Part shown: positions 1 through 64,000 of the stretch, piece by piece | How the letters are laid out: every line of letters starts with the position of its first letter | How positions within the stretch are numbered: the stretch's first letter is position 1 | DNA from: Nitrospirota bacterium | GTDB lineage: Bacteria > Nitrospirota > UBA9217 | Length of the DNA: 64,000 nucleotides | NCBI GenBank assembly: GCA_963751455.1 | Contig: CAVVUN010000011.1 | Coordinates: forward strand, 1 to 64,000 | Reading direction: 5' to 3' | Notes under the pieces: generated by a model | Seen by the model: only the letters and a program-made list of their open reading frames with translations | Databases searched by the model: none | What the model was told of the DNA's origin: nothing | Position numbers and translations under genes: made by a program

Positions 1-135
1 TCCATGGCCGCCTTAGCTTCTTACTACTGAGACACTTGATTTTTACAAAAGTTTAATGATAATTTGAATGGATGGCGATTGCAATCCACGTGTAAATGGT
101 ATTCCGGGCTGTGCAGACTGAAGCAGCGCCTGGTT

Positions 136-2244
136 TTAACGGGGGACGACACCCGGCGCGCCTGCGGCTGCAACTTCGTGATAAAGGCATACTTTGTTTC
201 TGCCGGTCTGTTTTGCCAGGTAAAGCGCCTGGTCGGCCTGCGCAATCAGCGTTTCCGGTTTTTCACAGCCGCGGCCGAAAGAGGCAACGCCGATGCTGAC
301 TGTTCGCCGCAAACTGATTCTTCCGGCGATGATGTCCGCCTGTTCGATACTTTTCCTGATGCGCTCAGCCATTTTCCGGGCGCCCTGCGGATCGGCCCCA
401 ACCATACCGACCGCAAACTCCTCGCCCCCGTAGCGCGCGACAAAATCGATGCTTCGCGCCGTGTCCCTGATAATGCCGGCCACGCTCTTTAACGCCACAT
501 CGCCGACCGGATGGCCATACTCATCATTTACTTTTTTGAAATAATCTATGTCGAGCAGGAGAAGCGAGAAGTGCTGTTCTTCGTGACGGTCCAGCCGCAT
601 GAATTCCTCGTCCAGCTTTTCCATGAAAGTCCGATGATTCAAGAGTCCGGTAAGGCCGTCCGTTCGCGCTATGTCCCGCAGGTTTCTGTGCAGCATGCTG
701 TTGTCGACCACCATGGAAACCTGGTTGAGCAGCGTGTCCATGAAGTTCCGGTAGTATTCATTGAAGGCATCCGCTTTGGATGAGCCCAAAAAGAGCGCGC
801 CGCTAAACCGGCCATGCGCCGCAAGCGGCCTTCCGTAAAGCGATTGTATCGGAAGCTGAAGCTCTTTGAACGGGAAAAGCCCTATTTCCCGGCCGCGATT
901 CCCCAAATCGCCGTCATAATAGACCCCCGCGCTTATCCTGTCCCTCCACTGTTTCAGCATCAGGGACATGATCGCGCTCTGTTCAATGGGAAACCGCTTG
1001 CCGAGCAGCTTTCCGTCATATCCCCTGATGGAAGATATCACCGCTTCGCCGCTTCTTTCATCGAAGAGAAGGAACGCACAATAGTCATAGGGCACGACCG
1101 ATTTGATCTGGATGCTCAATTTATCCAGTATTTCGCTGATATCAAGGCTGCTGCTCAGAGGTCGAGCTCATTTCATGGAGAGCAGCGAAGTTTTTAGCCC
1201 GCAGGTCCAGTTCCTGCGATATCCGGATTTTCTCGATCATCTGGCTGAAAAAAGGCGCAAAGCGTGCAAGAAGGTCGCGGTCTTCCGGGGAGAATGCGTC
1301 GCGTTCCAGGCTGTCAACCACAAGTATCCCGGCAGTCCGTTCGCGGTCCGCAACGGGAACCACGAACAGTGATTTTATCTGAATGTCGCCCGTGTAATAC
1401 CCGAGATTTCTGGCCGGCAAGACCGATTCAGCGAGGTATTGCGGCTCGTTCTTGTCCATAGAGATGCCGATCAAGCCGCTGCCCCGCGTTATCCTTGCTT
1501 CCCCGACCCGTGCGGTATTGAGAGTCTGGCTTCGAATTGCGCGCAGCACGAACACGCCTTCCTCGCGGTCGGCAAGGAACAGGGCGTAGGTGTGCGCAGG
1601 AACTATTTCATAGATCATGGAGATGAGCCCTTTGAAGGCGCCTTCCCGTTCGACAGCCACGCTGATATTGGCCGCCTGGCGATGCTGCTCTGAGAGCGCT
1701 TCTATGCTGAGGCCGCCCGCGAGCGGGTCAATAGCATCAGCATCCGCAAGAAGCCTTTCATATTGGTCCTGCCAGGCCAGGGCTCTGCTTCGGGCGCTGC
1801 TGATGGCGGGGGCAATGATGAAAAGGAGGGCTGTAAAAGGCACGGCGAATCCTGCATAAGCCTGCCAGGCGCGGGGAATCATCCCGGCCATAACGATATT
1901 GCCTGCGTCAATCAGCAGGATAAGGCGCCGATTATATAAACGCGTATCGGCGGTTGAAACAGGCCTGCGATTGCTGCGAGAAAATAGGCCGCGTGGAATG
2001 GGGAATTGATGCCGCCCGATATTTGGACGGCGGTATTAAGACCGATAATGCCGAGTATGATGAATTCGAAGGAGAGGGGGGCTTTATCGGTGAAAAGCGA
2101 GCGGTAGGCAACCGCAAAAAGAAGCAGCAGGTATGCGGCAATCCACGGAACAAGGAAGGGACTGGAAAGTCCTGTGCCGAGAAACAATCCAGAGCCGGAA
2201 AAGACAGTAAAGAGCAGCAGGCTCGGAATTATAACTTTATTCAA
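136..2244 (-). CDS. Membrane-anchored GAF-GAF-GGDEF diguanylate cyclase (split by two apparent frameshifts)
   Basis: Consecutive ORFs 1912-2244 (hydrophobic), 1142-1891 (GAF) and 136-1119 (GAF + LLLLDIDYFKKVND..GHPVGD, RYGGEEF). Confidence 0.85.
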
Positions 2245-2519
2245 ATTTTTTTTCTCCTGCGCATCTCTTCATCCAGATATTTTCTGTACAGGACGTCCCA
2301 TTCGCGGCTGCCCTCGGGCACATTGCGCGAGAGAGAACGGATCGTCTGCCGGGCTGCGGCATCCGCATCATCCTCGAACTGGAGCTCACTGGTAATAGAG
2401 CGCTTGATTTCACGAAGAATCCGCTCCTCCGGCTGGATCCCATCGAAGTTCCTGTTCCGAATCAGCATGTCCAGGATAAGATGAGAAATATGGGAAATTC
2501 GGTCTTCGCTTAAACGCAT
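2241..2519 (-). CDS. DUF507 family protein
   Basis: MRLSEDRISHISHLI...VPEGSREWDVLYRKYLDEE resembles DUF507. Confidence 0.75.
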   Translation of the reverse strand: MRLSEDRISHISHLILDMLIRNRNFDGIQPEERILREIKRSITSELQFEDDADAAARQTIRSLSRNVPEGSREWDVLYRKYLDEEMRRRKKI

Positions 2520-2592
2520 GTTTTGATCCTTAATTTTGTCATCCCGGAATGGTTCTATCGGGAATTGTTTAAAACAAAAACCTAAGCCTATA

Positions 2593-2757
2593 CTCACACG
2601 AAGGCACGAAGACACGAAGAAAGAAAAAGATTAATGCTTTAAATTTATAAAAACCACGAGTATTTAAGCCTTCTTTGTGCTTTTGTGGCTTTGTGTGAGA
2701 TAGAAACCGACACAAGGATTTGCTTTTCTTTGCGGGCTTTGCGGCTTTGCGCGAGAC
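2593..2757. repeat. Intergenic palindromic element of 9-nt periodic units (CACGAAG / CTTTGTG, CTTTGCG)
   Basis: ctcacacgaaggcacgaagacacgaag ... ctttgtgcttttgtggctttgtgtgag, then ctttgcgggctttgcggctttgcgcgaga. Confidence 0.7.
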
Positions 2758-2865
2758 GCCTTTATTTTCGGTTCGCAAAGGGTTAATGGTTTTATTCCGC
2801 CTGCGCCCAGCGATTACGAGTGCTGGCGCGAGTGCAGGGTGCAATCCATACTCGCCATTCCGCAA

Positions 2866-3148
2866 TTACAGCACCATCCCGCGGTCTTTCGCGAGTTTCT
2901 GTTTCGTCAGTTCGAAGACCTTCCGGTAGTCCATATTGCCCCTGGCTATTTCGTCTTCGTGGGCGGCAAGCAGTTTTTCAACGTCCTTATTCAACTTGTC
3001 TTCCTCGACCATGTTCGCGGTAATTACCTCGACTGATTTTTTCCGCAATGGCGGACTTAGGCACCTCGTATTCGGCCAGGCCCTTGGCTTCAAGGTTTTC
3101 CGTAATGGCGTCCGCTATATGTTTGATAAAGTCCTTTGATAAACGCAT
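2866..3148 (-). CDS. DUF507 family protein (one frameshift)
   Basis: MRLSKDFIKHIADAI... start at 3148 joins ...EEDKLNKDVEKLL...FELTKQKLAKDRGMVL. Confidence 0.7.
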
Positions 3149-3229
3149 GCCACATTATAACAAAAAGAAGTAAAAGAGGGAGAGAAAACGACGGCACCGG
3201 CCAGGCAGGATTTTCCCAGCCGGGCCTGA

Positions 3230-4179
3230 AAGAAGATTTTCAGGACTGGAGAGACCGGTCCCCGCACCTTCCGTACATCCGCCCAGATGTCCACGAGGCC
3301 GAGGGCGATTACGAACACGATGATCGGTAACGCGAGAATGAGGCCGTGTATGAGACCGCGTAAAACAGGCTTTATCTGCGCTTTCCGGAGGTAATGGTCA
3401 ACGATTGCCAGTCCTTGAACAAGGTAAAGGACGGCATACAGGATCGCAATATTCAACCCGATAAAAAACCCCGCGGACTCACGGGGGGCCAGGATCAGGA
3501 CGAGCGCGGCTATCAATCCCCAAACCCAGACGTCGGGCGCATGCCACGCAGCAAAGGACGTTTTCGGGAGAAGCGGCCGGCGCCTGTTCTTCTTGATATG
3601 ATCGAACGGCTGATAGCATAACAAAATACCGCCTGGAGAACCGAAGTGGATATCATGATGGCGGGTATCAGGCGGACCAGGTAATGAATAAATGTATCGG
3701 AAACGGCCTTCACGGCCTCCGTCATTTCCGTAAACCCGAGCTTGGTGTAGAATTTAGCCGCTTCAGTAATGCTTCCTCGCAGGTATTCCTCGACTGTGAA
3801 CAGAGGTTCCTTGCCTGAAGATACGAAATAGTACCCTGCCACCGCGGCTGCAGCCGCTATTGGCAGCAGGCCTCCGAACAGCGCAATCGATTCCGGTTTC
3901 CATTGGCGACGGCTGCCTTCAGCAATGCCCGCTGCCATAAGACCGAAACTGAAGAGAAGGATGGCAGCCAGCTGCCACCCGGCCAGGAGTGCCGACCACG
4001 ACCACCGACAAGGTCAGCGCGAAAAGGCCATGGGATCTCCCGTTTTGAATATACGTGATGATGAGCGGCACAGGAGTGAGCAAGGCAAATAGCTGCCCCA
4101 GGACGGGAATGATCAAGCCGGCAATATAGAGAGCCGCTGCCTGCGGCGCAGCAACTATTGTTGCCCTGTAGTTCATCAT
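3230..4179 (-). CDS. DUF2232/YybS family membrane protein (frameshifted; 3' end approximate)
   Basis: Three overlapping hydrophobic ORFs downstream of rpsR; C-terminal GLVDIWADVRK motif; usual position after rpsR. Confidence 0.75.
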
Positions 4180-4309
4180 AAACTCCAAACGGCCTTTCTG
4201 ATTTATCAATGCATCAATAATAAGGGGAAACTCTTCGGTCACGATTTCTGCAGCCGCTTGAGTTTCCCCTGGTTGTGATAGATATTACCGCCCGTCGCCG
4301 ATCAGGACC

Positions 4310-4615
4310 TTATTTTTCGCCTGAGAACGGAACAAGCGCGATATTTCTGCAACGCTGTACCGCCACCGTTACTTCTCTCTGGTGTCTGGCGCAGTTGCCT
4401 GAAATGCGGCGGGGAAGGATCTTCCCGCGCTCGGTCAAAAAGAAGCGAAGCGTCTTGACATCTTTGTAATCAATGAACGGTGTCTTGTCGACACAGAACC
4501 TGCAAACTTTTTTTCTGACCTGAAAACGTCTTCTCTTGTCCGGGCCTTTTCCGTCCCGGGTGTCCCTGCCTCTCGATTCAGAGGGCCGATCGGACCTTGC
4601 ATGGAACTCTGCCAT
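4310..4615 (-). CDS. rpsR: 30S ribosomal protein S18
   Basis: [41 protein letters not shown]. Confidence 0.97.
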
Positions 4616-4707
4616 AGTAGCACTCCTCGTTAGTAGTTTGGTATTTTGTCGCGCCGCACCATGATGGCTATAACATACCCTGCCCCTCGCTCCAGGAGGG
4701 AGGGGGC

Positions 4708-5121
4708 TTAAAATGGTATTTCGCCTTCGTCAACCGGCGGTTCCGGCATGGGTTCTGACTGGCTTTGTCCGCCGCCATGCCCCCCGGATGACCGCTTCGG
4801 CATAAAGTTCACCGACTGCGCAACGACTTCGACCTTGCTGCGTTTCTGGCCGGATTCCTTATCGTCCCACCGCCGCTGCTGAAGCCTTCCGTCGACCAGC
4901 ACCGCATCGCCCTTGTTGATGTATTGGCCGCAGGATTCGGCCTGTTTGCCGAACACGACAATGTCGATGTAGCTTACCTCTTCCTTGGTCTCGTCGCCCT
5001 GCTTGTATTTTCGATTGATGGCAAGTGCGAAACTGGCCACCGCGATTCCGTTCGGCGTGTAGCGCACCTCGGGATCGCGGGTAAGATTGCCCAACAGGAT
5101 AACTTTATTAAAGCTCGTCAT
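4708..5121 (-). CDS. ssb: Single-stranded DNA-binding protein
   Basis: [22 protein letters not shown]...; acidic C-terminus DEGEIPF. Confidence 0.97.
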
Positions 5122-5199
5122 GGCGCTTCCCTCATTTTCCCGATGTCCTTTCCTCAAAGTCGGGGACAGGCCCGATCGGGGTACATGGTGTGAGAACCG

Positions 5200-5562
5200 C
5201 TAAGCTTGCGGCGGAGCGGTCTCGGCTTTCGCGAGATCCTTCTTCTTCGGCTTGGGCGCGGGCCTGACCCGAAGTTCTTTTTCCAGTTTTACGGACAGGA
5301 ACTTGATCACGGTGTCCGTCATTTTGTAGGTGCGCTCGAGTTCGGCGATTACAGCTGGTGCGGCCTTGAACTGGAAGAACGCATAATGACCGCGTTTTTG
5401 CTTTTTGATCTCGTAGGCAAGCTTTTTCTTGCCCCAGTCCTCGAACTTGATCATTTCGCCGCCTTGCTTTGTTACCACGTCCTGCATTTTCTTGATGACG
5501 CCGGCGGTATCTTCGTCGGAGAGATTGGGGTTGATGATGAAAATAGACTCGTAAATGTGCAT
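5200..5562 (-). CDS. rpsF: 30S ribosomal protein S6
   Basis: YESIFIINPNL...WGKKKLAYEIKK..GHY; first gene of rpsF-ssb-rpsR. Confidence 0.97.
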   Translation of the reverse strand: MHIYESIFIINPNLSDEDTAGVIKKMQDVVTKQGGEMIKFEDWGKKKLAYEIKKQKRGHYAFFQFKAAPAVIAELERTYKMTDTVIKFLSVKLEKELRVRPAPKPKKKDLAKAETAPPQA

Positions 5563-5570
5563 TGCTTTGT

Positions 5571-5622
5571 CTCCTTATGGGTTATAGCCCCCCTATGATA
5601 AGCTCCAGGGGAGCAAGGAGTA
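5571..5622 (-). promoter_or_regulatory. Probable S6:S18 ribosomal protein leader RNA
   Basis: On the minus strand CUCCUU can pair with the SD AAGGAG, with an unpaired CCC just before it, directly upstream of rpsF; fits the known S6:S18 leader layout. Confidence 0.5.
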
Positions 5623-5682
5623 ATCCCATGCTCATGGGAATCGACCTTACTCATTTTTCAGAATGGAAACAATATCATATAC

Positions 5683-6947
5683 TTATTGAAAAAGCAAGGA
5701 GTTTCTTGTCTCTTCGCATCCGGTACAACGGCGTCTATCGGAAAATATCACAGAAAGAGTCCTGGCTAATCCGACCATAAACACAAGCAGCACCGGAAGG
5801 TACAGCAGCCGGTACGTTCCCGCCATATCGGCATTAAAGTACCGGATCGTCAGGAGCAGGCAGAGATGCGTGGGCGAAAGCATCACGCCCGCAAAGCCGC
5901 TCGCGAAGGCAAAGGTGATCGTGCCCGGGTCCGGATGACCGCCGGCCATCGCCGTAATAATAGGGAACGTGGCGCCGACAAAACCGACGGTAAGACCGGT
6001 CAATAATCCCACGAGGAACGGAAGCAGGAACAATATCACCCCGGGAGGGAGGCCGCTGTTCTGGAAAAAGCGCGGAAGGGCTTCAATTGATCCCGATGCT
6101 TCCAGCATCCCCTTGAACGTCATGATGCCCACGACCATGAGAATGACGTTCAGCGAAATGCTCTCCTTGAAAGTTGTCACGATATCATTCCGCGAGAACC
6201 GGTAATACAGTATCATGAATATGACGATCGATAGCATGGCGAATGCGAGAGGCAGTTTAAAGATCACGACCAGAACGATCGGCACCAATATCGGCAGAAG
6301 CGTAATAAACAAAGTCCTGATCTCGTCCCAATCCCGCTTCCCTGCGATGCTGTCTACCTTCATTCCCCTGAAACCGAGAAGCGAGCCGACCGCAACTACC
6401 GCAAGAGGCAGGGGAAGCTGGGAGAGCAGGAGTTTATTCAAGGGCAGTCTGGCGACTGCCGCAGCAAGCACAATACCCGGGTAGAGCGGTGAACAGTACT
6501 CCCAGATATGCCTGAACCAGTAGTTAATAAATGCCTTGCGCTCTGCTTTGATATCGTTGTCCGAGGCTGCTTCCTGCACCATGGGAGCTGAAAACGCAGC
6601 GCCGCCTGCTGACGGCAGCAGGCCGATGACGCCGGGCAGTATTGCCATTGCTATCCGACGGTCCCGGGCCACATTGACGACCGCTTCCATCATGCGCTTG
6701 AGAACGCCCCGCTTCCTGATAATGTTCTCGAGAGCCATGATCAGCGCGAGACCGGTCACAAGGTTGATCGTAACCGGATCGAAGCGAAGACTCAATAAAG
6801 ACGTTGAGCTGCCGGAGAGGTCCGATGAGATAAAGAGACCCCAGAAGGAGTCGAGCCCAGAAGCATCACGAGCCCCAGGTTCCACTTGAGCCTGAGCAGA
6901 ACCACGATCAGCGCAAAGGCAATGCCGATTTTAAGCAGGTCCGTCAC
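5683..6947 (-). CDS. DUF401 family membrane protein (frameshift near the 5' end; ends approximate)
   Basis: GLLPSAGGAAFSAPMV, NYWFRHIWEYCSPLYPG and SPTHLCL motifs. Confidence 0.8.
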
Positions 6948-7753
6948 CGTATATATCCTTCACCAAGATAGAAAATAACCGCGGCGCGAATGGAAAAGCG
7001 GTCCATTTGCCACTCGCGGGGAAGGGGCTGAAACGGGGCTGCTGAACGGATCGCGCGCAAAGCTTCGTCGTCCAGGATCTTGTACCCGGAAGATTTCGGA
7101 CCTCCAGGCCGCCGAGACTGCCGTCTTTCATGATATCGAATTTGATGTAAAGGGTCCCATGGTATCCGGAGATTGCCGCCAACTCCGGGATAATTCAGTA
7201 CGCTCTCGATTTTGATCTTGAGCCACCGGTTGTACGATATAAACTTGAACTCATCGGTATCCAGGGTCACGGAATCATCGCCCGGATTGTTTCTCGGGCA
7301 TTCCCTTGCGTGCGAGCTGGTCGATGTCGTTCTGAGACAGGAAGGGGAGCGGTCCTGCGGGCTTCTCCGTAAGCGGCGGCTGCGTGCCTTTACCCGTATC
7401 CGCTCCCTTCTCTGCGCCTTCAGGGACGCCTGCACGTGGCTCTGTCTTCGGAAGGATCACCTCGTCGCTTTCCCCGAACTTTCTGGGTTTCGGCACTGCT
7501 CCGGGAGAAAAACGTTTTTCCGGGACAACGCGTTCAGGGGACGGAGGCGGAGGAATTACCGGCCGTGGCCCGGGGCGGTTGTTTGAGAGGAGGCAGTTTT
7601 TCCGCTTCAGGGGAAGGCAGTCTTACTATATCAACGGGAAACGCTCGAAGGTTCCGGGGGCTTCCGCGGCCACACTGCCACTGTGCCGATCAGCAGCGCA
7701 TGCAGTGCGAAGGAAATGATGAGAAATATCGTGAAGTGGAGACGAGAGCCCAT
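6944..7753 (-). CDS. TonB family energy transducer (several frameshifts)
   Basis: N-terminal TM SFALH, Pro-rich middle, C-terminal SSGYKILDDEALRAIRSAAPFQPLP. Confidence 0.75.
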
Positions 7754-7869
7754 GGGTTCTTAAAAAAGAATGGACACGGATTTCACGGAAAAGGCGGATT
7801 AATTTTTCGCAACTGAAGCTTAAATCCGAATTTTCAGATTTTATCCGTGTCCAATATTCTATTACTTGA

Positions 7870-8917
7870 CTAAATGCTTTTTTGCATCCGGTCCGAAACT
7901 TCCCTGAGCAGCTTCAGGATCGCGACCGCGGTCTCGGGCGCAAGGCTGCCCATGCCGCAGGACGGCGTGATCAGGCTCTGCCGTAAAACAGCGTTTCGCG
8001 TAAGGCCGTGCTGTTCCAGCCGTTTGATGCCTGCATCCAGTTTGGAAACGAGCAGTTCCGGTGTTTCGCTTCCGGTAAACCCGCCTGTCGGCACAATACC
8101 CCACGCGAGCGCTCCGCCCCGGCCCAGGAACGAACGGATGTCTTCGGGATAGAGCATCACCTTTTCCATGTATCCGAAAGCGTCGAAATTAACAATATCA
8201 ACCTTAGTCCTGAAAATCAGCGGCCAGTCAGCGTTGCCGCAGCAATGGATGCCTGCGATGCCGCCCAGTTCATGGATTGTTTCTATGATCTCGTTCAGTT
8301 TCTCCGCGATAACCTCCGAGGAGACTGCAGAGAAGGCCGAACCGAGCGATTCCATTGCCGGTTCATCGATGAAGATAATGACCGGCTTGCCGAACCGTTC
8401 GAGTTCCCGGATCTGCCACGCCGCTTTCATTGCAAGACCCTTTACCACGGCGTCGAAAAGCACATCGTTGTGCACGATGTCCTTGCCGTTCTCGTCCTTG
8501 AACGATATGCCCGGCAGTGAGCGGACCGGTGATATGGCCCTTCACGAACCGCATCTTTGCCGGGAACGGATTTATTCAGCGCTTTGACAAAAGAAGGGAA
8601 GGCAGCCGCGTATTCTTCCGATATCCTGAAGAACGAGTAGTCCTTTTCAAGGTACCGCTCGAAGAATTTTTCCAATTCAGGGGTCAGGTCTTTCGCAGTA
8701 TCGAATAGAAACCGCTTCTTCAGCAGCATCAAGCTTGAGGCCCGGCAAGGATTCGCTGTACTGTCCGTCCATATGTTCCCGGAAGTCCCGCTGGGGCAAC
8801 TGCGGCCAGATGGGCGCCTCCGGCAGATATTGGAGCGACAGCGCTGCGGCTTGGTCCGGATCACTCATCGGGAAAACTCCCGATCCCTGTGGCTATGCAA
8901 TTAAAGTTGTGGGTCAT
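7870..8917 (-). CDS. Cobalamin-independent methionine synthase (MetE C-terminal)-like protein (frameshifted)
   Basis: IWPQLP, IFIDEP, GIHCCG, AWGIVPT and LITPSCG motifs. Confidence 0.75.
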
Positions 8918-9069
8918 GCAATTTTTCCTCTCCGTGATGCAATTCGATCATTATATATTCAAGTATGGCAAAACACAACTTAAAATACAACATGGCGTGT
9001 CCACGAGAAACAGGAACGGACAAAGAAAAATCTTTACAGGATAAGCCAAAGTTTGTAGAAATGCAATCC

Positions 9070-9429
9070 ATGAAATACGGCACAAAAGCGATCAAGCAGG
9101 CTAAGCTGGAACTATGGCCTAATCCGAACCCGGACCGGGATTATGTCATAGACATATCATATCCGGAGTTCACGTGTGTGTGCCCCCGCTCGGGATATCC
9201 GGATTTTGCGACCATCAACATCACGTATACACCGGACAAAAAAGTCGTGGAACTAAAAGCCCTCAAGCTATGGCTGAACGGTTTTCGGGATACTGCCATA
9301 TCTCACGAGGCGGTAACGAACGATATATTTGATACCCTGAAGAAGCATCTCAAGCCCCGCAAGCTCGAAGTCGTCGGTGACTTTAATGTTCGCGGTAATG
9401 TAAAGACGGTCATCAGGGTGACTCTCTAA
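9070..9429 (+). CDS. queF: NADPH-dependent 7-cyano-7-deazaguanine reductase (preQ1 synthase)
   Basis: [32 protein letters not shown]. Confidence 0.95.
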
Positions 9430-9596
9430 GTTAGTTAGCGTCCTGTCCGGGTTTCGGAATTTAATTCCCTTACGCAGGCTAAATCCTGCGGCTAGCACAC
9501 ACACAATTTCCGCTAACTTCGTGAAACGTCTTGACTAATTCTATTCAGCGTGATATCTATGATTGTTTCTTCTTACCTGTCATCGGGAGGGTATAC

Positions 9597-10655
9597 ATGA
9601 ACGCAAAAGGACCGGCTCTTCTTGTTGCGCTCTTGCTCTTTATTGTTGCTGATCCGTCATTCGCTGTCTCTCCGCCTGAATCGTTCGCCCCGCTCGTCAA
9701 GAAAGAGATGCCGGCGGTCGTGAACATCTCGACCAGGCAGGTCATCAGGGTGCAGCAGCCTTCGCCCTTCGGCGACCCGCAGATGGACGATTTCTTCTAT
9801 CGCTTTTTCGGCGGCAGAGCGCCGCAGCGGGAGCAGGTAAGGCAAAGCCTTGGTTCCGGTTTCATTATCAGCCCGGACGGCTACATCCTGACGAACAACC
9901 ATGTTGTTGACAAAGCAAAGGACATCAAGGTTGCGCTTTCAGACGGCCGCGTAATGGAGGCCAAGCTCATCGGCAAATCGCAGGAGATCGACATCGCCCT
10001 TATCAAGGTCCAGGCCGCTAATCTCCCGTGCGTACAACTCGGAGATTCGGATACACTTGAGGTAGGGGATTGGGTCTTCGCAATCGGTAATCCTTTCGGT
10101 TTAAACCATACAGTAACAGCGGGCATCGTCTCGGCAAAGGGCAGGGTGATCGGGGTCGGCCCCTATGACGATCTTATCCAGACCGACGCTGCGATCAATC
10201 CGGGAAACAGCGGAGGCCCTCTCTTTAATATCAAGGGAGAAGTGGTAGGGATCAACACGGTGATCATCGCGACCGGTCAGAACCTGGGCTTCTCGGTCCC
10301 GATCAGCATGGTAAAAGGCGTGCTTCCGTCGATAAAGGAAAAGGGCAGGCCGGACATGGGCTGGCTCGGCGTCTCGGCCCAGGTGGTCACGCCGGACCTG
10401 GCAGAGGCGCTCGGTCTGCAGGAGCCTGTCGGCGCCATCATCAATGCTATCACGAAGAACAGCCCTGCGGATAAAGCAGGCTTGATACGCGGCGACGTTA
10501 TCATGGAACTCGACGGCAAAAAAATACTTGATCCTTCGGAACTGCCGCGCATGGTGGCGTTCGGCCATATCGGGAAGACGGTGATCCTGAAAGTGATCCG
10601 TCAGGGCAAGCCGATCGAGATCAAAACCGTGATAGAATTAAGACCGGAGAAGTGA
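9597..10655 (+). CDS. DegP/HtrA family serine protease with one PDZ domain
   Basis: Signal peptide, TNNHVV, DIAL, QTDAAINPGNSGGPL, PDZ; RBS GGGAGG. Confidence 0.93.
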   Translation: MNAKGPALLVALLLFIVADPSFAVSPPESFAPLVKKEMPAVVNISTRQVIRVQQPSPFGDPQMDDFFYRFFGGRAPQREQVRQSLGSGFIISPDGYILTNNHVVDKAKDIKVALSDGRVMEAKLIGKSQEIDIALIKVQAANLPCVQLGDSDTLEVGDWVFAIGNPFGLNHTVTAGIVSAKGRVIGVGPYDDLIQTDAAINPGNSGGPLFNIKGEVVGINTVIIATGQNLGFSVPISMVKGVLPSIKEKGRPDMGWLGVSAQVVTPDLAEALGLQEPVGAIINAITKNSPADKAGLIRGDVIMELDGKKILDPSELPRMVAFGHIGKTVILKVIRQGKPIEIKTVIELRPEK

Positions 10656-10755
10656 TATGGAGCAAGCCGACCATGCCGGCGTTTCTTTAATTCGTCGTCG
10701 ACGCTAATTCATTGATGAACGGCAACGCGGTTGCCTTGCTCCATAAGGAGATCCA

Positions 10756-11037
10756 ATGTTCGGTCTCGGATTACCCGAAATCATAATTATTTTTGTGATC
10801 GCGCTGATCGTTTTCGGCCCGAAGAAGCTGCCTGACCTCGGGAAATCGATCGGCCGCGCCATGGCCGAGTTTAAAAAGGCATCCGACGAGTTTCAGGAAT
10901 CCGTGCGCAGCGAGATGAAGGACGTCCAGAAATCAGCGGACATCAAAGAGGAACTCAGGCAGATCGAACAGATAGGCCAGGGATTGACCGCGGAGGTCAA
11001 AGACGCCGAAGCAGCCGCAGCCGCTGTTATTGCCTGA
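10756..11037 (+). CDS. tatA: Twin-arginine translocase TatA/TatB
   Basis: MFGLGLPEIIIIFVIALIVFGPKKLPDLGKSIG; directly before tatC. Confidence 0.88.
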   Translation: MFGLGLPEIIIIFVIALIVFGPKKLPDLGKSIGRAMAEFKKASDEFQESVRSEMKDVQKSADIKEELRQIEQIGQGLTAEVKDAEAAAAAVIA

Positions 11038-11105
11038 AGAAGCGAAAACCAGGGAATCCGAAACGGGCGCAGCCGTGAATCAGAATGAGGAGGATAAGAA
11101 ACAGG

Positions 11106-11918
11106 ATGCAAAAGGCAGCGCCTGAGGAACAGCTGACTATGCCGTTTTGGAGCCATCTCGCCGAGTTGAGGAAACGGATAGTCGTCTCGCTCATCGCTAT
11201 AGCGGTTGGTTTCGCGGCAACCTTTAAATTTTCCGAAAATATTCTCAACCTCCTCATGATGCCCATGAACTCGAAGGTCGGCGTGCAGGCGGCGTATCCT
11301 TTTCTCATTTTTACGCCGAATAAAGTGAACCAGCAGCTTTATTTTACGACCCTCACCGAGCCGTTCATGGCCCACCTGAAGATCTCGTTCGTTACAGGCC
11401 TTATCCTCGCCGTGCCCGTGATTTTGCATCAGATCTGGAAGTTTATTTCTCCCGGCCTTATGCCGAAGGAACGCCGCTATACCGGGTATTTCGTTACATT
11501 TTCGACGCTGTTCTTTGCAGCGGGTGTCGCGTTCTGCTTCTTCCTGCTGCTGCCGTTTGCCGTCCCGTTCCTGATCGGATATAAGACCGAACATCTCAAC
11601 CCCATCATCAGGATAGGGGAATACATAGATTTCAGCCTGAAATTCCTGCTCGGGTCCGGGGCGGTCTTCGAACTTCCGCTGGTAATCATTCTGCTCACCC
11701 GGATGGGAATTCTGTCCGTGGAAGGGCTCTCGAAGTTCCGCAAGTTCGCGTTCTTCATATCATTCGTTCTCGGAGCCATAATCACCCCGACACCGGACGT
11801 GTTCAACATGATGCTTATGTCCATCCCCATCTATGTTCTCTACGAGATCGGCATCCTCGGGGCGCGCCTGTTCGGCAGAAAGCGAAATACGGACTCCACA
11901 GAACTCACGAAGACATGA
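11106..11918 (+). CDS. tatC: Twin-arginine translocase subunit TatC
   Basis: HLAELRKR, QIWKFISPGL...E, FELP, ITPTPD. Confidence 0.95.
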   Translation: MQKAAPEEQLTMPFWSHLAELRKRIVVSLIAIAVGFAATFKFSENILNLLMMPMNSKVGVQAAYPFLIFTPNKVNQQLYFTTLTEPFMAHLKISFVTGLILAVPVILHQIWKFISPGLMPKERRYTGYFVTFSTLFFAAGVAFCFFLLLPFAVPFLIGYKTEHLNPIIRIGEYIDFSLKFLLGSGAVFELPLVIILLTRMGILSVEGLSKFRKFAFFISFVLGAIITPTPDVFNMMLMSIPIYVLYEIGILGARLFGRKRNTDSTELTKT

Positions 11919-12247
11919 TTTTCTTCAACATTGTTTTGTTTCATCCTTAATCAAAACCTGAAGCAATTTTCTCGCCAAGGCGCAGAGAACACAAAGAAAA
12001 GCATATTTTAATTTTAACAAAACCGGAATTAAAGAGGTTCCTTTGCGTCGCGTGCTTTGCGAGAAACGGTTTTTATTCTGAATTACGGTCTTTGACTTTC
12101 ATCTGTGCTCATCCGTGTTAATCCGTGGCAAAAACAGCATTTTGCTTTTATCAAAACCCGAATTAAAGAAGTTCCTTCGCTCCTTTGCGAGAGACGGTTA
12201 TTTTATTCGAATTCAAAGATTTTATGAACAGTCACAGGTGATAATTC

Positions 12248-12791
12248 TTGAAGACAGTTTCCTTTATAGCAGCCTGCTCCAACAGCGGCAAAACAACACT
12301 TATCGAAAAAATCGTCTCAATCCTGAAGAAACGTAATTTCCGCGTTGCTGTCATAAAGCATGCGTCAAAGGGCTTCGATGTCGACACGCCGGGCAAGGAC
12401 TCCTGGCGCTTCGCGCAAGCGGGAGCGGATTCCGTTGTGCTGGTAGGGCCGGGGCAAGACGGCAATCATCAGGAAAACCGTGCAGGAGCCTGCTGCCGAA
12501 GAACTCGAGCAGGCTGCGGGTAATGTCGACATCGTGATTCATGAAGGATTCAAGAAGAACGCGAAATACAAGATCGAAGTTTTCCGTGATGGGGTCTCCG
12601 GCGAGCTTCCTCTTTGCATGGACGATTCTTCCTACTTCGCGCTCGTAAGCGATAAATCTTTCCCTGTTTCGATCCCTCTCTTCGATCTGAATGACGCAAC
12701 AGGCGTCGCAGATTTTCTCATCAGGAATATCAAAGCGACATCCGATCATGATGCAAATTCTGATTGTAACAATATGTGTAGCTGTAGTTAA
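12248..12791 (+). CDS. mobB: Molybdopterin-guanine dinucleotide biosynthesis protein B (one frameshift)
   Basis: SNSGKTTLIEK, VIKH, DTPGKDSWRF..AGA; continues in a second frame as DIVIHEGFK. Confidence 0.85.
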
Positions 12792-12891
12792 GCCGTGAAA
12801 ATAGGTTTTTCGTTGACTTTCTTTCTTCTTTTCCCTATTTTAGGGGAACGCTTTCCAGGCAGGTAATATGCTCAACTCGAAAGGAGAACGC

Positions 12892-14175
12892 ATGGCAGGT
12901 CCGAGATCAAGAAAATTATTTGAGGAGGCAAAAAAACATATCCCCGGCGGAGTGAACAGTCCTGTGCGGGCCTTCCGTTCAGTCGGAGGGGAGCCGCTTT
13001 TCATCAAGAAAGCGAAGGGCTCCAAGATTACGGACGCGGACGGCAAGACATATATAGATTATGTTCTTTCCTGGGGGCCGATGATCCTGGGCCATACCCA
13101 TCCGAAGGTGACCGCAGCGCTGAAAAAGGCAATCGCCGACGGCACCAGTTTCGGCGCTCCCACGGAACTTGAAGTGACGCTCGCGAAAATGGTGAAGAAG
13201 GCGTTCCCGTCGATCGAAATGGTCCGGATGGTGAGTTCCGGGACCGAAGCGACTATGAGCGCCATCAGGGTTGCCAGAGGGTATACTCGCCGGGACAAGA
13301 TTGTCAAGTTCGAAGGCGGCTACCATGGGCACGGCAACAGCCTGCTTGTGAAGGCAGGGAGCGGGGTGGCGACCTTCGGTCTGCCGGACAGCCCCGGTGT
13401 CCCGGCCGATCTGGCCAAACTCACGTTGACCGTCCCGTATAACGACCTGGCAGCAATAAAAGAGATCGCGCAGCGCGAGGGGGAGCAGATAGCCTGCATC
13501 ATCGTGGAACCGGTTGCCGGGAATATGGGTTGTGTTCCGCCGAAGCCCGGGTTCCTCGAGGGTCTGCGCCAGGTCTGCGACCAGTACGGCATCGTCCTGA
13601 TCCTCGATGAAGTCATGACCGGATTCCGGGTCGCGTACGGCGGGGCCCAGCAGCTTTACAAGATCAAACCGGACATGACCTGTCTCGGCAAGGTGATCGG
13701 CGGCGGGCTTCCGGTAGGAGCTTTCGGAGGCCGGCGCGAGATCATGGAGAACGTTGCTCCCATCGGACCGATCTACCAGGCAGGGACGCTCTCCGGCAAC
13801 CCGCTTGCAATGACTGCCGGGATCGAAACGCTCAAAGCACTGGCAAAACCGGGAGTGTACAAGACGCTTGAAAAGCTTTCCGCCGGGCTGGAGCAGGGGC
13901 TCAGAGCAGCGGCAGCGGAAGCGGGCGTGCCCGTGACATTCAACCGCGTAGGATCGATGTTTACCGGTTTCTTTACTGACCGCGAGGTAACGGATTTCAC
14001 GAGCGCCAAAACATGCGATACCGGGCGGTTCGGAAAGTATTTCCTCTCGATGCTCAAAAACGGCGTGAACCTTGCCCCGTCCCAATTCGAGGCCGCGTTC
14101 ATGTCTCTGGCCCATACGAAAGCGGACATCAATAAAACCATCGAGGCGGCAAGGAAGAGCCTGAAAGAACTATGA
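12892..14175 (+). CDS. hemL: Glutamate-1-semialdehyde 2,1-aminomutase
   Basis: [51 protein letters not shown]. Confidence 0.97.
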
Positions 14176-14216
14176 CCGTATATACGCAGGCGGCGAGAAG
14201 TGGTATCATCCGTACT

Positions 14217-14462
14217 ATGAATGAAAAAGACCGGAAACTGATGCGGATGGTCGCGGTCTTAAGCACCGTCGGGTTGACCATGGTGTTTGCCACGGTCATC
14301 GGGCTTTACATCGGACTGAAACTCGACGCATGGCTTGGTACATCACCCTGGTTTACGGCGTTTTTTCTTTTGTTAGGCATCATTGCCGGATTCAGGAACA
14401 TCTTTGTTTATGCGAAAAGAAGCCAGGAAGACCTCGACAGGCAAAACAAGGATGGGAAATGA
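14217..14462 (+). CDS. AtpZ/AtpI (ATPase gene 1) family protein
   Basis: Two TMs with GLYIGLKLDAWLGTSPWF...GIIAGFRN. Confidence 0.85.
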   Translation: MNEKDRKLMRMVAVLSTVGLTMVFATVIGLYIGLKLDAWLGTSPWFTAFFLLLGIIAGFRNIFVYAKRSQEDLDRQNKDGK

Positions 14463-14511
14463 GTGACGATGCATCGGTGCGCAAGCAGGCGGTACTGCGG
14501 TCTTAAAGGGT

Positions 14512-14901
14512 GTGGTGAAAAAAACGTCGGTTATCGTTTCCGTTGCCGCTGCCGCGTCCCTTATCTTCAGTATCCTTCGTGGTCCGGACACGCGCTGGTG
14601 GTTTCTTCCGCTCAGCGTCCTTTTCGGCGGCGGTGTAGGGTTGCTGAATTTCAGATGGCTCGCAACCGCCGTCGAACGGGTCTATCTCAGAAAAGGTACA
14701 ACCCCCGGATTGTCCAATCTTGCAGCAGCGATCATCAACGTTCTCAAACTTACATTCATTTTTATCATCCTGTTCATCGTTATTAAATGGCGGCTGCTTC
14801 ATATTTTAGGCTTTGTGGCCGGCCTTTCGCTTTGCTTCATCGCGATCATCTGGGAAGGGGCCACACTGATGAAACATGCTCTTAACAAGGGGGAGTCATA
14901 A
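14512..14901 (+). CDS. ATP synthase subunit I-like membrane protein
   Basis: Four hydrophobic segments, GLLNFRWL motif, follows the atpZ-like gene. Confidence 0.7.
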   Translation: MVKKTSVIVSVAAAASLIFSILRGPDTRWWFLPLSVLFGGGVGLLNFRWLATAVERVYLRKGTTPGLSNLAAAIINVLKLTFIFIILFIVIKWRLLHILGFVAGLSLCFIAIIWEGATLMKHALNKGES

Positions 14902-14949
14902 AATGAAAGGATGGTCAATGGAAACAGTACGCACGGGAGGAACGCACGT

Positions 14950-15438
14950 ATGAAGAATCACGTTTTTATGCCACTCATCGTAGTGCTCGGTATCGTGGCG
15001 CTCATTCTGATTGCCCGCGTCTTTTTAGTTCCGAAGGATTTCGGAATAGGTCAGCGCGGGTACATGTACGGATGGCATCGCGGGGGGAACGAAGAAGAGT
15101 GGAAGAACTTCAAAGTGAAGTACATGGGCAAGGAGTATTGCAAGGATTGCCATTCCGACAAATACGACGCGATCAATAAAACGCCGCACAAGATAATCAT
15201 CTGCGAAGACTGCCATGGCCCGGCTGGGTCGCCGGAAGGCGTAATGCATTACGACGAAAAGAGGCCCAAGCTTACGATCGACAAAAGCAGGGCACAGTGC
15301 CTCCGATGTCATTTTCCGCTTCCGTATCCGACCAGCGCGCGAAGAAACATCAAGGGCATCGATCCTGATAAGCACAATCCGGACATCGAGTGTTCGACCT
15401 GTCACAATCCGCATAATCCGATGGGGGGGTTACGATGA
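14950..15438 (+). CDS. Membrane-anchored tetraheme cytochrome c (CbcS-like)
   Basis: N-terminal TM and four CxxCH motifs: CKDCH, CEDCH, CLRCH, CSTCH. Confidence 0.88.
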   Translation: MKNHVFMPLIVVLGIVALILIARVFLVPKDFGIGQRGYMYGWHRGGNEEEWKNFKVKYMGKEYCKDCHSDKYDAINKTPHKIIICEDCHGPAGSPEGVMHYDEKRPKLTIDKSRAQCLRCHFPLPYPTSARRNIKGIDPDKHNPDIECSTCHNPHNPMGGLR

Positions 15439-16223
15439 TATCGAGAAGAGATTTTTTAAGAAAGGGCGCGCTGGGGATCGCAGGGGCGGCGATCCCGCTG
15501 TCAGCGCTTGAGCTCGTCGACCCCAAAAAGCTTTTTGCGGAAGTTGCCGCCCAGGCGACTCAGACACGCTGGGTGTTTCTCGTCGATACGTACAAATGCG
15601 TCGGGTGCGGGATGTGCGTGAAGGCGTGCAAACAAGAGAATGAAATCCCGTATGACGCGAATGTGAGCAGGACCTGGGTTGAACGCTATGTCCTGACGAA
15701 AAAGGGACATTTGTACGCGGATACGCCGAAGGCCGCGCGGGACGGCTTCACGACCCCCAACATCGACCTGGGTACGGCCGGCGTCAAAGACATAAGCGCT
15801 GAAGGGATCGAGAAGGCTTTCTTTGTTCCGAAGCTCTGCAACCAGTGCGAAAATCCGCCGTGCGTGCAGGTCTGCCCTGTGGGCGCGACGTATCAGGCAG
15901 CCGACGGCGTCGTGCTGGTCGACAGAAAGTGGTGCATCGGATGCGGGTATTGCATCATGGGCTGCCCGTACGGTGTCCGGTTCTTCCACCCCGTGTACCA
16001 CACGGCCGAGAAGTGCAACTTCTGCTACCACCGGATAACGAAGGGCATGAAGTCGGCCTGTGTAGTGGCGTGTCCGTTCGGGGCCCGGCAGATCGGCAAT
16101 ATCAAGGACCCGAACGATCCGGTCACGAAGATCATACGTACGGAGCGGGTCTCGGTGCTGAAGAGCGAGTATGGTACGAAACCGCAGGTCTACTATATCG
16201 GCCTGGATGAGGAGGTGAGATAG
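15435..16223 (+). CDS. Tat-exported 4Fe-4S protein, NrfC/DmsB family (CbcT-like)
   Basis: SRRDFL signal; CVGCGMCVKAC, CNQCENPPCVQVCP, CIGCGYCIMGCP, CNFC...CVVACP. Confidence 0.92.
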   Translation: MISRRDFLRKGALGIAGAAIPLSALELVDPKKLFAEVAAQATQTRWVFLVDTYKCVGCGMCVKACKQENEIPYDANVSRTWVERYVLTKKGHLYADTPKAARDGFTTPNIDLGTAGVKDISAEGIEKAFFVPKLCNQCENPPCVQVCPVGATYQAADGVVLVDRKWCIGCGYCIMGCPYGVRFFHPVYHTAEKCNFCYHRITKGMKSACVVACPFGARQIGNIKDPNDPVTKIIRTERVSVLKSEYGTKPQVYYIGLDEEVR

Positions 16224-16225
16224 CG

Positions 16226-17485
16226 ATGGTACACGGAGAACTTTGGACTCTGAAAGAATTGTTCGTACTGCCCAACGAGTATATCTACTGGAGCATACAG
16301 ATCGTGATGTATCCGTTTATGACCGGTCTCGTTGCGGGGGCCTTCGTGCTCTCATCCCTTTACCACGTATTCGGGATACAGCAGCTCAAGGACATCGCCC
16401 GCTTTGCGCTGGTCTTTTCCTTTGCGCTGCTGTTTGCCGCGCCGATGCCGATCGTGCTGCACCTGCAGTTTCCCTTCAGGGGCATCAATGTGTTCATGAC
16501 CCCGCATTTTACGTCGGCCATCGCCGCGTTCGGTATCGTCTTCTTTTCCTACGGCGCTATCGTCGCCTCGGAACTCTGGTTTCTTTACCGGAAGCACTTT
16601 GTGGAGCAGGCGTTAAAACTCCGGGAAAAACAGGACAAGACCACGACCGAGTGGGCGTTCTATTTCATCTTCTGCACGCTGACCCTCGGGGTCTATGATA
16701 TCAGCGAGGAGTCGCTGCATAAGGATGAAAAGGCGATCAAGGTCCTTGCCGCAATCGGCATTCCGGTTGCCTGCTTTCTGCACGGATACGCCGGGTTCAT
16801 CTTCGGTTCGGTCAAAGCGAACGCGCTCTGGATGACGCCGCTTATGCCGGTCATCTTCATCATGTCCGCAATCGTCTCCGGCATTGCGCTCTGCATGCTC
16901 ACCTATATTATCACGATGGAGATAAAGAAATATCTGGCTCATCGGAAAAGGGCCAATCTGGGCACTTTCCATTCCGAGCAGGAGATCAAGAGCGTCGAGA
17001 TCCACGTGATCAAGATGACGTCGAAATACCTCCTCGCTTTCATGGTAGCTGCCATTAGTCTCGAACTCCTGGATCTCATTTTCCGCGGATACACCGCCCT
17101 CAAATCCTGGGACGTGCTGAGGAGTGTCATCTATGAACGCGACTTTACCGCCATTTTTGTGAAGCAGTATCTGATCGGGAACGTTATTCCGCTCGTCCTG
17201 TTCCTGCTTCCCGGACTTACCGTCAGGAGAACGGTGGTGGGCGCCCTCCTGGTGCTCTTCGGCGTCTTCATGATGCGGTGGAACGTAGTCATCGGCGGCC
17301 AGGCCTTCTCTCTGACATTTGCAGGGTTCATGCATTATCACCTGCCGCTCATTCCGCATGATTGGGAAACCTTCAAGGAAGGACTTGCCGGCGCACTCAG
17401 TATTTTCGCCATGCCTTTCGTTCTGTTCTGGGTCTTCAGTTATATCTTCCCGATATTCCAGACCGAAGCCGAGAAAGCACATTAA
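16226..17485 (+). CDS. NrfD/PsrC family quinol-oxidising membrane subunit (CbcU-like)
   Basis: YPFMTGLVAG, HGYAGFIFG, W..PLMPVIF..SAIVSG, RWNVVIGGQ; many TMs. Confidence 0.9.
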   Translation: MVHGELWTLKELFVLPNEYIYWSIQIVMYPFMTGLVAGAFVLSSLYHVFGIQQLKDIARFALVFSFALLFAAPMPIVLHLQFPFRGINVFMTPHFTSAIAAFGIVFFSYGAIVASELWFLYRKHFVEQALKLREKQDKTTTEWAFYFIFCTLTLGVYDISEESLHKDEKAIKVLAAIGIPVACFLHGYAGFIFGSVKANALWMTPLMPVIFIMSAIVSGIALCMLTYIITMEIKKYLAHRKRANLGTFHSEQEIKSVEIHVIKMTSKYLLAFMVAAISLELLDLIFRGYTALKSWDVLRSVIYERDFTAIFVKQYLIGNVIPLVLFLLPGLTVRRTVVGALLVLFGVFMMRWNVVIGGQAFSLTFAGFMHYHLPLIPHDWETFKEGLAGALSIFAMPFVLFWVFSYIFPIFQTEAEKAH

Positions 17486-17929
17486 CCTGTCTTGTACCTC
17501 CCGGGAGAAGCCTCTCCCGGGAGATACTTTTTTGTATCCGGGAAGTTAGTTGCAACCGGGATAAGCCATCATAAAACGAATTTAGGCTCCTCGTCGGTTC
17601 TCGGTCGTTTTCGCGTTCGCATCAGCGTCCTCATTTCCGTTCCGCACTCACGCCCGCCATTCGGAACTATTTGTTTTTAGAAATCAAGGGGGTTTTTCAG
17701 TTCTGGCCTTCTGTTTCAAAACCGCATTAAACTGCTGCAGAATGTCATCCGGGATAGGATGCATCGGAATCCCTCCTTGAAAAGCTATTCCATTAGTCTT
17801 TTGGCAAAAGATCAATAATATCAGTTCGTTACGTCAAGTTTATTCTTAAATTCATTGACCATGCCTTCGATGTATGCTACTGTATTTCGAACCGATAATA
17901 CCTTGTTCTGTGAAATACAATGAATAAAA

Positions 17930-18790
17930 ATGAATGAATATTCAAAAATTACTGAAAAAATATTTGATTCTCAAGGCAAAAATGGATGTTGGAAAATGCT
18001 TTCAAAATCTGACAAGCGTTACCCAACTTACCTTCATTATGTTCCGAACTTCAAATCAACATTATGGACATTGATACTGCTTGCAGATATGTGTCATGAC
18101 AAAAACGATATTAGAGTCAAAAAACCATTCAAAATTATTCAAGATCATTTTTATGATTCAAAGACAAATATCTATTCATTAAAAAAAGACCATTTTCCAA
18201 TCCCCTGTTTGAACGGAAATATCATTTATCTTGAATGTTATTTTACCGATTCTATCAGTGAAAAAAGCTTAAAAGCAATTGAGTTTTTTTACCAATATCA
18301 AAGATTTGACGATGGCAATTATGCCGCAGAGAAAAATGAGTATTGTGCAAATACAAGTTGCTATGGTAAACATACTTGTTATTGGGGAATCGTAAAATTA
18401 TTTAAAGGGCTTTCTTTTATTCCCCAAAAAACAAGAAGCCGCTCGATAAATATGCTATTAGAAAAATGCATCGATTTTATATTGCTGCATAATGTTTTTT
18501 TAAGCTCCCATCATAAAGACAAGGTAATGGTTAAAGACATTGATAAGTTAACGTTTCCCAATATGTATAAAAGTGATTTTTTAGAAATTCTCTGGCTGTT
18601 AAAAAGAGAAAATATAAGATCGGAAAAACTAAAGCCGGCGGTTAATTTATTGAAATCAAAACGTATGCCCCACGGGAGCTGGAACTTAGAGAACAAGGTT
18701 AATAATATGGTAACAAGCATTGGCGAAACCAGTCGGCCAAATTACTTCGTCACCAGGAGAGCAAAAGAAGTTCTGAATTTTTACGATTAG
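17930..18790 (+). CDS. Hypothetical protein, possible alpha/alpha-barrel (prenyltransferase-like) fold
   Basis: 286-aa AT-rich ORF with QW-like repeats (QGKNGCW, MPHGSW). Confidence 0.55.
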   Translation: MNEYSKITEKIFDSQGKNGCWKMLSKSDKRYPTYLHYVPNFKSTLWTLILLADMCHDKNDIRVKKPFKIIQDHFYDSKTNIYSLKKDHFPIPCLNGNIIYLECYFTDSISEKSLKAIEFFYQYQRFDDGNYAAEKNEYCANTSCYGKHTCYWGIVKLFKGLSFIPQKTRSRSINMLLEKCIDFILLHNVFLSSHHKDKVMVKDIDKLTFPNMYKSDFLEILWLLKRENIRSEKLKPAVNLLKSKRMPHGSWNLENKVNNMVTSIGETSRPNYFVTRRAKEVLNFYD

Positions 18791-18811
18791 AATGTCAGAA
18801 GAAAAAATAGT

Positions 18812-19522
18812 ATGCTTGAAAGTATAAGAAAAGACTTAGAAAGATTAAGCAACAAGGAGTATGCCGCACGTTTGCAAAAATATTTCAAGACGGGAAAAGG
18901 CGAATACGGTCAAGGCGATAAATTCTTAGGAATTCGGGTGCCAAACTTAAGAATATTAGCAATAAAATATCAAAACATATCTATAAGCCAAGTCTCGACA
19001 CTAATGAAGTCTTCATTTCATGAAGAACGCTTATTTTCTCTTTTCGTGTTAGTCGGACTTTTTAAAAAAGCAAATGATGAAGATAGAAAAAAAATATACA
19101 CCCTATATCTAAAAAATACGAAATTTATTAACAACTGGGATTTAGTTGACGCTTCTGCCGGACGTATTGTCGGCGCTTATTTATTCACTCGCGATAAAAA
19201 AAAGATTTATGCACTGGCAAAGTCGAAAAACCTATGGAAACGCAGAATATCAATCATGTCCACTTCCTATTTTATAGGACATAATGAATTTACAGATACA
19301 ATGAAAATCGCGGAAATGCTGTTAAACGATAAGGAAGATCTTATTCATAAAGCTGTTGGCTGGTTGCTTAGAGAAATTGGTAAAAAAGACCTTGAATTAG
19401 AAGAAAGTTTTTTAAAAAAACATTATACAAACATGCCACGAACTATCTTAAGGTACGCTATTGAAAAATTTCCAGTTGAAAAACGGCAAAGTTACTTAAA
19501 AAATAATTATAAAACCACATAA
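18812..19522 (+). CDS. DNA alkylation repair protein, AlkD family
   Basis: YFKTGKGEYG.GDKFLGIRVP, INNWDLVD, DLIHKAVGWLLREIGK, MPRTILRYAIEK. Confidence 0.9.
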   Translation: MLESIRKDLERLSNKEYAARLQKYFKTGKGEYGQGDKFLGIRVPNLRILAIKYQNISISQVSTLMKSSFHEERLFSLFVLVGLFKKANDEDRKKIYTLYLKNTKFINNWDLVDASAGRIVGAYLFTRDKKKIYALAKSKNLWKRRISIMSTSYFIGHNEFTDTMKIAEMLLNDKEDLIHKAVGWLLREIGKKDLELEESFLKKHYTNMPRTILRYAIEKFPVEKRQSYLKNNYKTT

Positions 19523-19576
19523 CAACGCACTCCACCGGATTGTTCTAGAGCTGCGCAAAAAATGCAATCACAATCA

Positions 19577-19835
19577 GGGGTCGGACCAAGATAAACATTT
19601 GAAAACAGAAGTTAAAATCTGGAAAACACGCCGATTTACAGACTTAGAAGGCTCTTTTTGATAGGTGAAAGATAGCTTTAAGGGGAAACGAGATGCCAAG
19701 GGCAAATCGGCATTACATTCCTGGCTATGTTTGGCATATCACGCATCGCTGTCACAAGAAGGAATTCTTGTTGAAGTTCGACAAGGACCGCGGCCTCTGG
19801 TTGAAATGGCTTTTACGTTATCGTGGTCCGACCCC
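19577..19835 (+). mobile_element. Internally deleted RAYT (HUH/Y1 transposase) element with 18-bp inverted ends
   Basis: GGGGTCGGACCAAGATAA (19577) and TTATCGTGGTCCGACCCC (19818) are 17/18 complementary; they enclose MPRANRHYIPGYVWHITHRCHKKEFLLKF starting at 19693. Confidence 0.75.
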
Positions 19836-19868
19836 GGCACCAGCCGGCATTGCAGTTCAGGAGGAGGA

Positions 19869-20798
19869 ATGAAAAGTTATTGGATAATAAGAATTGCAGT
19901 ACTCTCGACGATTCTCTTCGGATGCAGGCACGACGATCGCCCGATATCCGTTACGGTGGTTCATGTTCCCGATTCAGGCCAGACGCAATCGTATACGTCA
20001 TCGTTCGGCCAGGACAGCGATTATCTGCTCCATCCGCCATCTGCCGTACCGTAATCGACAATGGTCATAAGCTCAAAATCAGAAGGCGGGCGCCAGTCGG
20101 AAAAATCCGCCAGTGTCAGATCCGCGCAGTAAGCATCGGCTTCGACATCTAACTGTGCTGAACCGTTATACTCTTTCTGCCACATGAGCCCTGTCACGTT
20201 ATCAGTAATCGTTCCATTGCCATTGTCAGAAGCAGCTCCCGCGGTCAATGGGACATATTTCCCGAACACCCCTTCTGATTATTACTGGACGCTGACTCAC
20301 GGGATGTCGTCGACGTTTTTTATTAGTAGATGGGCAGTGGACTTCGAAACGGGGAATCTCGATACACCGTCCTTTTTTAGCGACGGCTATACCGGATGCG
20401 TACGGGGTGGTCAAAATCAGCCGCGCGTTTTTGAGGACAATGGAAACGGAACGATCACAGACAGGATAACAAGGCTCGTGTGGCAGAAGCAGGATGAAGG
20501 GGCAACCGGTGCATGGGAGACTGCGATTATAGTCTGTGAATTGTTATCCCTGGGAGGATATACTGACTGGCGACTGCCGAACGTAAAGGAACTGAGATCC
20601 ATAGTCGATTCCGGAACGTATGCGCCGGCCATATACGCGGGATATTTCCCGAACACCAGGTCGGATTCATATTGGTCGTCAACAACGTATGTAGCAAGCC
20701 CGGATGCTGCCTGGCGTGTCAATTTCTGGCACGGTGAAGTCGCCAGTTCCCTTAAGGGAAATCATTATTTTGTGCGGTGCGTACGAGGAGGAGAATAA
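19869..20798 (+). pseudogene. Tandem DUF1566 (Lcl C-terminal) lipoprotein interrupted by a 195-bp internal inversion
   Basis: RBS GGAGG and lipobox LFGC; the DNGNGTITDNVTGLMWQK...DWRPP segment lies on the minus strand at 20041-20235; the second domain (WRLPNVKEL, YWSSTT, VRCVR) is on the plus strand. Confidence 0.85.
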
Positions 20799-20881
20799 CT
20801 TCATCCATATCGACTTCTCTTTTATTCCACACTCCGAAATCGGCAATCCGTTGAGGATGCAGTAAACAAGGCCGATCATCA

Positions 20882-21125
20882 GAGAGATAGAAAATGGATT
20901 GGGAGCATTGCAGTAGGAAGCGAGTTATTTGTCAGCGTTACAAAAGAGAAGCTCGGCATCAAGGCTAAGGGCAAGCCGGGATGTGTTGAGCAGTGATGGA
21001 AGTTATGAGTGCCCTGCTCCTTACAAGTCGATTTTGTGGCATGAAAAGATTGATTTAAGCCTTAAAAATGCCTATTATTGGAACGATATCATTTGAAAAC
21101 CAGGAGCTTAGCGTGGTCCGATCCC
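20882..21125 (+). mobile_element. RAYT 3' fragment plus right end
   Basis: Degenerate RDRKWIGSIAVGSELFV...DGSYE...NAYYW, then TTAGCGTGGTCCGATCCC. Confidence 0.6.
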
Positions 21126-21200
21126 GGTATACCCGGTCACCCCGGTATAGATAGGGAAAGCGCCGCGCCTTATGGGATCGTTGGAAACCCAAAGGGAAAT

Positions 21201-21488
21201 ATGAATTGGCCATTTGATCAAGCCGAAAATGTTGCAGCGTTAACGTCTAAGAATGTACTTGAGGAAGGTTATCCCATATTACGCGTGATTCATTATCTTG
21301 ATGATCATTCATGGGCATTTACATGTGGCACAACAAGCAAATCCGAAGATGGCCGAGTCATAAGTATGGGTGAAGCGGTGAAGCTTGATCCTACAATCAC
21401 TGAAATAGCTGATCTACCTCCTGGGTGGGGTGCATCAAGGGAAACAATAGGAGGCTTTTGGAAAAGGTATGAGATCGAATACTCCTAA
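21201..21488 (+). CDS. Small conserved protein (DUF2185/Imm33-like)
   Basis: MNWPFDQAENVA...ILRVIH..DDHSWAF...LDPTITEIADLPPGW.A.R. Confidence 0.6.
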   Translation: MNWPFDQAENVAALTSKNVLEEGYPILRVIHYLDDHSWAFTCGTTSKSEDGRVISMGEAVKLDPTITEIADLPPGWGASRETIGGFWKRYEIEYS

Positions 21489-21496
21489 CAATTGCG

Positions 21497-21587
21497 GTTA
21501 TTCGGCTTCCTGGCGAAAGGAGCAATCAAGAAAGCCCACCGCCTGCATATGGAGGTATTCAAGCGCTTCGCGGAAGCCCAAATGTGA
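21497..21587 (+). repeat. 91-bp orphan copy of the SRPBCC gene 3' end (direct repeat of 30055-30145)
   Basis: 4 mismatches in 91 bp by manual alignment. Confidence 0.85.
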
Positions 21588-21813
21588 ACACTGTGGTTTT
21601 TGTTGAGATTTGGTCTGCGTCGCCTCTCGTCGTCTATCAGTCGCCGGTCCTTCGCCCTCAGTCGGATTCATCCTTTCCCTTGTCGTTTCCGCAAAATCCG
21701 GTATCCTCGCCTCATCGGGAGAACACCTTTGATAAGTTTTCCCATCGCCGAAAACTCTCCGAGCAAATTTATAATTTTCAGAAGAACCGGGCGTATCTCT
21801 GTCAACAAATGAC

Positions 21814-21941
21814 GGGCTGTTGCCCAAACCCCCGTTCACCCTTCGACAGGCTCAGGGCGAACGGTATGGCCATTGATAACATAAAATTTTTCCGTTCGTG
21901 CTGAGCCTGTCGAAGCACAAAATCGGTTTGAGCAACAGCCC
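21814..21941. mobile_element. 128-bp MITE with an internal REP-like pair
   Basis: Terminal IR GGGCTGTTGCCCAAACC / GGTTTGAGCAACAGCCC, GAC on both flanks, internal CTTCGACAGGCTCAG...CTGAGCCTGTCGAAG. Confidence 0.8.
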
Positions 21942-21960
21942 GACGAGATTTGACCCCGAA

Positions 21961-22305
21961 ACCGAAAGGGTCGTGATGTAGGTGAGACGGATGGAAGTTA
22001 TGAGTTACGAGAGAATGCTGCCTCTTACAAGCCCCTTTTGGGGCATGAAAAGATGGTTATAAGCCTTGGAAAATGGCTATTTTGGGGGTGATAAAGTTTG
22101 AATAACAAAACGTTATCGTGGTCCGACCCCGGCACCGTAATAAAAGATACGCGCTCATTGACTATGAAGGTCTGGAAGAAATTCTCAACTTCAAGTCTAT
22201 GAGTGAGCTTGCAGAGGCTTACCGGGGATGGATTGAGGATGCACTAATCAAGGAAATGATCAGAGGGATAGCAAGTGGACTGAGAGCATCGCAGTGGCAA
22301 GTGAC
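21961..22305 (+). mobile_element. Second RAYT 3' fragment with right end, followed by an internal RAYT fragment
   Basis: KGRDV...DGSYELRE paralogous to 20882-21125; ACGTTATCGTGGTCCGACCCCGGCACC identical to 19815-19841; then RYALIDYEGL...KWTESIAV. Confidence 0.6.
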
Positions 22306-22310
22306 GCAGC

Positions 22311-24965
22311 CTATCTCCCCTGCAGCCTGACCAGCTTCCCCTCATCTCCATCCACGGCAATCCTGTCCCCATCCTTCAATATATTGAGCAGGCCGGGGAT
22401 GTTCACAACCGCCGGGATGCCGTATTCCCGGGCAACGATTGCGCCGTGCGAGAGATACCCGCCGGTCTCCATTGCGATCGCGGATGCACGCAGAAAGAGG
22501 GGAGTCCACCCGGGGTCCGTGGAAGGAGCGATCAGAACGTCCTTGTGCTTGAGCCGGGTCCCTTCGTCGGGGTGAAGAACGATCCTGACCGGTCCTTCAG
22601 CCTTTCCTGCTGCAACGCCCAGACCGGTCAGTGCCTCTCCTGCAATGTCTGCGACATGCTCTGCCTGCCGCGGCACATCGCCGATGATGATGTCCGGCGG
22701 ATGCAGTTTCCGGTTTTGCTCCTGTGCGATTTTTCGTTCTTCGACAGCGAGCTGCAGACCCGTTCCGTTCCAGTACCCCTTCAGGATTGATCGCACTTCA
22801 TTCCAGGTGCAGTGATAGATGTCGGACTGCTCGAGGATTATTTTTTTCCCGGCAAAGCGCAGGCCGAGCTCATTGATCAGCAACCGCATGGGTTCGAGGT
22901 TCAGGTTCAAAACCGAACGTGCCATCTCGCGAAGTTGCGCGCCCTGGACCGCCTGCTTTATCAGATAATCGACCTGCAGACGACGGAGGAGCGGCAATTT
23001 CGCACGGATCTCCTGTCCGGCCTGCATGGACACCTGTTTCTGCCGCGCTCTGATCGCCGCCAGACCGGCAGTATCAAGCGTGTTCCGTATACTGTTCAGA
23101 AGATAGGAAGGGTCTTCCCTCCAGCAGGGATTCATCAACTCTGATTCGTAAATCGCCCGGTGGCCGAATTCGTCGAGAAAATCGGCGAATCCTTTCCTGA
23201 AGGGCGACAAATCGGGCAGGCCCGTCCACGACTGTGGTTCAAAGGGCTGTGATGTCAGGAATCGCCGGGCATCCGGATCAGTGCGGGCGATCTCGGCAAG
23301 CGCGAGAAGTTTGTAACCCTGCTCGGCGCTGGTAATCCCGTCCTGTCCCGCCATCAGCCCATTGATCAGGGAATGCGCCCTGTTTGCGGGGAAATACCTG
23401 ACAAGCATCTTCTTGAGCAGCGAGACGGGCTGTCCGGCCAGGCCGGTAAGCATCATGTACACCGGGTAAGAGCTTTCGATCACCGAATTCAGTTCGTCGA
23501 GGACCGCCAGGAGCTCCTTGTCCTTCAATCCTTTGGTGTCGATGCTCCTGAATCGGTCCGATGCCTGTCGAAGCCGTTGAAAGGAGGCGGAGGCCTCTCT
23601 TTTGGCCTTCATGGTTGCCCGTACCAGCTGCAGGATATGTTTTATCCTCCGCATGCCTTTTATGCCCCGGTACCGGCCTTCTCCTTGCACGGATATTTCC
23701 GGCTGATGGCCGCCAATGATTTCATTAATTTCACGGGGCAGCATGGCTGCGCCGTCGAAGTATTCCCACTGCATGAGAGACAGGTTCATATACAGTCTGC
23801 CGTTGAACAGCCTGACGCGCTGCAGACCCTCGAGCATTCGATACCCCATGATTTTTGTTGGTATACTCATCATGAGGTTCAGCTCATGCCGGTAAGTGCT
23901 CCAGCTGAGGGTCGAAGCGACCATGGGAAGAACGTCCCGGGAATTGGCATTGGACCAGATGTCCGGCTGGGACCTGAGCTCAGGGTAGGTGTACCGGGGC
24001 AGGGCAGTGACGGGCCGCGCCTGGACCAGGATGAAGTCCCTCCCGTCGAAGACCCACTCGATGTCCTGGTGCTGTTCTCCCGTGCCCAGCTGGTCCATGA
24101 CCCTGAGGGTCAACAAAGCGAGCTCATGGATTTTCTCGTCGGACAGTACCTGGCCGCTGTTTGGCGCCGAGAAGACCAGTTCCGTCCCGCCGTCCTTTTT
24201 CGCCACAGTCCTGGCTTGTTTCCGGCCGATCTTCTTTGCCAGCAACAGCGCTGTTCTGGTTGCCACGCGGTATTCGTCCGGCTCTACTGCACCCATCACG
24301 ACGCTTTCGCCCAGCCCGAAATTGGCATTGATCACCATCAGGTCTTCCCGGCCGGTGCCCGGATCGCAGGAAAAAGCAATCCCGGAAGCTGACGGCTCGA
24401 CCATCTCCATGATCACGACAGCCGGGGCCGCCTGGTTGTCGGCAATGTTCATTTTCCTTCTATACGCAACCGCTCGCGAGGTCCAGACCGATGCATAACA
24501 TGCTTTGATCGCGTGGACGATGTTGTCCAGGTCCCTGACATTCAGGAACGACTCGTGTATGCCGGCAAAGGAGGCTGCCGCGGAATCCTCCAGGCCGGCT
24601 GAAGAACGGACGGCCAGGGGCTTTTCGAAAAGACCAAGCTGCTTGAGCTGTGCGGTAAGTTCCTGTTCAACGCGGGAGGGGAAAGGAGCATTTATGACCT
24701 CCTGCCGGATGGAATCGAGGAGATGCGCTTTTTGAGACAAGGCATCGATCGTGACTTCCCGGGACACCTGCTCAAGACGGTCGCCAAGGTTGTTCGCGGC
24801 AATGAATTCCCGATAACCTGCAGAGCTCAGCACGCCCCCGGCTGGAACGGGAAATCCGTATCGAACAAGCCTGGCCAGGTTCCAGCCCTTGCCGCCGACA
24901 GTTGCCGCTTTTTCTTCGAAAGCCTCGAGCCAGGTAAGAAAAAGCTTCTCATTTGTTTTTTTCAT
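22311..24965 (-). CDS. PEP-utilising phosphotransferase, PPDK/rifampicin phosphotransferase-like architecture
   Basis: N-terminal ATP-grasp (GGKG.NL, AVRSSA..ED...SFAG, QDIEW, QARPVT); C-terminal swivel His domain (TDPGWTPLF, SHGAIVAREYGIPAV). Confidence 0.9.
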   Translation of the reverse strand: MKKTNEKLFLTWLEAFEEKAATVGGKGWNLARLVRYGFPVPAGGVLSSAGYREFIAANNLGDRLEQVSREVTIDALSQKAHLLDSIRQEVINAPFPSRVEQELTAQLKQLGLFEKPLAVRSSAGLEDSAAASFAGIHESFLNVRDLDNIVHAIKACYASVWTSRAVAYRRKMNIADNQAAPAVVIMEMVEPSASGIAFSCDPGTGREDLMVINANFGLGESVVMGAVEPDEYRVATRTALLLAKKIGRKQARTVAKKDGGTELVFSAPNSGQVLSDEKIHELALLTLRVMDQLGTGEQHQDIEWVFDGRDFILVQARPVTALPRYTYPELRSQPDIWSNANSRDVLPMVASTLSWSTYRHELNLMMSIPTKIMGYRMLEGLQRVRLFNGRLYMNLSLMQWEYFDGAAMLPREINEIIGGHQPEISVQGEGRYRGIKGMRRIKHILQLVRATMKAKREASASFQRLRQASDRFRSIDTKGLKDKELLAVLDELNSVIESSYPVYMMLTGLAGQPVSLLKKMLVRYFPANRAHSLINGLMAGQDGITSAEQGYKLLALAEIARTDPDARRFLTSQPFEPQSWTGLPDLSPFRKGFADFLDEFGHRAIYESELMNPCWREDPSYLLNSIRNTLDTAGLAAIRARQKQVSMQAGQEIRAKLPLLRRLQVDYLIKQAVQGAQLREMARSVLNLNLEPMRLLINELGLRFAGKKIILEQSDIYHCTWNEVRSILKGYWNGTGLQLAVEERKIAQEQNRKLHPPDIIIGDVPRQAEHVADIAGEALTGLGVAAGKAEGPVRIVLHPDEGTRLKHKDVLIAPSTDPGWTPLFLRASAIAMETGGYLSHGAIVAREYGIPAVVNIPGLLNILKDGDRIAVDGDEGKLVRLQGR

Positions 24966-25596
24966 GCGCTTGCCCTTTCGACTTGCTGTTTATTGCGGCG
25001 CCTTCCAGGAACAGGTCGATCACCTGCTCGTTGGCTTTTTTGAAGGTGAAGGATTTGGCATCGGACAGCCAGCAGATGAGTACACCGAAGAACATCAGCT
25101 CGAGGTGCAGGGCAAGGACTTGTAGAGGGATGTCCTGCCGCAGCTCGCCGGACTTCCTGCCCGCGGCGATCACTGCTTCAACAACCTTGTTAAAGCCGCT
25201 CCGGTCGGCCTGGGTGAGGTCCGGTTTCAGCAGGTTCTGCATGCGGTAGCCAAGGTAGATCTTGTAAATATCCCGGTTGGCCTTCATCCAGGTGGCGATG
25301 CTCCGGAAGAGGGCGGAGAGGCGGGACCGTGTGTCGGGAAGGGATTCGATCAGGGTGAGTGTTCGGGACAGGCCGTCGGCATTGCCGCGTTGTACGTGAC
25401 CGTGGAGGATCGCTTCCTTGGAGGGAAAATAGTTATAGAGCGTGCCTTTCGAGACGTCGGCTGATTCCGCAATCTGATCCGCCGTGGTTGACTCGAATCC
25501 CTGCTTCTGGAACAGATCCATCGCGATATCTATGATTTTCGACCGGGTTTCCCCCTTTTTTCTATCACGACGGCCTAATTCAGTTCGCATATTCAC
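24949..25596 (-). CDS. TetR/AcrR family transcriptional regulator
   Basis: LFQKQGFESTTADQIAESADVSKGTLYNYFPSKE; overlaps the downstream gene. Confidence 0.93.
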   Translation of the reverse strand: MNMRTELGRRDRKKGETRSKIIDIAMDLFQKQGFESTTADQIAESADVSKGTLYNYFPSKEAILHGHVQRGNADGLSRTLTLIESLPDTRSRLSALFRSIATWMKANRDIYKIYLGYRMQNLLKPDLTQADRSGFNKVVEAVIAAGRKSGELRQDIPLQVLALHLELMFFGVLICWLSDAKSFTFKKANEQVIDLFLEGAAINSKSKGQAHEKNK

Positions 25597-25621
25597 CTCA
25601 CAATATCACATATTGTCAATA

Positions 25622-25681
25622 TTGAACCAAGTCTAAAATTAAACTAAGTACAACATTATAACATTTTCGTGCTTTTGTCAA
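25622..25681 (-). promoter_or_regulatory. Extended -10 promoter and two candidate TetR operators
   Basis: Minus-strand TGTTATAAT (-10 at 25655-25660), TTGACA 15 bp upstream; imperfect palindromes TTGAACCAAGTCTAA and TTAAACTAAGTACAA between promoter and start. Confidence 0.5.
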
Positions 25682-25849
25682 GTATTCCGCTGCGAGGACT
25701 GTTTCTTTTAGAAGTTATCATTTTATGTTATGGTTATTGAGAATGGACTACTTCCTGAAGTATTCACTGTGGACAATTTGACAGGAGCCAGTTTACCATA
25801 TTAGAGGACTGGATAGGGAGACGAATCAGATTAGCGATGATATTAATGA

Positions 25850-26366
25850 TAATCACGAAAAAATACTCACGATTAAGCTGCAGCTAGAAAAGGATTTAGA
25901 ACCTAAATGATTTGTCGCTAATGGCAGACGAGAACCGGTTGAAATAAGGACAAATGATAGAGCCAGTCTTAATGTTTTCTTAATATCGGACTTTGTTGAT
26001 CGACATTTTTCATGGAATAATGGAAGTCCGCTACATGCTTTATTGAGACAAGAAGACAATAGGGAATCATCAAAAGATATAACCGTAATAATTGATGCCT
26101 TGAGAGAAGCTAAATCGAAAATAGATTGCTGCTCTTTCGGACATTTGACTGGAATAATTGAAAGGATTAAGGATACTGCTTCGACTCTCGGAATCAATAT
26201 ATCAAATATTTCAACTACAATCGATTCTAGAGACATTCATGTGAAGGACGGCAAGATATGTTTACATGAAGATAAAATTCCGTTCAGGTTAAAAGGTAAA
26301 GGGTCCAAGAGATTAATATCAATTGCGATTCAAACGGAATTAGCGAAGTCCGGAGGCATTTTATTG
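25850..26366 (+). pseudogene. Internal fragment of an OLD-family/AAA ATP-dependent nuclease
   Basis: AT-rich; IPFRLKGKGSKRLISIAIQ (ABC-signature-like) then GGILL, cut where Walker B would be. Confidence 0.6.
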
Positions 26367-26373
26367 AGCCGCA

Positions 26374-26407
26374 TAAAACCCCCGGCTCCTGCCGGGGGAG
26401 GGTCATT
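26374..26407 (+). mobile_element. Orphan IS200/IS605-type end hairpin
   Basis: AAACCCCCGGCTCCTGCCGGGGGAGGGTCATT is nearly identical to the IS200 end at 40582-40611. Confidence 0.7.
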
Positions 26408-26722
26408 ATGGCCAGGTATCAGTTGAAAAGACACCCCACGCATCCCGGAGAGATACTAAAAGAGGAATTTCTATCGCCTCTGGGGATCACGCAGACCGAA
26501 CTCGCGAAGGCGCTCAAAACCTCTTTCAGGACTATCAATGAGATCCTGAACGAGAAGCGGAGTGTGAGCCCGGACATGGCGCTTCGTCTGTCCCGCTATT
26601 TCGTGACTTCGCCGGACGTCTGGATCGGCCTGCAAGCCGACTACGACCTCTATTGGGTCATGGTCAAATCAAAAAAGACGATAGACGGGATCAAACCGCT
26701 GCCGGGAAAACGAGCGGCATAG
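26408..26722 (+). CDS. higA: HigA family antitoxin (no toxin upstream)
   Basis: PTHPGEILKEEFLSPLGITQTELA...MALRLSRYF.TSPDVWIGLQ..YDL. Confidence 0.88.
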   Translation: MARYQLKRHPTHPGEILKEEFLSPLGITQTELAKALKTSFRTINEILNEKRSVSPDMALRLSRYFVTSPDVWIGLQADYDLYWVMVKSKKTIDGIKPLPGKRAA

Positions 26723-26847
26723 AATTATATAGAGGAAGGCTTTGACTCAAAGGTCTTTAACCCAACCCCGGACGTCCCCGGATTAAATTTGTCATCCCCG
26801 ATTTTTGCGATCCCCGATAGAAGCCTTCACGTCCATCTGGAGAAGAT

Positions 26848-28040
<1,193 letters not shown>

Positions 28041-28133
28041 AAATTCTCCCATTAATTTTCTTGCGGCTGAGCCGTTCGTTCATCCGATTACTTCAATTCT
28101 GCGGGCAGGACAACGCAAGGCTCAAGACCTTAG

Positions 28134-29210
28134 TCATCTGGCATCTCCTTGATGTGTGGCCTTCAGCGATGTCATATCGATCACAAAGCGGTATTTCACA
28201 TCGCTTTTCAGCATGCGTTCATAGGCTTCGTTGATATCCTGAATCTTGATCACTTCTATATCTGAAGTGATGCCATGCTTACCGCAGAAATCGAGCATCT
28301 CCTGGGTTTCGGCGATTCCACCGATGTTAGAGCCGGAGAGACTGCGGCGCCCCATGATGAGGCCAAACGCCGAAACGTCGAGAGGCTTAGCGGGGGCGCC
28401 GACCAGGGTGATGTTGCCGTCGCGGCTGAGCAGATTGATATAGGCGTTGATATCGTGGGCCACAGAGACCGCGTCGAGGATGAAGTCGAAGCTGCCGGCG
28501 TGCTTTTTCATCTCGTCGGTATTGCGGGAGACGACGACTTCGTCAGAACCGAGGCGGAGCGCGTCTTCCTTCTTGCCGGGCGAGGTGGTAAAGACGACGA
28601 CGTGGGCTCCGAACGCATGAGCAAACTTCACGCCCATGTGGCCTAGTCCGCCGAGACCGACAACTCCGACTTTCTTGCCCCCGGTGACGCCCCAGCGGCG
28701 CATGGGAGAGTATGTTGTGATTCCTGCACAGAGGAGCGGCGCGGCTCCGGCGAGATCGAGATTTGAGGGGACGCGCAAAACGAAGTGTTCATTGACGACG
28801 ATAATATCAGAGTAGCCGCCATAGGTGACGCCTCCGAGGTGCTTGTCCGGGGAGTTGTAGGTGAGAGTCATGCCCGGGCAGAACTGCTCAAGACCAGCCG
28901 TGCAATGGGGGCAGGTCCTGTCCGAGTCGACCATGCAGCCGACCGCGGCGAGGTCGCCAGGTTTGTACTTCGTTACGGCGGAGCCGACCTTGGTGACGCG
29001 CCCGACAATCTCATGGCCCGGTACGATCGGGTAGACGGTCGGCATTACGCCGCTCCATTCATTACGGACGAGGTGGAGGTCGGAGTGGCAGATGCCGCAG
29101 AAGAGGATTTCGATCTGAACGTCGTGTTCGGTCGGATCGCGTCGCGGGATTGTGGTGGAGGCCAGCGGCGATGTCGCACTGGCAGCAGAGTAAGCTTTGA
29201 TGTTGTACAT
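28134..29210 (-). CDS. Zn-dependent NADPH alcohol dehydrogenase (CAD/YahK family)
   Basis: CGICHSD, GHEIVG, APLLCAGITTYSP, GLGGLGH, DVKYRFVID. Confidence 0.94.
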   Translation of the reverse strand: MYNIKAYSAASATSPLASTTIPRRDPTEHDVQIEILFCGICHSDLHLVRNEWSGVMPTVYPIVPGHEIVGRVTKVGSAVTKYKPGDLAAVGCMVDSDRTCPHCTAGLEQFCPGMTLTYNSPDKHLGGVTYGGYSDIIVVNEHFVLRVPSNLDLAGAAPLLCAGITTYSPMRRWGVTGGKKVGVVGLGGLGHMGVKFAHAFGAHVVVFTTSPGKKEDALRLGSDEVVVSRNTDEMKKHAGSFDFILDAVSVAHDINAYINLLSRDGNITLVGAPAKPLDVSAFGLIMGRRSLSGSNIGGIAETQEMLDFCGKHGITSDIEVIKIQDINEAYERMLKSDVKYRFVIDMTSLKATHQGDAR

Positions 29211-29303
29211 AGATTTATCCCTCCTATGGTTTTCTTTCGGGTTGAATCAGCCTTGGTGTTGTTCTCGGTGACCTTTTCCATCGAGTCGGCGCTCTCTTGC
29301 AAC

Positions 29304-29504
29304 TCAAAGCCCGGTCATTTGCTCCAGCTTTTCGGGGTACCGAGCCCCTTGCACCGTGATCTCGATGCAGCGGTATCGATCTCACGGAGATCGTCGGACG
29401 TGAGTTGACTGCGACTGCCGGACCGAGGCAATGCTCATCCCCATGCAGCCGAGCCCCAGAGCCGAAACTTCCAGATCACTTTTGCCTAATTTACGTTTTT
29501 ACAT
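29304..29504 (-). pseudogene. Aldo/keto reductase remnant (N- and C-termini only)
   Basis: M*KRKLGKSDLEVSALGLGCMGMS joined directly to LTSDDLREID...VQGARYPEKLEQMTGL. Confidence 0.75.
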
Positions 29505-29711
29505 TGTATCTCCTTTTTCCTGAGGACCGAACTTCGTACACTTTCAAGACATGAATTTGCCACTTGTTAATAATCATAGCCTACGCTTGAAAAAACATAC
29601 GGACTCGCCTAGTCGTCCGAAATCTTTGATAAATATGTACTACGAAGTGAGCTTTGGTAATATCAAGGTAGGGAGATACCAATGCAAAATATATGATAGG
29701 AGGCACACACC

Positions 29712-30145
29712 ATGAAAAGCGTCATTGAACTCAAGATTGATGCGCCGCTGGAAAGGATTGCGGCACTCTTCGCTGATCCTCAACAAAACACAAAGTGGAT
29801 GGATGATGTTGAAAGGGTGGAGCCGATTAGCGGCCAGCTTGGCATGCCGGGCTCTCAATACCGGCTCGTGCCGAAGAAGGGGAACATGGTCTTTGTCGCG
29901 ACGGTTCTTTCCAGGAATCTTCCCACTGAATATCAATTGATTCTTGAAGCATCAAGCGCAACTGTGTCAGTGAAGGGAACTTTGGTCGCCTTATCTTCAG
30001 ACAGGACGCGTCTCATATCTGAAGAGGTGTTCAGTTCAAGGGGCTATTCAACCAGTTATTCGGCTTCCTGGCGCAAGGAGCAATCAAGAAAGCGCACCGC
30101 CGGCATATGGAGGCATTCAAGCGCTTCGCGGAAGCCCAAATGTGA
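29712..30145 (+). CDS. SRPBCC (START-like) family protein, frameshift near 30035
   Basis: MKSVIELKIDAPLERIAALFADP..NTKW; C-terminus HMEAFKRFAEAQM* lies in another frame. Confidence 0.7.
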
Positions 30146-30902
30146 GCCAATAGACCGGGTAGAGCAGCGCGAAACCCGACAACGACAAATTGGGGTCACC
30201 TATGCCGCGAAACCAGCGCGGCAAATCAAACCGTGCGAGAGGAATTTACCCCTGCGCGGGCAGCCGCTCACCCGGAGTGATGACGGAAAGCATAGATTAA
30301 CCTTGACTTAAACATTAAAGACTTGACCTTATTGCTTCCTGAGAGAAGCGGCGATGAAGGTCGCGGCCTCAAACAGCATAAAGGGCCGGATTGTGTGCAT
30401 TGAGTTACTCCGCGAACGTCTCGACAGTTTCGAAGCAGTCAGCGTCCTTCGTTAATTATCTATTGATAACTATATGGCTGTATCAGGTGAGTGTCAGTGA
30501 GAGCAAATTTCTGTTGGGAGGCGTGGCAATTACTGAATAAAACTTTGGCCGTAACGGAAACGGGAACTTAAACGCCTTTTGAAAGGGAAGTGATCGGGAG
30601 GTCTGTGCGGCTGGTCGAGAACCCGTGAAGTTCGGGGCACGTCTGATCAATTCCTAATTTCCTTAGCCTGATCCCATTCGGTCCCAGTGTGCCGAGAGAT
30701 AGAGCACGGATAGGTGACTGGTTTATGGTCCGAAAGACCCTTGCGGAACGGCTTACGGGAAACGCTGGTGGTGAAACCGGAGGCCTTTTTATAGACCCTA
30801 TGAGGCCTCAACCGGAAGCACACAACGCGCTCGCGCACATCTTCTCCTGGCTTAACAGATGGAATAGGAATTAGAAAATTTCACGGTGCGTGAGCAAACA
30901 GT

Positions 30903-31316
30903 TCAATGCCTGCGAAACTTCATCGACCTGAACCGAGCAAGAATATTACATTCGCTGCATTGACATTGACATTGACACTGGGTATTATCGATACAGAATG
31001 TAGGTATGCACTCGCAGCATTCGGTATCTGGTTTGATATCATCTTTAATAATTCTGCTTGAGTACGCGCCTATCAGCTCTTCCACAGACATGATATCCGT
31101 TACCATAATTTTAGCGTCTGCCGCGAGGCTAAGTATCACCATGCCATCACGTGCCGTTTCTTTGCCGATAATCGATTTTGAGGGAATATCAAAAATGCAT
31201 CCGCCCGTTTTCAGACTCACAATATCCCCGTTCTCCTCCACGATCTTTCCGGCGACTCGCGCGTTTGTCGTTGCAATTTCACTGACTTTCTCAAATTGCT
31301 CATATCGCTTTGACAT
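30903..31316 (-). CDS. 137-aa protein with Cys-rich C-terminus; candidate radical SAM substrate or precursor
   Basis: RBS AGGAGG at 31321-31326; tail ECCECIPTFCIDNTQCQCQCQCSEC; directly downstream of the radical SAM gene. Confidence 0.7.
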   Translation of the reverse strand: MSKRYEQFEKVSEIATTNARVAGKIVEENGDIVSLKTGGCIFDIPSKSIIGKETARDGMVILSLAADAKIMVTDIMSVEELIGAYSSRIIKDDIKPDTECCECIPTFCIDNTQCQCQCQCSECNILARFRSMKFRRH

Positions 31317-31414
31317 ACACCCTCCTTTCCGGGGAACATCTGAATTCCCGTTGCATTTCGTTAAGTTGCTTATTGCCTTAGCCTCTTTACATGACTCACA
31401 GTTCAAAGTGTGCT

Positions 31415-32860
31415 TTATGTAACTGCCTTATCAATTACGAACATACCCCGTTTAGGCCCCTCTCCTTGCATCATCTTCCAGGCCAGCAAACTGATGAACC
31501 CGGGTATAATGAACTTGTGTAGCCTGCAGAACGGCGATTTGGAAAAGGGGTGTTTGTTCATCCTGAGGTTCAGGACGGGGCATCCGCCCGCACATATGGA
31601 AAACCAGGCGCACGCCATGCATTCATCCTCATGAGGCCTCTTCTGCCTTTCGAAGGGATTCCATTTAAAGGAGCTTCTGCACGCTTCGAGCATGTCGTTT
31701 CCCGGCTCTATGCCTTCCTCATCCACGCACATGGGACACGAGACTATTTTTCCGTCCGGCTTCACCACAATGTGGTTGTAACCGATGCCGCAGGGCGCCC
31801 CCCAGGCAGGGTTGTCGAAATACAGATCACATAGCTTCAGATTGCTTATGAACTCATATGAGTAACGCGGATCCTTCAGCTCTTCAAACGTCGTCTCGAA
31901 GGACTGTATCAGCCTGTCACAAACCTCGTTATGGTCGCGCTCGGTATCCTGGCTCCAGGGCGTGAAGCAATCCGGCTGACGGACCACGTCAAGCCGTGCT
32001 CTGTATCCATTATCATGAACCCAACGGACAAGCTGCGGCAGGCTTTCGCAAGTCTCTCCGCTTATGGTCGCATTGATAAACGGCTTTATTCCATTTTCCC
32101 TCAGCATGGCCAGATTTCTCTGGATGACGCTCCAGCTCCCCTTGCCGCTCCGAACGAAAATCCTGAAAGTATCGTGGACGGTACCGTATCCGTCAATAGA
32201 TACGCTAATACTGGTGCCGGGCTTCTTAAGGAAATCGATTATTCTGCTGTTTAAAACGGTCCCGTTAGTCAGAACCGCGAAGCCCAGCTTCGCTGGTGTG
32301 CCTGCCATCTCTTTTTCGAATATCGACCTGAATGATTCCAGTTCCGGCACTGCCAGCGTCGGCTCTCCACCCGCGAATTTGATCGTTATATTCTGAATAT
32401 TGTATTTTCCGGCTGTCCATGCAAGGGCCCGTGCAGTTTTAGTGGCGGCTTCTTCGCGCATTATTACAGGGCGCTTATCTCCGACAAAGCAGTAGGCACA
32501 TTTAAGGTTACACGAGTTTGTCACGTGCAGCCATACTGATACCCATTGAGGGGGATCAGCTTCAAGAACAGAAGGCAGTGTGTGAGGCAACGGGGTCGGC
32601 TCCGGGCGCAGGAGCCCGTTATCCTGCAGAAAGGCTATTGTGGCAAGTGCCTTTGAGGCATCTTCTGTCCGGGAGACAACTTCAAAGATCGTTCTGCCCC
32701 CATCGAAATTCCTCATTATTTTCAATGTTTCATCCTGCACGACCACAGGCAGCCCGGGATAGTCGGGGGCAAACAGAATCCACCGCTCCCGGTTAATCCT
32801 CTCCCTAAAAACAATTTTAGAGGACCAAAGTCTATCCCCTAGGAAGACAGTAGTTTTCAT
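31415..32860 (-). CDS. Radical SAM/SPASM maturase with N-terminal RRE/PqqD-like domain
   Basis: CNLKCAYC, GGEP, TNGT, SIDG; SPASM CGIG..DGKIVSC...CMACAWFSICAGGC...C; wHTH-like N-terminus ending LQDNGLL. Confidence 0.9.
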   Translation of the reverse strand: MKTTVFLGDRLWSSKIVFRERINRERWILFAPDYPGLPVVVQDETLKIMRNFDGGRTIFEVVSRTEDASKALATIAFLQDNGLLRPEPTPLPHTLPSVLEADPPQWVSVWLHVTNSCNLKCAYCFVGDKRPVIMREEAATKTARALAWTAGKYNIQNITIKFAGGEPTLAVPELESFRSIFEKEMAGTPAKLGFAVLTNGTVLNSRIIDFLKKPGTSISVSIDGYGTVHDTFRIFVRSGKGSWSVIQRNLAMLRENGIKPFINATISGETCESLPQLVRWVHDNGYRARLDVVRQPDCFTPWSQDTERDHNEVCDRLIQSFETTFEELKDPRYSYEFISNLKLCDLYFDNPAWGAPCGIGYNHIVVKPDGKIVSCPMCVDEEGIEPGNDMLEACRSSFKWNPFERQKRPHEDECMACAWFSICAGGCPVLNLRMNKHPFSKSPFCRLHKFIIPGFISLLAWKMMQGEGPKRGMFVIDKAVT

Positions 32861-32963
32861 TGTTCGTTCTCGCAGGTTAGAGAGAGGTTAAGTCGATTCC
32901 TGTCGCTTCTCGTCTTAGCAGTCCTTTCCTCTCAGGGGCGTTCGCATGAATTCCGTCTCTTTG

Positions 32964-33539
32964 TCAACACGGCGGACAAGCACGGCATACGTCACAACTT
33001 TGAGTACAAACACACGTGTGGATAGTCCCCCCCGGTTCACTTTCTTCGGAACAGCCTGTGCAGTTATCACAGGTCGCAGGATTTCCGTCCCCACAGGGAT
33101 CAGGGTCGTCATTGAAGAAATATCGTATGCCTCCGAACCGCGGCGCCCTCATATAGACCACATCGTGATTCCCTCCGCTTTTGCCGGGAAGCGCTCCTGA
33201 AATCAATAAACCGGCCCCCTGATTGTTTTTAATTGATGTTCGAAGCGGCTCAGGAAGAGAGTCATATGACCGGTGGTTATCCTGAAACCATTTTTGAAGG
33301 TCGGTTCCCACAAGCAGTTTCGTCTGATCAGGATTAAAAGCCTTCTTAAAGAGGTCCTTAAAGCCCTGTTGGGCCTCGAGTATCATCAGTATTTTTGTTT
33401 GATTTTCAAGGACCGCTGTGCGTTGATCAGGCTTAGTTTTACTGCAGCTGGTGAGTAGCGCAGTTGAATAAACAACGGCAAGGATCAGAACAAGCAGGCT
33501 TTTCCATTCACCGATCAAGCCGTACTTCACAGTACCCAT
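32964..33539 (-). CDS. Putative lipoprotein with Cys-rich C-terminal domain
   Basis: RBS GAGGAGG; signal ending LLTSC; tail CGDGNPATCDNCTGC...CVCTQSCDVCRACPPC. Confidence 0.7.
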   Translation of the reverse strand: MGTVKYGLIGEWKSLLVLILAVVYSTALLTSCSKTKPDQRTAVLENQTKILMILEAQQGFKDLFKKAFNPDQTKLLVGTDLQKWFQDNHRSYDSLPEPLRTSIKNNQGAGLLISGALPGKSGGNHDVVYMRAPRFGGIRYFFNDDPDPCGDGNPATCDNCTGCSEESEPGGTIHTCVCTQSCDVCRACPPC

Positions 33540-33555
33540 ATTTTCCTCCTCTCCG

Positions 33556-34389
33556 TCTTCTTTTGCTACTGATTGCTTATGGGGCGGGGGCGGCGGCACG
33601 CCTGAAAATCAGCTCGAAGATACGCCAGGTGGAACCCAATCAGATTCTGCGCCGGTCTCGACAGGCACCCCTGTGGAGTCAACGATCACCGGTAATGAAT
33701 CCCATTATTTTTCCTTTACCACGGGCGCATACAGCGGATCATACGGTGTTGCAGTTACCGGGGCCGAGGCTGATATCAGTTGGGATCTCTACGCTGCCCC
33801 TGATTATTCGTCCGATTTCATTGCCAACTGCGATAAACACTTCACTGCAGTAAATGAAATCTGTTCCGTAACGCTGGAAGCAAATACAGCATATTACCTC
33901 AAAGTCAGGAGTTGGGACGACATCACGAGCACATATACCCTCATCGTGACTTTCCTTGACCCCGCAGCCGGGTGCGGCACCGGGCAGTGCATCAACTTTG
34001 AAAGCGGATCAGTCCCCGCGTCAATCATGGCCTCAGGAAATGCAGCCTGGGTAATCGATAATTCGACCGCGGCGTCAGGAAGCTACAGCATTCATTCCGG
34101 CGTCATCTCCGACAACGAGATGAGTTGCTTTGAATACACACCGTCGGGCAATACGGAAGTTGTGCTCTTCAGTTTGAAGACGGACAGCGAGCTATGGGTT
34201 GATCAGCTCAAATTCTATATAGATGGAGTAAAACAATCCTCTTCATGGTCGGGATTAGACACTCCGTGGGTCCGCGTTATTTTCGGGACGAGCGCGGGCT
34301 CGCATAGTTACAAGTGGTGCTACGACAAGGACGGCTCATTCTCGAAAGGAACAGACATGGTCTGGGTGGACGACATCGAATTCAGATAG
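33556..34389 (+). pseudogene. 5'-truncated extracellular beta-sandwich (PPC-like) protein
   Basis: Frame is open well upstream of GTG 33673 (GGGGGTPENQLED); degenerate signal LLLLIA in the adjacent frame; no start or RBS; ends VWVDDIEFR. Confidence 0.55.
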
Positions 34390-34468
34390 TTGCTTGATGC
34401 AAAGGCGTAAGGCCAAATAATCGCGGACTTCAATTGTCTTTGGATATCAACAGCTTCGGGGAGGTTAT

Positions 34469-37400
34469 ATGATGCAGGCAAAGAGATTCCTGTCGGGAGC
34501 AGTGTTGTTTCTTATCCTCATCGTATTCGGCAATCAGTATATCGAGGCCCAAAGCATTCCATCTCCAACTCCTCTGACAAATAGCGGGCACGTGGAGACG
34601 GACACATTCGCCGGCAATGTTCACATCCCCAGCGGCAGAGTATTTTTTACCGAAACAGACCTGACTGTGGATTCTCCGGGCATCCCGCTAATCATAGAGC
34701 GAAGCTACAACAGCGTAATCTATCCGGGACCAGACCCTGCCCGGAGTTTTTACACGAAAAACCCGCTCGGAAAGGGTTGGACGCTTTCATTCTGGCTGCG
34801 CTTATTCGATGAGAGTGAAACGGTGACCCTGCTTGACAGTGAAGGAGAAATTTATGTTTTCACAAGGACCGAGAGCGGCGGCTATGTCGCGCCGCCGGGC
34901 TTCCCTGCGGTGCTTTCAAAAGAGAATGCCGGTTTCCAGCTCTTAACCAGTGAAAACCTCATATTCAGGTTTTCGACTGATGGCTACCTCCTTTCCATCA
35001 GCAACTTACGCGGCCTGAGTCTGTCTCTTTCTTATGATGAATCAAATCGGATCAAGGAGATTAGTGATACACTCAACAGGAAAACCTTTTTTACTTACCA
35101 GGATGAACTTTTAATCTCAATTCAATCTCCCGTGGGATTCATCGTATCCTATACGCACGATTCAGAAAAACGCCTGATTAAAAAGACCGACACATTCGGA
35201 AACACGGTCGAATATGAGTATGAATCTTTGACTTCTAAACTCGCTAAAATCACAACTGCCGCAAACACGGTCCAGTACCAGTATGACAGCGACGGCCGGG
35301 TGGTGAAAGAGCTATCGACATCCGGCAAGAACGACTTCACCTATTCGACAGAGCTGCATCAGACCAACCGGACCGATAACGCAGGCGGCCTAACCATCTA
35401 TACCTATAACGAAAACGGCCTGGTGACCCGCATTCAATCCCCAGACAGGTCTATTACGGAGTATACGTATGACGGAAACTACAACAGGACTTCCGTTATC
35501 AATCCGGATGGATCCGTTTCTCATAAACAATATGACGAAAACGGAAACGTTATTCAGGAAACGGACAGCACGGGTAAGACCACGACCTATACATACGATG
35601 CCTATCTCAATCTCGTATCGTCCATCAGATACTTTGACGGCCGGACGGAGACATTCGTGTACAACTCATACGGAGAGCTGGTGAGAAAAACAACTTCTGC
35701 CGGCACATCGACCTACACCTATAACGATTACGGCCAGCTTATAAACTATGAGGGACCGGACGGGAAAAGCGCCACCACATACGACGAAAATCAACGAGTA
35801 AAGACATACATGGGTACAGACAACGTTACCATGACTTATACGTACGATCAGTACGGCAGGGTGACCGCAGAAGCGGGGTCGGACGGAAGCAGTAGAGCGA
35901 TCACGTACGACGACCAGGGGAACCCGGTATCGGTCACCTACGAATGCGGGGCGAGCGAGAAGTTCGACTATGACGGAGCGGGAAGAGTGATTGCTGCGTA
36001 TGATCTCAACGGGAACAAAACGGAATATACGTACGACGACCAAGGGAATCTCTCGGTGATGAAAGACGCCCTCGGCTTCACCACGAAGTACACCTATGAC
36101 AGCCGGAACAATGTGAAGTCCGTCACGGATCCCCGCGGCAACACAACCACCTTATTGAACAATGACGCCGGTAAGCCGACATCGATCACCGACCCTCTTC
36201 AAAACGTTGTATCCCTGGCTTACGATCAGAGCAACAACATGACCGCCATTACAAACGCGAGAGGCCACAAAACGAAGATCACATATGACGCGAGCGCGAG
36301 AGTAACGAGCAGTGAGGACTCTGCGGGTGCAAAGACTATCTATACCTATGATTCGTATGACAACGTGACACGCGTTGAAAGGCCGAACGGCGGCGTTACG
36401 CAGTTTTTTTACGTGCACAACGAGGCATTCAACGACCTCAGGATCCCGGACATGCTGCTCGGAGCTATTCCTTTGGACAAGCTAAAGATCGACAAAAAGA
36501 GCAGAATCACAAAAATAATCGACGCTGAAAACAACATCGCGATATACACCTACGATGCCAAGGGCAACCTGATATCGTCAAAAGACGCTAAGGGCAACTT
36601 TTCTACCTATACGTATAACGACAAGAACCAGATGATCAAAGCGACTGATCCGCTTGGCCATTCCACTGCATTTCTGTATAATGATAAAGGAGACCAGTCA
36701 TCGGTGACCGATCCGAATGAAATGAGCACATCGATGACATATTTCTACTGCGGAACGGTAAAGCGGGTTGCGTCCATTGTAGACCCGCTCGGCCGTGAGA
36801 CGAAGTATCAGTACGACAAGATGGGCAACCTCCTTTCTGTGAAGCTGCCCGACGGAGCAACGACCACCTATGTTTATGATGCCGTATACAGGTTAATATC
36901 CCAAAAAGACTCAACGGGCGCCGGTACAACTTACGGTTATGATGAAGGAGGCAACCTGATTTCGGTAACCGACTCTCGGGGATACAAGACGACCTACGAA
37001 TACGACTACCTGGGCCGCGTGACGGTAATAAAAGATCCTCTCGGCAACATTACCAGTATTGGCCGCGACCAAGTGGGTAATATCAACCAGGTGACGAATG
37101 CACTCGGCGAGCAAACGACAAACCTGTACGATCAACTTAACCGCACGACCGAAGTGATTAACTCGCTCGGCCGGTCCTTCAAGTATGCCTACGATAATTC
37201 CGGGAACCTGTTATCCGTAACGGACCCAAAGGGGAATAAAAACGCCTATGGCTACGATAAACTGAACCGTCTCTTGAACATTACGAATGCCCTTAATCAG
37301 AACACGCATTTTGAATACGATGCCCTGGGAAACCGCGTTGAAGTCAGGGACGCCAAGGGCCTTTCCAAACACTATGTGTATGACTCCGCGAACAGGCTTG

Positions 37401-40198
37401 TCAAAATTAAGAATGCGAAGGGCGGAGAAACGACCCTTTTCTACGACAACATAGGGAATGCTATTAAGAGCATCGACCCGAACGGCAATTCTACTACGTT
37501 TAGCTATGATGCTCTAAACCGCGTGACTAGAAAGCAGGACGCTTTTGCCAACGCGGTCTCGTATACGTATAATGCAGCAGGAGCGGTGACGACAATCACC
37601 GATCCCAACGGGAACGGGACGCAGTATGAGTACGATTCCATGGGCAGGCTGACAGCGGTCATAGACGCTCTGGGAGAAAGGACCACCTACTCCTTCGACC
37701 CGGCGGGTAATCTCGTAAAGATATCGGACGCAAACGGGAACGCGACCGAATACGGCTATGATCCCCTGGGAAGAATTGCGCAGGAGCTGAAACCGCTCGG
37801 GAACAAAACACTGTACGAATATGACGCCATCGGAAGACTGGCCAAGGTTACGACGCCGAAGGGTGAAGCAATCGAATATGTCTATGATGCCGCGGGAAAC
37901 CTTATTACAAAGAAGCTGCCCCACGGCAACCATCTGCAGTTTACCCATGATGAACTGGGGAATACAATTTCCGCCCAAACGCCCTATTTCCGGGAAGAAA
38001 TGAAGTACGATCCGCTGGGACGGCTTACCAAGAGGCGTGTCACAACCTGGGACAAAACAACCGAGTATGCGTACGATCCGGTGGGAAACCTCACCCGCCT
38101 GACCGACCCGCTCGGCAATACGACCCATTATACTTATGACGAGATAGGGAAGGTTTCGGAGGTTACGGACGGACAGGGCAATAAGACTACTTTTGCCTAT
38201 GATGCCGGCAGCAGGCTTGCGCAAAAGACCTATCCGAACGGGGTCAGCACCCTGTACAAATGGGACGAGGCAAATCGGCTCATAACACTGATCGCCCAGT
38301 CACAGAGGTTCGGCCAGGTGAACGGCTACTCTTATCAATATGACAGCAGCGGCAACCGGATAGCGGCCATCGAGGACGACGGCATCGGAACAACCTACGA
38401 TTACGACGCATTAAACCGGCTCGTAAAAGTCAACTATGATTACGACAGTCTCATGAAAGTTCGAAACACCTGCCTGGTGCCGCCGTGCCCCAAGGGCAAT
38501 GCCTGGGGCGCGGGAGGAGTGGACACGTCCATCTTCCCGAACCTTGAAGATCCGCTCCATTATGAGAGTTTCACCTATGACAGCGTCGGCAACAGAGCAA
38601 GCCTGGAGCGTGATGGAGTTTCTGTATCTTATACCTTCGACAAGGCGAACAGGCTCCTGAACGCAAGCGGAAAAGGACAGCCAGTTACGTTCGAGTACGA
38701 TGAAAACGGCAATCTTGTAAAGGAAACCGGGCCGGACGGCGTGATCACGTACGCATACGATGCCGAAGGAAAGCTCACCGAGGTCGTTCTTCCCGACGGC
38801 ACCGGCATCAAGAATCTCTACGATGCTTTTGGGAGAAGGATCGTGACTGACGAAACCTACTGGCAGAACAAGAACCATGTTTTCTTCGACGAAACGAAGA
38901 TGCTGTACAGCGGCATGGGCTATTTGCCGGAAGCTCTGGGCAGGATGGGAGTGATAAATCCCTATCTGCCGGGATTATCCTCCGGGACATCGCCTATTGC
39001 GGGGCAGAATGTACTCATGGAGTTCACCGAGCAGGACAATCCGATGAATGCCTACATTTATGCGAATGGCGAAATCATATCCAAGCGCATGTGGGGCTTC
39101 AAGGGAAGAAAAGACCCCGGTGCAGTCGGAAATATAAGGCATCGGGGCAATACTCTTTACTACCATAGCGATGCCTTGGGAAGCGTCGTGGACATCACGG
39201 ACCACCTTGGGGAAAACATCATCAAGAACCGCTACCTTGCTTTCGGCGCGCCGGTTGCCGGTGACTTCGCTCCCTACGGCAGGTTCGGGTTCGCCGGCAT
39301 GCCGTTCGAGGAGAAAATAGGGAAATACTATGCCGGGAGCAGGTTCTATGACTACCAGGCGGGAAAGTTCCTGACTCCCGATTTTCATAAAGGCGGAATA
39401 CTCACGCCGGCCTCGCTGCACCAATACATCTACGTTTTGAATAACCCCGTAATGTATATTGATCCAATGGGCTACGGCCTTCGAAAGTGGGCCAAGCGGG
39501 CGGTTCGAAAAGTCACCCAAAAGATGGGCCAGCAGCTTGATAGAGGTTCCAGATGGGCGATGCGAAATGCAGTGAAAACCGTGCAAAGACTTCCTGACAA
39601 TGCCGTGGGCAGTGTATTTAAAGGTTTGTTTGGCGCAGTTTATTCCACGGCAGCGTTCGGAACAATGATTGTCATGGCGCCGGTCAGTGCATTGATTGAT
39701 CCGGCCTGGACGCAAAGCTACCTTCAACTGACGTACAATTTTACTCCGACCGGCCAGCTTCAGAACAAGCAACGAACAGGGGACTACGCAACGTTAGAGA
39801 TGTTTGAGGGAGCCCCCTATGTTCGGGACAGTCTTTGGGGAGGCGGCCGAGGCCATGGCACCACATGGGGACCAGTAGCGTTTATTGGGAGGACCGATCA
39901 TCTTACGTCGACACAAGAACTTGCCTTGCTTCGCCATGAATATGGGCATATACTGCAATATGAGGAGATGGGGGGCTGGCGCTACCAAAGGCAAGCGGAT
40001 GATGGTGGATATGAAATGGGTGCCTTTGAGTGGGGTGCGGATGTGGCGGCCACGGAATATTTCGATGTCGACGTGTGTGCATACCGACATGCATGCCATC
40101 CCAATGATCACTGTCACCGGATAGGATACATGTGCGTGAACGGCCAAGAACAATATTGTCCAAGTGGCGATTTAAGCAACTGCTTTGGGACGCCGTAA
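34469..40198 (+). CDS. RHS/YD-repeat protein with signal peptide and HExxH C-terminal domain
   Basis: RBS GGAGG, Sec signal, DUF6531-like RSYNS..LGKGW, many YD repeats, core end YVLNNPVMYIDPMG, tip LRHEYGHILQ. Confidence 0.92.
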   Translation: MMQAKRFLSGAVLFLILIVFGNQYIEAQSIPSPTPLTNSGHVETDTFAGNVHIPSGRVFFTETDLTVDSPGIPLIIERSYNSVIYPGPDPARSFYTKNPLGKGWTLSFWLRLFDESETVTLLDSEGEIYVFTRTESGGYVAPPGFPAVLSKENAGFQLLTSENLIFRFSTDGYLLSISNLRGLSLSLSYDESNRIKEISDTLNRKTFFTYQDELLISIQSPVGFIVSYTHDSEKRLIKKTDTFGNTVEYEYESLTSKLAKITTAANTVQYQYDSDGRVVKELSTSGKNDFTYSTELHQTNRTDNAGGLTIYTYNENGLVTRIQSPDRSITEYTYDGNYNRTSVINPDGSVSHKQYDENGNVIQETDSTGKTTTYTYDAYLNLVSSIRYFDGRTETFVYNSYGELVRKTTSAGTSTYTYNDYGQLINYEGPDGKSATTYDENQRVKTYMGTDNVTMTYTYDQYGRVTAEAGSDGSSRAITYDDQGNPVSVTYECGASEKFDYDGAGRVIAAYDLNGNKTEYTYDDQGNLSVMKDALGFTTKYTYDSRNNVKSVTDPRGNTTTLLNNDAGKPTSITDPLQNVVSLAYDQSNNMTAITNARGHKTKITYDASARVTSSEDSAGAKTIYTYDSYDNVTRVERPNGGVTQFFYVHNEAFNDLRIPDMLLGAIPLDKLKIDKKSRITKIIDAENNIAIYTYDAKGNLISSKDAKGNFSTYTYNDKNQMIKATDPLGHSTAFLYNDKGDQSSVTDPNEMSTSMTYFYCGTVKRVASIVDPLGRETKYQYDKMGNLLSVKLPDGATTTYVYDAVYRLISQKDSTGAGTTYGYDEGGNLISVTDSRGYKTTYEYDYLGRVTVIKDPLGNITSIGRDQVGNINQVTNALGEQTTNLYDQLNRTTEVINSLGRSFKYAYDNSGNLLSVTDPKGNKNAYGYDKLNRLLNITNALNQNTHFEYDALGNRVEVRDAKGLSKHYVYDSANRLVKIKNAKGGETTLFYDNIGNAIKSIDPNGNSTTFSYDALNRVTRKQDAFANAVSYTYNAAGAVTTITDPNGNGTQYEYDSMGRLTAVIDALGERTTYSFDPAGNLVKISDANGNATEYGYDPLGRIAQELKPLGNKTLYEYDAIGRLAKVTTPKGEAIEYVYDAAGNLITKKLPHGNHLQFTHDELGNTISAQTPYFREEMKYDPLGRLTKRRVTTWDKTTEYAYDPVGNLTRLTDPLGNTTHYTYDEIGKVSEVTDGQGNKTTFAYDAGSRLAQKTYPNGVSTLYKWDEANRLITLIAQSQRFGQVNGYSYQYDSSGNRIAAIEDDGIGTTYDYDALNRLVKVNYDYDSLMKVRNTCLVPPCPKGNAWGAGGVDTSIFPNLEDPLHYESFTYDSVGNRASLERDGVSVSYTFDKANRLLNASGKGQPVTFEYDENGNLVKETGPDGVITYAYDAEGKLTEVVLPDGTGIKNLYDAFGRRIVTDETYWQNKNHVFFDETKMLYSGMGYLPEALGRMGVINPYLPGLSSGTSPIAGQNVLMEFTEQDNPMNAYIYANGEIISKRMWGFKGRKDPGAVGNIRHRGNTLYYHSDALGSVVDITDHLGENIIKNRYLAFGAPVAGDFAPYGRFGFAGMPFEEKIGKYYAGSRFYDYQAGKFLTPDFHKGGILTPASLHQYIYVLNNPVMYIDPMGYGLRKWAKRAVRKVTQKMGQQLDRGSRWAMRNAVKTVQRLPDNAVGSVFKGLFGAVYSTAAFGTMIVMAPVSALIDPAWTQSYLQLTYNFTPTGQLQNKQRTGDYATLEMFEGAPYVRDSLWGGGRGHGTTWGPVAFIGRTDHLTSTQELALLRHEYGHILQYEEMGGWRYQRQADDGGYEMGAFEWGADVAATEYFDVDVCAYRHACHPNDHCHRIGYMCVNGQEQYCPSGDLSNCFGTP

Positions 40199-40611
40199 TA
40201 TAAAAGTTTTCAGTTAGATCATAGTGGAGCCCCCTCCGGCAGGAGCCGGAGGCTCCCCTGAACAACGCGACCTCCCAGCGGACTACGGCGCATTACCCCC
40301 GGCAAGAGCCGGGGGATTGCAAGTCGCGGGATTCACATGGTGACCGTTATACCGCCGAGAATTGCAGTTGCCGATGTTGTTCAGTTCATTAAGTCACAAT
40401 CGGCAAAAAACTTAAGGCGAAATTTCCTTTTCTGCGAAAAACATATGCGAGCAAAGAAGGCATTTGGTCGCGAGGATACTGTGTATCGTGTATCGGCCTG
40501 AACGAAAAGGAAATTCTCGCCTATGTCGCCTATCAAGAAAAGAAAGACAAAGGGCAACTGCAATTAACGTTGTGATTTAAGAAACCCCCGGCTCCTGCCG
40601 GGAGGGTCATT
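40199..40611 (+). mobile_element. tnpA: IS200/IS605 tnpA remnant with right-end hairpin
   Basis: QLDH|IHMVTVIPPRIAVADVVQFIKSQS...IWSRGYCVS...YVAYQ; hairpin CCCCCGGCTCCTGCCGGG at about 40585. Confidence 0.85.
40223..40330 (-). mobile_element. 108-bp non-autonomous IS200/IS605-type element, copy 1
   Basis: Reverse complement of 53168-53275; two GC-rich hairpins; removing it restores DHIHM. Confidence 0.88.
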
Positions 40612-40650
40612 CGTCTAGTCGCAAAATTGACCATGTTTAATATTTCCTTT

Positions 40651-42121
40651 CAGTAGTGTCTGGTTATCGTTTTTCTAATGTGCGATAACTCGCTGTCATT
40701 CAAAGATAAAAGAGACTGTATGCAACTTTTCGATTTGAACTTAATTTATCCAGAATCATCCTATAATCCACCTCATCTATGCATGAGGAGGGACGAAGAT
40801 GAATTCCGGAAAGACGGTTTTTGCTCAGCTGATCCAGCATCTACCACGGTACGAGTTCAACCAATGCGTCCTTCGTTATCACGGCAATCACAAAGTCAGA
40901 AGCTTTTCATGCATGGATCAGTTTCTCTGCATGGCATTTGCCCAGCTGACCTATCGCGAAAGCTTGCGCGATATTGTAACGTGTCTCAACTCCCATCGAC
41001 CAAAGCTTTACCACATGGGCTTTCGAGGGAAGGTCGCCAAATCCACGTTGGCGGACGCCAACGAGCTTCGAGACTTCCGCATCTATCAGGACTTCGGCTA
41101 TTTGCTCATCGACATCGCCAGCAAACTTTATCGGAACGAGGAGTTTGCCCGTATCCCATTTCGTCGATGAGGCAGCTAAATCAATCATTTGTTTTGTTGC
41201 CAATTTTTACCTCAAAAGGCGGGCAGTGGAAGCATCCCCGGTCAAGTGCAGAGCATATTATCTCTCTTGATAAGGCGAGGATACGAGGCCTCGACCTGAA
41301 GCTCTCGGTCTTTGCGCTGGACTCAACGATCATCGATCTTTGCCTTTCCACGTTCCCTTGGGCGACGTTTCGGAAAAAGAAAGCAGCCGTCAAGATTCAC
41401 ACTTTGCTCAACGTGCAGGGATCGATTCCAACCTTTATTTTCGTGACTCCCGGCAGCGTTCACGATGTCAATATGATGGATACTGTCCCGTTCGAAGCCG
41501 AATCGGTCTATACAATGGATCGCGCTTACCTCGACTTCGAGCGACTTTACCAAATCGATCAACTGTCCGCGTTCTTCGTTATCAAGAGCAAAAGCAATAC
41601 CCGGCTTCGTCGCGTCTACTCTGCTCCCGTGGACAAAGCCGACGGGGTGCAAGCCGATCAGACGGTTATGCTCATTGGCTACAAATCCCGCAAGGCTTAT
41701 CCAGATCCATTTCGTCGGGTGCGCTATTACGACACCGAACGAAACAAACGCTTGGTGGTTCTTACGAACAATTTCCTTATCCCGGCCAAAACAGTCGCGG
41801 ATATTTATCGCTCGCGTTGGCAGGTAGAGCTGTTCTTCAAGTGGATCAAGCAACACTTGCGGATCAAGTCGTTCTTCGGGACATCTCCGAATGCGGTCAA
41901 GATCCAAATCTGGATTGCCGTAAGCGTTTATCTCCTCGTGGCGATTGTCAAGAAGAGATTGAATCTGCCCGGCAGCCTCCACACAATTCTACAGATTTTG
42001 GAGGTCAACCTTTTTGATAAAATACCGATTTCTCAACTGGTTGAAGACACTATCAATCACGAAAACGAATATCGCGACGATAATCAATTGAATCTATTTA
42101 CGTAACAACCGGACACTACTG
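40651..42121 (+). mobile_element. IS4 family element (DUF4372-type DDE transposase 40799-42105, disrupted)
   Basis: TIR CAGTAGTGTC(T/C)GGTT; 9-bp TSD ATTTCCTTT (40642-40650 and 42122-42130); ALDST, MDRAY and YRSRWQVELFFKWIKQ motifs. Confidence 0.95.
41148..41287. mobile_element. 140-bp MITE-like insertion in the IS4 transposase
   Basis: Ends CCCGTATCC / GGATACGAG; removing it fuses the two ORFs as NEEFGLDLKLSVFALDST. Confidence 0.75.
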
Positions 42122-42157
42122 ATTTCCTTTATATTGGTGCTTTTAAGGAGGCGCGAT

Positions 42158-42544
42158 ATGCTCGGGCAAATCTTAACAAAAAAACAGATGTATTCTCTTT
42201 GCCTAATTGTATTTGCCTTGCTGTTGCTTACGAGTTGTAAAGGTGCTACGGATTGCTCAAAGAGGATGACTGTTGAAGGGGTTGTTGCTGATTCAAGCAC
42301 ATCACAGCCGTTAAGCGGCGTAAATATCTTTAGTCAAGATGTTGATGTTCGAGACATTACAGGTGAGGATGGGACATACAGCTTTACGGATTGGACCCTC
42401 GGAGGTTTTGTTGGCGATGTAGTTCGATATGAGAAAACCGGTTACCAGACGGCATATTCGGAGCCGGTTACCCAAGAGGAAACAGGATTTGATAGTTGCG
42501 GTGATTTTAGCATTACACGAAACGTAGCGATGATACCGCAATAA
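42158..42544 (+). CDS. Lipoprotein with carboxypeptidase-regulatory-like domain
   Basis: RBS AGGAGG, LLTSC lipobox, VEGVVADSSTSQPLSGVNI...TGEDGTY..KTGY. Confidence 0.75.
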   Translation: MLGQILTKKQMYSLCLIVFALLLLTSCKGATDCSKRMTVEGVVADSSTSQPLSGVNIFSQDVDVRDITGEDGTYSFTDWTLGGFVGDVVRYEKTGYQTAYSEPVTQEETGFDSCGDFSITRNVAMIPQ

Positions 42545-43057
42545 GTTGTTATGGGGCAATCTGTGAAGAAACGTACAGTTGCGTGTATTAGCGTTTTTCG
42601 CGTAGAATCACAGCTTTTACGGATCAGCCGGCTATCAGACACTCGAAGCCGAACCTTTTACAGTAGTAGAGGCCGGTTGTGACTTTGTGGTTCCATTGCT
42701 TTGATGCGCGACGCAATTCTGCAGCCAGAATAGAGAAAGTGCTGATCGGGGTACGATAAACGAATTTACGGTACTTTCAAGGCGGGGTACATTACGTCAA
42801 TAGCTGAGCCTTATACGGCTTCCGAAACAGGTGGCCGCGAGTCATGTGGATAGATTACTGTGACTCGTGACGCAGTCATGTATCCGCAGTGACCGCAGAG
42901 ACCAGCTGCAGCGCGAGGGCAACTGGGCAGGATATGGTGAGCAGATAAAGAAACTGGAGGAGATCCTCAGGCGGCTGGCGAAATAAAATAGTGCGCCGCC
43001 GGATATAAGAAATAAACGTCCCGCTCCTGCATGGATGCCGCTGGATAAAATAACGTT

Positions 43058-43399
43058 ATGACAGAAAATAATTCCAGATTGGTCTATTCGACGGAGCACG
43101 CTGTCCCGAGGAAGGAGAAGCCGGCTGCTCGGAAGGTTACGACAGCCGTTGCTCCTTCAAAATGCAAGCTGAGTGTACGTCTGGACCGGAAGGGCAGGGG
43201 CGGCAAGTCAGTCACTGTCATAGATGGTCTTCAGCTTTCAATTGAAGACAGCGAAAAACTCCTGAAACAATTAAAGGCGAAACTCGGTACGGGAGGGGCC
43301 GTTAAAAACGACACGCTGGAAATCCAGGGAGACCATTGCGATGGAGTCCTGACCTTATTGTCCGGCATCGGCTACAGGCCGAAGCGTTCAGGTCGATAG
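43058..43399 (+). CDS. yciH: SUI1/YciH translation initiation factor
   Basis: LVYST, RKGRGGKSVTVIDG, LK.KLGTGGAVK...IQGD. Confidence 0.92.
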   Translation: MTENNSRLVYSTEHAVPRKEKPAARKVTTAVAPSKCKLSVRLDRKGRGGKSVTVIDGLQLSIEDSEKLLKQLKAKLGTGGAVKNDTLEIQGDHCDGVLTLLSGIGYRPKRSGR

Positions 43400-43611
43400 C
43401 CGAAAAGCGTCTCTTTGTCACCCAGTTGCCATTCGTAGATCTATCTTCAGTTTCACCGTCGCCTTATTGTCGTTGTTCACGCTTCTAAGCCGGTTTCACC
43501 CGCGTAGTTTCCAGTCTCCTTTGCCTCCGCCACCCTACTGATGTATAATCCTGAATACGGCAGTTGGACGCAGATGAACGCAGATAACCGCAGATCAAAC
43601 AAAAGAATTTT

Positions 43612-43781
43612 GTAACTATTCAGCTTCTTCTCAGAACAGCATTAAGACAAATCTAAGAAAAAACCCTTCTATCCGCAGATTTCGCAGATTGACGCAGATT
43701 CTAAAACCGGAATTCTGTTTTTGTGTTATTATCTGCGAAATCTGCGTAATCTGCGGATAAAAAAATGACCTGAGTAGTTAC
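43612..43781. mobile_element. 170-bp MITE with GTAAC ends, nested in a periodic palindromic element (43565-43886)
   Basis: TIR GTAACTATTCAG / CTGAGTAGTTAC; 8-bp TSD AGAATTTT; internal CGCAGATT / AATCTGCG repeats. Confidence 0.85.
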
Positions 43782-43930
43782 AGAATTTTTAGAGAAAAAA
43801 TTCACCGCAGGGTGATTGCTTGTACGATACAAGAACGTTTTTTTATCCGACCTTATCTGCGTTTATCCGATTTTTCTGCGTCCCAAATGCATTTTTAGGA
43901 TAATGGAGTGTTATATCGGCAGGTTATCCA

Positions 43931-44707
43931 ATGATCGTCAAAGAAATCGAAGCAAAAACCATCCTCTCCAAGTCCCAGATCTACGACTATACACTGAACG
44001 CCTACGTCGGCTGCGCGCATAACTGCGTTTACTGCTACGCCAAGTTCATGAAACGCTTCACCGGGCACCGTGAACCCTGGGGAGAGTTCGTCGACGTGAA
44101 GATAAACGCTCCTGAGCTGCTGCTCAAAGAGGTGAAGAAAAAGAAGAAGGCAAGAGTCTGGATCAGCGGAGTGTGCGACGCGTATCAAACGCTCGAGGAG
44201 AAGTATAAAGTCACCCGGAAATGCCTTGAAATTCTGATCGACAATGGCTGGCAAGTAACGATCCAGACCAAATCTCCGCTGGTCCTGCGTGACATCGATA
44301 TCTTGAAAAGATCTACGGACGCCGAGGTCGGGTTCACCATGACCACCGCGGACGAGAAAGTGAGGCGGATTTTCGAGCCGACTGCGCCGCCGATAGAGAA
44401 GAGAGCCGAAGCGCTGGCGGTTCTTCATTCCGAGGGGATAAGAACCTATGTCATGGTTGCGCCCATGCTTCCCGGCGCCGAGGAGCTGGCCAGTCTGCTG
44501 AAGGGCTCCGTGGACCATGCTTTGATCGACCGGTACAATTATCATTATGCAGACCGGGTATATAAAAAACACGGGATGGAATGGGCCAGGGATGATGAAT
44601 TTTTCGATCAGAAAGGAGAGGAATTGAGGGCTGCCTTTGAAAAAGAGGGGATACCCTGCAGGAAGCTGTATTCGCCGGTCGAAGCAATCAGCCGCAGACG
44701 TTCATAA
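43931..44707 (+). CDS. Radical SAM protein, spore photoproduct lyase-like family
   Basis: NAYVGCAHNCVYCYA, WGEFVDVKIN, TKSPLVLRDID, FEP.A. Confidence 0.88.
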   Translation: MIVKEIEAKTILSKSQIYDYTLNAYVGCAHNCVYCYAKFMKRFTGHREPWGEFVDVKINAPELLLKEVKKKKKARVWISGVCDAYQTLEEKYKVTRKCLEILIDNGWQVTIQTKSPLVLRDIDILKRSTDAEVGFTMTTADEKVRRIFEPTAPPIEKRAEALAVLHSEGIRTYVMVAPMLPGAEELASLLKGSVDHALIDRYNYHYADRVYKKHGMEWARDDEFFDQKGEELRAAFEKEGIPCRKLYSPVEAISRRRS

Positions 44708-44873
44708 AGGCAGACATAGAAGCGACGAGAACCGACGAAGGCGACTTGAAACGACCGGATGACGATGAAAAACAGGCGCGACGGCGACGGATAGTCGGGC
44801 ATAGTCGTTTCTAAGTCGCTTCACGCCGCCTCTTCGTCGCTCTCCGGTCTGCTTCACCCAGCTTCACCCGTCT

Positions 44874-45500
44874 CTAATACCTGTAGCCGAGATTGATAGT
44901 GCTCATGATTCCGTTCAATTTAACCTGCTGCCCGCCGTAGTCGGCTTTGACCCACAGATACCTGCCTTCGACGCCGATGAACATTGTGTTCGCAATGTCT
45001 ATGTCGAAACCGAGGCCTCCATGGAAGCCGTAGGCCTTTTTTGACTTGCTCGAGAAGCTGCCGGTGTTGCCGCTTACCTCAAGTTTCGTAATATACGCGC
45101 CGATGCCCGCCGAGAAGTACGGTCGAAAAGTTCCCGTTGACATAAAGTCCTTTGCAGTTATGACAATCGGGACTGCTTTAAGCTTTGCGCTGCCCGGTTC
45201 AGCAGACGGAGAACCTTTGCTCTCAAAGTATCCGATGCCGAGTTCAAGAACCATCTCAGAGTCGGAGAATTGGCCGAGCGCCATCTCCCAGTTGGACCCG
45301 GTCGTCATGTCCAGGCGAGAAGTCGTGCTTCCGTTAAAATTACTGATGTCGTACGTTTCGCTCGGAGAATAGCGGCCTCCCTTTAACACGAAGTAACTCG
45401 GTTTGTCAGGGACAGCGTTATCAGCGGCATAGACTGCCGGTGCGATCCCTGTTAATGAAACTGCAAGAACAAAGAGTACGGCTGGTTTAAACGTGTTCAT
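44874..45500 (-). CDS. Outer-membrane beta-barrel (OmpW/OmpA-like) protein
   Basis: Signal peptide AVYA, PYFSAGIG, alternating beta strands, terminal GYRY. Confidence 0.82.
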   Translation of the reverse strand: MNTFKPAVLFVLAVSLTGIAPAVYAADNAVPDKPSYFVLKGGRYSPSETYDISNFNGSTTSRLDMTTGSNWEMALGQFSDSEMVLELGIGYFESKGSPSAEPGSAKLKAVPIVITAKDFMSTGTFRPYFSAGIGAYITKLEVSGNTGSFSSKSKKAYGFHGGLGFDIDIANTMFIGVEGRYLWVKADYGGQQVKLNGIMSTINLGYRY

Positions 45501-45707
45501 GGTTCTCCTTTTCCCGGAAAAAACGGCATCACTGTTTGCCGGGTGAACTGTTCTTATCAGTGTATTGTCGAAAGCAGCCGGTGTCAATGGAAAAGGGATG
45601 AAGGATTTTATTCTTTACTATCAGTAAAATTACGTTATAATTTTGCGAAATTAAGAGAATGGTCTTTCGCGCATATTCATTTGAAGCGCTGAAATGCCTG
45701 CCCCGAG

Positions 45708-46082
45708 ATGGTTGTGAATAAAACATCGGATAAAAGAGTAAAGTACATTGCGAAAGATGCTATCTTTACGGTCGATATATCGGGACCAATGGATGAGAGC
45801 ACGTTGGCTGATATATCCGGGGCATTAAGAGATTGCATTAAATCCAAAGTAAAAGGCAATAAAGCACTTAAATTTCTATTTGATTTTAGAAATGTTCAAT
45901 GGGATTCGGAGGCAACCCATATGCAAGCGCGAAAGATATCCGGAAAAACTTTACAGGACGTGCTTCGCGGCCGTAATTATTTCTCGGCGATATTGAATAA
46001 TCAGCTTGAAGGTCAGTCATCTGAAAATGAATTCTTTTTTAGTCACGAACAAAAGGCGTTGGACTGGTTAAGAAAGAAATAG
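45708..46082 (+). CDS. Hypothetical protein (SpoIIAA-like)
   Basis: LFDFRN and C-terminal FF..EQKALDWL. Confidence 0.5.
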   Translation: MVVNKTSDKRVKYIAKDAIFTVDISGPMDESTLADISGALRDCIKSKVKGNKALKFLFDFRNVQWDSEATHMQARKISGKTLQDVLRGRNYFSAILNNQLEGQSSENEFFFSHEQKALDWLRKK

Positions 46083-46103
46083 AAATCAGAAAGGAGATAA
46101 CGG

Positions 46104-47408
46104 ATGAAGATCGGATTGCAGACGTGGGGCAGTGACGGCGACATTCGTCCTTTTCTTGCCCTGGCAGGCGGCTTGCGTGCGAGGGGCCATGAGGTTTCGC
46201 TGGTCGTGACCAGCGTGGATAACAAGGATTACAGCTCTTACGGCAAGGAAATGGATTTTGCGCTGTCACACGTCGGCAGGCTGACCTATGATGATAAAAC
46301 AGTTCGTCTTTTTCGGGATAAGATACTGGGGGCGCCGAATTCCCTGACCCAAATTGAACTTATCCTGGATCAATATTTTACTCCCGTAGTATCGGAAATG
46401 TTCGATGCCGCAAAGCAGCTCTGCGCTGAAAACGACGTAGTCATAGGTCATTTCCTCCACTATCCTCTGCAAGCCGCTGCTGAAAAAGCCGGCAAGTCTT
46501 ATGCAACTGTGACGCTTAACCACGCCGGGATTTATTCAAAACACACCCGGATGTTCGGCGTGCCTAACCTGGGGAAATGGATGAACCCCTATTGGTGGAA
46601 ATTATTTAATTTTCTGGTGGATCGTTCAATCGGAACAGACGTAAATAAGTTGAGAAAAACAGCCGGATTGCCGCAGGCTTATAAAATCCCGGATACTGTA
46701 TGGGTGTCTAAGGAATTGAATCTCATTCCCGTGACTTCCGCAATCAGTCGAGAACAGACGGACTGGCCGGAATATCATCACGTCTGCGGCGTCTTCACTG
46801 TCCCGAACACGGCTGAAAAATGGACCATGCCGGACACCTTGAAGCAGTTCCTCAAAAATGGTCCTGCGCCGGTCTTTATAACTCTGGGAAGCATGTTTTC
46901 CCTGGACGCGTCGCCGGACATAACTACGAAAATTCTTGTTCAGGGAGCATTGCTTGCCGGATGCAGGGCCATTGTTCAATCCCAATGGGACGAGCTTCGG
47001 GAAATTCCCGATCATCCGCAGATCTATAAGATACGGAAAGTGCCTCACCAGTATATTTTCCCGCATTGTTCCGCGATTGTTCATCACGGCGGCGCAGGCA
47101 CGACTCATTCGGCGATGCTTCATGGCTGTCCCTCGATTGTCATAGAACACTTCGGGGACCAGCTGTTTTTTGCTAACGAATTGCAGCGCCTGGGTGTGGC
47201 CCCTGAGGTTCTGCACAGAAAAAACCTTTCTGCGGATAAGTTGGCGAAGGCAATAAGGACGGTTCTGGGTGATCCTGATATGAAAAAACGGGCTGAAGCT
47301 CTTGGTGGAATAATGATGAAGGAAAATGGCGTAAAAAGTGCGGTGGAATTGATAGAAAAGCGTTTCACTATAAAGGCGGTTGGAACCGCAGGTGAACGCA
47401 CTTTCTGA
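46104..47408 (+). CDS. GT1 glycosyltransferase (sterol glucosyltransferase-like)
   Basis: GSDGDIRPFLALA..L.ARGHEV, HHGGAGTT, GDQLF. Confidence 0.9.
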   Translation: MKIGLQTWGSDGDIRPFLALAGGLRARGHEVSLVVTSVDNKDYSSYGKEMDFALSHVGRLTYDDKTVRLFRDKILGAPNSLTQIELILDQYFTPVVSEMFDAAKQLCAENDVVIGHFLHYPLQAAAEKAGKSYATVTLNHAGIYSKHTRMFGVPNLGKWMNPYWWKLFNFLVDRSIGTDVNKLRKTAGLPQAYKIPDTVWVSKELNLIPVTSAISREQTDWPEYHHVCGVFTVPNTAEKWTMPDTLKQFLKNGPAPVFITLGSMFSLDASPDITTKILVQGALLAGCRAIVQSQWDELREIPDHPQIYKIRKVPHQYIFPHCSAIVHHGGAGTTHSAMLHGCPSIVIEHFGDQLFFANELQRLGVAPEVLHRKNLSADKLAKAIRTVLGDPDMKKRAEALGGIMMKENGVKSAVELIEKRFTIKAVGTAGERTF

Positions 47409-47451
47409 AGTATCCGTGTTTTAACCGTGTTAATCCGTGGTTACTACCGTT

Positions 47452-48402
47452 TCAGGATTTCTTCCATTCTTTCTGCCGTGCCTCGGCCTCGCCGGCCTCT
47501 ACTTCGGACAGCAGTTCGAGATAGGTCTCATAGCGTTCCTTTGATACCAGCCCGCGTGCAACCAGGTCGGCAACTGCGCAGCCGGGTTCGGTTCGATGAC
47601 GACAGTCTCGGAAACGACAGGTCTCCTCACCCGTCTTCTCAAATCCGGGGAAATAGGCCGCTAGGTCCTCAGCCGAAATATCAACCAGACCGAAGTCCTG
47701 AAATCCGGGAGTATCGATCAACTCGCCGCCGGAAGCAAAGGAATGGAGCGTGGAAACCGTGGTCGTATGGCAGCCGCGGTTGCTGATGCCGTTGATCTCC
47801 CCGACCTTGAGCTCGGCTCCCGGGCAGAGAGCGTTCAGCAGGGAGCTTTTTCCCGCACCGGTTATGCCGACAAAGGCCCCGCGTCTGCCTTTCAAAAAAT
47901 CCAAAACAGAGTCAAGTCCGTCTCCCGCAGAAGCGCTTAGGGGAAAAACCGGGACCGCTCCGTCATAGGCGGTTTTCAGGAGGTCCACCAGGTCGTCGGA
48001 GCCGGCAAGGTCGCATTTGTTGACCACGACAAAGGGAAGTAGGTCTGCGGCCCGCGCTGCAACGATTGCCCGGTCAACGAAGCCGGGAGGAGGCACGGGC
48101 AGCAGGGCCACAACCACGCCGAGCACGTCAAGGTTCGCTCCGACCAGGTGAATGCCTCCCCGGGCGTCCTTGCGGAGCAGTTCTGTTCTTCGGGGCAGCC
48201 GGACCAGTATCTCGTCGGAAATCCGTACGCCATCGCCGACCACGTGGCCGGACCGCCGCTTGACCCCGATCATGCTGCGGAGGCCGTCGGTGAACAGCAC
48301 TTCAACCGATACGCCGTGGTGGGCGACGATCAAACCCTCTTTCCCCGTGAACAGACGGGAAGGATTAACAGGCTTGCCGGATTTATACCTTTCTTTTTTC
48401 AA
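47452..48402 (-). CDS. rsgA: Ribosome small subunit-dependent GTPase A
   Basis: NKCD, GITGAGKSSLLN, GCHTTT, IDTPG, CRFRDCRHRTEPGC. Confidence 0.93.
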   Translation of the reverse strand: MKKERYKSGKPVNPSRLFTGKEGLIVAHHGVSVEVLFTDGLRSMIGVKRRSGHVVGDGVRISDEILVRLPRRTELLRKDARGGIHLVGANLDVLGVVVALLPVPPPGFVDRAIVAARAADLLPFVVVNKCDLAGSDDLVDLLKTAYDGAVPVFPLSASAGDGLDSVLDFLKGRRGAFVGITGAGKSSLLNALCPGAELKVGEINGISNRGCHTTTVSTLHSFASGGELIDTPGFQDFGLVDISAEDLAAYFPGFEKTGEETCRFRDCRHRTEPGCAVADLVARGLVSKERYETYLELLSEVEAGEAEARQKEWKKS

Positions 48403-48636
48403 GCAAACACCATGGTCAATGATTCATCCCCAGCGATATATATTTTCAAAACTCGAAAACCGACTTAAAATAGAACCAAATTTTCGCGCAAAGGCGCAAA
48501 GAAAGGATAAAAACGGTCATATGTAAGTAAAGTTATTAATAAAGTCCTTAAGGATCATAAGTTTTTTCAGTAAGAGTTTCGTTTTTCTTTGCGCGCTTCG
48601 CGGCTTTGCGCGAGACAGATTCAAGTGATGATCGGT

Positions 48637-49239
48637 TCAGCGTTTCGCGTCTTTCAGTCCGATGGTGACCCGTGCGATACTGTCGGCGATGATGTCCTCA
48701 ATCTCATCCAGCATCTTTGCTGTTGCAGCCGGGTCCTCATCCGCTGCCTTCGGGTCGAATTCCGCGCACTCGGCGATATATTTATCCAATCGCGTTGACG
48801 CCTCCGTCAGTTCGTGCATCGCGTCAACCGCGTCTTCGGAAAAGTCGTCTTCTTCCGTTCCGCCAAGATTCAGTCCTGCTATGAAGTATTGCACCATCGA
48901 TAGATTGTCTGTCAGGTGCTGCAGCACGCCCTGATAATTGTCAGGATACTCCGTCTCCGGAAAATAGAAGGGGTCCTCTTCAGGTTTCCGTTGAGCAATG
49001 AAGTTCCAGAGCGACTGCAGATTGTCCCTCAGGTTTTCAGCGTCTGCTGCGGAAACAGGAGAGGCGGGATCTTCCTCGAAAATCACGGGCAGATACTCTT
49101 CAGGATCGGCCGGGTCAGGCGCGGCCATGCCTCCGTAAAAAAGGCCGTAAATCTCATGGAGCGTTCGTTCAGACCCGACCTTCGTGAGCGCTTCGCGCGT
49201 CACGTTGTCGTCAGTATAGCTCGTTAACGTATTTCCCAT
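48637..49239 (-). CDS. UPF0149/YecA family protein
   Basis: Acidic helical protein; LHEIYGLFYG, FIAGLNLG. Confidence 0.6.
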   Translation of the reverse strand: MGNTLTSYTDDNVTREALTKVGSERTLHEIYGLFYGGMAAPDPADPEEYLPVIFEEDPASPVSAADAENLRDNLQSLWNFIAQRKPEEDPFYFPETEYPDNYQGVLQHLTDNLSMVQYFIAGLNLGGTEEDDFSEDAVDAMHELTEASTRLDKYIAECAEFDPKAADEDPAATAKMLDEIEDIIADSIARVTIGLKDAKR

Positions 49240-49437
49240 CGGCTTGTAACCTCTCTCTCAGGTTCTTCGTTGCTTCACATCATTATACGTCATTAGCAAC
49301 CCGATTTACAGAAAAGGTTCGGCTCCGCCCGAACGACATAAACCTATTCGCAATCCGCAATCCGAAATCCGAAATTGGATATTTCCCTTGCCCCTTACTT
49401 CAAAATCCGTTATTCTCGCCTTAATGGGGGAGGTTCA

Positions 49438-49962
49438 ATGAATATTCTCGAAATCATCAAAACCAGGCGGAGTGTGCGGGAGTTCATCGACCGGAAGATC
49501 CCTGAGAACGCAATTGATGTTCTGATCGAGGCTATTCGCTGGGCGCCCAGTGCCGGAAATCTTCAGAGCAGGAAGTTTTATTTTGTCTTCAATGAGGAAT
49601 TGCGAAAGAAGCTCGCTCAGGCTGAGCTCAAACAGAATTTCGCAAGCTTTATCACGCGTGCGCCTCTCGTGGTCGTCGCTTGCGCGGACCACCAACTCGC
49701 TTCACGCTATGGCGAGCGGGGCATCCGCCTCTACTCCATCCAGGATACGGCTGCAAGCGTTCAGAACCTTCTCCTTGCTGCGCACGATCTTGGCCTGGGC
49801 ACCTGCTGGGTCGGTGCGTTTAAAGAGGAGAACGTGAAGGAAATTCTGAATCTGCCTGACAACCTGGTCCCTGTTGCCGTCATCCCGGTCGGGTATCCTG
49901 CGCTGACCCCTAAAGCCCCTGATCGTGTATCCAGGATGGATGCGGTAAAATTGGTACCCTGA
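49438..49962 (+). CDS. Nitroreductase family protein
   Basis: RRSVREF, APSAGNLQ, QNLLLAAHDLGLGTCWVG, PVGYP. Confidence 0.92.
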   Translation: MNILEIIKTRRSVREFIDRKIPENAIDVLIEAIRWAPSAGNLQSRKFYFVFNEELRKKLAQAELKQNFASFITRAPLVVVACADHQLASRYGERGIRLYSIQDTAASVQNLLLAAHDLGLGTCWVGAFKEENVKEILNLPDNLVPVAVIPVGYPALTPKAPDRVSRMDAVKLVP

Positions 49963-50015
49963 CTTTTCAGCAAGAAGCCAAGTCCTCCGGTAATAAGATA
50001 TGATGAAAGCGATAT

Positions 50016-50501
50016 ATGACTACATTGAAAGAAGTTCAGATCTACACAGACGGCGCATGCAAACGGAATCCCGGGCCCGGCGGATACGGGGTCGTTCTCC
50101 ATTATAATGAACATGAAAAGACCCTTTCCGGAGGGTTTCGTTTGACCACAAACAACCGGATGGAGATGCTGGCCGCGATAGCAGGACTTGAAAGCCTTTC
50201 CGGCGCGTGCAGCGTCACCATTACCAGCGACTCGAAATACCTTGTTGATGCCATAGATAAGGGCTGGGCCCGCAAATGGAGAAGCAAAAACTGGAAGAAG
50301 AGTGATGGCGAAAAGGCACTGAATCCGGACCTCTGGAGCAGGTTGCTGGATCTCTGCGATCGTCACCGGGTGAGATTCGTGTGGGTCCGCGGGCACGCCG
50401 GGCACGCGGAAAATGAGCGCTGCGACGAGATGGCAACTACCGCGGCTGCCGGAGAAAACCTGCCCGCGGATGAAGGATATGAACTAATCGCAATCCAGTA
50501 G
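50016..50501 (+). CDS. rnhA: Ribonuclease HI
   Basis: [43 protein letters not shown]. Confidence 0.97.
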
Positions 50502-50558
50502 TATCTGAGCTTTGGATCATCACGTACATACCGCTTATTCAAACGCAGGAGGTAGTGC

Positions 50559-51350
50559 ATGCAACTTGAAGTGATATCAAAAGAACCTGCCTCCGACAAT
50601 CCCCGCCCCACGCCGCTCCTCTTTGTGCATGGCTTCTACGTTGGAAGCTGGGTCTGGCCCGAACACTTCCTCGGCTACTTCGCTGCACACGGCTACTCCG
50701 CACACGCGCTGAGTTTGCGCGGACATGGGCAAAGCGAGGGCCGCAAGGGGTTACGCTGGGTGCGCCTCGCTGACTACGTTGACGATCTGGCACAGGTTGT
50801 TTCGCAGTTGCCCACGCCGCCTGTCCTTATCGGACACTCGTATGGCGGCGCAATCGTCCAGAAGTATCTCGAAACCCGGACCGTGCCGGCTGCTGTTTTG
50901 CTCGCTTCAGCGCCGCCCCAGGGTCTGTTGCAGACACTGTTGCGTATGGCACGGCAATATCCGTTGTTGTTTCTCAGGGCGAATCTCACCTTTAGCCTCT
51001 ATCCGTTTGTCAGCACGCCTGCCATAGCCCGCGCTCTTTTTTTTTCGTCTGGTATGTCAGAGGAGAAGGTGCGTGAGTCTCAAGCGCGTATGTCGGACGA
51101 ATCGTATCGTGGCTTTCTTGACATGCTGTTCCTGAATCTGCCGAAACCGAAGCGCATCTCCTCACCGATGCTGGTATTGGGTGCAGCCGATGACAGGACT
51201 TTTCTGCCGAGTCAAGTCGAAGCTACTGCGCGCGCCTATAACACCCAGGCCGTTATTTTCCCGAACATGGGGCATGTGATGATGTTGGAAGAAGGGTGGG
51301 AGGCAGTAGCCGGGCGGATAATCGCGTGGTTACAGGAAAAGGGATTGTGA
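50559..51350 (+). CDS. Alpha/beta hydrolase
   Basis: FVHG, LRGHG.S, GHSYGG nucleophile elbow, GHVMM. Confidence 0.9.
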   Translation: MQLEVISKEPASDNPRPTPLLFVHGFYVGSWVWPEHFLGYFAAHGYSAHALSLRGHGQSEGRKGLRWVRLADYVDDLAQVVSQLPTPPVLIGHSYGGAIVQKYLETRTVPAAVLLASAPPQGLLQTLLRMARQYPLLFLRANLTFSLYPFVSTPAIARALFFSSGMSEEKVRESQARMSDESYRGFLDMLFLNLPKPKRISSPMLVLGAADDRTFLPSQVEATARAYNTQAVIFPNMGHVMMLEEGWEAVAGRIIAWLQEKGL

Positions 51351-51479
51351 GAAGATTGTATTTAGACGCGATGGCAACGGTCAAAGCTTTATTTGCTGCA
51401 TCATATTGATAAATCGATGTTAACGTGATAGAGTTCCGTTTATTAATTGTGGTTTCATAGATTGCGCATTGAGGCCTCC

Positions 51480-52700
51480 ATGATAAAACTGATCTGGTTA
51501 CCCGCTGTAATGATGCTATCAGCATGCATAGGGGCCTATGTTCCTTCACTCACGAAAATGCCCACCGATTCTGTCCGATCGCTCTCGACAACAACTGACG
51601 AAACCGCAGTACGCTATGTTCCGGGCAGCAGCCGAAAAATATGCCAGTTGACCGGAGACTTTGACTGGGAACGGGACGAATTCACGCCGAACAAGACGCT
51701 GCACGTCGGCATACTCGGGACTGATCTTGGTTCATCGTTCGTCCATGCAGGCAGGACGTATTTTCTGTTCGGAGATACAGCGGGCCTGTCGCTCCTCGCT
51801 GACGATAGCATTGCGTTCACGACAGACATTGATCCCGAACACTGTCTCAAACTTCAATTCGAGACTAACGCCTTCGGCTTGTTCAGGTCATTGCGCATTC
51901 CCGGCGTCTCCACAAGGTTCATGGAGGTGCCGACCGGCGGGTTCAGCGCGCACGGGAATATGTACATTATTTATGCGACGGATACAACGTTGCTCAAAAA
52001 GATGGGCCGGTCTGTTTTGGCTCGTTCAAGCGACCATGGGAAGCATTTCACCTATCTCTACGACCTGTCCGTCAACAAGTTTATCAATGTCGCTCCGGTC
52101 GTTGTAGAGAATGCAGAAATTCCCGGTCTGCCTGACGCGTCAGGCAAGAGTGTTCTTCTTTGGGGGAGCGGAGTTTACAGGAAAAGCGATCCCTATCTGG
52201 CATATCTTCCTCTGGAGAGCGTGGATGATCCGAAGACATTACGCTACTATGCCGGACTGAACGAGAACGGGACCCCGCGGTGGAGCAACCGGGAATCCGA
52301 TGCGAGCGCTCTTTTCGATCAGGGCTGTATAGGTGAGCTCTCAGCAGCATGGAATCCCTTCATCCGCAAATGGCTGCTGCTCTACAACTGCCGCGGCCGA
52401 GGGATCTTGTTCCAGACAGCGGATTCACCCTGGGGACCCTGGTCGCAGCCCCAGGTGCTCTTCAATGGCTGGAGAGACGGGGGGTATTGTCATTTCATAC
52501 ATGCGAGCTGGCTGTCCCGTTGGTGCGATGCGGTCAATGATCTGGGACGAGGATTTACCACGGGCGGGGTATATGGACCTTACATGCTTCCCGGCTTCTT
52601 TAAGGGGAATGAAAAGTCTACGACTATTTATTTCGTGATGTCCACCTGGAATCCTTATCAGGTTGTACTGATGAAAGCGACACTCGCAATTAGTGATTAA
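51480..52700 (+). CDS. DUF4185 family beta-propeller lipoprotein
   Basis: LSAC lipobox, GTDLG, LFGDT, GELS, PWGPWS, YGPY, STWNPYQV. Confidence 0.75.
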   Translation: MIKLIWLPAVMMLSACIGAYVPSLTKMPTDSVRSLSTTTDETAVRYVPGSSRKICQLTGDFDWERDEFTPNKTLHVGILGTDLGSSFVHAGRTYFLFGDTAGLSLLADDSIAFTTDIDPEHCLKLQFETNAFGLFRSLRIPGVSTRFMEVPTGGFSAHGNMYIIYATDTTLLKKMGRSVLARSSDHGKHFTYLYDLSVNKFINVAPVVVENAEIPGLPDASGKSVLLWGSGVYRKSDPYLAYLPLESVDDPKTLRYYAGLNENGTPRWSNRESDASALFDQGCIGELSAAWNPFIRKWLLLYNCRGRGILFQTADSPWGPWSQPQVLFNGWRDGGYCHFIHASWLSRWCDAVNDLGRGFTTGGVYGPYMLPGFFKGNEKSTTIYFVMSTWNPYQVVLMKATLAISD

Positions 52701-52726
52701 CACACCTCAGGCTCAGGATTGCTATA

Positions 52727-53296
52727 GTGCACATTAAAAGATTCCGACATATCGCCCTTGTGACTGGCGATTTGGACAAAATGATTAATTTTTACACTCA
52801 CGTGCTGGGTTTTGAGGTGAAACGCCGTTTTGAAATTAAGAGCGGAGATTTTCAAAAGGGGATTGGTGTTGTCGGAGCCGAGGCCAAAGGAGCCCATTTG
52901 GCTATTCCAAACTCCAATGTGGAAATGGAACTATTCCAGTTTACCAACCCTTTGCTCCATACCACTGGTTCTTCTTTGCCGGCGAATCACCCGGGATATC
53001 GTCACATTGCGCTGATCGTGAGCAACCTGCATGAAGCATATCTGGAACTTAAGAACAAAGGTGTTGTATTTCTGTCAGAGCCCGTCATTGTGAAGGAGCC
53101 TAAGGAAGTGGCAGGGTTCCAATTTGTATATTTCCGGGATTCCGAGGGGAACATCATCGAATTGAATCCCGCGACTTGCAATCCCCCGGCTCTTGCCGGG
53201 GGTAATGCGCCGTAGTCCGCTGGGAGGTCGCGTTGTTCAGGGGAGCCTCCGGCTCCTGCCGGAGGGGGCTCCACTCAACTGCCGGAATGGGCCTAA
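52727..53296 (+). CDS. VOC/glyoxalase family protein, 3' end interrupted by the 108-bp element
   Basis: RHIAL twice, YFRDSEGNIIEL; original end ELNQLPEWA* restored by removing 53168-53275 (current stop at 53215). Confidence 0.85.
53168..53275 (+). mobile_element. 108-bp non-autonomous IS200/IS605-type element, copy 2
   Basis: Inverted copy of 40223-40330; preceded by TGAAT; no TSD. Confidence 0.88.
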
Positions 53297-53488
53297 CACC
53301 GGCTTAACGAGTCGTTCAATGTTTGCCTTTACATTCCGCAATCCGAACTCCTCCAATTCAACCGTCTCCCGTCACCCCATCGCATCTCGGCCTCCGAAGT
53401 TCTTCCTGACCTGTTGCCGCATCTATTAGCAATATAACAACTTTATATAGTAATTTGCACATACCCTGAAAATACCCCATCGTTATCA

Positions 53489-53517
53489 TTGACATCTTCT
53501 TATATCAAGCATATAGT
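53489..53517 (+). promoter_or_regulatory. Sigma70 promoter candidate
   Basis: TTGACA-17 bp-TATAGT upstream of the gene at 53641. Confidence 0.55.
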
Positions 53518-53640
53518 CATCAAATACTGCCATCTGAGAATAAACCACCTGACTATCCACGTAAATCGAGTAAACAAACCTGCGTACTATTTTGAAGAGA
53601 TAGATAAAATTCCGTCGAGTACGCTTCATAATGGAGTCTT

Positions 53641-56600
53641 ATGAAAAAAACATTTCTGTTTTGGACATTGCTTTTGTCCGCTATCGCGATTCTGACATCT
53701 TGTGGTGGTGGAGGTGGTGGCGGCGGCAGCACCAACAACAGTAATGACATAACGCCGGATACCAATCAACTGACCTGGACCAAAGCAAGTGCGCATGTTC
53801 CGGCCGGCGCGTGGGGCGGAGGTCATTATAGGTCCACTGCCTGCGGAAACAGCGTCTGGGTCGCGATCGGCGACGATTTTACAAGCTGGAGCACAGACGC
53901 CGCCAACTGGACATCATCGATGTTCACGCCGCCCCCCTATACGCTCGGCCACGTGACATTCGGCAATAATTTATTTGTCGCTCTTGGCGGTTCTTATTTC
54001 TTGAAGAGCACGGATGGAAAAACGTGGACGTCTCAGAACTTTGTCTGGAACAACCAGACCGGAAGCGGAAGCCAAGGGGCGCAATCTCTTGCGGACATAA
54101 CCTACGGCAACGGAAAGTACGTGGCTGTGGACAACAGGTTTCTCACCAATGATGTCATCATGGTATTTACCAGCACAAACGGATCAAGCTGGTCACAGCA
54201 TACCGCATCCAACACATACGCCCAGCCAACCGCAATAACCTACGGTAACGGCATGTACGTAATTGTGGGGTATGGAGGTCTGGTTCTAACGAGCACTGAC
54301 GGCGCAACCTGGATGAGCCGCAATCCTGGGGCCTCCGCCGGGCTGATGGGCGTTGCATACGGGAATAATATCTTTGTTGCGGTCAGCAATCAGGGCGGGA
54401 AAATTTACACGAGTCCGGACGGCATAACATGGACGGCATCCACTGCGGGTCCGAACGGATTCACCGCAGTGGCGTTCGGCAACGGATTATTTGTCGCTGT
54501 TGGAAATGCAATTACCACCGGACAAATCTATACCAGTACGGACGGCAAGACATGGACGAAGCAGACCGGTGCATTACCCGGAGAACTGGAAGCGGTTGCA
54601 TACGGGAATGGCCGCTTTGTTGCGGTTGGCGCTGACGGCAATATTGAGATCTCCCAGAAGTCGACCGCGAGCTCCGCATTCACCGTGACCTATAACGGCA
54701 ACGGGAATACCGGCGGCAGCGTCCCGGGTGACTCGACCAACTACCTGCAGGGCCAGACGGTCACGGTGCTCGGAAATACAGGCAGCCTCGTAAAGAACGG
54801 ATATTCCTTTGTGGGCTGGAACACGCAGGCGAACGGATCCGGAACGACTTATACGCAGGCGCAGACTTTCACGATCGGTGCGGCGGATGTCACCCTGTAC
54901 GCGAAATGGACCGCAAGTCCCACATACACCATAACATATAACGACAACGGCGCTGCCGGCGGAAGTGTCCCGAATGATTCAACCAACTATTTACTGGGGC
55001 AGACCGTCACCGCGCTCGGGAATACAGGCGGCCTCGTAAAGACAGGGTATTCCTTCTCGGGCTGGAACACGCTGGCGAACGGGTCCGGCACGACTTATAC
55101 GCAGGCGCAGACCTTCACGATGGGTGCGGCAAATGTCACCCTGTACGCGATGTGGACCGCAAACCCGACATATACCGTTACCTATAACGGCAACGGCAAC
55201 ACCGGCGGAAGCGTCCCGATCGACTCATACAATTACTTGCAGGAGCAGACCGTTTCAGTGCGCTGGAATGAAGGCAGCCTCGTAAAAACCGGGTATTCCT
55301 TCTCGGGCTGGAATACACAGGCGAACGGGACCGGCACGACCTATACACCATGGCAGACCTTCACGATGGGTGCGGGGAATGTTACCCTGTACGCAAAGTG
55401 GAACGCAACATACACCGTAACCTATGACAGCAACGGCAGTACCGGCGGCAGCGCCCCGGTCGACTCAACCGCCTACGTGCAGGGACAGACCGTCACGGTG
55501 CTCGGAGATACAGGCAGCCTCCTAAAAACCGGATATTCCTTCTTGGGCTGGAACACGCAGGCGAACGGATCCGGCACGACGTATACGCAGGCACAGACCT
55601 TCACGATGGGTACTGCAAATGTCACCTTATACGCGTTATGGATCGAATCCACTTACACCGTAACCTATAACGGCAACGGCGCGACAGGCGGCAGCGTCCC
55701 GATTGACTCAACCATCTACTTACAGGGGCAGACTGTCACGGCGCTCGGGAATACAGGCAGCCTCGTAAAGACGGGGTATTCCTTCTCGGGCTGGAACACC
55801 TGGGCTAACGGATTCGGAACGCCGTATACGCCGGCGCAGACCTTCACAATGGGCACGGCAAGTGTCACCCTGTACGCGAAATGGACTGCAAACAGTCCAG
55901 GCGCTGCCTTTGCCTACATGGCGAGCGGCGGCAACACAGTCTCGCAGTACACTATCGGCGCGAATGGTGCGCTCACACCCATGACCCCTGCTACGGTCGC
56001 GGCAGGGACTGGTTCCCAATCCATCGCGGCTGACCCCTCGGGCAAGTTTGCCTACACGGCTAACTGGAAAAGCAACAACCTCTCGCTGTATTCAATCGGC
56101 GCGAATGGTGCGCTCACGCCCATGACCCCTGCCACCCTCTCGGCGGGGTTGAGCCCGTGGTCCGTCACTGTCCACCCCTCGGGCAAGTACGCCTATGTGG
56201 TAAACGAATCCGAGAACACCGTCTCGCAGTACACGATCGGGGCAGACGGGATGCTCACACCCATGACCACTGCCAAGGTCGGGGCAGGCGGGAGTCCGTG
56301 GGTCATTACGGTCGACCCCTCGGGCAAATACGCCTACATTGCAAACTACAGCGGCTCCGTCTCCCAGTACACGATTGGGGCGAGCGGAGAGCTCACAAGT
56401 ATGAGCCCGGCTACCGTCGCGGCGGGGACGGGCTCCCACTCCGTCACGGTCGATCCTTCCGGCAGGTATGCCTATGTGGCAAACTACAGCAACAACGTCT
56501 CTCAGTACACGATTGGGCCGAGTGGAAAACTCACACCTATGAGTCCTGCCACGGTCGCGGCCGGGATAAGTCCGTGGTCTGTAGCCGTCGATCCATCGGG

Positions 56601-56883
56601 TAAGTACGCCTACACCGCAGACGGCGGCGGCACGGTCTCGCAGTACACGATCGGCGCGAATGGTGCGCTCACACCCATGACCCCGGCTACGGTTGCGGTG
56701 GGGTTAAGCCCCACGTTTGTTACGATCGATCCTTCCGGCAAGTACGTTTACGTTGCGAATGCGGGTTACCCCTGCATCATCTCGCAGTACACGATCGGCG
56801 CGGATGGTGCGCTCACACCCATGAGCCCGGCAACGGTCGCGGCAGAGACTGGATCCAGTTCCATCGTCATTGTAGTAAAATAG
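53641..56883 (+). CDS. Large surface lipoprotein: BNR-like propeller, five InlB B-repeats, lactonase-like propeller
   Basis: LTSCGGGGGG lipobox; YGNG.FVAVG/STDG.TW repeats; 5x YTVTYNGNG..GY.F.GWNT..LYAKW; about 7x VDPSGKYAYVAN. Confidence 0.88.
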   Translation: MKKTFLFWTLLLSAIAILTSCGGGGGGGGSTNNSNDITPDTNQLTWTKASAHVPAGAWGGGHYRSTACGNSVWVAIGDDFTSWSTDAANWTSSMFTPPPYTLGHVTFGNNLFVALGGSYFLKSTDGKTWTSQNFVWNNQTGSGSQGAQSLADITYGNGKYVAVDNRFLTNDVIMVFTSTNGSSWSQHTASNTYAQPTAITYGNGMYVIVGYGGLVLTSTDGATWMSRNPGASAGLMGVAYGNNIFVAVSNQGGKIYTSPDGITWTASTAGPNGFTAVAFGNGLFVAVGNAITTGQIYTSTDGKTWTKQTGALPGELEAVAYGNGRFVAVGADGNIEISQKSTASSAFTVTYNGNGNTGGSVPGDSTNYLQGQTVTVLGNTGSLVKNGYSFVGWNTQANGSGTTYTQAQTFTIGAADVTLYAKWTASPTYTITYNDNGAAGGSVPNDSTNYLLGQTVTALGNTGGLVKTGYSFSGWNTLANGSGTTYTQAQTFTMGAANVTLYAMWTANPTYTVTYNGNGNTGGSVPIDSYNYLQEQTVSVRWNEGSLVKTGYSFSGWNTQANGTGTTYTPWQTFTMGAGNVTLYAKWNATYTVTYDSNGSTGGSAPVDSTAYVQGQTVTVLGDTGSLLKTGYSFLGWNTQANGSGTTYTQAQTFTMGTANVTLYALWIESTYTVTYNGNGATGGSVPIDSTIYLQGQTVTALGNTGSLVKTGYSFSGWNTWANGFGTPYTPAQTFTMGTASVTLYAKWTANSPGAAFAYMASGGNTVSQYTIGANGALTPMTPATVAAGTGSQSIAADPSGKFAYTANWKSNNLSLYSIGANGALTPMTPATLSAGLSPWSVTVHPSGKYAYVVNESENTVSQYTIGADGMLTPMTTAKVGAGGSPWVITVDPSGKYAYIANYSGSVSQYTIGASGELTSMSPATVAAGTGSHSVTVDPSGRYAYVANYSNNVSQYTIGPSGKLTPMSPATVAAGISPWSVAVDPSGKYAYTADGGGTVSQYTIGANGALTPMTPATVAVGLSPTFVTIDPSGKYVYVANAGYPCIISQYTIGADGALTPMSPATVAAETGSSSIVIVVK

Positions 56884-56974
56884 CAATCGATCCCGCGACC
56901 TGGAATCGCCCGGCTCCCGCCGGGGAAGAAAATCGCAATAAGGGGAACCGTCATCACCTGGATCATCACGTACA

Positions 56975-57170
56975 TTTATCGTCGAAAGACGGGAGAACGA
57001 TCAGCGTTCCGCTGGCATGGTCCTGGCGCTTGTCGGAAGCAACGCCCGAGCAGCGAGCGCATTACGAGTTAATCGGAGACGGCCAGGGGATCCATTGGCC
57101 GGAAATTGATGAAGACATCAGCGCCGAGGGCATGCTGTACGGTATTCCGGCTCCGCGACCAAGGAAATAA
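56975..57170 (+). pseudogene. DUF2442 family 3' fragment
   Basis: EDGRTISVPLAW...LSEATPEQR...GQGIHWPEIDEDISAEGML; no start codon. Confidence 0.7.
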
Positions 57171-57445
57171 ATATACTGTCTATCGTATGCCGTTACGCAC
57201 TCCGCACTGATAACGTCTCCCAGTCGCTTCTCGTCTCTCTGTCAGCCTTCCGAACGCCCAACTCCAAACTCGGAACTCTGAACTCTGAACTAACTCACTC
57301 CGTCTCCCCGTCGCTTCTCCGTCGTCTCTAATCGCTCTCTCTGTCAGCCTTGCGTCATGACTGGTTCTGCTTGACATCAAAGGGTACGTCTGTTATTTTT
57401 CATCAGGAAAAATCATGCACCCGTACATATATGAGGAGACCGGAA

Positions 57446-58069
57446 ATGCAGCCTGAGGATGTTCTGTCGATGCGCAATGAAACTTTACAGACGATAAATA
57501 AACGCCACAGTATTAGGACGTTCACCAAAGATGAAGTGACCCAGGAGGAGATCAACGTCCTCCTGAATGCGGCGAATGTGGCGCCATCGGCACATAATCA
57601 GCAGGCCTGGAAGTTTATCATTCTCAGGGGAGAGAAGAAGCACGATCTGGCCCAGCTCGTGACCACACAGTCTTCATCCTTTCCGAGGCCGGCTGCTGCC
57701 CTTCTCCGCATGGCCGCAAAGAGCATCATTTCCGCTCCCATCGTGATCGCCGTTACAAACACAGGGGACCTCATCAGGCACGGGACAAAGCTCTTCCAGG
57801 TGGAAAAGGAGACAGCCCACGATTTCTTCCGGACCATGGAGATCCAAAGCTCGGCCGCTGCAGTGGAGAATATCCTGCTCGCTGCCACGTCCCTTGGTCT
57901 CGGCACAGTCTGGCTCGGCGTGCTCTATCTTATGAAAGATCAAGTGCTCCGGTTCCTTGGAGAACCCGAAGGCGAGTTCATGGCCGTTGTGCCGGTCGGC
58001 CGGCCTGCCAGGGTCAGCAGCGGACCGAAAAAGCAGCCAGTTGAGATGAAGGTGAAGTTATTGGGCTGA
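57446..58069 (+). CDS. Nitroreductase family protein
   Basis: RHSIRTF, APSAHNQQAWKF, ENILLAATSLGLGTVW. Confidence 0.9.
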   Translation: MQPEDVLSMRNETLQTINKRHSIRTFTKDEVTQEEINVLLNAANVAPSAHNQQAWKFIILRGEKKHDLAQLVTTQSSSFPRPAAALLRMAAKSIISAPIVIAVTNTGDLIRHGTKLFQVEKETAHDFFRTMEIQSSAAAVENILLAATSLGLGTVWLGVLYLMKDQVLRFLGEPEGEFMAVVPVGRPARVSSGPKKQPVEMKVKLLG

Positions 58070-58293
58070 ACGATGGTCAGCCGATGAAAGCTTGCGGCTC
58101 ATCAGCATTTCACTTCGGATTTATGAGTCAGGTGTCCTTAGAAGACCCTTTATTTTTGTAACCTTCTGTGATATTCTCAGCTTATCTAAAAGCCGGAAAT
58201 CTTCTTGTTTCCTCACCAGTGCCAGAACGCAGATTCAGCTAATCAACGAACAACAAACTGTGAAACCACAATTTTTGACCGAGGAGCTTAATC

Positions 58294-58785
58294 ATGCCGG
58301 TTCCTGATTTCCAGTCTTTCTTTAAGCCCTTGCTGGATGTTGCCGCTGACGGCAAAGAGCATTCCATGAAAGAGGCGAGGGAGATAATCGCCAAACGCAT
58401 GAAGATTGCGGACGAAGACCTAAGGGAATTGCTGCCCAGCGGTACGCAGACGAAGTTCGACAACCGAATCGCATGGGCAAAGAGTTATTTCGTTCAGGCA
58501 AATGTGGTTGAATCTCCGCGTCGGGGTTACTTTAAACTAACTGAACGCGGCAAGGAACTGCACGAGAAAGGGCATGATCGCATTGACGTAAAGATACTCA
58601 ATCAATTTCCTGAATTTGTCGCGTTTCACACTGCGAAGACCGATCAAGCGACCACTGGTAATCACACCGATATTTCTTCCGTAGAAACTCCTGAAGAGAC
58701 TCTTCAAAAGGCATATTTAAATATTCGGGCCGACCTCGCATCCGAGATATTGGAACGAATCAAAGCAAATTCTCCCTGGTTTGCG
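58294..58785 (+). pseudogene. mrr: Mrr restriction protein, N-terminal wHTH only
   Basis: MPVPDFQS...LLPSG.QT.FDNRIAWAKSY...RRGYF..TERG, TPEE; breaks at SPWF before the nuclease domain. Confidence 0.85.
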
Positions 58786-58798
58786 CGTCTATGCGTTC

Positions 58799-58839
58799 TT
58801 GACAAGGTATCGAATTTCACTATAATGAACATATGTTCG
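58799..58839 (+). promoter_or_regulatory. Consensus sigma70 promoter with palindromic operator
   Basis: TTGACA-16 bp-TATAAT; perfect palindrome GAACATATGTTC over the ATG at 58833. Confidence 0.65.
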
Positions 58840-59438
58840 ATAAAATGAAAACATCCTCAAAAAAAGCAAATGCCTTGGGTGGCTTGCTTGTCAAGACGAC
58901 CCATCAAAAGGTCCTCGCGTTGTTTCTGGCCTATCCGGCGCGGCATTTTTACGGCTCCGAAATTTCTAAGAAGATTCGAATCAGCATCGGCCAGACGAGC
59001 AAGATCCTGGGCGATCTGCTGAGCGCGGGGGTAGTTGTAAAAGAGCGCAAGGGAAAGACTGAACTTTATAACATCGCGGAGATGACACCTGAGCTGAGAC
59101 TTTTCAAGGCGTTGAATACGGTCATAAATATTGCGCCCCTCATCGATCGCCTCAAGCCGGTGAGCAAAGCAGTTCTTCTCTACGGGAGCTGCGCAAAGGG
59201 CATGAATACGGAAGAGAGCGACCTCGACATCCTCGTGGTGAGCGGCGATAAGGACCGGGTCCTTGATGCCGTGACGAAGTACTCCCCGAAGGAGCGTTAC
59301 GGTTTTGCTGAAATCAAACCGGTCACGAAAACCCCGGCGGAATGGGCCGGCCTGGAAGCGAAAGATCCGGTTTATTTTGCCGAAGTGCACAAGGGCTTCG
59401 TACTGTACGAAAAGGAAATCGATGAGTCGAGACTTTAA
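58833..59438 (+). CDS. wHTH-MNT minimal nucleotidyltransferase (antitoxin)
   Basis: N-terminal wHTH; LYGSCAKG...ESDLDILVV. Confidence 0.88.
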   Translation: MFDKMKTSSKKANALGGLLVKTTHQKVLALFLAYPARHFYGSEISKKIRISIGQTSKILGDLLSAGVVVKERKGKTELYNIAEMTPELRLFKALNTVINIAPLIDRLKPVSKAVLLYGSCAKGMNTEESDLDILVVSGDKDRVLDAVTKYSPKERYGFAEIKPVTKTPAEWAGLEAKDPVYFAEVHKGFVLYEKEIDESRL

Positions 59439-59862
59439 GGACTGCTTCGATAAGAAGAAGCTCTATCGGTCCGATGCCGCGAAAGCACTGGCGGGAAAGG
59501 AATTCAAGTCCGCGACCGATGATATTACCGAAGCCGAGCTGAGCCTTTCACAGAGGCGGTACAAGTGGGCGACCATCCAAGCATACTACGCTATGTTTCA
59601 TGCAGCCCGCGCGATGCTGTATTCCCGTGGCTATCGTGAACGCAGCCATTTCTGTGTCGTTGCCGGGCTCGAACACCTCTTCGGAGAAACAAAACTGATC
59701 GAGCTCAAGTGGGTGAGAGCCATCAGAAATGCCATGTCGCTTCGCGAAGATGCGGATTATTCAGATGCCTATTCATCGGAAGGCGCCGAGGCCTCAGTCC
59801 AAAATGCAAAGGGGTTCATGCAGGAAGCGAAGCGTATCCTGGAGAGCAGCAGGGAGAAATAA
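59422..59862 (+). CDS. HEPN domain protein (toxin partner)
   Basis: AYYAMFHAARAML, RSH, LREDADY; overlaps the MNT gene. Confidence 0.88.
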   Translation: MSRDFKDCFDKKKLYRSDAAKALAGKEFKSATDDITEAELSLSQRRYKWATIQAYYAMFHAARAMLYSRGYRERSHFCVVAGLEHLFGETKLIELKWVRAIRNAMSLREDADYSDAYSSEGAEASVQNAKGFMQEAKRILESSREK

Positions 59863-60159
59863 CGGGCAGGTTTCTCGGGATGTTTGGAACGTAAGGTCCT
59901 AAATTGACTTATTCATATTTGCCTGCACAGAAATCAAAACTTACAGTGGTATTATGACGTGATGAATCCTCTTTTTACAATCGGCTATTCGAATCGATCA
60001 ATCAATGATTTCCTGGCGCTTCTCGGAAGAACGGCGGATCGAGAATGACGTGAAGCCAGCAGAACTTGATGAGGCGTGCCTGATGTGCAGCGAGCATCTT
60101 CTTCGAGCATTTTTCGGCATGGAAGGAAAAGGCCGGCGAGTTTGGGTTTCATTATGATC

Positions 60160-60423
60160 CGTACAACTTCGACTCTAACCCTGAGAAGCATAAAACTGAA
60201 AGAACAAAAACGCGTGACCGGATTGGTCCTCGGTATAACCGATGCCTTGTTTGAAAAGCCGGTTATTTCCGCCCCTGAGGTTGCCAGGGAATTCAAGGTA
60301 AGCCATCAAGGCGCCATGAAGGCGCTTCAGGGCCTAGAAAAGCTTAAGGTATTGAAGCTAATGCCTGATAGACAGCGAAATAGACTTTACGTTGCTAAAG
60401 ATATCGTCAAGATTATGGAATGA
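60160..60423 (+). pseudogene. wHTH C-terminal fragment (Fic-like)
   Basis: LFEKPVIS..VA....VS...A......L...R.RLY.A.DI resembles Fic C-termini. Confidence 0.5.
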
Positions 60424-60582
60424 AAGTGAACTTGCATAAGTCGATCTGCATGTAACTCTACTTTCATTAAGTTACATTGCTGGCGACTAATGTAACTCGA
60501 GTTCCATAAGGAATGTAGCGATACTTGAATAATACTAAAGTCGGGAAATCAAGGCATTCTGCGGAATTGCAGTTTCTCGCAA

Positions 60583-60879
60583 ACGATATCGATCGAGATC
60601 GATGAATTCATTTCTCCAACCATCATCGAACGCCTGTCCCAGCAGGCTGGCCTCTTGAAACCGAAGATCGACGAATGGCGGGCTATGGTGGACTGCGTGA
60701 TGATAGATACGGCCTATGGCGGAAAGGTCTTCAATGTTGTGCTTTCGGATGTGCCCGAGAAGAAGACCGACTATGTACAGGGCAGATACGAACTTCCGGC
60801 GACAAAAGATGAGATCATCGTGGCCGTTAAGGTCATCGATATGCTGGGCGAGGAAGTGCTGATACAGAAGAGCGTTTAA
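60583..60879 (+). pseudogene. C-terminal fragment of a site-specific DNA methyltransferase
   Basis: IDEWRAMVDCVMID..Y.GKVF...VAVKVIDMLGEE. Confidence 0.6.
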
Positions 60880-60896
60880 CAACAGGGCGGATTCTC

Positions 60897-61667
60897 ATGG
60901 ACCTATCGAGGAAACAGCGGCAATATCGCCGCAGAATATTAACGGACGACGAAGTGCGCGCTTTTGCGAAGGCCACGAAAGCTCTCTTGGGACCGGAGCT
61001 CTTGGCCATCTCGAAAAACCATCATCTCGGCATGGAAGACAGTCTGCGGTACATGTCGCTTGCCGCCCGTCTGGAGGATGCGCGGACGGAACGAGGACTG
61101 ACGCTGAAAGATGCCGCGAAGGATTTGAGGGCGCCGAAATACCGGCTTGAGGATGTCGAGAAGGGTGATCTGAAAAACCTCAAACCAGGTTTACTGCTTC
61201 AGTATGTCGATTATCTCGGCCTGAAGGTCTGGTTCAGCAAATGGAAAAAGGCGAATGTCGAGTTTTCCAAACGTCTTGGATTGTCCTCCGGTGCTGGTAA
61301 AACAGCAGGCGGCGAAAGTGCATCAATTCCCGCCCTTGTGAAAACGCTTGCGGAGAAGAAGATCGAAGCCTTTCTGAAAAAACGTCTGCCACCCTGGGCA
61401 AAGGATCAAATACGGCTTTCGCACCAGTTCCGCGGCAATACGGTCACGCTTTTCGAGCATCGGGCGCCCTTGATGAAGGGAGACGCAGAGTGGTCCGTGA
61501 TGTCCGCGGCGCAGCTTCGCTATGATGTGTAGAACGGCATGTGGACGCTCTATTGCGCGGACCGGAATTCACGGTGGCAGGAATACACGAATGTCCCGCC
61601 CGCGAAGGACCTTGACAGTTTGCTTGAGGAAATCGGCCGCGATCCGACGGGGATTTTTTGGGGATAA
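60897..61667 (+). CDS. XRE-HTH + DUF3024 fusion with an in-frame TAG at 61530
   Basis: HTH LEDARTERGLTLKDAA; frame continues past the TAG as WTLYCADRNSRWQEY...DPTGIFWG*. Confidence 0.7.
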
Positions 61668-61673
61668 CGGCAA

Positions 61674-62078
61674 ATGAAGAAAAGTGATCGACCAATGACA
61701 CTGCGCGAACTGTCGCCGGATTTCGACGATTGGCCGCGGCGCTGGATGGGGATGCCGGAAGACCTCGCATACGGGAAGAAACTCCTTCCCTACATGGAGA
61801 CATTTCTGAATGACCTCATCAGTCGTGGTCTATCGAAAAAAACCTTGAAGAATTACATAGACCACACCTGGCTCCTCGGCGGATCGATCATCACATGGGT
61901 ATCTAACAACGAGGAATATAACTCACCTCCGCTCAAGATGCTTCGGAAATCCGTCGAATTGGGCGGCATCCTTCCGGACGGGTACGACCACATGACGGAG
62001 AAAGAGGCGCGGGTATTCGAGCGGACTTGCGAGCTGTTCGAAAAATTTCTCAAAAGGAATAAAAGCAATGGTAATTGA
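61674..62078 (+). CDS. Hypothetical protein
   Basis: 134-aa ORF, tightly coupled to neighbours; WPRRW and WLLGG motifs. Confidence 0.65.
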   Translation: MKKSDRPMTLRELSPDFDDWPRRWMGMPEDLAYGKKLLPYMETFLNDLISRGLSKKTLKNYIDHTWLLGGSIITWVSNNEEYNSPPLKMLRKSVELGGILPDGYDHMTEKEARVFERTCELFEKFLKRNKSNGN

Positions 62079-63126
62079 TCCGACTATCGCTAACCGGTTT
62101 ATCAACGAATATAAACGCTTCTTGTTGTCGATCTATCAATCCGAAGGCGCGGACGATGACGGGAAGCGAATGATTGACAAGCTGCATTCAGCCAGGAAAC
62201 AATTCATAGCAAATCGGGGTTTGTTGGACGAATATATGAAGAAGATGGAAGACGGCACGGATCCGATCGACCGCAAGATACTGCTCGCGATCAGAAATAT
62301 CGAATATTCCAGATGGGTGTACCTGCGCGATTTGAAGTCGTGCTCGATATTCCTCAAGGACGGCGCTGAGTATGGCGCCGGCGTTCTTGGCCTGACGGAC
62401 GAAATAAGTGTTATGACCGGGGGGCCGGGAGTGCTTTTGGAGACCGGGGTGTTTCCCTTTGACGATCACTATGTTTGCGATGGGCTGATCGCGAGCCTCG
62501 TCCACTTCGGGCCGAACATCAGGAAGAGCTTCAATGAGTCGTATAGGGAACTGCGCGAAGCAGGAAAGTTTCAGGTGAATCCCTTGCTGCCGCAGACGTC
62601 GCCGGCTGAACCGCGGCAATCGTATCGGCCGGTTGGAAGGCGAGGCGTCCGAATGATGCCGGACGAGGGTCGCAAGACCGGGAAAAATCTTGATGCGAGA
62701 AAACAGGAGCGGATAGGCGAAGTGGCCGCTCTTCTTGATGCCTTTTCCCAGGCCCATCTCACGCCGGAACTTGCCGGCTATGCGCGGGAACTCTGGGGTC
62801 AGATCGGCCGGAAGAGGAAATACGTGATCACGGGCGGAGCGAAAGAGGTGTGGGCCGCGGCTGTGGTGTACGTGATTGCCAGGCTGAACTTTCTCTTTGA
62901 CTCCAAAAGCGCGAATTATCTGACCGCGGACGCCATAAGCGCTTTCTTTGGAACGAAAAAGACGACCGTGTCGGCGCGGGCCGCGGACATTGAAAAGGCC
63001 TGCCGCGTACGCATGGGGCAGGAGGAATTGTGCAGTCCGGACATCGCCGACGCGCTTACGTTAGTCAAGCTTCCGAACGGCATGGTTATCCCGAGGAATA
63101 TGGCGAGAGAAGCGGGTTTGATTTGA
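62068..63126 (+). CDS. Two-domain protein with DUF6398-like C-terminus
   Basis: WAAAVVYVIARLNFLFD motif; Pro/Arg linker between the domains. Confidence 0.65.
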   Translation: MVIDPTIANRFINEYKRFLLSIYQSEGADDDGKRMIDKLHSARKQFIANRGLLDEYMKKMEDGTDPIDRKILLAIRNIEYSRWVYLRDLKSCSIFLKDGAEYGAGVLGLTDEISVMTGGPGVLLETGVFPFDDHYVCDGLIASLVHFGPNIRKSFNESYRELREAGKFQVNPLLPQTSPAEPRQSYRPVGRRGVRMMPDEGRKTGKNLDARKQERIGEVAALLDAFSQAHLTPELAGYARELWGQIGRKRKYVITGGAKEVWAAAVVYVIARLNFLFDSKSANYLTADAISAFFGTKKTTVSARAADIEKACRVRMGQEELCSPDIADALTLVKLPNGMVIPRNMAREAGLI

Positions 63127-63139
63127 GCGAAGGCGGGCT

Positions 63140-63520
63140 ATGCCCATGAGCGCAAATCGCGCCGATTTGGCCGGACACCTGCGGGAGGCCGCGACGACGT
63201 TGCTGGAGGAGAATGGTTACATCAGTTTCGTAGATGTTCTCCTGCGCATGGGGCGATTGACGGAAGAAGATCACGACGCCTGGAGATTCGGCAAAACGCC
63301 TTGTCTTGAGAACGTCATCACGCTGAACTTGGCGAAGATCGGTCTTTTACTGCGCTCCTTTCAGCAGTACGCGCGATCCCATGATCTGCGACCAAGCAAG
63401 ACAGCGTACCTTTCGTGGGGCAAGGGGCCGAAGCGGCAGCTCCGGTTCTCAAAGTCGGGAACTCCAGCCCTTGAGGATGCATATGCCACGCACTATTTGA
63501 AGCCGAAAGAGGGGTCGTAA
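63140..63520 (+). CDS. Hypothetical protein
   Basis: 126-aa ORF; LRFSKSG...E.AYATHY. Confidence 0.65.
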   Translation: MPMSANRADLAGHLREAATTLLEENGYISFVDVLLRMGRLTEEDHDAWRFGKTPCLENVITLNLAKIGLLLRSFQQYARSHDLRPSKTAYLSWGKGPKRQLRFSKSGTPALEDAYATHYLKPKEGS

Positions 63521-63531
63521 GGGTTATACAG

Positions 63532-63909
63532 ATGAAAGCAAAGAAGCAGACAAAAAAGGGAAAGAAGAAGGAACTGGCGCGCGAAGAACGCATTTCTCAG
63601 GAAATCGTTGTTGATGCCTACGGCGCCTGGGAGCAGGCAATGGGTTGGTATTACCTTGAGTTCCCGTTTACTGCGATATGCGTTAAGAAAAGGGCGATCT
63701 CGCCGCTGAAGCTCAAAGAAAGCGTGGAAGTCGTCGGATTGCCGCCCATCAACGAATGCGAGCGGGAGATGTTTGTTGAGATCCTCTGGAGAGACCGAAA
63801 ATTCTCAGTTCCGATAGACCAACTGGAGTGCGACAGCCGCGATAAAGAAACCAGACAAGCCGTTGAAGATTGGCATTACTGGGTCAGGCAGGGCTATCAG
63901 TTCGGATGA
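63532..63909 (+). CDS. CcbP-like (Calci_bind) family protein
   Basis: RI..EIVVDAYG..EQAMGWYY...FPF.A...AVEDWHYWV..GY. Confidence 0.7.
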   Translation: MKAKKQTKKGKKKELAREERISQEIVVDAYGAWEQAMGWYYLEFPFTAICVKKRAISPLKLKESVEVVGLPPINECEREMFVEILWRDRKFSVPIDQLECDSRDKETRQAVEDWHYWVRQGYQFG

Positions 63910-64000
63910 CCATGAGAGATCAAAGCAACGGAAAAACGGATGGGAAGCTATTTGAAGTCGGCCTGTCGTGGCTGACGACGAAAAAGAAAGGGACAGAAGC

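What the first reader, a model, noticed from the sequence alone, without database searches (positions are those of the whole stretch)
30903..33539. RRE-radical SAM/SPASM enzyme between two proteins with Cys-rich tails: candidate new RiPP or protein-crosslinking system
Seen: three co-oriented genes. (1) A predicted lipoprotein ending CGDGNPATCDNCTGC...CVCTQSCDVCRACPPC. (2) A radical SAM/SPASM enzyme with an RRE-like N-terminus. (3) A 137-aa protein with about 100 aa of Cys-poor N-terminus and the tail ECCECIPTFCIDNTQCQCQCQCSEC. Established: RRE-SPASM enzymes (ranthipeptide/sactipeptide maturases, QhpD) make Cys-carbon thioether links. Inference: one or both neighbours are substrates. The alternating CxCxCxC core, long leader, possible exported substrate and lack of any adjacent peptidase or ABC exporter fit no class I recognise (SCIFF, CXXX-repeat, Cys-every-fifth).
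Basis: partly seen in the sequence, partly recalled or inferred. Interest (0 to 1): 0.8.

Follow-up and report, generated by a model that had tools for sequence, protein, structure and literature searches.

The report
Radical-SAM enzyme with barrel-leader cysteine substrate
A rare, unnamed radical-SAM enzyme family travels with a small protein made of a predicted folded barrel and a variable cysteine-repeat segment, which the enzyme likely staples with sulfur-carbon bridges, while the cysteine-tailed lipoprotein next door is probably only a local passenger.

Summary
The three genes are real and at the stated coordinates. The enzyme (481 aa) has a predicted RRE, a CxxxCxxC motif and a seven-Cys SPASM domain. 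It belongs to a discrete family of about 52 clusters, and reaches the cut-off of none of the 25 best NCBIfam models. The lipoprotein rides along only in close relatives: 0 of 11 informative distant loci have the enzyme, and the Desulfosarcinaceae genome lacks it. Most likely the enzyme installs Cys thioether cross-links on a protein-sized substrate, as CrpC/CrpA (2026) and QhpD/QhpC do. It is not a member of those families, and its six active-site residues match none of the three enzymes compared, so the chemistry is open. No look-alike sequence was in this scan's earlier findings. New variant of a known kind.

The parts
30903..31316 (-). Precursor-like protein P0001, 137 aa; likely substrate
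   Evidence: no NCBIfam hit and no Pfam hit near cut-off
31089..31268 (-). Predicted small beta-barrel leader domain, residues 17-76; weak resemblance to Hfq/Sm/SH3-type barrels
   Evidence: AlphaFold2 block pLDDT 92-96 over residues 21-70; Hfq/LSm rows Z 3.0-3.9, rmsd 1.2-2.7 A over 38-43 residues, none at Z 5 or more
30948..31019 (-). Cys-rich core, residues 100-123, 9 Cys; variable repeat in homologues (6-13 Cys, period 2 or 3)
   Evidence: low confidence in the model
30903..30947 (-). Arg/Lys-rich 14-aa follower and stop; Phe next to Arg/Lys in 27 of 32 aligned members
   Evidence: redundant set; the regex is loose
31415..32860 (-). Radical SAM/SPASM enzyme P0002, 481 aa, unnamed family
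32606..32833 (-). Predicted RRE (PqqD-like) domain, residues about 10-85
32489..32512 (-). CxxxCxxC SAM-cluster motif, Cys117/121/124, invariant in 49 of 49
31526..31792 (-). SPASM domain: Cys357/375/427 (AuxI by alignment to CteB) and Cys414/417/423/445 (AuxII); six invariant, Cys445 in 39 of 49
32964..33539 (-). Predicted lipoprotein P0003, 191 aa, conserved 10-Cys tail; part of the cassette only in close relatives

Best explanation
The 481-aa radical SAM/SPASM enzyme and the 137-aa protein form a conserved two-gene unit in which the enzyme likely binds the protein's predicted barrel leader and likely closes several Cys-to-carbon thioether rings in its Cys-repeat core. Inferred mechanism: SAM cleavage gives a 5'-deoxyadenosyl radical that takes an H atom from an acceptor residue of the core, a core Cys thiol binds the open iron of the three-Cys AuxI cluster, and the C-S bond forms with loss of 2 Da per ring. 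Acceptors are most likely the Asn/Asp/Glu/Gln residues that fill the core; S-to-alpha-carbon hairpin links are a close second. With no linked protease or exporter and no conserved Gly-Gly site, the product probably stays a whole cytoplasmic protein whose left-over thiols bind metal. The lipoprotein is probably a passenger of this lineage. Shown: genes, motifs, family boundaries, co-occurrence. Inferred: binding, reaction, linkage, fate and function.
For: Discrete enzyme family: 52 of 68 hits at 232 bits or more, then a drop to 179 or less; one side of a branch with SH-aLRT 99 in a quick tree. Linkage: 7 of 31 precursor records share exact contig length, and source, with one of 81 enzyme records, against a null mean of 0.21 and a maximum of 4 in 20,000 jitters; 4 of the 7 are distant (36-47% enzyme identity). 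In genome G401 the enzyme (48%) runs off one contig end and the precursor begins at base 1 of another. Leader identity tracks enzyme identity over 8 loci (Spearman 0.89, 28 non-independent pairs). Cys is the only invariant core residue and its number varies from 6 to 13, as in RiPP cores. Asn, Asp, Glu and Gln make up 109 of 256 non-Cys core residues in 17 representatives. The nearest NCBIfam model for P0002, and the only one hit by all 49 members, is PapB, and the nearest structure is CteB. The seven-Cys SPASM with three-Cys AuxI is the arrangement reported for CrpC (PMC13692751, main text parts 1-4 of 9); the extra Cys344 is replaced in 12 of 49.
Against: [quoted passage not shown] The PapB CX3D/E motif is not conserved (14 of 163 core Cys; 7 of 17 representatives have none). 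Cys344 is present in 37 of 49 and could fill the AuxI site in most members. Linkage outside the window rests on contig lengths and one broken assembly, not on read neighbourhoods; two chance length matches (903, 1063) show the method has noise. 24 of 31 precursor records found no match (11 lie on contigs under 2 kb, and only 10 enzyme clusters were expanded). The barrel (32% mean identity) is only a little more conserved than the non-Cys core (26%) in a rough alignment.
Confidence: 0.55

Rival explanations
1. Same enzyme-substrate pair, different chemistry: the enzyme modifies the core without forming ordinary thioethers (Cys-to-Cys lanthionine-like ladder, oxidation of Cys, C-C links or epimerisation), leaving many thiols for metal binding.
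For: Active-site profile F-A-L-S-P-M with invariant Lys161, Trp110, His112 matches none of the three enzymes compared. In the CNCNCNC-turn-CNCNC cores both halves are Cys-alternating and some have almost no Asp/Glu.
Against: All nearest characterised relatives with Cys-rich substrates make thioethers (PMC13692751). The sulfatase CxPxR motif is absent in 17 of 17 precursors and the cyclopropyl-synthase GYW motif in 49 of 49 enzymes.
Confidence: 0.2
2. Three-gene system: the lipoprotein is a second substrate (cross-linked before export, QhpC-like) or a dedicated periplasmic partner.
For: In 3 of 4 runs laid, relatives cover all three genes; two contigs bridge the enzyme start and the lipoprotein end (X1 record 6, X4 record 21), and contigs run into unlike sequence at about 30896 and 33575, so the three genes move as one block. 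A 14,459-nt record holds all three by length match. One distant lipoprotein and one distant enzyme share a 4,063-nt length.
Against: 0 of 19 lipoprotein loci (11 with at least 700 nt downstream, about 7 distinct contexts) hit the enzyme profile at E up to 1, while the window's own 700 nt scored E 8e-72. No homologue in G401 (the same profile rings in G000). The 4,063 match is within chance (null mean 0.25). The tail has a fixed 10 Cys in 43 of 45 members, more like a five-disulfide or metal domain. No profile similarity to the precursor (probability 0.6%).
Confidence: 0.13
3. The 137-aa protein is not modified; it is a metallothionein-like or Fe-S-carrying helper of the enzyme, whose true substrate lies elsewhere.
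For: CxC and CxxC runs are typical metal-binding patterns (general knowledge); no processing genes are linked; the barrel could be a docking module.
Against: Variable Cys number and spacing suit a modified core better than a fixed cofactor site. The enzyme has an RRE, which implies a peptide or protein substrate. No second copy of the precursor profile in the genome.
Confidence: 0.12

Closest known systems
CrpC/CrpA of Methanococcus voltae (TIGR04463; PMC13692751, 2026)
   Same: RRE-rSAM-SPASM enzyme with seven SPASM Cys and three-Cys AuxI; substrate is a protein with an N-terminal domain and a Cys-repeat C-terminal region; no linked protease verified; thioethers shown by MS.
   Different: P0002 scores 71.6 bits against a cut-off of 525. 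CrpA is 298 aa with a 17-residue repeat and C-X-X-Q/D motifs; here 115-185 aa with period-2 or -3 Cys and a basic follower. None of the four motifs/accessions searched from this family occurs in its supplements. CrpC profiles as a ranthisynthase; this family lacks CteB's His.
PapB (NF047865) and CteB/SCIFF (TIGR03974) ranthipeptide maturases
   Same: Best HMM and best structure; same domain order and AuxI/AuxII Cys pattern.
   Different: 149.5 of 340 and 88.1 of 425 bits; about 20% identity to CteB; no conserved CX3D/E; substrate has a folded ~75-aa leader domain; active-site residues differ at 4 of 6 positions from CteB.
QhpD/QhpC (TIGR03906)
   Same: RRE-rSAM-SPASM enzyme cross-linking a small protein by Cys-Asp/Glu thioethers (as described in PMC13692751).
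   Different: 102.5 of 453 bits; no amine dehydrogenase subunits among the neighbouring ORFs.
Hairpin sactipeptides StsA/StsB and thurincin H
   Same: Cys spacing: CxCxC in StsA (PMC10288494) and Cys4/7/10/13 in thurincin H (PMC8172795, passages) mirror the period-2 and period-3 cores; the six-residue profile scores nearest StsB.
   Different: Only 1 of 6 profile residues identical to StsB; both halves of these cores carry Cys rather than Gly/Ser/Thr acceptors only; no exporter or protease.
RiPPs with structured leaders (NHLP proteusins; PMC12537861, abstract only)
   Same: Long leader with a tertiary fold ahead of a variable core.
   Different: Leader here is a predicted Sm/SH3-like barrel with no NHLP or Nif11 family hit and no conserved Gly-Gly site (3 of 17).

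Membership tests
Radical SAM SPASM/twitch subfamily | CxxxCxxC plus C-terminal CX2CX5CX3C-type Cys motif | tested here: met
RRE-dependent RiPP maturases | N-terminal three-strand, three-helix RRE | tested here: met
   predicted model and matches to CteB/TigE over the N-terminus; RRE-Finder itself was not available
RRE-dependent RiPP maturases | RRE binds the precursor leader | not tested
PapB ranthipeptide maturase (NF047865) | Score above curated cut-off 340 | tested here: not met
   149.5 bits; best member E 7.9e-45 against 1.3e-43 for P0002
PapB ranthipeptide maturase (NF047865) | Conserved CX3D/E motifs in the precursor | tested here: not met
   14 of 163 core Cys; none in 7 of 17 representatives. 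PapB tolerates other spacings in vitro (PMC9413430, passages)
SCIFF/CteB (TIGR03974) | Cut-off 425 and short six-Cys precursor | tested here: not met
   88.1 bits; precursor has no NCBIfam hit
CteB/QhpD-like ranthisynthases | Catalytic-site-proximity profile like CteB (F-F-T-S-H-Q) | tested here: not met
   F-A-L-S-P-M, 2 of 6 identical; the paper's full residue table (SI PDF) could not be read
Thioether-forming rSAM-SPASM enzymes | Three-Cys AuxI with an open iron | tested here: inconclusive
   three invariant AuxI Cys by alignment, but Cys344 in 37 of 49
Thioether-forming rSAM-SPASM enzymes | -2 Da per ring with loss of free thiol | not testable with these tools
   needs co-expression and MS
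CrpC / TIGR04463 | Score above cut-off 525 | tested here: not met
   71.6 bits
QhpD (TIGR03906) | Cut-off 453 and qhp operon | tested here: not met
   102.5 bits; no qhp genes seen among neighbours
Anaerobic sulfatase maturase (TIGR03942) | Cut-off 349, Asp after the AuxI Cys, C/SxPxR substrate motif | tested here: not met
   97.5 bits; Pro376 in place of Asp; motif in 0 of 17 precursors
Cys-every-fifth (NF038107), CcpM (TIGR04068), geopeptide (TIGR04280), Nif11 (TIGR04064) maturases | Curated cut-offs | tested here: not met
   82.6/600, 85.1/500, 104.4/400, 101.7/518.7
Cyclopropyl synthases (TigE/TvgB) | GYW motif (PMC10878394, passages) | tested here: not met
   0 of 49
Sm/Hfq/LSm fold (leader domain) | Five-stranded Sm barrel | tested here: inconclusive
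   many Hfq/LSm rows but Z 3.0-3.9 over about 40 residues; no Pfam support

The most novel reading that the evidence does not exclude
A new class of post-translationally modified protein: an Sm/Hfq-like barrel serves as a permanent folded leader (possibly assembling into rings, as Sm proteins do; recalled), and a radical SAM enzyme with an unrecorded active site ladders its Cys-repeat core by a linkage not yet seen, such as Cys sulfur to a carbon of another Cys or to Asn, Lys or Thr in alternating register. One enzyme family would process both period-2 and period-3 Cys repeats, giving a rigid multi-thiol metal trap.
Probability: 0.2. Interest if true: 0.82.

Novelty: new variant of a known kind. 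Interest (0 to 1): 0.62.

Why it matters
Radical-SAM thioether cross-linking of whole proteins has few tested cases (QhpC, and CrpA in 2026). This is an independent family with a small, tractable substrate (137 aa, 9 Cys, against 298 aa for CrpA, whose repeats resisted MS), a leader fold not seen among the leader families scanned, and an active-site profile that the compared enzymes do not predict. A two-gene co-expression would test whether catalytic-site profiling extends to new clades, how an RRE engages a folded leader, and what natural Cys-Asn or Cys-Thr-Asp repeats become. An enzyme tolerant of such different Cys spacings would also be useful for stapling designed peptides.

Tried and rejected
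Protein atlas: no usable hit for the precursor; only sub-0.9 unnamed clusters for the lipoprotein. Fold search of the precursor model: no Foldseek hit at E 0.001, best Z 3.7 (YabP-type Dsy0195) and 4.6 (rmsd 10 A, ignored); this does not show a new fold. No PDB sequence relative of the precursor family. Genome searches: precursor 0 of 400 and lipoprotein 0 of 400 other genomes of the own phylum, enzyme 0 of 63 of the own family; enzyme 0 of 64 and 0 of 400 others around G401: not found in those searched, so no further neighbourhoods could be read. First GTDB scan with close homologues found nothing. Viral contigs gave only distant radical SAM proteins (80 best loci, at most 35%); plasmids none. 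No RNA holder listed. Only 4 of 17 listed runs were laid; lack of cover on the flanks is not used as evidence, only the loose ends. Promoter and terminator scans are uninformative; no Rfam hit in 25-45 kb; no flanking repeats of note. The genome's two C39 peptidase hits are on other contigs; one is fused to YD repeats, the other (219-aa frame) was not examined. Dropped rows: P0069 (530 aa, repeat match) from the precursor set; partial P0100, P0102, P0128 from the enzyme alignment. The tree is the quick version, with long branches flagged. A stop codon lost after the Cys core was considered and rejected: the follower is conserved. Literature: six searches showed no paper on this family in their listings; four of five motifs had no occurrence and the CNCNCNC hits were, by title, unrelated; six motifs were absent from the 3,421-precursor table of PMC10288494. 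Unread supplements (SI PDF of PMC10288494; Figure S25 of PMC13692751 is a picture) may hold active-site profiles closer to this family, and subscription papers are not searched.
Full report
Observation. Three co-oriented minus-strand genes lie at 33539-32964 (191 aa, P0003), 32860-31415 (481 aa, P0002) and 31316-30903 (137 aa, P0001). The Cys core of P0001 is followed by a 14-residue basic follower, conserved in 7 of 7 close homologues. Neighbours are an Rhs gene and a small secreted-looking ORF on the other strand, an SRPBCC-like ORF, dehydrogenases and an IS4-type transposase. No peptidase or ABC exporter was seen among them.

The enzyme. P0002 has CxxxCxxC at 117-124 and a SPASM domain. Of 76 NCBIfam models hit, the best 25 shown are all far below cut-off: PapB 149.5/340, QhpD 102.5/453, sulfatase maturase 97.5/349, SCIFF 88.1/425, TIGR04463 71.6/525. 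A homology search gave 68 hits at E 1e-40 or better among 5,018 candidates: 52 score 232 bits or more, the other 16 score 179 or less. The in-family rows form one side of a well-supported branch in a quick tree. PapB is the only model hit by all 49 aligned members, at similar low strength. The model (pLDDT 91, pTM 0.89) shows an RRE-type N-terminus and is closest to CteB, then TigE and anSME. By alignment to CteB, Cys357/375/427 serve AuxI and Cys414/417/423/445 AuxII. Six are invariant and Cys445 is present in 39 of 49. Cys344 (37 of 49) might fill the fourth AuxI site but is Gly in a 94%-identical homologue.

The precursor. P0001 has no family annotation. A profile search of 1.84 billion representatives gave 18 hits; 17 are full family members and one repeat match was dropped. 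All but one truncated member share an N-terminal domain predicted as a beta-barrel (block pLDDT 92-96 over residues 21-70). Its best structural neighbours are mostly Hfq/LSm/SH3-type barrels, at Z 3.0-3.9 only, so the fold call is tentative. After a linker comes a core of 6-13 Cys, either alternating (CNCNCNC, a short turn, then CNCNC; or CQCQCQC) or every third residue (CTDCTECSYC or CTDCSRC repeats), then usually a basic follower. Phe lies next to Arg/Lys in 27 of 32 followers. Non-Cys core residues are dominated by Asn 47, Ser 33, Glu 26, Thr 26 and Asp 25 of 256. This is the leader/core/follower layout of a RiPP precursor at protein size.

Linkage of enzyme and precursor. Neighbourhoods could be read only in the window and in one Desulfosarcinaceae genome (G401). 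There the enzyme (48% identical) runs off the end of one contig and the precursor begins at the first base of another, lacking two residues; this fits the same gene order broken by assembly. By my reading of the ORFs, the upstream genes are a TetR/RND efflux operon and a GNAT protein, and the downstream ones a two-component pair. Indirectly, 7 of 31 precursor records share exact contig length and source with one of 81 enzyme records; jittered lengths give 0.21 on average and never more than 4 in 20,000 trials. Three of the seven are close relatives of the window and four are distant (36-47%), covering period-2, period-3 and mixed cores. Two chance matches in control comparisons show the noise level. 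Leader identity rises with enzyme identity over the 8 loci (Spearman 0.89, pairs not independent). The system is rare and patchy: not found in 400 other genomes of the own phylum, nor in 400 of G401's phylum, which suggests a laterally moving cassette (inference).

The lipoprotein. P0003 has 45 clusters with a conserved, fixed 10-Cys tail (43 of 45) and no Pfam family. In close relatives it travels with the other two genes. Three of four runs laid cover all three, two contigs bridge enzyme and lipoprotein, and contigs turn into unlike sequence right at about 30896 and 33575. One contig also runs from the precursor 20 nt into the enzyme gene. A 14,459-nt record appears to hold all three. Further out the link fails. 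None of 19 metagenome loci has the enzyme; 11 of them have at least 700 nt downstream (about 7 contexts), and the same test on the window gives E 8e-72. G401 has no homologue. One distant length match (4,063) is within chance. The two Cys-rich proteins are unrelated. An exported protein with an even, fixed Cys count is most simply a disulfide- or metal-stabilised domain (inference). I rate it a passenger, or at most an optional partner.

Mechanism. The best reading is thioether stapling of P0001 by P0002 (0.55). For it: the nearest characterised relatives, the RRE, three invariant AuxI Cys, and a core in which only Cys is invariant and carbonyl-bearing acceptors abound. CrpC, with the same Cys arrangement, was shown to put thioethers on a Cys-repeat protein with help from an N-terminal domain (PMC13692751; main text parts 1-4 of 9 and parts of two supplements read). 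Against it: the six catalytic-site-proximity positions (PMC10288494; parts 1-4 of 8 read) read F-A-L-S-P-M. This lacks the His of CteB and the Asp of anSME and scores slightly nearer the sactisynthase StsB. CX3D/E is not conserved, though PapB accepts other spacings in vitro (PMC9413430, passages). The period-2 and period-3 spacings recall StsA and thurincin H (PMC8172795, passages), so alpha-carbon hairpin links remain possible; Cys-Asn links are known from NxxcB (recalled). The linkage type is open. With no linked protease or exporter and Gly-Gly/Gly-Ala before the core in only 3 of 17, the product probably stays whole; metal binding is a guess from the surplus thiols and from the CrpA precedent.

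Novelty. It works like CrpC/CrpA or QhpD/QhpC but is a member of neither. The enzyme family, the barrel leader and the cores were not found in six paper searches or in the 3,421-precursor table of PMC10288494, within the limits of an open-access library. This scan's earlier findings hold no look-alike sequence for any of the three proteins; a phage system with a folded Cys-tailed substrate is similar in idea only (unchecked). Structured leaders are known for NHLPs (PMC12537861, abstract), with another fold. Verdict: a real, rare, uncharacterised two-gene system; a new variant of a known kind; interest 0.62, with a one-in-five chance of new chemistry or architecture that would rank about 0.8.

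Noticed in passing
window 34469-40198 (+): 1909-aa Rhs/YD-repeat protein with DUF6531 and an unannotated Cys-rich C-terminal tip, possibly a polymorphic toxin or surface protein.
   Followed up: partly
window 33673-34389 (+): 238-aa ORF with no Pfam or NCBIfam hit, divergent from the cassette; the frame seems to lack its 5' part, perhaps lost where the cassette was inserted.
   Followed up: no
window 30627-30734: Short intergenic element matched by several unrelated-looking contigs in runs X1, X4 and X6 and by one other place in the genome; may be a REP-like repeat.
   Followed up: partly
G000:C1:187459-190818 (L107): 796-aa ORF joining an Ig-like region, TPR-like helices, a C39 peptidase domain and YD repeats, cut by an IS fragment; an unusual C39-Rhs fusion.
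   Followed up: no
window 26848-27972 (-), 29712-30311 (+), 40678-42105 (+): Frameshifted aldo-keto reductase, SRPBCC-like and IS4-type transposase genes: the region looks like a decaying variable island.
   Followed up: no
window 22311-24965 (-): 884-aa PEP-utilising enzyme of the rifampin-phosphotransferase domain order beside a TetR gene (the family likeness is recalled).
   Followed up: no
L001-L019; window 32964-33539: The lipoprotein is itself an unannotated family (45 clusters) with a fixed 10-Cys tail, standing alone in varied soil and sediment contexts; fold and function unknown.
   Followed up: partly
protein P0066: One precursor carries two Cys-Asn cores separated by a 23-residue spacer, suggesting core duplication.
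   Followed up: no

Follow-up and report, generated by a model that had tools for sequence, protein, structure and literature searches.

The locus examined here raises the question of whether a mobile element lying in the catalytic codons of a transposase gene has switched off its own helper, or whether it came to rest in a gene that was already failing. In the window (the whole 64,000-nt stretch of DNA that was analysed), the sequence and its open reading frames reveal an insert that interrupts an IS200 tnpA gene within its H-I-H codons. A preliminary description had placed 108 bases, 40223-40330, between the Gln-Leu-Asp-His and Ile-His-Met codons, and uninterrupted natural alleles confirm this join. 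Contigs from runs X1-X4 (four samples, one study) align to 40331-40602 with two differing letters and one gap; for X2, X3 and X4 the loose end listed extends upstream through the QLDH codons without the insert. An uninterrupted allele, ~99% alike, is present in soil metagenomes (runs X1-X4).

The insert carries two GC-rich hairpins that are direct repeats of each other, with palindromes near both termini. It folded better than its shuffles (z -5.0 and -4.8; 0/200 shuffles as good, on either strand). Both hairpins are inverted relative to the tnpA right-end hairpin at 40585, so that the insert runs antisense to tnpA, on the minus strand; the resemblance between these hairpins that the preliminary description had pointed out was indeed found, though on the opposite strand. 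None of the 24 inverted pairs listed joins the two insert ends, indicating that there are no terminal inverted repeats, and the insert is a non-autonomous IS200/IS605-type element (PATE). A classical MITE was considered and rejected, as the insert has neither terminal inverted repeats nor a target duplication. The single Rfam match (E 0.82) was below threshold. The proposed bounds were shifted by one base: the crossed guide rule described below holds only in the register TGAA^T, so that the element is best drawn as 40224-40331 instead of 40223-40330, which leaves the empty site unchanged. A 109-base element with both flanking Ts is ruled out by empty sites. The parts of the element, its target and its twin in the window are as follows.

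40224..40331, minus strand: 108-nt non-autonomous IS200/IS605-type element (PATE), of which the genome has 37 two-ended copies; drawing it as 40223-40330 is equivalent
40332..40335, minus strand: target tetranucleotide TGAA, lying antisense within the Ile-His codons; the +1 T that is preferred is now at 40223
40316..40319, minus strand: left-end guide CAAT, predicted to select TGAA by crossed pairing; it covaries with the target across copies
40296..40315, minus strand: left-end hairpin, 20 nt, 19/20 identical to the hairpin of the intact host IS
40253..40256, minus strand: right-end guide GGAG, which is predicted to pair with the terminal CCAC; nearly invariant, and fitting the IS608 rule by inspection
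40233..40252, minus strand: right-end hairpin, 20 nt, from repeat and folding analysis
40224..40227, minus strand: right cleavage site CCAC, the last four bases of the element; 35/37 copies end so, partly through the search pattern
53167..53274, plus strand: second PATE copy, a twin with 0 differences, lying in the final codons of a glyoxalase/VOC gene

The PATE belongs to a multicopy family. The genome holds 37 two-ended copies of 43-195 nt, and 79 more were found in 75 of 89 public loci, both being counts that demanded two ends and left out diverged or one-ended copies; the main length class is 105-113 nt. A lone left end with the guide GAAT lies at 56891-56925, with no right end nearby. With one mismatch allowed, a 16-base right-end pattern occurred in 31/63 other genomes of the bacterial family and in 41/301 from a second order; single matches near the control level make up many of these. 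Among the first 80 of at least 106 loci, the titles of PATE-bearing records name Nitrospirota, Syntrophaceae, Smithella and Deltaproteobacteria, and the PATE family has been kept across many genera. Besides the identical twin, three further copies on three contigs are mutually identical, and such copies point to recent spread. In the glyoxalase/VOC-family gene that holds the twin (52727-53292), an in-frame stop supplied by the twin alters the C-terminus.

Insertion occurs without target duplication, as revealed by two paralogous empty sites with a gap of 0; a third pair, with partial flank matches, gave a gap of 8. The intact tnpA allele likewise shows no gain or loss at the insert junction. 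Single-hairpin forms of 43-47 nt account for 7 of the 37 own copies (43-45 nt) and 12 of the 79 public ones, and they keep the guide-target match. Their differing crossover points favour deletion in place, with mobility as a possibility. Such forms were seen at G000 C8, C9, C12 and C15, and in L091, L105, L128 and others. PATEs are too short for a transposase, and TnpA queries found no match within the PATE ends of 80 public loci, and thus no autonomous parent there.

The strand with G>C marks the lagging-strand template. With GC skew as the strand proxy, the replication origin being unmapped, the PATE top strand is the G>C strand in 30/37 copies when 50-kb half-windows are used (p 2e-4) and in 26/37 with 25 kb (p 0.02). 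By this proxy the PATE top strand lies on the lagging-strand template, and the window copy is in the minority. The bias mirrors the one described for the IS200/IS605 family in the available text of PMC5027513.

The four bases 5' of the left hairpin occur as four main alleles, and the flanking target varies accordingly. In this genome CAAT goes with TGAA in 14/15 copies, GCAT with GCAA in 8/14 and GAAT with TCAA in 4/8; the corresponding counts in public loci are 20/28, 9/19 and 21/25, joined there by AAAT with TTAA (4/6). Under the IS608 rule, guide base 1 pairs with target -3 and guide base 2 with target -4 (PMC5934647, in the part available). Such crossed pairing at target -4/-3 holds for 29/37 copies in this genome (permutation mean 11.3, 0/20000) and for 60/79 public ones (permutation mean 18.6; within-assembly mean 54.5, 33/20000), and a register scan gave at most 5/37 crossed pairings in any other register. 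The proposed target TGAAT is borne out: it precedes 14 of the 15 copies with this guide, so that the other copies do show the preference, and at the present site it is the reverse complement of the Ile-His codons. The remaining 22 of 37 copies carry guides other than CAAT. The right guide GGAG and the terminal CCAC would suit the pairing rule, both being hardly variable and fixed by the search patterns. A T follows the right end in 36/37 own copies and in most public loci, where it is fixed by the pattern. The same +1 T preference is common to related IS200 elements (7/9 and 13/13), and a +1 base preference is known for IS608 and ISDra2 (PMC5934647, available part). It may act through pairing with guide position 3, as in ISDra2, or reflect a protein preference; the latter is as likely, because a related IS200 that carries T at this guide position likewise shows +1 T (13/13).

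Taken by itself the family is of a known type, and its main interest is the natural four-guide series. In the accessible sections of the description of Haloquadratum walsbyi PATEs (Dyall-Smith et al. 2011, PMC3119063), the elements likewise have no terminal inverted repeats, no target duplication and no gene, bear near-terminal palindromes related to IS200/IS605 ends, include core-deleted forms with one hairpin (52 nt, against 43-47 nt in the present family) and nest into IS605-type elements. Unlike them, the present family is bacterial, from two phyla by the record titles of the first 80 of at least 106 loci, is shorter (105-113 nt in the main class) and combines several guide alleles with matching targets in one family. 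As in IS608 and ISDra2 (PMC3201880, PMC5934647, both as far as available), there is a guide tetranucleotide 5' of each hairpin with crossed pairing at -4/-3, the target lies outside the left end, the cut site lies inside the right end and there is a +1 preference; unlike these elements, the insert has no tnpA or tnpB, and its +1 base is T. Retargeting by guide change, which according to the same sources was engineered for IS608, is represented here by natural alleles. A further parallel comes from Geobacillus stearothermophilus, where the available portion of PMC10055086 describes PATE-like elements and ISGst1-5: gene-less elements, like the present ones, whose ends match those of a family moved in trans by one TnpA, with clade-specific target motifs and covarying guides. 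There, the helper tnpA was identified and tested, whereas here we have only candidate helpers, and no TnpB or IscB relative was found. The series offers a natural test set for DNA-guided targeting, with one 108-nt scaffold, four guide alleles beside predicted targets and >100 insertions in two phyla. Given a helper, it would also serve as minimal cargo in single-strand transposition. Our literature search, in which ISfinder and most subscription papers were outside scope, returned no report of this PATE family or of a loop with the target in HUH.

The interrupted tnpA is a relic, a point that the preliminary description had overlooked, having no left end and no start codon, with ~50 codons lost and a frameshift. 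The remains of the host IS200 in the window are the following.

40205..40223, plus strand: 5' stub of the IS200 tnpA relic, whose last codon is the first His of HUH; the left end is absent, as are the start codon and ~50 codons
40332..40575, plus strand: 3' part of the relic, with a 1-base frameshift near 40404 and its stop at 40573-40575
40581..40610, plus strand: right end of the host IS200, with guide GAAA, a hairpin short of 2 bases and the cleavage site TCAT
26365..26406, plus strand: 42-nt fusion of the host IS200 left and right ends, with a single hairpin and the core deleted, standing after its target TTAT

Only 14-28 bases of tnpA remain between the RHS stop codon and the insert. The sequence 3' of the insert aligns to Pfam Y1_Tnp, starting at profile position 53 (E 1e-4; at 22.8 bits narrowly short of the 23-bit cut-off), and a match in another frame of the relic covers profile positions 88-121 (E 0.02). 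The relic is ~99% identical to the run contigs and carries a substitution at 40543 that is absent from them. This genome's own copy of the host IS200 thus has neither an intact reading frame nor an intact left end. Two relic indels in 281 nt compare with 0.33 gap openings per kb in assembly repeats (P 0.004); assembly error is an unlikely source of the frameshift and cannot explain the 5' loss. The absence of any change between the PATE twins (P 0.21 for one copy, 0.046 for both) weakly suggests that the PATE arrived after relic decay began, and the order of lesions is weakly constrained.

Genome searches found intact or near-intact relatives of the host IS200, the intact ones in L042 (G049) and in runs X1-X4. 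L042 encodes a 142-residue Y1_Tnp protein (E 4e-27) in a tnpA-only element of ~545 nt with hairpin ends. Its hairpins equal the common PATE hairpin at 20/20 bases, but it has the guides AAAA and (G/A)AAA, the target TTAT and the end TCAT. Only L042 bases 271-551 (the relic, 90% identity over 281 nt) and the 42-nt end fusion match this genome, the fusion being a core deletion between direct-repeat hairpins. The hairpin is shared between the host IS200 (L042, runs X1-X4) and the PATE; elsewhere they have no similarity. Because the host guides and target differ and the two are unrelated outside the hairpin, the PATE is not a deletion derivative of the host IS. The suggestion that the insert is related to the gene it interrupts consequently holds for the hairpin but not beyond, the intact host IS having a different target of its own, TTAT.

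It is likely that the locus is an ordinary nested PATE insertion at TGAA^T in a decaying IS200 relic, moved in trans by a Y1 transposase. By analogy with work on IS608 and ISDra2, the movement would be of the peel-and-paste type, and the tetranucleotide 5' of each hairpin would determine where the cuts fall: the transposase would peel off the PATE top strand and paste it at TGAA^T in the relic. The relic may already have been dead when the PATE arrived, and a PATE in such neutral DNA would be harmless and so could persist. That the hit fell on the HUH codons is explained by the TGAAT they contain, the only one left in the surviving 3' part, and a feedback role need not be invoked. Such nesting has precedents: 192 events among mobile elements are documented in Haloquadratum, 12 of them PATE into IS605-type (PMC3119063, Table 5, within the part available), and the IS4-type element beside the relic is interrupted as well.

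For the hit to fall on an IS that shares the hairpin is a non-trivial coincidence. The genome contains 12757 TGAAT sites, one of them in the 3' relic, and the expected number of hits in the relic is 0.003 with uniform site use, or ~0.01 with a 3-fold excess outside long frames (24/37 PATE copies vs 2649/12757 TGAAT sites lie there). The catalytic position adds no further surprise, because HUH is the only site for a CAAT-guided copy in the relic, and the single HUH case was picked after the fact from very many windows. The prior odds of ~0.3-1% for hitting this relic would nevertheless be eased if the TnpA of this clade preferred DNA with the same hairpin, through fork stalling or binding of resident TnpA, a possible but unlikely reading in which PATEs and hairpin-sharing IS200 elements disrupt each other above chance and the HUH case is one outcome. 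Reverse nesting fits this idea. In G402, one copy of a host-IS relative has entered a PATE, at TTAT of the PATE spacer (L197), and another abuts a broken PATE right end (L195); these are one clear and one probable case, together 2/9 copies of the host-IS relative, in a genome with 63 PATE right-end matches in 3.5 Mb, and the L197 insertion was made at a non-preferred +1 base (A in 2/9). Haloquadratum elements, too, preferentially hit PATEs and IS605-type elements (PMC3119063, within the part available). However, only this genome and G402 contribute, both cases having been recognised post hoc; survival in neutral DNA would leave an identical pattern; the site hit in the window stands ~250 nt away from the hairpin, on the opposite strand; and no PATE was found inside any other IS200 or Y1 gene among the loci fetched. 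Separately, 7/9 copies of the host-IS relative in G402 were flagged with an internal stop codon.

An extension of the hairpin preference is that the IS200 clade and the four-guide PATE family insert into one another preferentially and thereby exert mutual negative feedback, the PATE disabling a borrowed transposase via HUH, which in this allele is the one site readable by the CAAT guide, and the transposase gene disabling the PATE via the spacer TTAT; we consider this decidedly unlikely. If either a nesting bias or a helper knock-out were true, it would provide a concrete mechanism of copy-number control for IS200/IS605 elements. No copy-number control of this group by nesting bias or helper knock-out was described in the literature searched, with ISfinder and subscription papers outside scope.

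The preliminary description had proposed a self-limiting loop, in which the host IS200 supplies the PATE transposase and the target encoded in HUH lets the PATE switch off its own helper. Such a loop now appears very improbable, even though several of its premises have substance. The 20/20 hairpin shared by the intact host IS and common PATEs makes cross-mobilisation by the host TnpA plausible on sequence grounds: TnpA reads hairpins and DNA guides choose sites (PMC3201880), and GstTnpA accepted the IS608 guide and target (PMC10055086), each as given in the available part of the source. A live allele with the target in HUH exists in nature, the HUH site being the only TGAAT of its 3' half, and an intact copy of the host IS is absent from this genome. 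However, the loop is built on one insertion, and the gene concerned has three lesions besides. The antisense HUH codons do spell TGAAT in this allele, as had been claimed, but this feature is allele-specific: ATT-CA at HUH was found in 0/18 loci at >=76% identity, which have Val codons, in 0/3 further close loci and in 4/62 IS200 loci overall, with multicopy sets uncollapsed. In addition, 22 of the 37 PATE copies have other guides, and the five other IS200 tnpA genes in this genome have open frames and an intact HUH. In all nine IS200 pieces checked (9/9), the top strand is the G>C strand. With both elements' top strands on the G>C strand, an antisense target lies on the disfavoured strand, which is used in ~1/5 of PATE cases; the window copy is one of these, at a local skew of 0.015.

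Recurrence of the insertion in related genomes, which the loop would lead one to expect, was not seen. A junction scan of 400 other genomes of the phylum, requiring an exact right end, gave one other match, outside any tnpA. A metagenome junction scan gave five matches, all by chance and none a PATE, a weak negative as no true PATE was returned. In 8 runs no listed contig bridges the junction, although four of the runs hold both the PATE and the intact allele; these runs contain 7-15% of the words, none spans the RHS side, and contigs drop rare variants. No PATE at the HUH of another tnpA was found in 89 public loci or the Y1 loci fetched. Two Y1 fragments ending at HUH (L307, L308) proved to be truncations without a PATE.

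The distribution of the two elements also argues against the loop. The host IS is absent from 15/15 PATE-rich genomes of the bacterial family and from 8/8 in the second order, these genomes being mostly incomplete and IS elements often unassembled. The four other family genomes with the host IS have 0, 0, 0 and 1 PATE ends (Fisher p 0.56), and in the second order PATE ends occur in 0/2 genomes with the host IS and the host IS in 0/8 PATE-rich ones (p 1.0), so that six genomes with the host IS carry 0-1 PATE ends. Only this genome and G402 hold both. Taken together, a host IS with other guides and the target TTAT, a gene broken independently and no tendency to co-occur leave the term 'own helper' unsuited to this gene, and with ATT-CA missing from the close loci and the insertion not recurring, the loop itself is not sustained.

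Searches for an autonomous parent and for a helper found neither. A pattern for a 540-600-nt parent matched 6/64 and 18/301 genomes, about the level of the reversed control, and 0/25 loci had a tnpA; viral contigs and plasmids gave no match. Y1 searches in 10 + 5 + 10 genome slots (some repeated) found no transposase common to PATE-rich genomes. IS200 tnpA was found in 0/5 PATE-rich genomes at E 1e-15, with weaker Y1 matches present, and G077 (one contig, 98% complete, 10 PATE ends) and G660 gave no Y1 match.

The tetranucleotide GGAG at the hairpin foot recalls some REP classes, whose copies flank a RAYT gene. Least probable among the readings considered is that the insert is a REP/REPIN-like repeat spread by a RAYT-like Y1 protein instead of IS200 TnpA: PATE-rich genomes often have weaker Y1 matches and no IS200 tnpA, and the family has persisted over many genera, but the insert hairpins are direct where the two REPs of a REPIN are inverted (PMC3337134, available part), the ends are distinct, the four-base target covaries with the guide, no true copy lies within 1.5-2.5 kb of 26 non-IS200 Y1 matches in this genome, and the lack of any Y1 match in G077 and G660 fits lost helpers of any kind. 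One 45-nt PATE copy lies ~0.7 kb from a non-IS200 Y1 gene in L283.

Several observations on Y1 genes were made alongside. Two sequences may hint at where the PATE left end came from, or at its helper: G000 C15:1343442, a core-deleted relic of another IS200, and the tnpA left end in L278 (G079). In both, nine bases through the CAAT guide equal the PATE left end, and the G000 relic sits after TGAA. Another IS200 family has three copies at G000 C9:69362-71033 and C14:3985, one intact, one split by a 1-kb IS and one with the second HUH His changed to Tyr. Over 26 loci, G000 also has many RAYT-like Y1 genes of 180-470 residues, some in tandem and none flanked by this PATE.

The RHS-repeat gene at 34469-40198 (1909 residues) ends at the relic truncation point, and the IS200 relic and an IS4-type element stand between it and a small lipoprotein-like ORF at 42134-42544, which as a guess might be the immunity partner of the RHS gene. 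The IS4-type element (40701-42110), the neighbour of the relic, is also interrupted. Its transposase gene contains a 140-nt insert at 41148-41287, which ends in imperfect inverted repeats of 9 nt and shows no clear duplication; this insert is single-copy, and two uninterrupted copies of the IS lie on C1 and C9.
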